Shown piece after piece: positions 1-64,000 of a stretch of DNA of 64,000 nt. Position 1 is the stretch's first letter; every line of letters begins with the position of its first letter. The notes under the pieces were generated by a model. It made no database searches. It was given only the letters and a program-made list of their open reading frames with translations, and was not told the DNA's origin. This DNA is from Macrostomum lignano (taxonomy: Eukaryota): NCBI GenBank assembly GCA_002269645.1, contig NIVC01002445.1, positions 108,998 to 172,997 on the forward strand. Direction: 5' to 3'. A program made the translations under genes and the position numbers.

Positions 1-66
1 GAGCTCAAGCAGATGTGAAACACTAACAATAGGCTTGTAGTGTCGCGGTATTCAGCTGACAGTGTA

Positions 67-72
67 TTTATT
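67..72 (-). terminator. Candidate polyadenylation signal for the GPCR
   Basis: AATAAA on the minus strand ~130 nt downstream of the GPCR stop. Confidence 0.45.
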
Positions 73-202
73 AACTATAAACTATATTTAAAATAAAGCA
101 GATTGGTTCAACATGCGTTAATCTATGAACCTACTTGGTTTATCGAAGGATTTAATTAAACAAATATTATCAGTGTCAAGTTTGACGCATTCGAGTGTGC
201 CA

Positions 203-1825
203 TCAGTTCCCCAGACAGGCCAACCCCCGTCTGCACCGCAGTCTCAATGAGTTGAGCATTCCGCACACCTGCTGTTTGAAAAACCTGTTCATACAGCCGT
301 AGATGACCGGGTTCACTCCGTGGTTGATGAAGTAGAAATAGTACACTGTCTGCATGAACAGCCCGCCCAGGCCCACGTGGCTGCCCTCGTTGCTGCTGCT
401 CCCTCCTTCTGACCCGCTGGAGCCGCTGCTGTACAGCCTCCGCCACCAGCTGCTGTTCTGCTGCTGGCTGTAGTTGCCTCCGGATGCCGCCGCCGAGCTC
501 CAGTTGCCGAAGCTTGCCGCGGCAGCTTGGTACGACTGCCAGTCGCTTAAGTTGATGCCTCCAGTCGTCGCGCCGCCCGACCTCCCGGCGCCGGCCTCTT
601 GCAGGTGGAACACCAGAAAGAAGGGCAAATAAGAGAGCAGATAAAAGAAAGTGATGATGCTCAACACCTTGGCTGTTTTTATGTGCGGCCGCTTCCTAGT
701 CCGCTCTGACAGGTGCTTCTGCGCCTGCGCCAGGCGGTTGCTCACCACCGAGTCTTCGCGACGCTGGCTGCCGACCAGCATTCGGCGCTGCTCGGGCGCC
801 TCTTCGTCAGCTTCTTCTTCACGTCTCGGCTCGGCCTCCTGGCTGTTACCGTCATCATCGGCCACACTGATTTCCTTGTTGGCAAACTTCACCGCACAGC
901 TTGAGGCGGCGGCTTCTTGCCCGCCCAGTGCCTGGTCGATGTCCGTCTCTAGGATGCCGTTGTTCTGCCTGTCCGGCTGGCAGTCTTTGATTCTGTTGAT
1001 GCCGTCGGCATTGGTATTGTTGGCTATTGAGCTGCGGCCAGCCTTGCCCTTGCCCTTGTCCTTGGCGTTGGAGACGCGGCTGACGTAGCTTCGCGATTTG
1101 TCCCAGCGACGCTGCCGCTTGCGCACGAAGTAGAAAATATTGGCGTAAAAAAACATAATAGCCAGCAGCATGCACAGGAACAGCAGTGTTAAGCAGGCCT
1201 TGTACACCCTGACGGTGATCATTGGCAGGATGCTGTAGTCGGCGATGCAGTGAGCCATGGTGACCGGCCGGCTGAGGACTCGGCCGGGCAGTTTCACAAT
1301 CACTGTCCGCCTGGTGCCAGTCGTCAATCCAAGCGGGGTGCCCACGGCGAAGCCCAGCAGCAGGGTGAGGCCGATGAGTCGCACGGCCTGTCGCCGGCCG
1401 GTCTGAATGCCGGGCACGAAGCAGATGATGGCGAAGCGGTCCACCGCGATCAGGCAGAGCAGGAAGGCGGATGACGTCACCAGAGAGCAGCGGAGAATGT
1501 GAAAGATTTTGCACATGAAGTCGGTGGTGGCGGCCCGCCAGACGTCCTGATAGATGGTTGACGGAATGACAACAGAACAGACGGTCAGGTCCAGCGTGGC
1601 CAGCGCGATCACGTACACATTCTGGGGCAGCTCGCGAAGTCCCCTATGAAAGAAGAAGACAACAAGGATGTTGCCAAACAGGCCGATCAGGGCCAGAGCG
1701 CCCAGTGACAGCGTGATGGCTACCGACATGGCCAGGGGCAGCTCGCCGCCCTGCTGAGTGGCCTGCATCATCTGGCTTAGTTGGGAGTCCCGGATACTGC
1801 TGTTGCTGCTCATAGTGAACTTCAT
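203..1825 (-). CDS. Intronless rhodopsin-like (class A) GPCR, probably an orphan/peptide receptor
   Basis: Seven hydrophobic segments with class A motifs: GNxLV (TM1), LAxxD (TM2), C..AVDRF (TM3), SYLPF (TM6), NPVIY (TM7). Likely start at ATG 1825 or 1813; the ORF-track extension to 2011 runs into a SINE copy. Confidence 0.93.
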   Translation of the reverse strand: MKFTMSSNSSIRDSQLSQMMQATQQGGELPLAMSVAITLSLGALALIGLFGNILVVFFFHRGLRELPQNVYVIALATLDLTVCSVVIPSTIYQDVWRAATTDFMCKIFHILRCSLVTSSAFLLCLIAVDRFAIICFVPGIQTGRRQAVRLIGLTLLLGFAVGTPLGLTTGTRRTVIVKLPGRVLSRPVTMAHCIADYSILPMITVRVYKACLTLLFLCMLLAIMFFYANIFYFVRKRQRRWDKSRSYVSRVSNAKDKGKGKAGRSSIANNTNADGINRIKDCQPDRQNNGILETDIDQALGGQEAAASSCAVKFANKEISVADDDGNSQEAEPRREEEADEEAPEQRRMLVGSQRREDSVVSNRLAQAQKHLSERTRKRPHIKTAKVLSIITFFYLLSYLPFFLVFHLQEAGAGRSGGATTGGINLSDWQSYQAAAASFGNWSSAAASGGNYSQQQNSSWWRRLYSSGSSGSEGGSSSNEGSHVGLGGLFMQTVYYFYFINHGVNPVIYGCMNRFFKQQVCGMLNSLRLRCRRGLACLGN

Positions 1826-1934
1826 TTCTGCTGTGTTGCTTCTGCTGCTGTTTGTTGGCTTTTCTTCTGTGGAAGGTTTTGGCAAAAGAGAAATCTGTAT
1901 GTAGAGATTGTAGATATGTATATGGAGTAGAGAT

Positions 1935-2196
1935 TCTGCCCATTCCTCTGACTCGAGCACATGCAAGCGCGCCAACACAGTACACAGGCACGCAATGGTA
2001 CACACGCTCACACAGGGTGTACAGCGGTCCTGACTGTGTAATCGTCAGGCATGTGCCTTGAAGGCTGACCCTCATGGCTGTGAATCGCACGACAACCCCC
2101 CACCTGTCAATTTTTGAGCTCACGAGCCCCAAAACGGAATCGAACTTGGGGTCGCGCGCGAGTCAGACTTGTTTAACGTTGAGCTGCTCTGGCCCC
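1935..2196 (-). mobile_element. tRNA-derived SINE, most complete copy (copy A)
   Basis: Minus strand begins GGGGCCAGAGCAGCTCAACGTT (A-box-like), has B box GTTCGATTCC (2136-2145), then a body (CCTGACGATTACACAGTCAGGACCGCTGTACACCCTGTGTGAGCG...GGGCAGA) shared with four other loci in the window. Confidence 0.7.
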
Positions 2197-3179
2197 ATGG
2201 AGTGATAGAGACTTGCATGGTTGTTTAAATTGAGTGCAGCATGGACTTTAAGTCTTCAGTCGGTAAAGCTGACATTGCTATTCTACACAAGTGCATTGTA
2301 TCAAAGCATTTCTGCGCTTCTCTCCTATCCACAAAGCGTCAGTCGGCGGCCCCTCTAACACCGAGGGAGCAATTTCACTCTGCCAGTTCATATGTTGAGA
2401 GGACTTTGAGGAGGTTCTTTCAGCTGTTCGCGTTGACTTAAAACGGAAGCAAAACAGTTGCTTCAAGCTGCGTACGTGTTCCCTGCAACAATGATTTCTG
2501 CGAGGTTTAGCAGCGTACGCAGGCGGGAAACAGATCCGTGGGAAGTGTTTCAGCCGCGGGCGCGTGAATGTCAGGCTTATCCGGGTGTATCTTGTTGCAC
2601 GGTTAGCCTATAAGTTTGGCCTGGCTGCGGAGTCTGAGCGGGAAGCTGAGAACAAATTTCCCGCTTGCAAGAAATGTAAAACGGTTGCTAAGGCCCGCGT
2701 TTCTCGCAATCCCAGGGCTTGTCCCAATTTTCTGACTGGTTAAAGAATTATTTATTGTCAGTTCTCAACTTACATTTTGCTTTGTCAGGCAGATGCGAAA
2801 TGCAAACTGAAATCCTTGCGCCTTCTACTGTCGGATGGGTTGCTTCTGGCTGGGAAAGCGCTGGGGTGGTTATTTTATCCTAAAAAAATCCTACGGGCTC
2901 GCAGTGGGAAGAAAAGGGAGGAGAAGGGGAGTGGAAATCGACCTCTCCAGTCCGGCTATTGGCCAGGACAAAATTCTGCACTGGCCTGTTTGGACTGCGG
3001 AGGCGGAGTTTACTGAGAAGTGTATTCTCTCCCTCTCTCTCTCTCTCTCTCTCGTAATATTTGTGCAGCGGTTAGACTTGTTGATCAATGTAGCGATGCT
3101 AATGCGGAGATGATAGAGATAGCCATCGCAGAGATAAATATTGTTATAAAAATTATGGCATGCGGCCAGCTGACCCGCA

Positions 3180-3268
3180 GCCAGTGAGTCGAGCACGCGT
3201 GCTCATACAGGGTGTACATGGGCCCTGACTTCCTCATCATTAGTAGGAATGTACACACCCCGTGCCTT
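3180..3268 (-). mobile_element. SINE body fragment (copy B)
   Basis: GAGCACGCGTGCTCATACAGGGTGTACATGGGCCCTGACT matches the copy A body. Confidence 0.6.
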
Positions 3269-3841
3269 AGGCTAGAGCTGCACAAGCCCCGAGGCCAATT
3301 TTGAACGAGACAGTTCGAATCGTTCGAAACAGAGTTTGAAAGATAACTGTACCCTTTTATACCAGTGTACTTTGTACAGCATACTAGATTTTCTACAAAA
3401 AAGGCACTGTGGTGCGCGTGAGCTCACAAATTGCTTTCTTCTACTCAATTGTTTGCCTCAGATAAGTATTGAACTGCCGCTTCCCATCTCTCTCTTCCCT
3501 CTCCCTACCTCTCTCTACCTCAGCACATTAGTTTTACCTGTTGGTTGATTCTGTCTACGCGTTCAAACCTTGCATTTTTTCCATTCCTTTGTTGTGCCAG
3601 CGCAGTGCAGGGTTGCACGGCCTAAAAGCATAGATGATTTTTCAAAACTGCCTCCGCATCGTTAACATTTTACAGCCAGTTAAATTGCCTGCTGACTTGT
3701 TGCTTATGCTTGAAATTATTTTGTCCCCCATTCATCTTGCCTGCATCAGCCATTTTGCGTATACCAGTGTAGAGGATTTTTGTCCCCCTGGCAGAGAGCT
3801 GCGGCTGTGTGGGCTTTAATCTTTTCAACAATGTATCTACA

Positions 3842-4490
3842 TGTCGTGACCCGGGTCGGTTTGGGTGCCCAGTCCCGAGTACAATATATTTTACGTAATC
3901 TAACAGGCGTAGTGACGCTCTGTCTGTACTTTTATGAATACGAGCAGGCGTGACGACGCTCTGCGATAATAGTTCGATTCCTCTGGTGTTGTGACACTCA
4001 GAGTTCACGCTGCGGCTCGAGGTGTGGTGACACTCTCGGGTGCTTCTAGTTTCGATACTGTAGGTTGTACACGCTATATAAAGTAACCGGTACAGTACTA
4101 CAATAATACGCAATATACAACGCTGCTGTGCCGCAGTGGTCAGGCGTGATGACGCTCTAGCTATGGAATCACTGCTACGGCAAGGCCTCGGAAAAGCTAA
4201 AGAAGCGAATGAACTCGGGGGTCTTACCGGTGCCAGAAACTGTGGAGCTCGTTCGAGTATCGCTACCACTTGACCGCTTTATTTCTAGCTTTGGGTACCA
4301 CAGATCGATAAACAGAGATGCCAAAATCCGAATTTGGACATGCAATAAATTGAGTCCTCGCAGTAAGAGACCGTATAGACACGGCTCGCTTGAATATCGC
4401 TAGGTTAGTTTGAAGAGCTGGGCACGGGCGCGGAGCGGAGAGCGGGGAGCTGGCTGGGCCAGGCTTGAGCACTATATACCACTTAACAGG
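3842..4490 (+). mobile_element. Possible solo-LTR-like segment
   Basis: Starts TGTCGTGAC, has three copies of CAGGCGT(A/G)xxGACGCTCT (3904, 3945, 4141), TATATAAAG at ~4075 and AATAAA at ~4345; no target-site duplication or clear end found. Confidence 0.25.
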
Positions 4491-4509
4491 GTAGGGGGGC
4501 AGACGGGAG

Positions 4510-4749
4510 CACGAGAATTTCCCGCAGCGAGTTTTTCCCGCGACGAAAATTTGCCGCAGGAGCTTTCCCCACACGAGATTCTCCCGCAGCGAGTTTTTAC
4601 CGCAGCGAGAGTTTCCCGCAGGAAATTTCCCCGTCGAGATTTTCCTGCCGAGCTTTTACCGCCGAGATTTTCCCGCACGAATTTTCCCCGCAGACTTTTT
4701 CCGCAAGAAATTTCTCGTGATTGCCTGTTTACCTTCCTACCTTCCTACC

Positions 4750-4806
<57 letters not shown>

Positions 4807-4975
4807 GCCTGGCTGGCTGGCTGTGTCGAATTTATCAAAGAAAATCGCGTCTCTGCTAATAGCTTTCCTTTTTATAATTTCTTTCTTAAGGTAAACAGGC
4901 AATCACGAGAAATTTCTTGCGGGAAAATCCTTCTGCTGGAAAAAGTCTGTGCGGGGAAAACTCGTGCGGGGAATT
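4510..4975. mobile_element. Foldback/MITE-like element: inverted arms of TTTTCCCGC-type subrepeats around a (CTGT)n microsatellite
   Basis: Perfect 33-bp inverted repeat 4703-4735 / 4888-4920, degenerate extension outward, (CTGT)n at ~4750-4805. Confidence 0.65.
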
Positions 4976-5034
4976 ATCATAGACCCGGGGCAGACAGCGC
5001 GAGAGAGAGAGATGTCAAACAAAAGAGACGACCC

Positions 5035-5145
5035 TTCAGCCAATCAGCGTGCCCGCCGAGCAGCTCTGATTGACTGGGGGCCAGAAAAGAAAACCACAAA
5101 AACACAAGCCCAGCCAATCAGCGACCGCCGCGGGGAAAGACTCAA
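5035..5145. promoter_or_regulatory. Two CCAAT boxes (CAGCCAATCAGCG)
   Basis: Identical NF-Y-type motif at ~5037 and ~5130 in a GC-rich non-coding stretch; target gene unclear. Confidence 0.35.
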
Positions 5146-5271
5146 GCCGGGCTGAGCGCCCCCCCCCCAACCAGCCAGAACTGGTCTGGGGATGGCCGCC
5201 TAGGGCGCACATAAAAAAAAACAACTCAAAAAGTGCAAGAGCACTCAACAGGCCAGACACTACATACGCGT

Positions 5272-5465
5272 GGAGCAGACCAGCTCAGCGGTGAACACAG
5301 ACATGAGGGCCAGCCCCCAAGGCACAGATAGTGTACATGCTTGAGGATTAGAAAGTCAGGACCGCAGTACACCCTGTGCGAGCGTGTGTATGAATGCAGT
5401 GCCTGCGTACTGTATTGGCGCGCTTGCATGCGCTCAGGTCAGGAGTCAGCGGAATGGGCAGAATT
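5272..5465 (+). mobile_element. SINE copy C (head plus body, internal deletion)
   Basis: GGAGCAGACCAGCTCAGCGGTGAAC head aligns with the copy A head; the body matches through GGAATGGGCAGAAT. Confidence 0.7.
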
Positions 5466-5949
5466 GCTTCGCCCGTATCTCTTTTTTTTGGCAACCATTG
5501 TCCGTCTTCTGTCCCATTCTGTGTTTCGCCTTTTGTCTTCCGTCTTCTACCCCTCTATATTGCTTTCTGCCTCTCTTTGCACCTTTCCCTCCCTTCTCCT
5601 CTGTTGTCAGTGGGTAAACTTGGCCTTGATTTGAGCCCCCTTGTAGTGAAATTCGAATGCCTTATAGAAACTTCTGACTGGCTGCAGTTTGACATTGATT
5701 TTGCGTCAAAACCAGAACGCGGACACAAGGAATACGAACTGATTGAAAGTTAAAAAGGAAGTTTGCCACACGGACAGGCCGACAGGGCAGGGTTAAAGTA
5801 ACGAACTGCTTGCTTAGGGGCATGGAACCAATTCATTCATCACCAATATTAAAGCTGGAAGTGCAGCTCTGAAGGTCATTGGAAAACTGCAAAGCTGTGG
5901 GAGAGTGGCTTAAACTCTCTAGGCCATGACTGGTCAGCATCCTGTAGTT

Positions 5950-6465
<516 letters not shown>

Positions 6466-6924
6466 AGACTGAGGGTGTATAGCACCAATCAATAGTACTC
6501 TGCAAAAGTGCACGTTATTTGTTGTAAGTTACTTGTCTATGCCAGATCTACCGAACGTTCGACCGCACCCATAGGCGACACTGTACCCCTTTAGTTATCA
6601 CAGAGTCCTCTGGACTAATTTGCAATAGATTTATCCCTTGCTTGAGTATAATTGCCATTCCTAGCAAAGAAAGTGTTTAACCCGGCGAGTCCGTCTATGT
6701 TCTTTGTTCTAAACCTTTTCATTTTGCTGCTTCAAGTGTCTTTGACTTTGAAAAAAAACTTATAGGCTTTGCTAAAATTGAAAGTCTCTTAAACTTAACG
6801 ATGTCTAAAAAGGGATACAAGTGGTTTAATTGGCATTTTATTAGTTCTTTTGCACGACCTTTGCACTGCTGACTGATATTTTCTGTCAGCCGCAAACTTT
6901 CACCTGCGTCACATCAAGCATCTC

Positions 6925-7050
6925 TTTTGTCACACCAAGCGTCACCCCAGAGAGTCACATCAACCGTCACCCCAGAGAGTCACATCAACCGTCACCCCAG
7001 AGAGTCACACCAAGCGTCACCCCAGAGAGTCACACCAAGCGTCACTCAGC
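6925..7050. repeat. Short ~25-bp tandem repeat abutting the LYST acceptor
   Basis: GTCACCCCAGAGAGTCACA(T/C)CAA units. Confidence 0.85.
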
Positions 7051-7084
7051 GTCACTCAAATCAAGTTTCTCTTTGCGCCCGCAG

Positions 7085-10000
7085 GCTGACAGCTCCGGCG
7101 ACGCGCCGCAGTCAGCCAGCTGGTCATTCGACGAAGTCAAGGAGGTGCACCTTCGCCGCTACGAGCTCCGTGACAACGCCCTGGAGATTTTTCTGGCCAG
7201 CGGTGCCGCCTACCTGCTGGCGTTTCAGTCGCCTCGCGATCGCGACGAAGTGGCCCGCGTGGTGGACGGCCTGGAGTTGGACAGCCGCGTCCGCCAGCTC
7301 ACAGTTGACGAGGCCCAGCGCCAGTGGGTCACCGGCCAGATGAGCAACTTCGAGTACTTGGCCTTCCTCAACACGGCCTCTGGCAGGTCCTACAACGACC
7401 TCATGCAGTACCCCGTGTTCCCCTGGGTCCTGGCCGACTACGACTCCGCCGAGCTGGACCTGACCCAGCCGGCCACCTTCCGCGACCTCGCCAGGCCGAT
7501 CGGCACCCAGGACGACTCGGCCGTGGCCCGGCACCGGGACAAATACGAAGTGCTGGACAGGCAGTACAGGGAGCTCGGACCGGACCACGCCACGCCGCCC
7601 TATCACTATTCGAGTCACTATTCGAACTCGGGCACCGTGCTGCACTACTTGGTCCGCCTGCCGCCCTACACCCAGCTGTTCACCGTGTACCAGGACCGGC
7701 ACTTCGACCTGCCCGATCGGACTTTTCACTCCATCCGAACCAGCTGGCGCTTGAGCTCGAAGCTGTCGGACTCGGACGTCAAGGAGCTCATTCCAGAGTT
7801 CTTCTGCCTGCCGGAGTTTCTTATCAACAGCGAGGAGCTCGACTTCGGCGTCAAGCAGTCCGGAGTTCGTGTTGACAATGTCGAACTGCCGCCCTGGGCC
7901 GCCGATGATCCGCGCCGGTTCGTCCTCATTCACCGGGCCGCCCTGGAGTCGCCGCTCGTCACTGAGAAACTGCACAAGTGGATTGACCTCATCTTCGGGT
8001 ACAAGCAGACAGGTAATGTACGGCTTGCTTGCTATGGGATTGAGGATCTGGGGGGATTATGGACTTGGGTTGAGATTGGGGATCTGGGTGGAGATTGGGG
8101 ATCTGGGTTGAGATTGGGGATCTGGGTTGAGATTGGGGATCTGGGTTGAGATTGGGGATCTGGGGGGATTATGGACTTAGGTTGAGATTGGGGATCTGGG
8201 TTGAGATTAGGGATCTGGGTTGAGATTGGGGATCTGGGTTGAGATTGGGGATCTGGGTTGAGATTGGGGATCTGGGTTGAGATTGGGGATCTGGGTTGAG
8301 ATTAGGGATCTGGGTTGAGATTGGGGATCTGGGGGGATTAGGGACTTGGGTTGAGATTGGGGATCTGGGTTGAGATTGGGGATCTGGGTTGAGATTGGGG
8401 ATCTGGGTTGAGATTGGGGATCTGGGTTTAGATTAGGGATCTGGGTTGAGATTGGGGATCTGGGGGGATTAGGGACTTGGGTTGAGATTGGGGATCTGGG
8501 TTGAGATTGGGGATCTGGGTTGAGATTGGGGATCTGGGTTGAGATTGGGGATCTGGGTTGAGATTGGGGATCTGGGTTGAGATTGGGGATCTGGGTTTAG
8601 ATTAGGGATCTGGGTTGAGATTGGGGATCTGGGGGGATTAGGGACTTGGGTTGAGATTGGAGATCTGGGTTGAGATTGGGGATCTGGGTGGAGATTGGGG
8701 ATCTGGGTTGAGATTGGGGATCTGGGTTGAGATTGGGGATCTGGGTTGAGATTAGGGATCTGGGTTGAGATTGGGGATCTGGGTGGAGATTGGGGATCTG
8801 GGTTGAGATTGGGGATCTGGGTTGAGATTGGGGATCTGGGTTGAGATTAGGGATCTGGGTTGAGATTGGGGATCTGGGGGGATTAGGGACTTGGGTTGAG
8901 ATTGGGGATCTGGGTTGAGATTGGGGATCTGGGTGGAGATTGGGGATCTGGGTTGAGATTGGGGATCTGGGTTGAGATTGGGGATCTGGGTTGAGATTGG
9001 GATCTGGGTTGAGATTGGGGATCTGGGTTGAGATTGGGGATCTGGGTTGAGATTGGGGATCTGGGTAAAGATTGGGGATCTGGGTTTAGATTGGGGATCT
9101 GGGTTGAGATTGGGGATCTGGTTTGAGATTGAGGATCTGGAGAAGAGATTGAGGATCTGGGGATGAGATTGAGGATCTAGGGATGAGATTGAGAATCTGG
9201 GGATGAGATTGAGGATCTGGGGATGAAATTGAGGATCTGGAGAAGAGATTGAGGATCTGGGGATGAGATTGAAGATCTGGGGATGAGATTGAGGATCTGG
9301 GGGTGAGATTAGGGATATGGGGATGAGATTAGGGATATGGGGTTGAGAATAGGGATCTGGGTTGAGATCGAGGATCTGAAGGTGGGATTGAGGATCTCGG
9401 TGAGATTGAGGATCTAGGGGATGAGATTAAGGATCTGGGGGTGAGATTGAGGATCTGGGGGTTAGATTGAGGATCTTGGGGTGAGATTGAGGATCTGGGG
9501 GTGAGATTGAGGATCTGGGGGTGAGATTGAGGTTCTTGGGGTGAGATTGAGGATCTTGGGGTGAGATTGAGGATCTGGGGGTGAGACTGAGGATCTAGGG
9601 GCGAGATTAGGCATCTGGGGTGGGATTATCCGATAGCTAAATCTGCCTAAAAACTTCGTCGTCTCCTCTTAAACGCGCAGGCAAGGCTGCGCTCAGCTCG
9701 GTGAACCTGTTCCACCCGTACACCTACTTCGGCGCCATCGACCTGGACCAGATCGACGACCCGGTGCGGCGCCGCGCTATCGAGACGATGATCAAGACGT
9801 ACGGCCAGACGCCTAAGCAGCTGTTCCGATCGCCGCACCAGCCGCCTGTGGCAGCGGCGCCTCGCTCTGGCCGGGTGCCCGGGGCTTTCGGCGTTCGATT
9901 TGGAAATTATTGCGGCTCACCAGACTGCCAGGCCCCGCCCCAGGTGCGCTGCAGGGATGGGGCCGGCCTGTGTGGTGCTTCTGCCACTACAGGATCCGTG

Positions 10001-12275
10001 ATATTAGACTGGATCACCTCCCCAGATCCTCAATTGCTGGGCCAGCCTCCCAGATCCTCAGTTGCTGGGCCAGCCTCCCAGATCCTCAGTTTCTAGGCCA
10101 GCCTCCCAGATCCTCAGTTGCTGGGCCAGCCTCCCAGATCCTCAGTTTCTGGGCCAGCCTCCCAGATCCTCAGTTGCTGGGCCAGCCTCCCAGATCCTCA
10201 GTTTCTGGGCCAGCCTCCCAGATCCTCAGTTGCTGGGCCAGCCTCCCAGATCCTCAGCTGCTGGGCCAGCCTCCCAGATCCTCAGTTGCTGGGCCAGCCT
10301 CCCAGATCCTCAGTTTCTGGGCCAGCCTCCCAGATCCTCAGTTGCTGGGTCACCCGCCAGCCTCCCAGATCCTCAGTTTCTTGGCCACTGCCAGCCTCTC
10401 AGATGCTTAATCCCCGCTCTCCCGCTGGACCACAGGTTGCCTGGTGCGAGCAGCTGGCGGCCCCGGTGGCCCAGCTGGTGTTGAACCCGTCGCCTGTCGG
10501 TCCGAGCGCTCCGGAGGTGCTCGGCCTGTGCCCCGGCACCTGCGCCCTGGCCGGCGGCCAGCTGCTGGTCGGCGCCGCTGACAATGTTTTCCGCTGGCGC
10601 CCGGCGCCAACCTCGGCAAGCGCCAGCGCCGGCGCTGGACAAGCGCTGGGCGCGCCTCCGCCGGACTGGCTGGGCGACCGGGTCACCGCGGCCGCTGCCT
10701 GCGGATGGCGCGTCTTCTGCGGCCTCCGCTCCGGCCTGCTGCGCGTGTTCTCCGTAGCCGCCTCGTCCACCGGCTCCGCCGCGCCCGCCTCGTCCTCCGC
10801 GTCCGGGGCCCGCGGCCGGGCCGGCGGCCGGATCGACTGGCTCGGCGAGGCGCCCGTGCCGCTGCTCGGCCACCGGTCAGCGGTCACCGCGGCGCACGCC
10901 TGCCCGGAGTTCGCGCTGCTCGCCACTGGCGACGCCGCCGGCCGCGTGCTGCTGTGGGACACTAACCAGGTGGCCTATGTGCGCTGCCTGCGACCTTCTG
11001 GTCCGCCCGTGGTCGCGCTGACCGCGTCGCCGACTCTGGCAGATGTGGCCGTGCTCGGACAGGTAAGGCTGAAGATCAAATAGGAGTCAGACTCAGTTAG
11101 GTTCAAGTTCATGTAGGCTGGTTAGAGTCAATGTCGGGTAGGTTCAAGGCTGGGTTGGGTCAAGGTCGGGTCGAGTCAAGATCAGGTAGGGCCAAGATCG
11201 GGTAAGGCCAAGGTCGGGTAGGGCCAAGGTCTTGTAGGGTCAAGGTCGGGTAGGGTCAAGGTCCGGTAGGGTCAAGGTCCGGTAGGGTCAAGGTCCGGTA
11301 GGGTCAAGGTCGGGTAAGGTCAAGGTCGGGTAGGGTCAAGGCCGGGTAGGGTCAAGGTCGGGTAGGGTCAAGGTTGGGTAGGGTCAAGGTCGGGTAGGGT
11401 CAAGGTCGGGTAGGGTCAAGGTTGGGTAGGGTCAAGGTCGGGTAGGGTCAAGGTCCGGTAGGGTCAAGGCCGGGTAGGGTCAAGGCCGGGTAGGGTCAAG
11501 GTCCGGTAGGGTCAAGGTTGGGTAGGGTCAAGGTCGGGTAGGGTCAAGGTTGGGTAGGGTCAAGGTCGGGTAGGGTCAAGGTCGGGTAGGGTCAAGGTCC
11601 GGTAGGGTCAAGGCCGGGTAGGGTCAAGGTCCGGTAGGGTCAAGGTTGGGTAGGGTCAAGATCGGGTAGGGTCAAGGTTGGTTAGGGTCAAGGTCCGGTA
11701 GGGTCAAGGTTGGGTAGGGTCAAGGTCGGTTAGGGTCAAGGTCCGGTAGGGTCAAGGTTGGGTATAGGGTCAAGGTCGGGTAGGGTCGGGTGAGCTGCTT
11801 TAATATTTATTACCCAATTAATTCCGTGCTCCACGGGCCGCAGGGCCAGGGCAGCCAGCTCACGGTGTACACCGCCAACGGAGCCCTAGTCGGTTCAGTC
11901 AGCAGCGGCGGCGGAGGTGGCGGCGGCGACCGGATTACCTGCTCCGTGTACAGCTCCCTGCCCGAGGGCCGCTTCATCAACTGTCTGGCAGTGGGCCTGA
12001 GCTCCGGCTGCGTCCGCCTGCTCAACAGCTGGGACCTGGGCGACCTGGCCTTCATCCGGCCCGGCTTGGCCTCGCCGGCGCCGCTCCTGGCGCTCGCCTT
12101 CTCGCGTGACTGTCGCCGTTTGTACGTGTCGGATCGGGACAATCGGGTCTTTGTGCTGGAGGCGCCAGTCGACCCCTACCTCAGCGGCGGAGGCGGCTCC
12201 GGAGTCGGCGGCGGCGGCGGAGGCGGCGGCATGGGTCAGAAAACTTCCAAGCAGCAGTTCGCCGCCTTCCTGTGA
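7085..12275 (+). CDS. LYST: Lysosomal trafficking regulator (LYST) homologue, C-terminal PH-BEACH-WD40 part; upstream exons not found in window
   Basis: Exons 7085-8012, 9681-9943, 10436-11062, 11844-12275 (GT-AG, phases consistent, 750 codons). LYST-type motifs: SNFEYLAFLN..SGRSYNDLMQYPVFPW, HYSNSGTVLHYLVRLPPY, DVKELIPEFF, WIDLIFGYKQ, VNLFHPYTYFG, ETMIKTYGQTPKQLF, then WD40 repeats. Confidence 0.93.
8040..9620. repeat. 19-bp G-rich minisatellite filling the first LYST intron seen
   Basis: GAGATTGGGGATCTGGGTT units drifting to GAGATTGAGGATCTGGGG. Confidence 0.97.
10015..10400. repeat. 28-bp minisatellite in LYST intron
   Basis: GGGCCAGCCTCCCAGATCCTCAGTT(G/T)CT units. Confidence 0.95.
11140..11790. 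repeat. 16-bp minisatellite in LYST intron
   Basis: GGGTAGGGTCAAGGTC units. Confidence 0.95.
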
Positions 12276-13214
12276 CCGCGACGCGTGAAGTCGGGGTGTC
12301 AGGCGTTCAGCCGTGACCAGAATGGCTAAAGAGTCATTGCAAACAGCTCACTAGTGACTCTGAATGACTTTTTAGCGACTCAAACGATTGCAAAGCGACG
12401 GAGAGGCGACTGTTGAGTCGAGAGCGCATAAAATTCGTACAAGAGTCGCTTTGCTAGCGCTTAACCTTCTACTAACTGAAGTAGACTAAATAAAGTTGTT
12501 AGAAATGCGAAATCCAGCGACTCCAGCACGCCTCAGAGACCAATCTGCGGCCCCAGAGTCGCAGACAATGAAACGCCTGAAATTGACTCTATAAGGTCAT
12601 AGGTATAAATTTAATTAGGTCATGCTAAAGTGCATTGAATCTGGTCAATAATCTGCATGCTACTGATATAATTTCTCCTACAAAAAGCATAATAACGTAC
12701 GAGCTATATATTACTTAGACATAGTAGTATCCAATGCAAATTAAAGCAGTTTTGTGTTGTATTTGGTTCTCAGTGCCCCGTTGCTATGTATTTGTGCCGT
12801 CATTCCCTGTGTACATAAGCCGACTTTCCATGATTGCAAAGATTAGCCTAATCCTGCTAGTTGCTATGGAAATGCACTGACGCCTTATTGGTAAATGTTT
12901 TTTGCTTATTTGGATCGAATATTTTGTTATTTTTTATTTCCAAACTATTCTTTTTATTTTTTAAAACTGCATTACCGTTTTTCGTATCAATCGATCAATC
13001 AAATTGCACTGTAATGAGCAGCTCCTCAATACCTGACATTATTTTGTATTGCAGTTTTCCTAAAACTTCACTTGATTCACAGCAATGCGTCTAAATACAG
13101 AGAGACTGCACTCCTTGATTCTGTAATGCCGTTGTACTATCGCAGTTTTATAATTGAAACTCCGACTGAATCTTTGAGTTGCATTTCTGACTGAAATCAC
13201 ATTTGGGGGCTTCA

Positions 13215-14535
13215 GTGGAGGTCAGTAACTAAACAGCTGACAAGATTGAGGTCAGTAACCAAACAGCTGACCAGATTGAGGTCAGTAACTAAACAGCTGA
13301 CCAGATTGAGGTCAGTAACCAAACAGCTGACAAGATTGAGGTCAGTAACTAAACAGCTGACCAGATTGAGGTCAGTAACTAAACAGCTGACCAGATTGAG
13401 GTCAGTAACTAAACAGCTGACCAGATAATTAAAGTCAGTACCTAAACAGCTGACCAGATTGAGGTCAGTAACTAAACAGCTGACCAGATAATTAAAGTCA
13501 GTAACTAAACAGCTGACCAGATAATTAAAGTCAGTAACTAAACAGCTGACCAGATAATTAAAGTCAGTAACTAAGCAGCTGACCAGATTGAGGTCAGTAC
13601 CTAAACAGCTAACCAGATTGAGGTCAGTAACTAAACAGCTGACCAGATTGAGGTCAGTAACCAAACAGCTGACCAGATTGAGGTCAGTAACTAAACAGCT
13701 GACCAGATTGAGGTCAGTAACTAAACAGCTGACCAGATTGAGGTCAGTAACTAAACAGCTGACCAGATTAAGGTCAGTAACTAAACAGCTGACCAGATTG
13801 AGGTCAGTAACTAAACAGCTGACCAGATGATCAAAGTCAGTAACTAAACAGCTGACCAGATTGAGGTCAGTAACTAAACAGCTGACCAGATTAAGGTCAG
13901 TAACTAAACAGCTGACCAGATTGAGGTCAGTAACTAAACAGCTGACCAGATGATCAAAGTCAGTAACTAAACAGCTGACCAGATTGAGGTCAGTAACTAA
14001 ACAGCTGACCAGATATTTAAAGTCAGTATCTAAACAGCTGACCAGATTGAGTTCAGTACCTAAACAGCTGACCAGATTGAGGTCAGTAACTAAACAGCTG
14101 ACCAGATGATTAAAGTCAGTAACTAAACAGCTGACCAGATTGAGTTCAGTACCTAAACAGCTGACCAGATTGAGGTCAGTAACTAAACAGCTGACCAGAT
14201 GATTAAAGTCAGTAACTAAACAGCTGACCAGATGATCAAAGTCAGTAACTAAACAGCTGACCAGATTGAGGTCAGTAACTAAACAGCTGACCAGATATTT
14301 AAAGTCAGTATCTAAACAGCTGACCAGATTGAGTTCAGTACCTAAACAGCTGACCAGATTGAGGTCAGTAACTAAACAGCTGACCAGATGATTAAAGTCA
14401 GTAACTAAACAGCTGACCAGATGATCAAAGTCAGTATCTAAACAGCTGACCAAATTGAGTTCAGTAACTAAACAGCTGACCAGATTGAGTTCACAGCTGA
14501 CCAGATTGAGTTCACAGCTGACCAGATTGAGTTCA
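13215..14535. repeat. 30/36-bp minisatellite between the LYST and ADAM 3' ends
   Basis: CAGCTGACCAGATTGAGGTCAGTAACTAAA units; each unit has a CTGACC...GGTCAG hairpin. Confidence 0.97.
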
Positions 14536-14699
14536 AGAGCTTAGCAATTGTATATTTAGGCGATCCTAACTGACTAAATTCCAGTATAAGTGCAGTGCAT
14601 TTGCACTCGAGAAGGCATTAAGCTAAATCTATAATGTTTCCTATTTCTGCTAAGTATGTTAGCTGTGCTGATGAATCGAATTCAGTCCTAAATCTGTCA

Positions 14700-25853
<11,154 letters not shown>

Positions 25854-27316
25854 AACTTCTGCAGAGACAACACGCCCTAAGCAGGAAGCTCAGAAAAGCA
25901 AACACTGTTATTGAGAGAGCTGCATCAGTAGCCTTCTGCTGTTTGCGGGTCTTTTGTGTCCAACCGTGCGCACACCGACCATCTGTGCACTCTTGGCCCC
26001 GCAGCTGCCTTCTCGATGTCTATTCATTTTTTTGTTCAAGTGAGCGTGCTTGTGAGCTTTAGCCTGTGGAACGCAGAATACAGAGGTTTGTGTGTTTATT
26101 TTATTTTTTTAGCGCTTGCCCGGCCATAACCCACTTGCAGAAATTCTTACTGGCGCAACGCATGACTGCACGAGCTTCATTTACACTAGTTAGGGCACAC
26201 TCTAAATGCTCTACTTGTAGATTTAAAACAAAATTATTATTTGCCTCGTAGGCACCCTGCTTTCTGGCTAAAAAGGCTAAATTACAAGCTTAGTTGATTA
26301 GGCTTTTAGTTAGATTAAATGTTGACCCATCTCACGTGGGTTTAATATGTTAACCCATATATGTAAACAAACTTGCACTTAAAATTAAGGACTTCTGTTC
26401 AATTATCGACTATCAATATCAAATGACTCGCCTACCGACGTATGAAATTTAAACGACGCTTCCGGTAAGCTTGACGAGAGCGAAAACGTATCCTTACATA
26501 CACTAAACTAGAAGCGAAATAGCGAAATGTTTTTGCAGAAACTCACCTTTTTGGCACGAATAATTGCAAAGCAGGCAAAAATTGTAGCCAGAACTGGCAC
26601 TGCTACTTAGAGTAAAAGTAATATGAGAGAAATATCCTACCTATTTTTTCATATTTTACCCTCCTCACTATCTGCTACCTCTATAGAACTTAACTAGCAA
26701 TCTGCAACAAAGATAGAAAAGATTTTTGTAAAACTGTGTGCAATGTACTTTTAACCCATTGTACGAGTGCAGTCACTATTGTAAACTTTTTTACAGAAAG
26801 TGATGTTTAAAGCGAAATAGCAACCGCCATGAAAGCCAGCTACCTATAGTCTATGATATCAGCATCCCCGATGAGCCTTGACATCTCAACAATTTCCCAC
26901 ATGAGTCTTTTATGGCTGACAGTACAATCAACCATGAAACCAGACCTAGCCAGCTGAATCCATCAGTCTCGCATGCAATAGCGGTTTTAAAGCCAATTAA
27001 AAGCAAAATGCGGATTCCACGCCTTCCGAATCCTCAAGCAACCTAAATTTAGCTTTCTTCCACTCCACTTGTAAGCAGCCTCCCTAAGACTCCAAAAAAG
27101 TCTTCATCTACTTGCTGGTGTACAAATAATTCATTATTTTCTAAGACACCGACTCCAAATTTCCAGATATGGCCATGTTCAACTAATCCTAATCCTGTCG
27201 CATTTAAACTGAAGACTTTCAGGAACTCACAAAACTTCTTAATGCGAGCACTCACGAAAAACTCTTCTCTATCCTAGTTGCTAAAGCCGTACCTGTAGAC
27301 TAGATAGGAACCACTG

Positions 27317-28112
27317 ATGTGTAGCCGTCTCACTGCTCTGATAGCTGCTGTGGTGGCCGCTCTGCTGGTCTCCGGGTCGCTGTGCCAGCGCAGAGCCACT
27401 CCGGTCTACGTGGGCTGCTTTGTTGACAGAGCGTCACCCAACAGGGACTTGCTGGGCCTCGTTGGCATCGCCCAGATCGGCCCATTCAGCAAAAACCCTG
27501 GCGTTTTGCGGCGAGCTGACATGACGGTAGAGCTGTGCAGCGAGATCTGCGCCTATGGCGGCTTCCGGTACTTTGGAGTGCAGCATTACAGAGCCTGCCA
27601 CTGCGACTCCAGCTACGGCTCCTGGGGTCCGGCGCCAGAGTCCGAGTGCAGCCAGCACTGCCTTGGGAATCCAGCGCAGGTGTGCGGCGGCGGTTGGCGA
27701 AACTCCATCTACGAGAATGCATACTCGATGGGTGAGTGCAGTGGTAACTGCTACAATTAGTTTCTTCTGCCCGATTTTGAATTTCTACATCTGGAGTTAT
27801 TTGATGGTGTAAAATAGTGTCACAGCTGTCAAGGGATTTCAATTTCACCTGCTCCGCTTTCAAGATCTTAGAAATGTTCGATTTCGCAAGTTCGCCGCCT
27901 CTGCTGCTCCAAAGCTGGTCACCACTGCCGGATTCGCCGGCTCCCTGGGCTGGGACGTCAGGATGCAGAGCCTATCTGACTGCGCCGTCTTCTGTATCCA
28001 GTCTGCCAGCTGCTCCTCCTTTCGCTTCAACAGCAGCAGCGGCCTCTGCCGCCTCAGCATCTTCGCCACCGCCTTCGTCAACGATACTGGCGATGTGTGG
28101 ATCATCGGCTGA
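27317..28112 (+). CDS. Secreted WSC-domain + PAN/Apple-domain protein, ~220 aa
   Basis: Exons 27317-27731 and 27865-28112 (phase 1). Signal peptide; WSC pattern YVGCF..MTVELCSEIC...YFGVQ...CHC...ECSQHCLGN..QVCGG; PAN pattern CAVFC....CSSFRF....GLCRL. Confidence 0.85.
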
Positions 28113-28494
28113 AGCTACACTGAATCTGGGGCCGGCTTCCCAGAGTTTCCGCTGAACAATTCTCATCTTGTCGAAATTGGTTCAGTTTTTTGGCAAGGTC
28201 TAAATCAGATTTACTGAAACAGATTTTCGGAGTTTAACTTACGTTATTATCATTAAGGACGCTTAACACGTCTGGAAAGTAGTATAGTTTAAGAAATTCT
28301 GCGTTTTTCTTGAAGCAGCCACAAAGGCAGAATTCATTGCCACTTAGGAAATAAACAAAAAATAGTGGACTATATAGATTAGTAGCGCTTTTCGTTTTTT
28401 TACTTAACGATAACATAATGATAATTCACACACATCGATGCTACGAGCTAATGGCTAATACGTTATCTGATGCCCTGTTTCAGATCCCAAAGAT

Positions 28495-30105
28495 CCCAAA
28501 GACTGAAAACTGCTCGGTAGTTAGTTTCCACAACCTAGAACCCAACGGAGCTAATTCGACTGTAAACTGCTCGGTAGTTAGTTTCCACAACCTAGAATCC
28601 AACGGAGCTAATTTGACTGCAAACTGCTCGGTAGTTAGTTTCCACAACCTAGAACCCAACGGAGCTAATTCGACTGCAAACTGCTCGGTAGTTAGTTTCC
28701 ACAACCTAGAATCCAACGGAGCTAATTTGACTGCAAACTGCTCGGTAGTTAGTTTCCACAACCTAGAATCCAACGGAGCTAATTTGACTGAAAACTGCCC
28801 GGTAGTTAGTTTCCACAACCTAGAATCCAACGGAGCTAATTTGACTGAAAACTGCTCGGTAGTTAGTTTCCACAACCTAGAATCCAACGGAGCTAATTCG
28901 ACTGCAAACTGCTCGGTAGTTAGTTTCCACAACCTAGAATCCAACGGAGCTAATTTGACTGAAAACTGCTCGGTAGTTAGTTTCCACAACCTAGAATCCA
29001 ACGGAGCTAATTTGACTGAAAACTGCCCGGTAGTTAGTTTCCACAACGTAGAACCCAACGGAGCTAATTTGACTGCAAACTGCTCGGTAGTTAGTTTCCA
29101 CAACCTAGAATCCAACGGAGCTAATTTGACTGAAAACTGCCCGGTAGTTAGTTTCCACAACCTAGAACCCAACGGAGCTAATTTGACTGAAAACTGCTCG
29201 GTAGTTAGTTTCCACAACCTAGAATCCAACGGAGCTAATTTGACTGAAAACTGCTCGGTAGTTAGTTTCCACAACCTAGAATCCAACGGAGCTAATTTGA
29301 CTGCAAACTGCTCGGTAGTTAGTTTCCACAACCTAGAATCCAACGGAGCTAATTTGACTGCAAACTGCTCGGTAGTTAGTTTCCACAACCTAGAACCCAA
29401 CGGAGCTAATTTGACTGTAAACTGCTCGGTAGTTAGTTTCCACAACCTAGAATCCAACGGAGCTAATTTGACTGCAAACTGCTCGGTAGTTAGTTTCCAC
29501 AACCTAGAACCCAACGGAGCTAATTCGACTGCAAACTGCTCGGTAGTTAGTTTCCACAACCTAGAATCCAACGGAGCTAATTTGACTGAAAACTGCCCGG
29601 TAGTTAGTTTCCACAACCTAGAATCAAACGGAGCTAATTTGACTGCAAACTGCTCGGTAGTTAGTTTCCACAACCTAGAATCCAACGGAGCTAATTTGAC
29701 TGAAAACTGCCCGGTAGTTAGTTTCCACAACCTAGAACCCAACGGAGCTAATTTGACTGAAAACTGCCCGGTAGTTAGTTTCCACAACCTAGAATCCAAC
29801 GGAGCTAATTTGACTGAAAACTGCTCGGTAGTTAGTTTCCACAACCTAGAATCCAACGGAGCTAATTTGACTGCAAACTGCTCGGTAGTTAGTTTCCACA
29901 ACCTAGAACCCAACGGAGCTAATTCGACTGCAAACTGCTCGGTAGTTAGTTTCCACAACCTAGAATCCAACGGAGCTAATTTGACTGAAAACTGCTCGGT
30001 AGTTAGTTTCCACAACCTAGAATCCAACGGAGCTAATTTGACTGAAAACTGCCCGGTAGTTAGTTTCCACAACCTAGAATCCAACGGAGCTAATACGACT
30101 GAAAA
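28495..30105. repeat. 57-bp minisatellite (~28 units), stop-free in one frame on each strand
   Basis: AAACTGCTCGGTAGTTAGTTTCCACAACCTAGAATCCAACGGAGCTAATTTGACTG(A/C) units. Confidence 0.97.
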
Positions 30106-30139
30106 CTTAACTATTCAATGCGAGACATTGTTGTTTTTC

Positions 30140-30210
30140 CAAGGACCACTAGAAGTCACTGTTGTAACGGTACAACACAACGATACAACGGTAACTTCTA
30201 GCGGTCCTTG
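30140..30210. other. 27-bp imperfect inverted repeat with 17-nt loop
   Basis: CAAGGACCACTAGAAGTCACTGTTGTA / TACAACGGTAACTTCTAGCGGTCCTTG; a one-arm match also at 16428-16446. Confidence 0.8.
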
Positions 30211-31019
30211 TGCTTTACTTTCAAGGGTCAGCAATGCAATGCGTTAATAAGCGTCGGGTTCACCAATTGTCATAATCGGAGGAGGGATCTGTTGAATCGA
30301 CAGGGAGAGTGGAATGCCTGTCTTCTTGCAGAGCCTAATAGCCCTCTATCAGCGAGCCTGTATCAGCTCTGACTTTGTTTAACTGAAATCACAGTGACTA
30401 ATGGCTTCATCATCTCGTAGACTCTGTTAATGTTCAGTTTATTGACACACACACACAGCTTCTGTCTAACACCCCACACATATTTCATCAGCTTTTAAGA
30501 GACTGAGAAACGTCCAAAAAGAGCTTGGAAAGCAAATGAAAAATGACTGAAGTTGGCTTAAGTAACGGTTGAGTCGTCTGCAGTATTTATAAGTTATCAG
30601 ATCATTTGCTTTTAGTGCCCTGGCACTTTTGTCGTTTCCCAGTCAATTCTAGATGCTTTTTGTCTCGGAGAAGCATTCAAGAAGACAAAATAGTGCCTTG
30701 TTTAATTAAAACAAGGATATTTAGTGATTGGAATAGCAATTTTAACAAAATTCTATTCAAAATAAAGAAGTTTCACTTCTGTTGTAGTGATAGAAGTATT
30801 ATTTGAGCTGTGGTTATCTATGTGGATGAGAAAGCAGATTTGGTTAAAAGAAACTGGTCATCCAGACCCTGAAATATTTCCAAAAAGTCAACTCTTGATT
30901 AAAGGAGTTATTCTCACTGCTGTCAAATTCATTCCTTCCTGACTAGCAGATTTCACTCGCAGTATCATAGCACGCAGACTTCTAGCTTTTGCACTCCTAA
31001 AATCTTCAAAAGCCTGAGT

Positions 31020-31615
31020 CACGCTTCGGTCTCAAAGTGTTAGGAGACTCTCTTGACTCTCGACTCCTGATCCTAGCTTCATAGCACGCACTTCGGTCTC
31101 AAGTGTTAGGAGACTCTCTTGACTCTCGACTCCTGATCCTAGCTTCATAGCACGCACTTCGGTCTCAAGTGTTAGGAGACTCTCTTGACTCTCGACTCCT
31201 GATCCTAGCTTCATAGCACGCACTTCGGTCTCAAGTGTTAGGAGACTCTCTTGACTCTCGACTCCTGATCCTAGCTTCATAGCACGCACTTCGGTCTCAA
31301 GTGTTAGGAGACTCTCTTGACTCTCGACTCTTGATCCTAGCTTCATAGCACGCACTTCGGTCTCAAGTGTTAGGAGACTCTCTTGACTCTCGACTCCTGA
31401 TCCTAGCTTCATAGCACGCACTTCGGTCTCAAGTGTTAGGAGACTCTCTTGACTCTCGACTCCTGATCCTAGCTTCATAGCACGCACTTCGGTCTCAAGT
31501 GTTAGGAGACTCTCTTGACTCTCGACTCCTGATCCTAGCCTCATAGCACGCACTTCGGTCTCAAGTGTTAGGAGACTCTCTTGACTATCGACTCCTGATC
31601 CTAGCTTCATAGCAC
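31020..31615. repeat. 66-bp minisatellite (~9 units)
   Basis: GCACGCACTTCGGTCTCAAGTGTTAGGAGACTCTCTTGACTCTCGACTCCTGATCCTAGCTTCATA units. Confidence 0.97.
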
Positions 31616-32071
31616 CGCGGGCTTCTGCCACGGACACAAAAGCATGCACAGACAACAAAGATACTCAATGTCAAACATGTCAATGTCATCCTGCATACAA
31701 ACACTCCGGTTAGCGCTCAGTTTTTATCTGCATCGCTGCTGAATTCAATAATTCTCCCCCCAGGACTATAATAATCTATTTCAATTTTCAAAGCTCTAAA
31801 CTGATGGTAGGAAGAGCCGATTCTCTTGTACAGTACAGACCAGGGATGCGTACTCTGTCATGATGGGAGAACAATGCGAACAATTCCTTTCCTGAGATGG
31901 AAAGGAAAGAGAGATAGACGTGGCATCCACAGCCCAGCCTGGGACTAGTGCTTCTACTGGTATATATTATTCTGAATAGGAAGGCTCCGGTTCTCACTCT
32001 GGCACGTGTGGAACAAGTGTGCTTCATCAACCGGTTCCGATCCAGTCTCAGATTTTGTCCCAGCCGCCTCG

Positions 32072-33283
32072 ATGCGTCGATCAGCCCAGTGGAGCACTCT
32101 GCGCCATCTGACTATCATTCTCCTCCTTGCTGGCTCTTTACTGTATTGGTGGAATAGTTATCCCAGCGAACTATTGACTGCTGGTGACTCTGGTGAGGCA
32201 TTTGCCCCCAGTAGCGGGCAGGAAAGTCAGGTGCTGCAAAAACACCAGAGCAAGATCGACTTGGACACCAGTGCAGCAGCTGTTGGTCCCGAGCAAAGTC
32301 TCAACCAGATTAAGCAGGCAGTTGCTGCAAAAGCGTTGAGCGAGAGCAATCAAAAAGCAATTAAAACTTTCTCTGCTCATCAAAACTCGACAACGATAAA
32401 AGCTGTATTGAATCAATCACAGGAAACTGCTCAGCCAGCTCCAGGAACTGAAGCCACTCTACAAGTGCAAACGCTTCATACTACAGACAAAAGCTCAATT
32501 AATAACGTCACTAATAACTCATGGATCAACAATCTGTGCCGCAAGGGCGGTGTCAAATCTGGAGCGGTGTTTCTGGTGATGAGCGCCCTGTCTCGGGAGG
32601 CTGAAGCACAACGGGCAGCGATATTGTCCACCTGGGGCGCTGAGCTGCAGCACCAGCGTCGGCTTGTCTTCTACGCGCCGATTCTTCCATCCGATGCCGC
32701 GCAAGAATCGGTTCAGAGCGACCTGCTGACGATTCGGTCTCCGGCCGGAGAAAACCGCATCCTCGCCGGCCTCGTCTGGCTGCGCTCCCGCTGTCCGATG
32801 GCTCGAGCTATTGTCCTGGCCTGCGATCGGTCCTTCTGGAGCCTGAGTCGACTAAATACGTTTTTGAATTCACGCCGGTTCGATGCCACACTCAAGTCTG
32901 TTTACGGCTGGTGGCCAAAACCAGCCACTCAGTCACTTTTAGCCGCTCAGCCTGGCTTCATTTTTACAGGCCCCGCTGTGGACGCCCTCAAGCTAGCGGC
33001 AGCGCAGTTGGTCAAAGATGCTGCATTTGCAGGACAAATCCCTGTGACGAAACCGCTCACAGAGCTCGCTGGGGTTGGTACCGTCCAGCTGAGCAGCGAG
33101 CTGGTGCAGGCGTCTTCGGATCGGCCGTTTCGAATTGCTACCCTGGCTTGCGGCTTCAAGAACGGTCGGTTAATGTCGGTCAACGGTCTCGGCGCTGGGC
33201 GCAAGATGAAGCTGTGGCGCATATTTCATTTTCCGGGACTCAAGTGCTTCAGAGATAGGCAAAGAAAACACCGGAAGCATTAG
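32072..33283 (+). CDS. Type II membrane GT31 (beta-1,3-galactosyltransferase/fringe-like) protein, catalytic motifs degenerate
   Basis: Single exon; short cytosolic N-terminus + TM (LTIILLLAGSLLYWW), S/Q/A stem, then VFLVMS...RAAILSTWG, GLVWLRSRCP.A..IV, YG, and GFIFT..AV..L, colinear with GT31 folds. Confidence 0.7.
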   Translation: MRRSAQWSTLRHLTIILLLAGSLLYWWNSYPSELLTAGDSGEAFAPSSGQESQVLQKHQSKIDLDTSAAAVGPEQSLNQIKQAVAAKALSESNQKAIKTFSAHQNSTTIKAVLNQSQETAQPAPGTEATLQVQTLHTTDKSSINNVTNNSWINNLCRKGGVKSGAVFLVMSALSREAEAQRAAILSTWGAELQHQRRLVFYAPILPSDAAQESVQSDLLTIRSPAGENRILAGLVWLRSRCPMARAIVLACDRSFWSLSRLNTFLNSRRFDATLKSVYGWWPKPATQSLLAAQPGFIFTGPAVDALKLAAAQLVKDAAFAGQIPVTKPLTELAGVGTVQLSSELVQASSDRPFRIATLACGFKNGRLMSVNGLGAGRKMKLWRIFHFPGLKCFRDRQRKHRKH

Positions 33284-35956
33284 ACGAGAATCATTGAGAA
33301 CAGTATCTACGTGTGTACCGAAATAATCTCAGCTTGGCTTGTTTTTATGAACTCCAAAAGCTTGATCAAGAGCGGCCGCCAATTATCGTTGTGCCTTTTT
33401 GTTCGCTTGCATCGCTCTGCACCTCTCTGTCCATATACATGTATTCTTCAGTACCTGTATATTCTCTGATTATTTGCTAGAAGACATTATGAATCTCATA
33501 TGCATCTTTAAATTATTTACGATATTCTCTACCTAAAAGCAATTGCTAAAATATGCTAATTCATTTTACATTTAATCAATCTTTACAAGCTGCTTATAAT
33601 AACAAAGTTTTTATCCTTGTTTCCCTCAATGACTATACCTCATAAACGCGATACTCAAGTCATTCTTGGAGGCCCTCTCTTCATTCGTATTTATCTGTAC
33701 CAATGACTATGATTGATTGCAGCACATTTAATTTAATGATACATGTAGCTAAATATAGCTTGTAACAACTGCATCTTACGTCTTGCTTGTATCCTGCACT
33801 TGTGCTGCACAAGTCCAAAAGAAAAATTCACATATGCTTTATAATACCAATAATTAATTTAACCTTTGACTTACTTGACTTTATTTATTTCATTCATTCA
33901 TTTAACCTCATTACCTCATTGTAATTTAAAGTCACTTTTGAGTGACTAATTACTCGACTCTGAACTCAATTGAGTTGTACTCAAGTTGACCGAAATTAAG
34001 GCTGGGAGTCTGTATGTTCCCAACAACACGAGTGCAGCACGTTACAACTCTACTCTAAGATCAACCATATGCTAACCCTAACTGTGACATCACTTAGCAC
34101 CTTTGCTGAAGCAAAGGAGTTGCATTTTTCTCACAAAAGTTGGTAAAGCTTCCTTTCCGATTTTTTTTCATGCATGATGCATCTATTTTGTTAAAGTTTG
34201 CTTTTGATTTGTATACGAGCTCGTGGTTCAAAAATTAAACTTTGTTGTTTCAGAGAAACGGAGTAAATATATACGAGCCCCCTTCTTCCTCATACTCATA
34301 GCCCATAATTTTTACAGCACTAATGCAATTTTTTACCATAAAAGTTAATAAGATAGAAAGCACCCATTTAACATAAAAAAATTAACTAGAGTGGCATTTC
34401 ACTCGCTTTACCAAAACTTCTAAGTTTTAATGCCCATATAGGCCTAGTCAAAAGAAGGAAAACATTTTTCACATAAATTTCAGACGTTCAGGGCAGAAAA
34501 TGGCAGCTGCAGTGGGGAAAAAAGTAGTTAAGGGCAGGGTTGTACAAAAGAAGAGACATGACAAAGCTTGTTTGCTAGCATCAATAAAAATAAAAATATA
34601 CAAAATCTAATTCATAGGGTAATAGACAGATTAATTTTTACTATTGAACATTAACAGCATGACATAAGTATTTTAAATATATATAAATTTGCACAATCTA
34701 TTACTTAATGACCTATTTCATATCAAAACAAAAAGGCAAATTAAACAAAATTCTTAAATATTAGGCCTATTTGATATAGGAAACTTTCTAATCCTAGCAT
34801 TGTCTTTAATTAGACAGAAACTTTCTCTATTAGTTTTAAGTAGTCTACTAGGCCTGCATAAAGCATGTATTTAACTTTAAAAGGTAAAAATGAAATGAAA
34901 TGAATTTTAGAAAGTTTATATAATATTAATGTTAGTATTAAATAAGATTTAGAGTCCAAATTTTGTCTTTATTTAAACTAAAACTAAAAGAAAACAAAAA
35001 GTTAGCAGCCTATTTTATCTTCTATGGCCTATGGCCATGGGTCAAAAGTACTATAATGCTATGTTATTTTGGCAAAAATAAAATATATTGCTAGATGCTA
35101 TTAAATGCTTATATAATGTATTATGAATTTATAAATAGTATAAAAAGTTGTCTATTTTATGCATTTATAAAATGAGTAAGTGTGTTTTTTATTAGCTAAT
35201 TTTAGTCTATATAGCTAAAAATATTACTAGGATTAATTGGAATAAATTATTACAGTTATTTGGTTTTTTTACAACATTTTATATATTTTAATTCTATTAA
35301 TATTATAAAAAATATTTTATTAAATTTTATCATAGTTAATAGATTGAAGATTTTAGAAGTGCTTAGACTTATAGATAAACATTTCTATGGAAATAGTACC
35401 TAGTTATCTATAAAGCCTAATGCCCTTGACCATGCTTGTATGTATGCTAGTATATGCTTTTATATATTTCTTTTGTATTTATCTAAGAGAAGAAATAAAA
35501 TCTATATTATCTATCTACTGTAACTTTGGTAGGGTTAGTGGTAATGGAGTAAAGTAGAATCCTAGCAATTAGGATCACTGATGAATTAGACATTTCAATG
35601 TTTTTATTGCTAGGGCCTAATATATATTTAATTGAGAACAGAAACAATTATTTACTTTAACATAGATCAATCTTTGTTGCTAACTAAAAGTCTTTCATTA
35701 AACTGCAACAGCACAAAAAACTCAGTTTAAGCTATCACAGCAGGCTGCAGTAAATCATAGTTGTCAATGACAAATTATGGTTTGAAACAGAAACCCAGTC
35801 TGAACCATAAAACTCAGTTTAGCACCTTAGCTAATTTGCACTTATTGAATTCATGCTCTTGCTGCACATTAGTGCAAATGTGTGCACTCTTGGCAAGACC
35901 TGGCCCAGTGTGACTCACAACTCTGCATATTTGACACTTAAGTCGCTCAGCCCAAG

Positions 35957-38900
35957 ATGTCGGAGTGCCTGCTCAGGCCAAACAGTTTTGCAAGCTACGG
36001 CTCACTCAACAACTTGCAGGAGGAGGCGGAGGCCGCAGCCAATGACTCCGAAGCTCTGGCGGCACCAGCCGCGGCTCCCGGCTTCGCCATCGCCGATGAG
36101 AAAATGCGCCGCCGGTTAAAATATTTCTTTATGACGCCGTGCGAAAAGTATCAAGCCAAAGGTCGGTTGCCATGGAAACTGTTGCTACAGCTGGCTAAGG
36201 TGGTGTTTGTCACCGCCCAGCTGTACGTGTTCGGCATCGAGACCTCCAGCCAGGTGGCCTTCATGGACTCAACAAGGGCGGCGTTTCGCCGGCTCTACCT
36301 GCAGGGCTGGGACGCCGGCTGGGAGTCGCCGATAGCCACCCACGGCCCGTTTGCTGTGTACACCTACGACACCATGTACGCTGTGCTGGATACGGCGCTG
36401 CGAGGCTACAACCAGACCCAGAGCGCTCTGGGCTCGTTCGATCTGCCAAACGCAACTGCCAACGGTCAGCAGCCGGAGCCGCAGTTCTGCGTCAGTTACT
36501 ATCGCAACCTGAGCGTTGACGCGGCAAATTTCCAATTCCAGCTGGACAACAGAGCCACTAAGCGATGCTTTTCTATGCGGCCAATCCAGCTGGAAAATGG
36601 AACCCTGGCCTACAATTCCAAGCAGTTGCTGCAGGAGAATAATTTTACACTTAACTTTGACAACGTGCTGATGGCCAGCCTGCAGTTCAATATTAACGCT
36701 ATACATTTCAATTTTGATGCGCCAAGGCTAACCAATGCTGAGTGCTTTCAGTTTAGCGTGTCTGTGAGTCTGCCTCTATTGTCACTTATGCTTGCATTTG
36801 CACTTCTATCAGCAGTCACAGAGACCTCTGTTGGTTGCGCCCTTTCTGTAGCTAGCGCCCCCTTCTGTAGCTGGCGCCCCCCTCTGTAGCTGGCGCTTCC
36901 TCTGTAGCTGGCGCCCCCCTCTGTAGCTGGCGCTTCCTCTGTAGCTGGCGCCCCCCTCTGTAGCTGGCGCCCCTTCTGTAGCTGGCGCTTCCTCTGTAGC
37001 TGGCGCCCCTTCTGTAGCTGGCGCTTCCTCTGTAGCTGGCGCCCCCCTCTGTAGCTGGCGCCCCCCTCTGTAGCTGGCGCCCCCCTCTGTAGCTGGCGCC
37101 CCCCTCTGTAGCTAGCGCCCCCCTCTGTAGCTAGCGCCCCTCTCTGTAGCTGGCGCTCTCCTCTGTAGCTGGCGCCCCCCTCTGTAGCTGGCGCCCCCCT
37201 CTGTAGCTGGCGCCCCCCTCTGTAGCTAGCGCCCCCCTCTGTAGCTAGCGCCCCTCTCTGTAGCTGGCGCTCCCCTCTGTAGCTAGCGCCCCCCTCTGTA
37301 GCTAGCGCCCCTCTCTGTAGCTGGCGCTCCCCTCTGTAGCTGGCGCCCCCCTCTGTAGCTGGCGCCCCTTCTGTAGCTGGCGCCCCTTCTGTAGCTGGCG
37401 CCCCCTTCTGTAGCTGGCGCCTCCTCTGTAGCTGACGCCCCCTCTGTAGCTGGCGCCCCTTCTGTAGCTGGCGCCCCCTCTGTAGCTGGCGCCTCCTCTG
37501 TAGCTGACGCCCCCTCTGTAGCTGGCGCCCCCTCTGTAGCTGGCGCCCCTTCTGTAGCTGACGCCCCCTCTGTAGCTGACGCCCCCTCTGTAGCTGGCGC
37601 CTCCTTTATAGCTCTATAGCTTTTCAGTAATCAAAACTTGAACTGAAATTTCGAGCTTATGAAAATTTAGGCTTGTAAAGTTTCCAGTTTTGTGAAGTTT
37701 CGTGCGCCTTTTACCGAGCACTTTACCTTAGCAGTGCTGCTTTCAGATAGAAACTGCTAAGTAACTTAGGCTAGCAAGTAAGAAGAGTGGACACCGTTTG
37801 AAATGAACAGTATCAGATGTATCTGATGCTAATACCTGGCCAGTGACAGCGATTGGGTTACTGCCAATCTGCGCATTTCAGAAGTTTCTTCTAAAAATTT
37901 GCACTTCACACCTGTGCCCCTCATCTCCGCAGATCAGATTCGACAACCAGGCGCATGCCGGTCAAGTGCTGGTGGGCCTGACCGCCAACCCCTCGACCAA
38001 GGCGTGCAATGCTCAGAGTCGCCAAGAGTCCATTAAATCCATGGGCTATTCCTCAGTCAAAGAGGCTCTGTACACCGTGCTGGACTCCTCCGTGATGCTT
38101 GTGTGCGCGCTGTCATTCTTGTCCTGCGGTCGTAGCCTGTACAGGGGATTCAAGATGCGAGTGGTGCGTCTTGGATGCGATGAAATCCCATCTTTCAGAT
38201 CCCTTAGTTAGATTGAAATCCCATCTTTCAGATCCCTCAATTAGATTGAAATCCCATCTTTTAGATCCCTTAATTAGATTGAAATCCCCTCTTTCAGATC
38301 CCTCAATTAGAGATTGAAAATCCCCTTTTTAGATCCCTTAATTGGATTGATATCCCCTCTTTCAGATCCCTTAATTAGATTGAAATCCCCTCTTTCAGAT
38401 CCCTCAATTAGAGATTGAAAATCCCCTTTTTAGACCCCTTAATTAGATTGATATTCCCTCTTTCAGATCCCTTAATTAGATTGAAATCCCCTCTTTCAGA
38501 TCCCTCAATTAGAGATTGAAAATCCCTTTTTTTAGATCCCTTAATTGGATTGATATCCCCTCTTTCAGATCCCTTAATTAGATTGAAATCCCCTTTATCA
38601 GATCCCTCAATTAAATTGAAATCCCATCTTTCAGATCCCTTAATTTGATTTAAATTCCATATTTTAGATCCCTTAATTAGATTGAAAATTGAAATCCCAT
38701 ATTTCAGATCCCTTAATTAGATTAAAATCCCCTCTTTCAGATCCCTCAATTAGATTGAAATCCCCTCTTTCAGATCCCTCAATTAGATTGAAATCCCCTC
38801 TTTCAAATCCCTTAATTAGATTGAAATCCCATATTTCAGATCCCTTTATTAGATTGAAATCCCATATTTCAGATCCCCTAATTAAGTCCTTGCTTTTAGA

Positions 38901-41900
38901 TGCTCAGCAGCTCAGGTCTAACTAATATCGCAAAGTTCCGCCTTCCCTAATCCGCAGCGCACCTTAGAGTACTTCCTCCAGACAGAGGATTACCGCCTCT
39001 CTCTAGACGAGCAATTTGAATTCGTCAATCTGTGGTTCGTGCTGATCATGCTCAACGACCTGCTTACCGTCGTTGGTTCTATTCAGAAAATTTTAATCGA
39101 ATATAAGGTGTGTTCTTTGGGTAGAATTTTGACACTTGCTACTTACGTAAACTAGTAGCTATATATGTGTATAAATTTTTGCCAATTTTCAGGTTGGCAA
39201 CAATGACAATTACATCACCTGCGGCCTGTTCCTCGGTGGCGGCGCTATGCTAGTGTGGTTGGGCACGCTTCGATATTTGAATTACTTTGCCAAATACAAT
39301 GTGAGTTTTGTAGAGTGATAATTTGTACTTTGTACTTTGTGTCTTTTGATCACTAGTGTGTCTTTGTTCCTTTGATCACTAATGTGTCTGTTCCTCTGAT
39401 CAGTAGTGTGTCTTTGTTCCTCTGATCAGTAGTGTCTTTGTTTCTCTGGTCAGTAGTGTTCCTTTGTTCCTTTGATCACTAATGTGTCTGTTCCTCTGAT
39501 CAGTAGTGTGTCTTTGTTCCTCTGATCAGTAGTGTCTTTGTTTCTCTGGTCAGTAGTGTGTCTTTGTTCCTTTGATCACTAATGTGTCTGTTCCTCTGAT
39601 CAGTAGTGTGTCTTTGTTCCTCTGATCAGTAGTGTCTTTGTTTCTCTGGTCAGTAGTGTTCCTTTGTTCCTTTGATCACTAGTGTATCTTTGTTTCCTTT
39701 GATTAATAATGTCTTGTGTTCCTCTGATCAATATCGTGTCTTTGTTTCTCTGATTACTAGTGTGTCTTTGTTCCTTTTGATCTTTAGTGTGCCTTTGTTC
39801 CTTCGCTTAATGTGTCTTTTTTCCTTTGATCAGTAGCGTAATTTGTGTCTTTTGATCACTAGTGTGTCTTTGTCCCCTTTGATCAATCGTGTGTCTTTGT
39901 TCCTTTGATCACTAGTGTCTCTTTGTTCCTTTGATCAATAGTGTGTCTTTGTTCCTTTGATCAATTGTGTGTCTTTGTCCCTTTGATTAATAGTGTGTCT
40001 TTGTTCCTTTGATCAATGGTGTGTCTTTGTTCCTTTGATCAATAGTGTGTCTTTGTCCCTTTGATCACTAGTGTGTCTTTGTTCCTTTGATCACTAGTGT
40101 GTCTTTGTCCCCTTGATCAATAGTGTGTTTTTGTTCCCTTGATCAATAGTGTTTGTTTGTTCCTTTGATCAATAGTGTGTCTTTGTTCCTTTGATCACTA
40201 GTGTGTCTTTGTCCCCTTGATCAATAGTGTGTCTTTGTTCCTTTGATCAATAGTGTGTCTTTGTTCCTTTGATCACTAGTGTGTCTTTGTTCCTTTGATC
40301 AATAGTGTGTCTTTGTCCCTTTGATCAATAGTGTGTCTTTGTTCCTTTGATCAATAGTGTGTCTTTGTCCCCTTGATCACTAGTGTGTCTTTGTTCCTTT
40401 GATCAATAGTGTGTCTTTGTTCCTTTGATCAATGGTGTGTCTTTGTCCCTTTGATCACTAGTGTGTCTTTGTTTCTTTGATCACTAGTGTGTCTTTGTCC
40501 CCTTGATCAATAGTGTGTCTTTGTTCCTTTGATCAATAGTGTGTCTTTGTTCCTTTGATCAATGGTGTGTCTTTGTCCCTTTGATCAATGGTGTGTCTTT
40601 GTCCCTTTGATCAATAGTGTGTCTTTGTTCCTTTGATCAATGGTGTGTCTTTGTCCCTTTGATCAATAGTGTGTCTTTGTTCCTTTGATCAATGGTGTGT
40701 CTTTGTCCCCTTTGATCAATAGTGTGTCTTTGTTCCTTTGATCAATAGTGTGTCTTTGTTCCTTTGATCACTAGTGTGTCTTTGTTCCTTTGATCACTAG
40801 TGTGTCTTTGTTCCTTTGATCAATAGTGTGTCTTTGTTCCTTCGATCAATAGTGTTTGTTTGTTCCTTTGATCAATAGTGTGTCTTTGTTCCTTTGATCA
40901 ATAGTGTGTCTTTGTCCCCTTTGATCAATAGTGTGTCTTTGTTCCTTTGATCACTAGTGTGTCTTTGTTCCTTTGATCAATGGTGTGTCTTTGTCCCCTT
41001 TGATCAATAGTGTGTCTTTGTTCCTTTGATCAATAGTGTCTTTGTTCCTTTGATCACTAGTGTGTCTTTGTCCCCTTGATCAATAGTGTGTCCTTGTTCC
41101 TTTGATCAATAGTGTATATTTGTTCCTTTGATGAATGGTGTGTCTTTGTCCCTTTGATCACTAGTGTGTCTTTGTCCCCTTGATCAATAGTGTGTCTTTG
41201 TTCCCTTGATCAATAGTGTGTCTTTGTTCCTTTGATCACTAGTGTGTCTTTGTCCCCTTGATCAATAGTGTGTCTTTGTTCCTTTGATCAATAGTGTATA
41301 TTTGTTCCTTTGATGAATGGTGTGTCTTTGTCCCTTTGATCACTAGTGTGTCTTTGTCCCCTTGATCAATAGTGTGTCTTTGTTCCCTTGATCAATAGTG
41401 TGTCTTTGTTCCTTTGATCACTAGTGTGTCTTTGTCCCCTTGATCAATAGTGTGTCTTTGTTCCCTTGATCAATAGTGTGTCTTTGTTCCTTTGATCAAT
41501 AGTGTGTCTTTGTTCCTTTGATCAATAGTGTGTCTTTGTCCCCTTTGATCAATAGTGTGGGTTTGTTGGCCTCTGGTGCACCGCCTTTGGCGACATGGTC
41601 CCACAACCAGCGCTGAGGCAGCTCTGCCCAATCCGCAGACTCCTGAGCGCATGCAAGCGCACCAACACAGTACGCAGGCACGCAATCACACACTCGCTCA
41701 CACAGGGTGTACAGCGGTCCTGACTTTCTAATTGTCAGGCGCTTTGTTGCAGTGCTGTATTAATTTGAGCTACAGTGGGTCTTTGTTTTTATTTGTGTAG
41801 CCATGCCCTTTCAACTCTCGCCCGCCACCCCTTCTTACCCAGGTGCTGCTGCTGACCATCAAGCGCAGCCTGCCGGACATCATCCGCTTCCTGGTGTGCG

Positions 41901-43097
41901 CCGTGGTGCTGTTCCTGTCCTTCTCCCTGTTCGGCTGGATCACCTTCGGGCCTTATCACGCCAAGTTCCGCGGCTTCTTCATCACCCTGGAGTGCCTGTT
42001 CGCGCTGGTTAACGGAGATGACATCTTCAATACGTTCGCCATGCTGCCGCAGGACACCACCAACACCTACATCTATGTGGTGTCGCGCATCTATCTGTAC
42101 TCATTTATATCGCTGTTCATCTATATTGTGCTCAACGTGTGCATCTCTATTATAATAGAGGCGTACGAGACTGTCACGGTAAGGCTGATTTAAGCGATTT
42201 GTAAATATTCCATAGTCAATTAAGCTAAGTATCCACTGAATACTCGCTGAATACTCGCTGAATACTCGCTAAATACCCGCTGAATACTCGGTAAATACCC
42301 GCTGAATACTCGCTGAATACTCGCTAAATACCCGCTGAATACTCGGTAAATACCCGCTGAATACTCGGTAAATACCCGCTGAATGAGCTGAATACCCGCT
42401 GAATGAGCTGAATACCCGCTGAATGAGCTGAATACCTGCTGAATGAGCTGAATACCCGCTGAATGAGCTGAATACCCGCTGAATGAGCTGAATACCCACT
42501 GAATGAGCTGAATACCCACTGAATGAGCTGAATACCCGCTGAATGAGCTGAATACCCGCTGAATGAGCTGAATGCCCGCTGAATGAGCTGAATACCCGCT
42601 GAATGAGCTGAATACCCGCTGAATGAGCTGAATACCCGCTGAACGATCTATATGTCACCTAAAGTCAGTCCGGCAGTCCAGCTAACCGAGTCCGCGCTCC
42701 CCAACCCCCGACAGCACCGCAGTGGTCTGACGCAGCCCTCCCGCCTGTGGCAGTTCATCGCCGAGTGTGCCGACCCGGCCAGCTCCGTCGCTTATCGACA
42801 CGACGCCGCCGAACGCGCGGCGGCCGCCGCCCGGCCCTTCAGCTGGCTGATGCGCGCCCTTCAGTCCTCCCTGGTGTCCCGGGTTCGATTCAACCGGCAT
42901 CGAACCGCTGGCGGCGTCGGCGGCGTCAGGGAGTTCAATGTCAACGATAGCGATGAACTCGGAGGTGGCGGCGGCAGCGGAGACATCGGCGGCGATGGCC
43001 GCGGCGGCAGGAGACGCAGCGAGAGTCTGGCCTCGCCTTGGGACGCCGACAATCTGGGCGGTAGCGGCGGATTCGACTATGGCAGACTGTCGTCTTT

Positions 43098-43155
<58 letters not shown>

Positions 43156-43218
43156 CATCTTCATCACAGCTGGTCGGACACGGGAGACGAGCAGCAGCAC
43201 CGCCCCGAGATACTGTAG
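35957..43218 (+). CDS. MCOLN: Mucolipin (TRPML) lysosomal cation channel, ~711 aa
   Basis: Exons 35957-36763, 37933-38163, 38958-39107, 39193-39300, 41843-42178, 42715-43218 (all phase 0). Motifs RRRLKYFFMTPCEKY..KGR.PWKLLLQ, IRFDNQAH.G, EFVNLW, LVW.GTLRY, pore FALVNGDDIF, LYSFISLFIYIVLNV.I.II..AYE, FIAEC. Confidence 0.95.
36820..37610. repeat. ~20-bp minisatellite in mucolipin intron 1
   Basis: CTGTAGCTGGCGCCCCC(C)T units. Confidence 0.95.
38180..38885. repeat. ~32-bp minisatellite in mucolipin intron 2
   Basis: AGATTGAAATCCCCTCTTTCAGATCCCT(T/C)AATT units. Confidence 0.93.
39330..41560. repeat. ~26-bp minisatellite in mucolipin intron 4
   Basis: TTGATCA(A/C)TAGTGTGTCTTTGTTCCT units. Confidence 0.97.
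41557..41773 (-). mobile_element. SINE copy E with extended 3' tail
   Basis: Body matches copy A (GCGCATGCAAGCGCACCAACACAGTACGCAGGCACGC...CACAGGGTGTACAGCGGTCCTGAC on +); the tail runs directly into the 26-bp array. Confidence 0.75.
42230..42640. repeat. ~20-bp minisatellite in mucolipin intron 5
   Basis: GCTGAATGAGCTGAATACCC and GCTGAATACTC units. Confidence 0.93.
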
Positions 43219-43359
43219 CGGAATTCCTATTCAGATTGTTATGCTACTGCACCTGTTGGATGGTAATTATTAATTCTCTATTAAGACAGCTGAGTTGTGT
43301 ACTGCGGTTTTTGTTTGATGCTATCGTGTCTTTTCGGCCGATGTAGTAAGGTTGATAAT

Positions 43360-44090
43360 GTATTAGGTTGCCCGTGTGGCAGGTTGCCTGCCTTTGGTGT
43401 AGGGTGCCTTTGTGATAGGTTGCTAGTGTGGTAGGTCGCCTTTGTGGTAGGTTGCCCCTGTAATAGGTTGCCCCTGTAGGTTGCATATGTGATAGGTTGC
43501 CCCTGTAATAGGTTGCCCCTGTAGTAGGTTGCCCATGTGATAGGTTGCCCCTGTAATAGGTTGCCCATTTGATAGGTTGCCCCTGTGATAGGTTGCCTAT
43601 GTAGTAGGTTGCCCATGTGGTAGGTTGCTCATGTGGTAGGTTGCCCATGTGGTGGGTTGCCCGTGTGTTGGGTTGCCCGTGTGGTGGGTTGCCCATGTGG
43701 TAGGTTGCCCCTGTAGTAGGTTGTCCATGTGGTAGGTTGCCCCTGTAGTAGGTTGCCCATGTAGTAGGTTGCCCATGTAGTAGGTTGTCCATGTGGTAGG
43801 TTGCCCCTGTAGTAGGTTGCCCCTGTAGTAGGTTGCCCCTGTATTAGGTTGCCAATGTGGTAGGTTGCTCATGTGGTAGGTTGCCCGTGTGGTGGGTTGC
43901 CCATGTGGTAGGTTGCCCGTGTGGTGGGTTGCCTATGTGGTGGGTTGCTCATGTGGTGGTTTGCCCGTGTGATGGGTTGCCTATGTGGTGGGTTGCCCGT
44001 GTGATGGGTTGCCCATGTGGTGGGTTGCCCGTGTGATGGGTTGCCCATGTGGTGGGTTGCCCATGTGGTGGGTTGCCCGTGTGATGGGTT
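43360..44090. repeat. 18-bp minisatellite downstream of the mucolipin stop
   Basis: GT(A/G)GTAGGTTGCCC(CT/AT)GT units. Confidence 0.93.
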
Positions 44091-44779
44091 GATAACCTAG
44101 TAGATGGGACTGGGACTGGATGGGCTGCCCACCAAACAGATTCAATCAGATTTTCTTTAGAAATTGATTGCACATTCTGTAATTATCATTGAGCAACACC
44201 CCGTGATTTCTTTCACATGTAAACAATGCTCATATTGCCGTATTGTAATTTGCAGTCTAATTATATTCAGCCCTTTTCGTGTTTTTTGTCCTTCTCAGCT
44301 TGTTTCGTCTTCTGTTACACTTTGATTATCCCCAATGCGCTACTTGTAAGTAGAGAATCTGGTGTTTTTATCGCAGCATATATTGCTGTTCCATATTTAC
44401 ACGCAAGAAATGTCCCCAATCAGATGGAATTCCTAATTCTATAATTTTACGCACCTTTTTTAGCTTGCCAGCTTTTCTAAGAATAATTTCACTTGGCACA
44501 AACTATTCTGCCCATGTCCGATATGCACTACTGGGAATCTCTAAGTAGTCCGATGCAAGTTTCATACTTTTTGCACGGTAATAATGACACTGTTTGTATG
44601 CTAATTCGGTTAGATCTTCCAGCTGCCTGGTTCTATTCTCAGATTCATTTTATTTTCAATAAAACTTTCCAATTGAATTGGTATGAATGGATGCTACTTT
44701 CATGTCATTTAGATTTGCGATGCTAATCCTTGTATTGACAAATTCTTAGAGACAATCTTTGCATTCACGTCTAGAGGTG

Positions 44780-46360
44780 CTTATTGATTCACTCTTGATT
44801 TACTTTCAGAGTCACACTTTTTGATTCACTCTAAAAGGTATTCTGATTCACTCCTCGAGTCACTCTAGTAATCTCTCTTGGTTTCACTCTTTGGAGTCAC
44901 CCTAATTCACTCTTAGAGTCATCTTGGATTCACTCGCGAGTCACTCTTTTGTTCAATGCCAGATTCACTATTAGTTATTTGAGTCACTCTTGATTCACTA
45001 CTAGTTACTTGAGTCACTCCTTGATTCACTCCTAGAGTCACTCTCATTCCCTAGAGTCACTCTGATTCACTCCTAGAGTAACTCTGACTCACTCCTAAAA
45101 TCGACTCTGATTCACTCCTAAAGCCACTCTGATTCACTCCGAAAGTCACTATGATTCATCCCTAGAGTCACTCTGATTCATCCCTAGCGTCACTCTGATT
45201 CACTCTTAAAGTAACTCTGATTCACCCCTAGAGTCACTCTGATTCACTCCTAAAGTCACTCTGATTCACTCCTAAAGTCACTCTGATTCACTCCTAAAGC
45301 CACTCTGATTCACTCCGAAAGTCACTATGATTCATCCCTAGAGTCACTCTGATTCATCCCTAGCGTCACTCTGATTCACTCTTAAAGTAACTCTGATTCA
45401 CCCCTAGAGTCACTCTGATTCACTCCTAAAGTCACTCTGATTCACTCCTAAAGTCACTCTAATTCACTTCTAAAGTCACTCTGATTCACTCCTAAAGTCG
45501 CTCTGATTCACTCCTAAAGTCACTCTGATTCACTCCTAAAGTCGCTCTGATTCACTCCTAAAGTCACTCTGATTCACTCCTAAAGTCACTCTGATTCACT
45601 CTTAAAGTCACTCTGATTCACTCCTAAAGTCACTCTGATTCACTCCTAAAGTCACTCTGATTCACTCCTAAAGTCACTCTGATTCACTCCTAAAGTCACT
45701 CTGATTCACTCCTAAAGTCGCTCTGATTCACTCCTAAAGTCACTCTGATTCACTCCTAAAGTCACTCTGATTCACTCCTAAAGTCACTCTGATTCACTCC
45801 TAAAGTCGCTCTGATTCACTCCTAAAGTCACTCTGATTCACTCTTAAAGTCACTCTGATTCACTCCTAAAGTCACTCTGATTCATCCCTAGAGTCACTCT
45901 GATTCACTCTTAAAGTCACTCTGATTCACTCCTAAAGTCACTCTGATTCACTCCTAAAGTCACTCTGATTCATCCCTAGAGTCACTCTGATTCACTCTTA
46001 AAGTCACTCTGATTCACTCCTAAAGTCACTCTGATTCACTTCTAAAGTCACTCTGATTCACTTCTAAAGTCACTCTGATTCACTCCTAAAGTCACTCTGA
46101 TTCATCCCTAGAGTCACTCTGATTCACTCTTAAAGTCACTCTGATTCACTCCTAAAGTCACTCTGATTCACTCCTAAAGTCACTCTGATTCACTCCTAAA
46201 GTCACTCTGATTCACTCCTAAAGTCACTCTGATTCGCTCGCGAGTCACTCTTTGATTCCAATCGCAAATTCAGTCCTAGAGCCACTGATTCACTCCTGGA
46301 GTCACTCTTATGTTCAATCCTAGAGTCACTCTTATGTTCAATCCTAGAGTCACTCTATGA
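44780..46360. repeat. 22-bp minisatellite ending ~25 nt before the USP start codon
   Basis: GTCACTCTGATTCACTCCTAAA units. Confidence 0.97.
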
Positions 46361-46384
46361 TTCACTCGCGCCCGCAGCGAGCCC

Positions 46385-47261
46385 ATGGGTGCCTACCTAA
46401 GCAGCAGCGCAGCCGCCACGGCCGCTGCCTCATCTGCCGAGTCCGGCAACCCGCTAAACAGCGGCATTCCGCGCACGCATCGCCGAGTCCTGATCGCCAT
46501 TGACGAATCGCTGGGCGCTCAAAAAGCCTTCGATTTCTGGAGCGGCGTGGCGCGCAGTCAGGATGACAGCATCCTGCTGGTGAACGCTGTGGAGGTGCCG
46601 AACGTGCCGACCGGACTGCTGCTGTCCCCCACCGGGTAGGCCGTGCAGACAGGGTTGAGCAGTGCTTGACGAATAACTTTTGAATTTTGAATTTGAAAAC
46701 TATTAAAACAAATCTCTCATATACCCACAAAATACTAAGACAGTACAAGAGAATCTTCCTCAGTCAGCTTTGAGATCAGACATTATCCAGCTTTGAGAAC
46801 AGCCATTAACCAGCTTTGAGAACAGCCATTAACCAGCTTTGAGAACAGCCATTAACCAGCTTTGAGAACAGCCATTAACCAGCTTTGAGAACAGCCATTA
46901 ACCAGCTTTGAGAACAGCCATTAACCAACAATAAGAAGCTGTTAATGAACTCGAGTCTCCCAAATTCCGCAGCTCATTTGACTACTCGGAGTACCAGAAG
47001 CAGACTCAGCCGCTGCTGGAACGGGCCCAGCGACTCAAGGCCAACATGATGGCCAAATGCGAGCAGCGCAAGCTTCGCTGCAAGTTCATCACGGAGGTTG
47101 GCAGCCCGGCAACTGCTGTGCTTGACGCGGCTAAGACCTTCTCAGCCTCGGTCATTGTAGTTGGCTGCTGCGGTCACAAGAACCACTTGTTGGGCTCGGT
47201 TAGCAACTATATTCTGCAGCACTCCTGCCGGCCTGTGGTCATTGTGCCCCGGTTCGACTGA
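46385..47261 (+). CDS. Universal stress protein (UspA-like), 179 aa
   Basis: Exons 46385-46635 and 46973-47261 (phase 2). RRVLIAIDES...AF, ILLVNAV, GSPATAVL..A....ASVIVVG..G....LLGSVSNYILQHS.RPVVIVP. Confidence 0.9.
46775..46925. repeat. ~23-bp tandem repeat in USP intron
   Basis: CCAGCTTTGAGAACAGCCATTAA x~6. Confidence 0.9.
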
Positions 47262-47434
47262 ACTGCAGCTGGGATAACCTTGAATTGACTGATAGGTGGG
47301 TGCAGGCTGATTGCTTTGCACTTTGTTGCTTTGAGAAGGTCTGCTAATCTGTTGCCTAAATGTCATGTGATGTGATGTATATTCGCCTAACCAATGAGTT
47401 AGCGGAAAATTATGGTTAAGGTTTAAAGTTATAT

Positions 47435-47820
47435 TCCAGCCAATCAGAGACGAGATCAGTCTAGCTTAGAGCAAGCATCCAGCCAATCAGAAACGAGATC
47501 AGTCTAGCTTAGAGCAAGCATCCAACCAATCAGAGACGAGATCAGTGTAGCTTAGCTAGCTTCCAGCCAATCTGAGACGAGATCAGTCTAGCCTAGCTAG
47601 TTTCCAGCCAATCAGAGACGAGATCAATCTAGCTTAGCTAGTTTCCAGCCAATCAGAGACGAGATCAGTCTAGCTTAGCTAGTTTCCTGCCAATCAGAGA
47701 CGAGATCAGTCTAGCCTAGCTAGTTTCCAGCCAATCAGAGACGAGATCAGTCTAGCCTAGCTAGTTTCCAGCCAATCAGAGACGAGATCTGCCGTCTAGA
47801 TTAGTTTTTCCAGCTAATCA
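47435..47820. repeat. ~42-bp tandem repeat carrying CCAATCAG in each unit
   Basis: CCAGCCAATCAGAGACGAGATCAGTCTAGC(T/C)TAGCTAGTTT units. Confidence 0.9.
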
Positions 47821-48409
47821 GAACTTCCGTTTAAACTCCAATTAAAATTCCAATCATGTTTATTTTCAATAGCAGATTTTAAGAAAGTAGTTGACATTTC
47901 GTGTGTAGTTTATTTTTACTTGATCCATTTTTGTTATATACTATTCTGTAAAATACTTTCGATCTCAGAGTGTTGCGTTATTTATATTTATATTTAAGAG
48001 TAGTAAAATTTTCATCTTGTTTTAGTAATCGCTGTTTTAATTTTATACCATAGTTCCATGCTATAAAATGGAATAATAATTCCATACTATACCTTGCAGC
48101 CTTTGCTTAAACCATTATACCGAGTAATTTTTAATACTATGCTTTTACCACTGTGATATGTAAATCTATTTATCATGGGAATACAAGTTATTAGTACACT
48201 AACAGGCTAATCCGTTCTGTTTGCTGTGCAGTTTTCTGGTTACCAGCCGCACTATATATCAAATTAATACGCACATTAAACTGACAGCTGATTTATTCTC
48301 TATCTCCGTCACTTTCTCTTGTTTTTGAAAGGAGGGTACGAGCAGCATTGTGGAGGTTTAGTGTGGAGGATGAGGATGAGATTAGGTCAGAAGAAAGTAG
48401 TGGAAGTGT

Positions 48410-50700
48410 AAAGAGGGGCAGGGTGGATACAGGGGCGATAGAGGGGCAGGGTGGATAGAGGGGCAGGGAAGATAGAGGGGCAGGGTGGATAGAGGGGCAG
48501 GGAGATAGAGGGGCAGGGAGGATAGAGGGGCAGGGAAGATAGAGGGGCAGGGAAGATAGAGGGGCAGGGAGGATACAGGGGCGATAGAGGGGCAGGGAGG
48601 ATAGAGGGGCAGGGTGGATAGAGGGGCAGGAAGATAGAGGGGCAGGGTGGATAGAGGGGCAGGAAGATAGAGGGGCAGGGTGGATAGAGGGGCAGGAAGA
48701 TAGAGGGGCAGGGAGGATAGAGGGGCAGGGAAGATAGAGGGGCAGGGTGGATAGAGGGGCAGGGAGATAGAGGGGCAGGGAGGATAGAGGGGCAGGGAAG
48801 ATAGAGGGGCAGGGAAGATAGAGGGGCAGGGAGGATACAGGGGCGATAGAAGGGCAGGGAGGATAGAGGGGCAGGGTGGATAGAGGGGCAGGAAGATAGA
48901 GGGGCAGGGTGGATAGAGGGGCAGGAAGATAGAGGGGCAGGGAGGATAGAGGGGCAGGGAAGATAGAGGGGCAGGGTGGATAGAGGGGCAGGGAGGATAG
49001 AGGGGCAGGGAAGATAGAGGGGCAGGGTGGATAGAGGGGCAGGAAGATAGAGGGGCAGGGAAGATAGAGGGGCAGGAAGATAGAGGGGCAGGAAGGATAG
49101 AGGGGCAGGGAAGATAGAGGGGCAGGGTGGATAGAGGGGCAGGGAGATAGAGGGGCAGGGAAGATAGAGAGGCAGGGAAGATAGAGGGGCAGGGAGGATA
49201 CAGGGGCGATAGAGGGCAGGGAGGATAGAGGGGCAGGGTGGATAGAGGGGCAGGAAGATAGAGGGGCAGGAAGATAGAGGGGCAGGGTGGATAGAGGGGC
49301 AGGAAGATAGAGGGGCAGGGTGGATAGAGGGGCAGGAAGATAGAGGGGCAGGGAGGATAGAGGGGCAGGGAAGATAGAGGGGCAGGGTGGATAGAGGGGC
49401 AGGGAGATAGAGGGGCAGGGAGGATAGAGGGGCAGGGAAGATAGAGGGGCAGGGAGGATACAGGGGCGATAGAGGGACAGGGAGGATAGAGGGGCAGGGT
49501 GGATAGAGGGGCAGGAAGATAGAGGGGCAGGGAGGATACAGGGGCGATAGAGGGACAGGGAGGATAGAGGGGCAGGGTGGATAGAGGGGCAGGGAAGATA
49601 GAGGGGCAGGGAAGATAGAGGGGCAGGGAGGATACAGGGGCGATAGAGGGGCAGGGAGGATAGAGGGGCAGGGTGATAGAGGGGCAGGGTGGATAGAGGG
49701 GCAGGAAGATAGAGGGGCAGGGTGGATAGAGGGGCAGGAAGATAGAGGGGCAGGGAGGATAGAGGGGCAGGGAAGATAGAGGGGCAGGGTGGATAGAGGG
49801 GCAGGGAGATAGAGGGGCAGGGAGGATAGAGGGGCAGGGAAGATAGAGGGGCAGGGTGGATAGAGGGGCAGGAAGATAGAGGGGCAGGGATAGATAGAGG
49901 GGCAGGGAGGATATAGGGGCAGGGAAGATAGAGGGGCAGGGAGATAGAGGGGCAGGGAAGATAGAGAGGCAGGGAAGATAGAGGGGCAGGGAGGATACAG
50001 GATAGAGGGGCAGGGAGGATAGAGGGGCAGGGTGGATAGAGGGGCAGGAAGATAGAGGGGCAGGGTGGATAGAGGGGCAGGAAGATAGAGGGGCAGGGTG
50101 GATAGAGGGGCAGGAAGATAGAGGGGCAGGGAGGATAGAGGGGCAGGGAAGATAGAGGGGCAGGGTGGATAGAGGGGCAGGGAGATAGAGGGGCAGGGAG
50201 GATAGAGGGGCAGGGAAGATAGAGGGGCAGGGAGGATACAGGGGCGATAGAGGGACAGGGAGGATAGAGGGGCAGGGTGGATAGAGGGGCAGGAAGATAG
50301 AGGGGCAGGGAGGATACAGGGGCGATAGAGGGACAGGGAGGATAGAGGGGCAGGGTGGATAGAGGGGCAGGAAGATAGAGGGGCAGGGAGGATAGAGGGG
50401 CAGGAAGATAGAGGGGCAGGGTGGATAGAGGGGCAGGGAAGATAGAGGGGCAGGGAGGATACAGGGGCGATAGAGGGGCAGGGAGGATAGAGGGGCAGGG
50501 AAGATAGAGGGGCAGGGAGGATACAGGGGCGATAGAGGGCCAGGGAGGATAGAGGGGCAGGGTGGATAGAGGGGCAGGAAGATAGAGGGGCAGGGAGGAT
50601 AGAGGGGCAGGGAAGATAGAGGGGCAGGGAGGATACAGGGGCGATAGAGGGGCAGGGAGGATACAGGGGCGATAGAGGGGCAGGGAAGATAGGGGGGTAG
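48410..50700. repeat. 17/18-bp purine-rich minisatellite
   Basis: GATAGAGGGGCAGG(GAG/GTG/GAA/AA) units; source of the 836-aa spurious ORF. Confidence 0.97.
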
Positions 50701-50897
50701 GGAGGTTAGAGGGGTAGGGATGATAGAGGAAGTATAGAGGGAATGGGACTATTACAGAGGCTGGGAGAGTGGCAGGGGTATAAACAGGAGCATGACAAGT
50801 CAATCTGCTCTACAAGTGCATCAAGGGAGAGCGGTTATTCGCAGCTCAGCATCGCAGAGTGCCTCCCGGGAGTTGGCATGGAACTGGCCGGATAAAT

Positions 50898-52405
50898 TCA
50901 AATGTTTTTGCTGAGCCTGCGCTTAAAAAGCGGAATTTTTCGAGCCGTCGTTTTTTCACTTCGCAGCGGAGAGTCGGGCAGCCATTTCCCAATTAGCATG
51001 GGAGCGGCAGGGCTGGGAACATCAAAATGAAGCCGTTTTAGTCCGGCTGGCGATTTCGGGGACTGCGCTGTCCGTGTGCCGAGCTGATTGTTAATTCTGC
51101 CGCTGCGATTCGGGATTAGTCTAGACAGATGAAGTGCTGGGAGGCTGGCTGCACTGGCTCGGGTGCATTGCCGGTTCAGTGGACTCGCGCCTGAGGTGAT
51201 CGGGATGGCTCGAGAGCTGCAAATTTAGAGGTCGGAGTGATTCTCAAGATGCTGTAGGAGTGATTCTCAAGATGCTGTAGGAGTGATTCTCAAGATGCTG
51301 TAGGAGCGATTCTCAAGATGCTGTAGGAGCGATTCTCAAGATGCTGTAGGAGCGATTCTCATGATGCTGTAGGAGTGATTCTCATGATGCTGTAAGGAGT
51401 GATTCTCATGATGCTGTAGGAGTGATTCTCATGATGCTGTAAGGAGTGATTCTCATGATGCTGTAGAAGTGATTCTCATGATGCTGTAGGAGCGATTCTC
51501 AAGATGCTGTAGAAGTGATTCTCAAGATGCTGTAGGAGTGATTCTCAAGATGCTGTAGGAGCGATTCTCAAGATGTAGGAGCGATTCTCAAGATGCTGTA
51601 GGGGCGATTCTCATGATGCTGTAGGAGTGATTCTCATGATGCTGTAAGGAGTGATTCTCATGATGCTGTAGAAGTGATTCTCATGATGCTGTAGGAGCGA
51701 TTCTTATGATGCTGTAGCCTGTAGGAGTGATTCTCAAGGTGCTGTATGGGCGATTCTCATGATGTTAGGGACATTCCGCAGTTTGGTTTAAGGGTGATTA
51801 AATATTAAGGCAAGGTTATGGGTTTTGGCATGTATATCAAAGCGATCTTATAGAAAAAATTAAAAATCAGAAAATAGTATTCCAAATTCAGAATGACTTC
51901 AACTGTGCTAACTGTGTCACGTCCTCCAATCCTGTTATGTAATTTTTAAAATATAAGCAGGTTGCTGCCATGGGTTATCTTTAAGAGATTTTAAGAGATT
52001 TGGGCCAAAAATGAACCAGAAACAGCATATATTAGTTGGGGAGAAGTGGGAGTGGTTGTTAGAGATGAGAGCTGACGTGACTCATTTCAGCCGAAATCAA
52101 AAGGAAACAATGGCTTGGGAAACCGGCCACTTGTTCAAGCAGTTGGTGGGGTGGGGGGGTTGCCGCTGCAATCTGCAATTTTGCTTTGGCAAACGGATCG
52201 CTGCAGTCTGACAAATTTGCTTGCAGGGGGGGGGAGCTGATTGGTGTTTAATTTTAGCCATTGGCAAGCCCGATTTGGGCGTTGGCGCCGGCGGTCGCTG
52301 CATTTTGAATTGATGCCAGCTTTGCACTTTAGGCGCTGATACAATGGGCTGACGGCACCACTGCCGGCCTGCGACAGTTGGACATTGGCTGCCTTCGGAT
52401 TCCAT
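50898..52405 (-). CDS. Candidate two-exon gene for a basic, SP-rich ~197-aa protein of unknown function
   Basis: ATG 52405 to a weak donor at 52131 (AA|GTGGCC); acceptor TTTGCAG at 51217; 106 stop-free codons to TGA 50898; phases match; the intron holds a minisatellite as in the verified genes. No homology recognised. Confidence 0.3.
51235..51765. repeat. 23-bp minisatellite
   Basis: GATTCTCA(A/T)GATGCTGTAGGAG(T/C) units. Confidence 0.95.
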
Positions 52406-54694
52406 TGTACATTGTCTTTTACATTGTACTCTTAAGTTCTATACCAAGCCCGATGGCGCTAAACAAGTAGTTGAAGACGCACACGTCTTTTTGCCACCCA
52501 CCAGTGAACGGGCTTCTTTTTAGACGTGGGTCTTCATACTACTTGACAAACCTAGTTTTGTACCGATGAAAAAAAACTTTGAGAAGCTCAAGAAAAATGA
52601 AAATCTGTTCTGTTTCTCTCCTCTCTAATCTCTCTCTCTAGTCTCCCCTCTGCTCTCGCTTCTCTCGATCGTCTTATCTCTTATCTCCTCTTTTCTCTTC
52701 TTCCTCTATTCTCTTTCGTTTCCTCTCTCATCTGGCCCGCAGCCATGAACTGGAATCTTCTATAATAGGCCCTCGATCTAAAAAATTGTCAAAGTCTCCA
52801 GAGCGTTGAAGGGTTATACCAACCCCATTAAGCTGGTTGTTTCGGCGCAAGATCCTCTTAGCATCAGCTTAAGTGCTTGGAAAGTCAGGCCAGTTTTGTG
52901 GGACATATTATAATACTCGTACTCTCAATTAGATTGTACACTAAACTGGCATAGATACCCTAAGCCTATTCCTCTTCTCCAACGGGGTTGCAAAGAAAGC
53001 TATAAATAAAGTCATTTCAAAACACTGTACATTGCTACTTCATAAGCCGTATCTCACCTTTTGGTCTGGGGAAGGGATTGTACACGTAGTGACTTGGAGC
53101 TTGCCACCCGCTAAACTTTGTCAATTTAAATGTGCAGTTAAAGAGTTAAATTTAATACTAAGTTCTAATCACGTGACGCCTGTTTATCGATCTAATTTTC
53201 CTTGGTCTGTGCGCGAAGCAAATGAAGCTCTATTGACGCCCCTCCGGCCCAAGCCCCCACGTCGTCACTCGTCACAGCCCCCCCCCCACTTAGAAGGGAC
53301 GGAAGTGTACATTGTATGTACGATTATTCCTTCCTTTCCTTTCCTTTCCTTCCTAACCAGCTTAACTCGGCCCAACGCCAAAGCCATGCAAGCAATCGCA
53401 TGCAAATGCAAATTATGCAATGTATGCAATTATGCAAATTATGCAGCATAATCTGATGAATTTTGGTGCAAAAAGGCATTTTTTACCTGAGAAGAACAAC
53501 GAATGGTTATGAAACTCAAGAAATTTGCTAAATTAACTGTATAGAACACCGTGTATTGGTTTCAGTGCAAAATTCCTACCATTACCCGGTTAATTACGAG
53601 CGTAGCCCCGGAAGTAGCAAAAGTGTCACAAATCAAGTTTTCAGTTTTTTATCGATAATTTTTTACCCAATGATTGAACCGAATCTCTAGAAATTGCACA
53701 CAAATAGGCCTCGTTATGTGGGAAATCAGGCGTCATAAAAATATTGCCGTCCTATGGCGTTTTTTGCCTGATTTCAAGCCAAATATTAAAAAATCACTAC
53801 TCTGATCGATTTCCAATCACTTTTGACACAAGAGCACTTGTTGCAGACACTCAAAAACTTGGTCAATTAAAGCCCGACATTAGTACAACTAATTGCAGTG
53901 TCCGCATTTGATCTACCATTCTTTTAAAATATTAATCATCCATTTTTCGGGCACCGAATCAGCCAAAATTCACAAATTATCGATTTCTGATCGATTTTTC
54001 AACCCGAAAGCATCGAAATCAGACGGCGGCAATTTATAGTACAGCAACTTTGCTGTAGAAATTTGAAATCGGCTTTATTCGCACCATGTTCTCAAAATTA
54101 TAATGAGCAATAAATGCGAAACTCATGTGATTTTTTGAAAAATCGATTCTTGTAGATTTTCTCAGCACTGCAGATTGCAGAATCGTAGGAAAACAAAACT
54201 TTAGACACTTGTAGATTTTTGCATTGCGCATCTAACTGCACTGCTTTGAAGCCGAAACTCAAAAAGCTTCGTAGGAAAGTGGGGAAATAATAAAATGAGG
54301 GTCTTTTTTACCCAAAAAACCCACCAAAACTGAATAAAGATGTCGAAATAAATTAAAGCGCCATATACCATTTTGTAGTAAATTTAGTTTTACAACTTTG
54401 ATCCTCAGATGTCGAAGCCGTATCTCGTAAGGTGTACCAGAATTTTGAGATCTCCCAGAAGCACTTTTGAAAAAAGTCTTTCCACTTAATTTACGGCTTA
54501 GTAATAAAATCTCTGCACTTAAAAGTATATTCATTCGATAGATCTAAAAGTTTTCTATCGATCGACACCTCACTCAACTCAATCGGTGCAGTGGTTGCCA
54601 AATAGGAGCATTTTTTGGCGAAAAAAACGTGAAATTTAAAAATGCATGGGAGTCTAACTTATTTACCGGCGGCGCCGGGCTCGGCTCATTCACT

Positions 54695-54815
54695 GGTGGA
54701 ACTAGAGCTGGTATAGACATCACAACTAGAGCTGGTATAGGCATCACTACTAGAGCTGGTATAGACATCACAACTAGAGCTGGTATAGGCATCACAACTA
54801 GAGCTGGTATAGACG
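54695..54815. repeat. Short ~24-bp tandem repeat
   Basis: ACTAGAGCTGGTATAG(A/G)CATCACA x~5. Confidence 0.85.
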
Positions 54816-56009
54816 CCAAACAGCCGGGGCCTCTGATATCGAATGTCAGACTGGCCCAGTTGAGTATAAATTAGCCATTGCCCGATGAAAATCGCAGGCA
54901 GGCTGTTGTGCGCAGCTTCCTGTTATTTCTGCTCGATGCTTTCAGGTGCAAATAATTGTAAGCCATAAAAGCGGAGGATTTACGCTGCTTTTAGCCGATG
55001 GGGGAGGACCGGCATCCTTCATCCTGCTTGCTTGGGATCGAGTGGAGTTGTGGGTGCCCGGGTTTGCAGATCAAACGAGTGGCAGCCCACATCTCCTTAA
55101 TTGAGTTATCAACACGGCTGCCCCTGTGCTCAGATATCGCCGATTTGCAATAAATATCCGATATCCCCATTTTTTGCTTCTCCTCCCATGGGGTCCCGGC
55201 CGGTTTCAGACCCCCCCCCCAGTAAAAGGCTTGTAGGGGAATGATGACGAGAGGCGTCAAATAAAGATGCTAACAAAATCGGCAGATCAGCAGACAGCTC
55301 AGAGCTAATTATTCATTCCGGTCAAGCGCGGGTTGTTAAAGTGCGCCCAAATGCAGCAGAGGCTGAATCAATATTTCAAGTTTGCACTAATTTATTTTTG
55401 GCCCGCTTGCGTGTTTGCCATCGCCTGCCTGCTACAGTCAGCATTGCTATTATTACCATGATGACTCAAGCCCGATTGCTGCGGAGTCCGGGCTTGAGCA
55501 CGTGTGTGGGCGGCTGCTCTCGGTTGCTGGGAGACCGACAGTAGAGAAGGAAACTAGCAACGTCGCTGACAATACCATCCGGTTGCTACGAGAGTTTCAA
55601 ACTCCTATGAAGAGACGAAGAGCCACTGTGTCTCGTAAAGTGGCGATCGATACCGGATCCTGAATGGTAAAGATTCTATTTTAATCATAGATTCATAGAC
55701 CATGAAGTTCAACCATAGACAATCAATCCTGGCGCTGGAGAGAAGACTGCAACTGAAAGCTACGAGTATAATAGTTGCCACTATAAAAAAAACAAAAAAA
55801 TGAATTTCTTTCACCTTAGACCCAAAGGTGATTTTGCCATAGAAAAAATCAATTCTGTTCGCTTGATCGTGAAAGACTGATCAATTGACGTATTCTCACC
55901 GATTAGGGCTATTTAAATTAAAATTGCTACTCAACTCCAACCTGAGCACCGCACTTACAAGGGGGGCTTCAGGACGCACCCACACAAGGCTTCACCAGAG
56001 TCTGGACGC

Positions 56010-56120
56010 AGTGGTACAGCCTGGGGCTGGCACACATTGGCCGGTACGCCTCGGTAAGCTCTGGCGGGTCTTAATTCGATTGCTCTAGATTGAGTTAAGT
56101 AAGAGACCGTCTTTCCGGCT
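56010..56120 (-). ncRNA. Spliced-leader-RNA-like locus (diverged paralogue or pseudogene); 3' end uncertain
   Basis: Minus strand reads GCCGGAAAGACGGTCTCTTACTTAACTCAATCTAGAGCAATCG, versus the M. lignano SL as I recall it, CCGTAAAGACGGTCTCTTACTGCGAAGACTCAATTTATTGCATG: 20 of the first 21 nt identical, then ACTCAATxTAxxGCA. Confidence 0.55.
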
Positions 56121-56969
56121 AGCAAGGAGAGCAAATCAAGACGTGAACACGACACCACACCCCAACACACGGCGTCAGTAATTAAATATCTACGGCCCGC
56201 GGAGGGGGGGGGAGGCCAACAGCCCTCCAACCCACCACCCCATCGATCCCAACCCGCGCCAGCCAACCACACCGCCAGGGGGGGGAGGAAACACCGATCC
56301 CCCCGCCGCTCGGCCCAGCCAATCAGAACGCAGTAAGCAACAAATAGTACAGAAGCTCAACGATAAGTCGCAGTAAAAAAACGCCCGGCTTGAACCAATT
56401 GATGCATGTGGGGACAAACTGAGTCAACCTGGCACTGAAACAAAAGTGCATGCAGAAAACAACAGTAATAAAAGTATTGAGTGCAAGTTTCACTAATAGA
56501 TCGATAAAATTGACTCTTAGTCACTCAGAAGTTAGCAATGGAAAATCTTTTTTAAAATGAACATTACTACGCCTTTACACTTTCATTAAGCCTGGAGACG
56601 AAAAAAAGCTTTAATGTTTCAAGCAATTTAGCCAGCCCATCTTGGTCTGGGGGACAGATTGGCATTGTATGTATTGAGGCAATGCTGCCAGTGTTTGTAC
56701 TACAGCCGGGTAGGGACCGAGAGAGTTTCCAATTGGTGAAAAGGTGCCTTCGCAACCAACGCCCTTGAAGCTAATTTTTTGTTTGCTACGTCAATCAGGG
56801 CCAAAGCCAGTGGGAGCCGGGGCGGGCGGCCTCCTCACTCCGCCGCCCTCTCGCCCCCCCCCCCCCGGCGGGTCAGATTGCGTGTATTTAAGCTGCGGCA
56901 CGGGCCGCCCCAGCTGCCCTTACGCCACCAGCTCAGGCGCAACACTCGACAGCTACTCTCGAATCCGAC

Positions 56970-57380
56970 ATGCCGACTGCCGCGCACTGCCGCCAGCCGC
57001 CGCCGCTGGCCCTGCTACTGGCTCTGCTATTAATTTGCCTGGGCGCCCAGCTGCCAAAAGCGGCGGCGCAGAACGCCGAGGTCGAACGAATCTGCGGCCA
57101 AAATCCGTTCGAAAGGCTGAAGCAGATCGCCGAAAATATTCTGCAGAGAACTCTAACAGGCCGTGAGTAGCTGCTCAGGTTGCTAACCGATAATATCAAA
57201 CAGCTTAAACTTCGCGTTGCTAACCCCGGCAGCCACTCCCTTTATTCCGGTAATTTTGCAGCCGAGTTCCACATCCTGTTCAACCGGGCGCTTAGCGATC
57301 CGGAGAAGGGCCCGCGGCTGAAGGCTGCGGTCACCCGCTACCAGGAGTGCAGCCTGGGCGTGGAGAACAGCCACTTCTGA
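56970..57380 (+). CDS. Small secreted orphan protein, 103 aa
   Basis: Exons 56970-57162 (C|GTGAGT) and 57262-57380 (TTTTGCAG|), phase 1. Signal peptide LALLLALLLICLGA..AAA, mature part helical-looking with two Cys (ICGQNPF...YQECSLG); GC-rich coding-like codons. Confidence 0.65.
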
Positions 57381-58429
57381 ACTGGTGGCGCAATGCTAAC
57401 TGACTGAAATAGACACACCCGCACCTGGCCTACTCACCGGGCAGTGTTTAATCAAGCACCTCTTATTCACTCACCTCTTCCGGCACCAGTTTTGTGTTAT
57501 TCAATTCAATTTTAATCGGGTCGCAACAGCGAAATACAAATTTGAGCTAGACAAATTCGAGGACATGAGTCAACCTCATCTCAACCGGGTATCTGATTAT
57601 AAACTAACAGCTTTTGAGCAAGCAAAATAAAAACAATTGAGAGGATGCGTCTGTTACCGTGATGGCTTTTTGCAATTATTGTTATCAGCTTGTAGAAGAA
57701 ATCAGATTAGTTGCGAAGAGAGTAAAGCAACCCCACAGGCCGAAGGGATTGTGATTGATTCTATGGAAGGTCTAATCATTGTGGCAATCACGAGTTGTAT
57801 TAGGCTATTATTAATATAGATAATTGGGCGAATGTCTGGTGGAGTGAGCCTGTTCATAATTAGTGTTATTGTAATGCACTTATTTAAATAAATAAGCAGA
57901 GCAAATGTGATTGAAGTTGCCAGTGAGATACACAAATATGCGGCCACATATAAGAGGGTTTTAGAGAGAAAAAATATCGACAAAGGAGCGGTTGGCAACT
58001 ACATGTATCTACTGTCTAAGTTAATTTGAAGCAAAGAAGACAGACAGAAGCAGAAAAAATGATCGGAATAGCGTAGACTTCAAGTGTTCAGTAAAAATAA
58101 AACTTCAACAAATTAAAAACTAAGGCCTTCAATAATAGAAAATATCGAATATAGATTAATTGGCCCAGCTTCACTTCACGCAATCCAGAAACCCGATAGG
58201 CCAAGGTAATAAAATTTAATCGATAATTGAGGCATCTGACCTAATTTCATGGTGGATGTCCTCGGCAGACCTCGCAAAGTGCAAAGCTAAATTTAGCAAC
58301 AGAAACACAGCAAGAAAAAGTCGGTGTAACTAGGATTCCTGGTTCTCCGAATACATAATATTGCAGCGGGAACCCCCCACGCCTCCGTGCGTGCTTTTAA
58401 CGTCGATTTCACTGCCACTATTTGACTGC

Positions 58430-59150
58430 CGACCAAACCCCAACCACAACCAAAACCCCAACCACAACCCCAACCCCAACCACAACCCCAACCACAACCA
58501 CAACCCCAACCCCAACCCCAACCACAACCCCAACCACAGCCCCAACCCCAACCTCAATCACAACACCAACCATAATCACAACACCAAATCAAACACAACC
58601 CCAACCCCAACCACAACCACAACCCCAAACCAAACTACAACCCCAAACCAAACCACAACCCCAACCACAACCCCAACCCCAACCACAACCCCAACCACAA
58701 CCACAACCCCAACCCCAACCCCAACCACAACCCCAACCACAGCCCCAACCCCAACCTCAATCACAACACCAACCATAATCACAACACCAAATCAAACACA
58801 ACCCCAACCCCAACCACAACCACAACCCCAAACCAAACTACAACCCCAAACCAAACTACAACCCCAAACCAAACCACAACCCCAACCACAACCCCAATCA
58901 CAACACCAAATCAACCACAATTCCAACCACAACTCCAACCCCAGTCACAACATCAACCACAACCACAACACGAAATCAACCACAATTCCAACCACAACCC
59001 CAACCCCAGTCACAACATCAACCACAACCACAACACGAAATCAACCACAATTCCAACCACAACCCCAACCCCAGTCACAACATCAACCACAACCACAACC
59101 CCAACCCCAGTCACAACCCCAACCCCAACCACAACCGCAACCCAAAAATA
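58430..59150. repeat. Degenerate AACCCC/AACCAC hexamer array
   Basis: C/A-only low-complexity tract giving PT/PQ ORFs. Confidence 0.9.
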
Positions 59151-59366
59151 ATCGGCAGTCAAAAGCCGGGCTCCCGATTTAGACAGGCCTAGCATTCAGA
59201 ATTCCCTACGGAGAACTAACTTGACGATATGTTTAGAAAACCAATTTATCCCAAAGGTAGGCGAAGACAGCACCAACTTGAAGATTAATTACGAGCGTAT
59301 AATTGACAATATAATGTAAGGTAGGCCACAGAACATCATCCTCTCCATTAGAATCTGCGCTGGAAT

Positions 59367-62209
59367 TCAAAAGAACTCGGAGTCCGAGCTCTGGCTGGTG
59401 TCGCCTCCGCCTCCGCTGCGACCGGCAGCTCCGCCGTCCCGATGCGTTACGCCGCCATCGTTGTCGACCTCGGCGCTAACAGCGGCAGTGGCGGCTGCTC
59501 CGCCAGATGCGTCGCAGTCGTCTTCGTTGGCCTGCAGCAGCGAGGAGCGAGACCGGAGCAGCAGGCGGGAGAAGCTGGGGAACATGGCGGCCAGGAGCAG
59601 CTGCAGGCACTCGGCTGTGCGGGCCGAGCTGGCGCAGGCCAGAGCGGGTACGCCGCCTTCGGCGTCGGCGCAGAATAGGTTGGCCTTCTTGCTGATCAGG
59701 TGCTCAACAACGCCGGGCAGGCCGTTGCCGGCTGCCAGGTGGATTGGCCCTCGACCAGCGCTGTCCAGCTGCGGCAGGACCAAGGCGAGTCAAGGCGTGC
59801 GGTTAGCGCGGGTGGCAACCGCTTGCAGCAAGAATTGAAGGTTGCTTAGGGATTTTGGGTCACTTGAGGACTCTGGGTCACTTGGGGATTTTGGGTCATT
59901 TGGGGACTTTAAGCCACTTAGGGACTTTGGGTCACTTGGGGATTTTGGGTCACTTGGGGATTTTGGGTCAGTTAGGGATTTTAGGTCAGTTAGGGACTTT
60001 AAGTCACTTGGGGACTTTGGGTCAGTTAGGGATTTTGGGTCACTTGGGGACTCTGGTTCACTTGGGGACTTTGGGTCACTTGGGGACTTTGGGTCACTTG
60101 GGGACTTTAGGTCACTTAGGGACTCTGGGTCACTTGGGGACTCTGGGTCACTTGGGGACTTTGGGTCACTTGGGGACTTTGGGTCAGTTAGGGACTTTGG
60201 GTCAGTTAGGGACTTTGGGTCACTTGGGGACTTTGGGTCAGTTAGGGATTTTAGGTCAGTTAGGGACTTTAGGTCAGTTAGGGATTTTGGGTCAGTTAGG
60301 GACTTTAAGTCACTTGGGGACTTTGAGTCACTTGGGGACTTTGGGTCACTTGGGGACTTTGGGTCACTTGGGGATTTTGGGTCAGTTAGGGACTTTGGGT
60401 CAGTTAGGGATTTTGGGTCACTTGGGGACTCTGGGTCACTTGGGGACTTTGGGTCACTTGGGGACTTTGGGTCAGTTAGGGACTTTGGGTCACTTGGGGA
60501 CTCTGGGTCACTTAGGGACTTTGGGTCACTTGGGGACTTTGGGTCAGTTAGGGACTTTGGGTCAGTTAGGGACTTTGGGTCACTTAGGGACTTTGGGTCA
60601 CTTGGGGATTTTGGGTCAGTTAGGGACTTTAGGTTAGTTAGGGAATTTGGGTCAGTTAGGGATTTTGGGTCACTTGGGGACTTTGGCCTGTTTAGAATAG
60701 AAAAAACCTGACTCAATAGAGGATAGAATTGAAAAACAATCACTCCGACACTCATCACTCACAGCATTGATGAGATCCGGATCCACTATCCGCTCCAATA
60801 GGAGAAGAGCGGCTCCCTCGTCGCTAGTAGAGCAGGCGTGATGCAGACAGGTCCTGCCGTCGGCGTCAACCACCGACACGGAGGCGCCGGCATCAAGCAA
60901 CAGGCTGGTGGCAGCGGCGCGCGCCTTGCCGGCTGCCAGCAGAAGCGGCGTAGCGCCTTCAGCGTCGGCGACGTCAACGGTGGCGCCGTAGCGAAGCAGC
61001 AGGCTGGCAGCTTCGCAGTGATCGCCGTGCGCGGCGGCGTGCAGCGGGGTTCGACCACGCGAGTCGCGTCCGTCCACCTGGGCGCCGGCCTCTAGCAGGA
61101 GCTCAACGCAGGTGTCGTGGCCGCGGCCGGCGGCGCAGTGCAGCGGGCTGTAGGAGTTCCAGGCGCGCCAGACTGGCTTCTGCTCTCCCGAGGCTGGCGG
61201 GGCCGGCGGTGTCGGCGGATGCCGCTGCAGCAGCAGCTCGACGCAGCGCGTGAAGCCATGGTAGGCGGCGTAGTGCAGCGCCGAGTAGCCTTTGGCATCG
61301 ATGCTGGCCGCAGCTTCGGGTTGTTGCCGATGGCCGTGAGCAGGCGGTCGGTGGTGGCCTCGTGGCCGCAGGCGGCCGTCATGTGCAGCGCGTGGCGCTT
61401 TCGAAAATCGCGCGCCAGCGGATTGGCGCCAACTTTGATGAGTAGCTCAGTGCAGTCGTCGTGACCGTTGGCGGCGGCACGGTGCAGGGCGGTCCTCTCG
61501 TAGACGTCGGGCATCTGCGAATCGGCGCCTACCTTCAACAGCAGGCGGGCGGCCTCCAGGTGGCCGTTCTGGGCGGCCAGCATCAGCGGCGTGCGGTCGT
61601 GCGCATCGGCGCTGTCGATCAGCGGCCGGCCTCCGCGGCTCCACAGCATCGCCTGGAGGACGCCGACGTGGCCAGCAGCGGCGGCGTAGTGAAGGCCGTT
61701 CCAGCCGAACAGGCCGTCCACCATCTCCAGTGCGCAGCCGCTGCTGTCAGCAAGGTCTTAACTGCGCCCAGGTGGCCCTGGTGGGCGGCCAGGTGCAGCG
61801 GCGTGCGGCCCTGCGGATCGGCGGCCGAATTTGCGGGACTCTCCGGGGCCAGGTGCTTGGCCAGGAGGCTCAACACCTCATCGTGGCCGTGATAGGCGGC
61901 CAGGTGCTGCGGGCTCGGCGAAGAGTTCCAAGCGGCCCGGAGCACGGTGGCCCTGGTGGCGTCCAGCAGGCGGGCGACGGTGTGCCGGCTGCCAGCGCGG
62001 GCGGCGAAGTGCAGCGGCAGCAGCGGGCCGAGCTCGGGGAATTCAGCCGTCTGGCACGGATCGGCGCCGTGCAGCAGCAGCTGATCGGACAGCTGCGGGT
62101 CGCTGGCGGCGGCCAGGTGCAGCGGCGTGAGGCCCTGCCTGTCCGCCTGGCCCGGCAGGGAGCCGCCGTTCAACTGAGGGGCGAAGACGGAGAGGCATAG
62201 GATTAACGG

Positions 62210-62258
<49 letters not shown>

Positions 62259-62263
62259 CACAC

Positions 62264-62297
<34 letters not shown>

Positions 62298-64000
62298 GGA
62301 CAGACAGACGGCAGCTCACCAGAGTCACAGCCGCATTCCGATGCCCCTTGGCGGCGGCATAGTGCAGCGGAGTCCGGCCCACCGAGTCCAGGGCATTGGG
62401 ATCGGCGCCCTTGCCTAGCAGATATTCGACGCACTCAACGCGCCCACCAACGGCGGCCGCATGCAGGCAAGTTCGGCCGAATGCGTCAAGCCGGCCGATG
62501 GCCAGCGGCTGGGCCAGCGTGAGCCGCTGGACGCAGTCAAAATAGCCGGACAGGCAGGCAAGATGCAGCGGCGTGAGCTGGCTGGGCCGACTGGCCGGTC
62601 AGGCGAGGCGCCGGCCTTCATCATCACGTCAAGGAAGAGGTCGTGGCCTCGCATCGCGGCGACGCTGAGCGGAGTGTAGCCGGAGGCATCGACAGAGTCG
62701 GGCACGGCGCCGGCGGCCAGCAGCGACTGGGCGCGAGTGAACCGGCCGTGAACAGCGGCCATGTGAAGTGGAGTGCGGCCCTCCAGGCAGACCGCGTTCA
62801 CGTTGGCATCCTCGTGAATTAGCCAGTCTAGGCACTGAGCGCTGTGCGTGCCTGCAATGTAATGATTTGAAATGAAGGTGAGAAGGTGCTTCTTCTCAGG
62901 GTTGAACATACACTTAAGGGGGGTGGTCGGTGTTGCATGTACTCTAGGGAGGCTGGGTGGTCGGTGTCGCATGTACTCTAGGGAGGCTGGGTGGTCGGTG
63001 GCATGTACTCTAGGGAGGCTGGGTGGTCGGTGTTGCATGTACTCTAGGAGAGGCTGAGGTGGTCGGTGTTGCATATACTCTAGGGAGAGGCTGGGTGGTC
63101 GGTGTCGCATGTACTCTAGGGGGAGGCTGAGGTGGTCGGTGTTGCATGTACTCTAGGGAGAGGCTGGGTGGTCGGTGTTGCATGTACTCTAGGGAGGCTG
63201 GGTGGTCGGTGTTGCATGTACTCTAGGGAGAGGCTGGGTGGTCGGTGTTGCATGTACTCTAGGGAGAGGCTGGGTGGTCGGTGTTGCATGTACTCTAGGG
63301 AGAGGCTGGGTGGTCGGTGTTGCCTGTACTCTAGGGAGAGGCTGGGTGGTCGGTGTTGCATGTACTCTAGGGAGAGGCTGGGTGGTCGGTGTTGCATGTA
63401 CTCTAGGGAGAGGCTGAGGTGGTCGTGTTGCATATACTCTAGGGAGAGGCTGGGTGGCGGGTGTCGAATGTACTCTAAGGGAGGCTGGGTGGCGGGTGTC
63501 GCATGTACTTTAAGGGAGGCTGGGCAAAGGCCGCAGCACGCACCCGCAGCGGCCAGATGAATGGCAGTCTGTCCCAGCTGGTTCTGAGCCTCCAGCTCCA
63601 CCCCGGCCAGCTCGGAGCACAGCTGGTCGTTGCCATTGAGGCAGGCCACGTGCAGCGGCGTGTTGCCCTGCAGGGTGCCGCGTTGACGTCGGCACCCAGG
63701 TCGACCAGCTTGCGCGCGGCGAAGATATTGCCGCAGGCGGCGGCCGTGTGCAGCGGAGTGAAGGCCTGCTTATCGCGAGCGTTGATCTCAGCGCCGTGGC
63801 GGACCAGCAGGTCGATGAGATCCACGCTGCCGTTGTAGGCGGCCCAGTGCAGGGCGCGCCGGGTCGCGCTTGTCGAATGCGTTGACCATGTCCGGCGAGC
63901 GGGACAGCAGAAGCTCGGCCACTTCCGGGTGGCCGTTGAATGCGGCATGGTGCAGCGCCGTGTGGCCAGCCCGATCGCTGACGTTCGGATTAGTCAGATG
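59367..64000 (-). CDS. ANKRD28: PP6 regulatory ankyrin-repeat subunit (ANKRD28/44/52 family), 3' part, interrupted by ~5 single-base frameshifts as given
   Basis: Exons >64000-63544, 62851-62320, 62173-60763, 59768-59367. Family-specific strings AFDKRD(R)RALHWAAY.G, HLAAAGTHSAQCL, GRTPLHMAAVHGRFTRAQ, DAFGRTCLHAAA.GG, RTALHRAAANGHDDC, LERI.DPDLINA, PALACA....AECLQLLLA.M, C-terminal SDSE. Exact paralogue not resolvable. Confidence 0.85.
59850..60685. repeat. 18-bp minisatellite in last ankyrin-gene intron
   Basis: GGGACTTTGGGTCACTT(G/A) and GGGTCAGTTAGGGACTTT units. Confidence 0.97.
62205..62310. repeat. (GACA)n microsatellite in ankyrin-gene intron
   Basis: Direct reading. Confidence 0.95.
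62920..63520. repeat. ~34-36-bp minisatellite in ankyrin-gene intron
   Basis: GCATGTACTCTAGGGAGAGGCTGGGTGGTCGGTGTT units. Confidence 0.95.

What the first reader, a model, noticed from the sequence alone, without database searches (positions are those of the whole stretch)
55900..56340. Diverged spliced-leader-like RNA locus that lacks the terminal AUG and splice donor
Seen: the minus strand from 56119 reads GCCGGAAAGACGGTCTCTTACTTAACTCAATCTAGAGCAATCGAATTAAGACCC... Recalled from the literature (needs verification): the M. lignano SL is CCGTAAAGACGGTCTCTTACTGCGAAGACTCAATTTATTGCATG. The 5' 21 nt match at 20 positions, the 5' CCG..CGG hairpin is kept, and the 3' half aligns as ACTCAATxTAxxGCA after a 4-nt deletion. 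The flatworm-typical terminal ATG and a following GT donor are missing. It is not attached to a coding exon, so it is not a retrocopied trans-spliced mRNA; a GC-rich upstream region with a CCAAT box is shared, divergently, with the small secreted gene. Inference: a second SL class, an SL-derived snRNA with a helper role (cf. nematode SmY), or an SL pseudogene.
Basis: partly seen in the sequence, partly recalled or inferred. Interest (0 to 1): 0.8.

Follow-up and report, generated by a model that had tools for sequence, protein, structure and literature searches.

The report
Degenerate spliced-leader RNA gene relic
This is a broken, partial copy of the Macrostomum lignano spliced-leader RNA gene. 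It keeps the leader's 5' end and the first stem, but has lost the AUG, the splice donor, the Sm site and the fold, so it is most likely an ordinary pseudogene rather than a new kind of leader RNA.

Summary
From 56119 the minus strand matches the published Macrostomum spliced leader (SL) at 21 of its first 22 nt, starting at the leader's own first base. The match continues, more diverged, through the rest of the leader.

The window is M. lignano. The same locus, identical in sequence, sits in two other homeologous or allelic scaffolds.

Two canonical Macrostomum-type SL RNA genes recovered from environmental contigs show that homology continues past the leader into the intron. TAAGAC-CCG follows at the canonical 26-nt spacing, so the lower stem I is retained. 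This means the locus derives from the SL RNA gene or transcript, not from a trans-spliced mRNA.

The essential elements are broken:
- ATG is now ATCG.
- The donor GT is now TT, and there is no GT at all between nt 14 and 73.
- The Sm-site position reads AAUGUGUGC.
- Stem-loops II and III are not recognisable.
- Stem-loop I folds weakly, and a covariance model of the canonical gene scores 7.8 bits.

The functional genes are 45/45 identical in the leader and about 90% identical in the intron half across species.

Best reading: an SL RNA pseudogene or relic, a known kind. A second SL class is excluded by the sequence. An SL-derived helper RNA is unsupported but not excluded. Expression and copy number could not be tested.

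The parts
56077..56119 (-). SL-like segment, equivalent to the 45-nt spliced leader. Nt 1-22 (56119-56098) match 21/22. Nt 23-43 are diverged, with a 4-nt deletion, a 1-nt insertion and 5 mismatches. ATCG (56080-56077) stands in place of the terminal ATG.
56065..56074 (-). Remnant of the splice-donor strand of stem I: TTAAGACCCG, against the canonical GTAAGACACCG. The donor G+1 is now T. It lies the canonical 26 nt after UCUUA.
   Evidence: the covariance model aligns GCCGGAAAGACGGUCUCUUA[26]UAAGAC-CCG. TAAGACCC occurs only twice in the window, both times just downstream of an SL-like sequence.
56010..56064 (-). Stretch colinear with stem-loop II, the Sm site and stem-loop III of the canonical gene. 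AAUGUGUGC (56038-56030) sits where the Sm site would be, and a small hairpin CAGCC-CCA-GGCUG (56029-56017) sits where stem-loop III would be. Similarity is not significant.
   Evidence: p about 0.1-0.2. The covariance model deletes these 46 positions.
55928..55948 (-). Distal arm complementary to 56101-56081 of the SL-like segment: 20 pairs, 2 of them G-U, with one bulge on each side. Only marginally unusual against the local background.
   Evidence: -37 kcal/mol; 1/500 shuffles, 4/1000 random segments. One search shows 3.2% of GC-matched 45-mers do as well with their own downstream sequence.
55953..55958 (-). Consensus 5' splice site GTAAGT, 161 nt after the SL-like 5' end. It could make the locus the first exon of an unannotated transcript. 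Untested.
55917..55927 (-). Sm-like GCAAUUUUAAU directly after the distal arm. The haplotype differences start immediately after it. No support beyond the motif itself.
56120..56192 (-). Immediate upstream region. It holds a TATA-like TAGATATTTAATTA (56192-56179, at -73 to -60), a G/T-rich stretch, then a pyrimidine tract ending in AG (56140-56119) that abuts the SL-like start. There is no significant similarity to the upstream region of the canonical SL RNA genes.
   Evidence: The flanks of the two canonical genes are also unrelated to each other.
56195..56330 (.). GC-rich block with poly-G/C runs and a CCAAT (56319-56323 on the + strand).
56970..57380 (+). Neighbouring small secreted-protein gene (Mlig030769 family). 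Exon 1 is 56970-57162 and exon 2 is 57262-57380, with a TATA-like box at 56886. It was used as an anchor to fetch the homeologous loci. It is not part of the element.

Best explanation
The locus is a non-functional relic (pseudogene) of the Macrostomum lignano SL RNA gene. It is a copy of roughly the first 56 nt of the SL RNA: the 5' leader plus stem-loop I, including the donor strand. That copy has lost the terminal AUG and the GU donor. The Sm-site and stem-loop II/III module is missing or decayed beyond recognition.

- **Shown:** homology to the SL RNA gene, including intron bases; the lesions; presence of the locus in three homeologous or allelic copies of the region.
- **Inferred:** that it neither donates a leader nor assembles an Sm snRNP.

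Whether it arose by DNA duplication or by reverse transcription of SL RNA cannot be decided. No poly(A) tract or target-site duplication is left. Upstream regions of functional SL RNA genes are themselves unrelated between species, so the lack of upstream similarity says nothing either way.
For: - **Leader match.** 21/22 at the 5' end, starting exactly at the leader's first base. Score 46 against 19 +/- 2.7.
- **Homology runs into the intron.** The 3' half plus GTAAGAC is reached by only 7-13 of 5000 controls. An independent covariance model built from two canonical genes aligns GCCGGAAAGACGGUCUCUUA[26 nt]UAAGAC-CCG, which is the lower stem I at the canonical spacing.
- **Lesions in every essential element.** ATG is ATCG. 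GT is TT, and no GT occurs between nt 14 and 73. The Sm position reads AAUGUGUGC. Stem-loops II and III are not recognisable.
- **Weak fold.** Stem-loop I folds at -6.8 kcal/mol (z +1.1), against -15.6 (z -2.35) for the canonical gene. The full model scores 7.8 bits, which is noise level over the whole window.
- **Functional genes are strongly constrained.** The leader is 45/45 identical and the intron half about 90% identical between two environmental Macrostomum-type genes whose flanks are unrelated. The leader is also identical in M. lignano, M. cliftonense and M. hystrix. This locus is outside that constraint.
- **No gene attached.** No ORF, no protein homologue for the overlapping ORF, and no annotated gene within about 9 kb downstream in the GenBank scaffolds.
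- **Precedent.** Donor-less or AUG-less SL RNA loci are interpreted as pseudogenes in Schistosoma and Fasciola (PMC12582326), S. mansoni (PMC2770079), and C. elegans, Ciona and Hydra (PMC7986045).
- **A second example nearby.** A second degenerate SL-derived locus lies in the same window at 4385-4339.
Against: - **Uneven divergence.** The leader nt 1-22 plus the donor strand match 30/32, while the apical 24 nt match 14/24 (Fisher p = 0.002). Uniform neutral decay would not give this. It needs a localised complex mutation, gene conversion, or constraint on the lower stem and 5' leader.
- **Long-range complement.** A 20-bp complement to the SL-like segment lies about 130 nt downstream, although it is only at the 3% level against the local genomic background.
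- **Possible transcription signals.** A TATA-like box and a pyrimidine tract ending in AG precede the locus, and a perfect GTAAGT follows at nt 162, so it may be transcribed.
- **No decay visible between copies.** All three copies are identical across the locus. This is uninformative, because invariant runs of more than 200 nt are common in this region.
- **Untested.** Expression, copy number and conservation in other Macrostomum species could not be tested.
- **Reference limitation.** The reference intron half comes from environmental relatives, not from M. lignano itself.
Confidence: 0.62

Rival explanations
1. The locus is an exonised SL relic. The SL-derived fragment is embedded in an unannotated Pol II transcript, either a lncRNA or a 5' exon. 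Transcription would start near 56155, downstream of the TATA-like box. The AG at 56120-56119 could even act as a trans-splice acceptor. The GTAAGT at 55958 would be the donor of a first exon of about 161 nt. The SL similarity would then be historical baggage, as with the relict leaders of dinoflagellate retrogenes.
For: - A TATA-like ATATTTAATTA lies at -70 to -60.
- The pyrimidine tract TCTTGATTTGCTCTCCTTGCTAG abuts the SL-like start.
- A perfect GTAAGT sits at nt 162-167.
- A GC-rich block lies upstream.
- The second SL-derived locus also has a consensus GTAAG about 158 nt after its SL start.
- PMC8629364 reports that a sequence earlier published as the M. lignano SL RNA maps to the 5' end of a protein-coding gene.
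Against: - No annotated gene lies in the roughly 9 kb downstream in the GenBank scaffolds.
- There is no ORF and no homologue.
- All the signals are short consensus motifs noticed after the fact.
- No transcript data were available.
Confidence: 0.15
2. The locus is a processed retrocopy of a trans-spliced mRNA (leader plus mRNA body) that has decayed.
For: - Homology starts exactly at the first base of the leader.
- About 30% of M. lignano genes are trans-spliced (PMC8629364), so SL-tagged retrocopies should exist.
- There is no upstream similarity to the SL RNA genes.
Against: - The leader is followed by intron sequence of the SL RNA gene (TAAGAC-CCG) at the canonical spacing. A mature trans-spliced mRNA cannot carry this.
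- There is no poly(A) tract and no target-site duplication.
- There is no ORF and no homologue.
Confidence: 0.08
3. The locus is a functional SL-derived non-coding RNA. It would be a transcribed, donor-dead paralogue of the SL RNA that keeps the 5' 22 nt and the lower stem I, and forms a long hairpin with the distal arm next to an Sm-like AAUUUUAA. It might act, for example, as a decoy or helper in SL snRNP biogenesis, or use the leader as an internal promoter element.
For: - The 5' leader and both strands of the lower stem I are selectively retained: 30/32 against 14/24 (p = 0.002).
- The 20-bp distal complement is reached by 1/500 shuffles.
- An Sm-like motif directly follows the distal arm.
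- The locus is identical in three genomic copies.
Against: - The helix is at only the 3% level against the local background.
- The overall fold has z = -1.9, with 9/200 shuffles folding as well.
- There is no Rfam family hit, including for SmY.
- No covariation data exist.
- The lack of differences between copies is not unusual for this region.
- The T-to-G change breaks a pair of the 5' hairpin.
- There is no evidence of expression.
Confidence: 0.08
4. The locus is a second functional spliced-leader class (SL2-like) that donates a variant leader to mRNAs.
For: Only the resemblance of the 5' 22 nt.
Against: - There is no GU between nt 14 and nt 73. The next consensus donor would give a 161-nt leader containing an AUG-initiated upstream ORF.
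- There is no Sm site at the canonical place, and the SL RNA fold is lost.
- Published transcriptome analyses report a single SL (PMC8629364; PMC12582326).
- The metagenome scan, which allowed the variant spacing, found only canonical leaders.
Confidence: 0.02

Closest known systems
Canonical Macrostomum SL RNA gene (109 bp in M. lignano, PMC8629364; examples recovered here at L002:615-720 and L005:1589-1693)
   Same: It has the same first base and 21 of the first 22 nt. The rest of the leader is recognisable. The lower stem I, with the donor-strand sequence TAAGAC-CCG, sits at the same 26-nt spacing.
   Different: ATG is ATCG. The donor GT is TT. The apical part of stem-loop I is rewritten. 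The Sm site and stem-loops II and III are not recognisable. The flanks are unrelated. The fold is weak (-6.8 against -15.6 kcal/mol for stem-loop I).
SL RNA pseudogenes of other trans-splicing animals: Schistosoma bovis and S. haematobium and Fasciola hepatica loci without a conserved donor (PMC12582326); six aberrant S. mansoni copies (PMC2770079); C. elegans sls-1.1, sls-1.5 and sls-2.19, and the many Ciona and Hydra copies (PMC7986045)
   Same: These are dispersed copies with clear leader homology that lack the splice donor and/or the AUG and lie outside the functional gene cluster.
   Different: Many of the described pseudogenes are 5'-truncated. This one is 5'-complete and 3'-degenerate, and its divergence is concentrated in the apical part of stem-loop I. 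No such locus has been described for M. lignano, where the published search accepted only 100% matches to the leader.
Relict spliced leaders at the 5' ends of retrogenes (dinoflagellates; PMC6050394, PMC12014239)
   Same: A genomically encoded leader sequence lies at the start of a non-SL-RNA locus and is preceded by a possible acceptor AG.
   Different: Here intron bases of the SL RNA follow the leader, and no coding body follows. So the source was the SL RNA or its gene, not an mRNA.
Nematode SmY RNAs (Rfam RF01844)
   Same: They share only the general idea of a small RNA linked to SL trans-splicing.
   Different: SmY RNAs are nematode-specific, about 70-90 nt long, with two stem-loops around a canonical Sm site and no leader homology. 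No Rfam match was found here.

Membership tests
Functional SL RNA gene (flatworm type) | The 5' exon is identical or nearly identical to the leader found on mRNAs | tested here: not met
   About 35 of 45 positions match, with indels. The 3' half is diverged. The leader is 45/45 invariant in all canonical sources.
Functional SL RNA gene (flatworm type) | A GU splice donor lies immediately after the leader, within stem I | tested here: not met
   UU stands at the equivalent position (56074-56073). There is no GU from nt 14 to 73.
Functional SL RNA gene (flatworm type) | A terminal AUG at the 3' end of the leader | tested here: not met
   AUCG at 56080-56077.
Functional SL RNA gene (flatworm type) | An Sm-binding site between stem-loops in the intron half | tested here: not met
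   The colinear position reads AAUGUGUGC. The covariance model deletes this module. A distal AAUUUUAA at 55925-55918 is a motif match only.
Functional SL RNA gene (flatworm type) | A three-stem-loop secondary structure | tested here: not met
   The covariance model R1 gives 7.8 bits (E 4.1 over the window). Stem-loop I has z = +1.1, against -2.35 for the canonical gene.
Functional SL RNA gene (flatworm type) | The leader is found trans-spliced onto mRNAs | not testable with these tools
   No M. lignano read data could be reached. The only indirect check, a metagenome scan allowing the variant spacing, returned canonical leaders only.
SL RNA pseudogene / relic | Significant homology to the SL RNA gene, extending into the intron | tested here: met
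SL RNA pseudogene / relic | Disabling changes in essential elements (donor, AUG, Sm site, fold) | tested here: met
SL RNA pseudogene / relic | Evolves without constraint and is not expressed as an snRNA | tested here: inconclusive
   Three M. lignano copies are identical across the locus, but invariant runs of more than 200 nt are common nearby. Divergence from the parent gene is uneven. Expression is not testable.
Processed retrocopy of a trans-spliced mRNA | The leader is joined directly to an mRNA body, with no SL RNA intron sequence | tested here: not met
   TAAGAC-CCG follows at the canonical spacing.
Processed retrocopy of a trans-spliced mRNA | A poly(A) remnant, target-site duplication, and coding remnant or parent gene | tested here: not met
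   There is no A-run of 5 or more and no direct repeat of 8 nt or more at the borders. There is no ORF and no homologue.
SmY-type helper snRNA | A match to the SmY model: two stem-loops flanking a canonical Sm site, about 70-90 nt | tested here: not met
   No Rfam hit at the gathering threshold or at E up to 10.

The most novel reading that the evidence does not exclude
The locus is a transcribed, donor-dead paralogue of the SL RNA that is kept in all homeologous copies. The 5' 22 nt and the lower stem I would be under constraint. The rewritten apical part would pair with a distal arm next to an Sm-like site. This would be a flatworm SL-derived regulatory or helper RNA, for example a decoy for SL RNP factors, or an element transcribed from the leader acting as an internal promoter.
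Probability: 0.07. Interest if true: 0.65.

Novelty: new member of a known kind. Interest (0 to 1): 0.2.

Why it matters
As a pseudogene it matters mainly for annotation. The published M. lignano SL RNA gene search accepted only 100% matches and found eight genes. This one 64-kb window already holds two degenerate SL-derived loci.

Such relics may therefore be much more numerous than the functional genes. They can attract SL-containing reads or be mistaken for SL RNA genes, and one such mis-assignment is already on record for this species.

The locus also gives a small data point on how SL RNA genes disperse and decay in a flatworm with a recently duplicated genome. It would bear on how trans-splicing is organised only if it turned out to be expressed and conserved.

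Tried and rejected
- **Rfam.** There were no hits at the gathering threshold on the whole window, and only noise at E up to 10 on the locus. The canonical gene in L002 also gets no hit, so Rfam does not cover this family.
- **Fetching more copies through ORFs.** Exact look-ups of the ORF across the locus and of the neighbour's exon-1 ORF found nothing. A homology search with the 105-aa ORF across the locus found nothing. A search with the ORF antisense to the canonical gene in L002 found nothing.
- **Intron-half homology (stem-loop II, Sm site, stem-loop III).** Local, semi-global and position-constrained alignments against L002 gave p about 0.1-0.2. The idea that the distal GTAAGTGCGGTG...AAUUUUAA is the true intron half, separated by an insertion, scored p about 0.08. 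A second degenerate copy inside the locus was not supported. All of these were rejected as unproven.
- **Upstream promoter comparison.** No significant similarity to L002. This test turned out to be uninformative, because the two canonical genes also have unrelated flanks.
- **Constraint from the three M. lignano copies.** There are zero differences in 55914-56131, but equally long invariant runs are common nearby, so I draw no inference.
- **Long-range helix.** It looked significant against shuffles and random segments. It fell to about 3% against GC-matched 45-mers paired with their own downstream sequence.
- **Transposon or MITE reading of the inverted repeat.** There is no other copy of any part of 55000-57500 in the window. 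This reading is neither excluded nor supported.
- **Other scans.** No tRNA-like content was found. The bacterial-type promoter and terminator scan is irrelevant here. The viral-contig scan found nothing.

Full report
**Observation.** The minus strand from 56119 reads GCCGGAAAGACGGTCTCTTACTTAACTCAATCTAGAGCAATCGAATTAAGACCC.
- The M. lignano 35-mer is CGGTCTCTTACTGCGAAGACTCAATTTATTGCATG (PMC8629364).
- The full 45-mer assembled for M. cliftonense is GCCGTAAAGACGGTCTCTTACTGCGAAGACTCAATTTATTGCATG, and M. hystrix has the same sequence minus two bases (PMC10468722, suppl. Table S3).

The window matches 21 of the first 22 nt, beginning at the leader's own first G. The leader alignment scores 46 against 19.2 +/- 2.7 in shuffles, 0 of 500 reaching it. 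Nothing in shuffled windows comes within 5 mismatches of the 22-mer.

**Organism and copies.** The neighbouring two-exon gene (56970-57162 and 57262-57380, + strand) encodes a 103-aa signal-peptide protein. It is 97% identical to BOX15_Mlig030769g3 of Macrostomum lignano. Two GenBank scaffolds of assembly GCA_002269645.1 carry collinear copies of the region: L003 (NIVC01003162.1) and L004 (NIVC01002166.1). The SL-like locus is present and identical in both (alignment A1). There are no differences in window 55914-56131. Invariant runs of 200-300 nt are common in this alignment, so this gives no evidence of constraint. No gene is annotated in the roughly 9 kb downstream of the locus in either scaffold.

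**Canonical reference genes.** A pattern scan of metagenome contigs found a trans-spliced mRNA (L001) and a genuine SL RNA gene (L002:615-720). A scan of prokaryotic genome bins found another gene on a contaminant contig (L005:1589-1693). Both read GCCGTAAAGACGGTCTCTTACTGCGAAGACTCAATTTATTGCATG|GTAAGACACCG..TGATCCAAT..TGGATC..ATTTTTAGCAGCCC..GGGCT.
- They are 45/45 identical in the leader.
- They are about 90% identical in the intron half, and the clearest differences lie in hairpin loops.
- Their flanks are unrelated.

This fits the published description of a 109-bp gene with a GTAAG donor, an Sm-like site and three hairpins. Two consequences follow. Functional genes are under strong constraint along their whole length. 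Lack of upstream similarity cannot be used to decide how a copy arose.

**What the locus retains.** The 3' half of the leader is only marginally similar on its own (p about 0.05). With the first intron bases included, 7-13 of 5000 controls reach the observed score. A covariance model built from the two canonical genes with the three-hairpin structure (R1) independently aligns the locus as GCCGGAAAGACGGUCUCUUA [26 nt] UAAGAC-CCG. That is both strands of the lower stem I at exactly the canonical spacing. Because intron nucleotides follow the leader, the source was the SL RNA gene or its primary transcript, not a mature trans-spliced mRNA.

**What it has lost.**
- The ATG is ATCG (56080-56077).
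- The donor GT is TT (56074-56073).
- There is no GT anywhere from nt 14 to nt 73, so no leader of ordinary length could be donated.
- The position of the Sm site reads AAUGUGUGC.
- Stem-loops II and III are not recognisable. Alignments of the intron half are not significant, and the model deletes those 46 positions.
- Stem-loop I folds at -6.8 kcal/mol (z +1.1), against -15.6 (z -2.35) for the canonical gene.
- Over the whole window the model's score for the locus (7.8 bits, E 4.1) is at noise level.
- Rfam has no match, but it has none for the canonical gene either.

**Interpretation.** The simplest reading is an SL RNA pseudogene or relic: a 5'-complete, 3'-degenerate copy with every essential element damaged. 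Loci of this kind are reported in several trans-splicing animals:
- donor-less or AUG-less loci in Schistosoma and Fasciola (PMC12582326);
- aberrant copies in S. mansoni (PMC2770079);
- pseudogenes in C. elegans, Ciona and Hydra (PMC7986045).

A second SL class is excluded by the absence of a donor. I put about 0.6 on the relic reading.

**Loose ends.**
- Divergence is uneven: 30/32 in the 5' leader plus donor strand, against 14/24 in the apical part (Fisher p = 0.002).
- The rewritten apical part (56101-56081) is complementary over 20 bp to 55948-55928. This beats shuffles (1/500) and random segments (4/1000). However, 3.2% of GC-matched 45-mers do as well with their own downstream sequence, so it is marginal.
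- A TATA-like box at -70 to -60, a pyrimidine tract ending in AG that abuts the first base, and a perfect GTAAGT at nt 162 allow the alternative that the relic lies inside an unannotated transcript.

None of these can be resolved without read data or other Macrostomum genomes, and the tools could not reach either.

The CCAAT (56319-56323) and the GC-rich block exist. The secreted gene's TATA-like box and ATG are at 56886 and 56970. A shared divergent promoter is therefore not supported.

**Verdict.** The feature is real and correctly spotted. It is ordinary in kind: a new member (for M. lignano) of the known class of SL RNA pseudogenes. A small residual chance remains that it is a transcribed SL-derived RNA.

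Noticed in passing
window 4214-4385 (minus strand): A second SL-derived locus. It reads GCCGTGTCTATACGG followed by the 35-nt leader with one mismatch and an intact ATG (4385-4339), and no donor comes next. Instead TCCAAATTCGGATTTTGGCA follows, which resembles stem-loop II plus an Sm remnant. Then, 109 nt after the ATG, comes GGTAAGACCCCCGAG. Its alignment to the canonical intron half scores 35 against 24 +/- 3.8 (29/2000 shuffles). It looks like an SL RNA gene copy disrupted between the leader and the donor.
   Followed up: partly
window 56073 and 4226 (minus strand); 55958 and 4227: The 8-mer TAAGACCC occurs only twice in the 64-kb window, each time just downstream of one of the two SL-like sequences. 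This suggests the M. lignano SL RNA intron may begin GTAAGACCC. Both loci also have a consensus GTAAG 158-161 nt after the SL 5' end. This may be coincidence.
   Followed up: partly
L005:1589-1693 (JAGQZA010000190.1): A complete Macrostomum-type SL RNA gene sits on a 3.7-kb contig filed as a Flavobacteriaceae MAG (HKST-UBA79). This contig is evidently flatworm DNA contaminating the bin. A similar gene is on the JGI metagenome contig Ga0302322_100095745 (L002:615-720).
   Followed up: partly
window 56925 and 56992 (+ strand), against L003 and L004: The small secreted-protein gene differs between homeologous copies. L003 and L004 carry a 20-nt insertion in the 5' UTR region and a 9-nt (3-codon) insertion in the signal peptide. 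This explains the 97% identity and the 103-aa versus 106-aa lengths.
   Followed up: partly
window 48412-51766, 58360-59200, 59790-60760, 62921-63524: Large tandem or low-complexity repeat blocks with strong GC skew. They include long open frames made only of short peptide repeats (PKSLTD-type, and PQ/PT/N-rich). They vary in length between the three homeologous copies.
   Followed up: no
window 4530-4800 (minus strand): Just upstream of the second SL-derived locus there are short tandem repeats: ACAG repeats, and units of about 25-30 nt of the type GCGGGAAAATCTCG.
   Followed up: no
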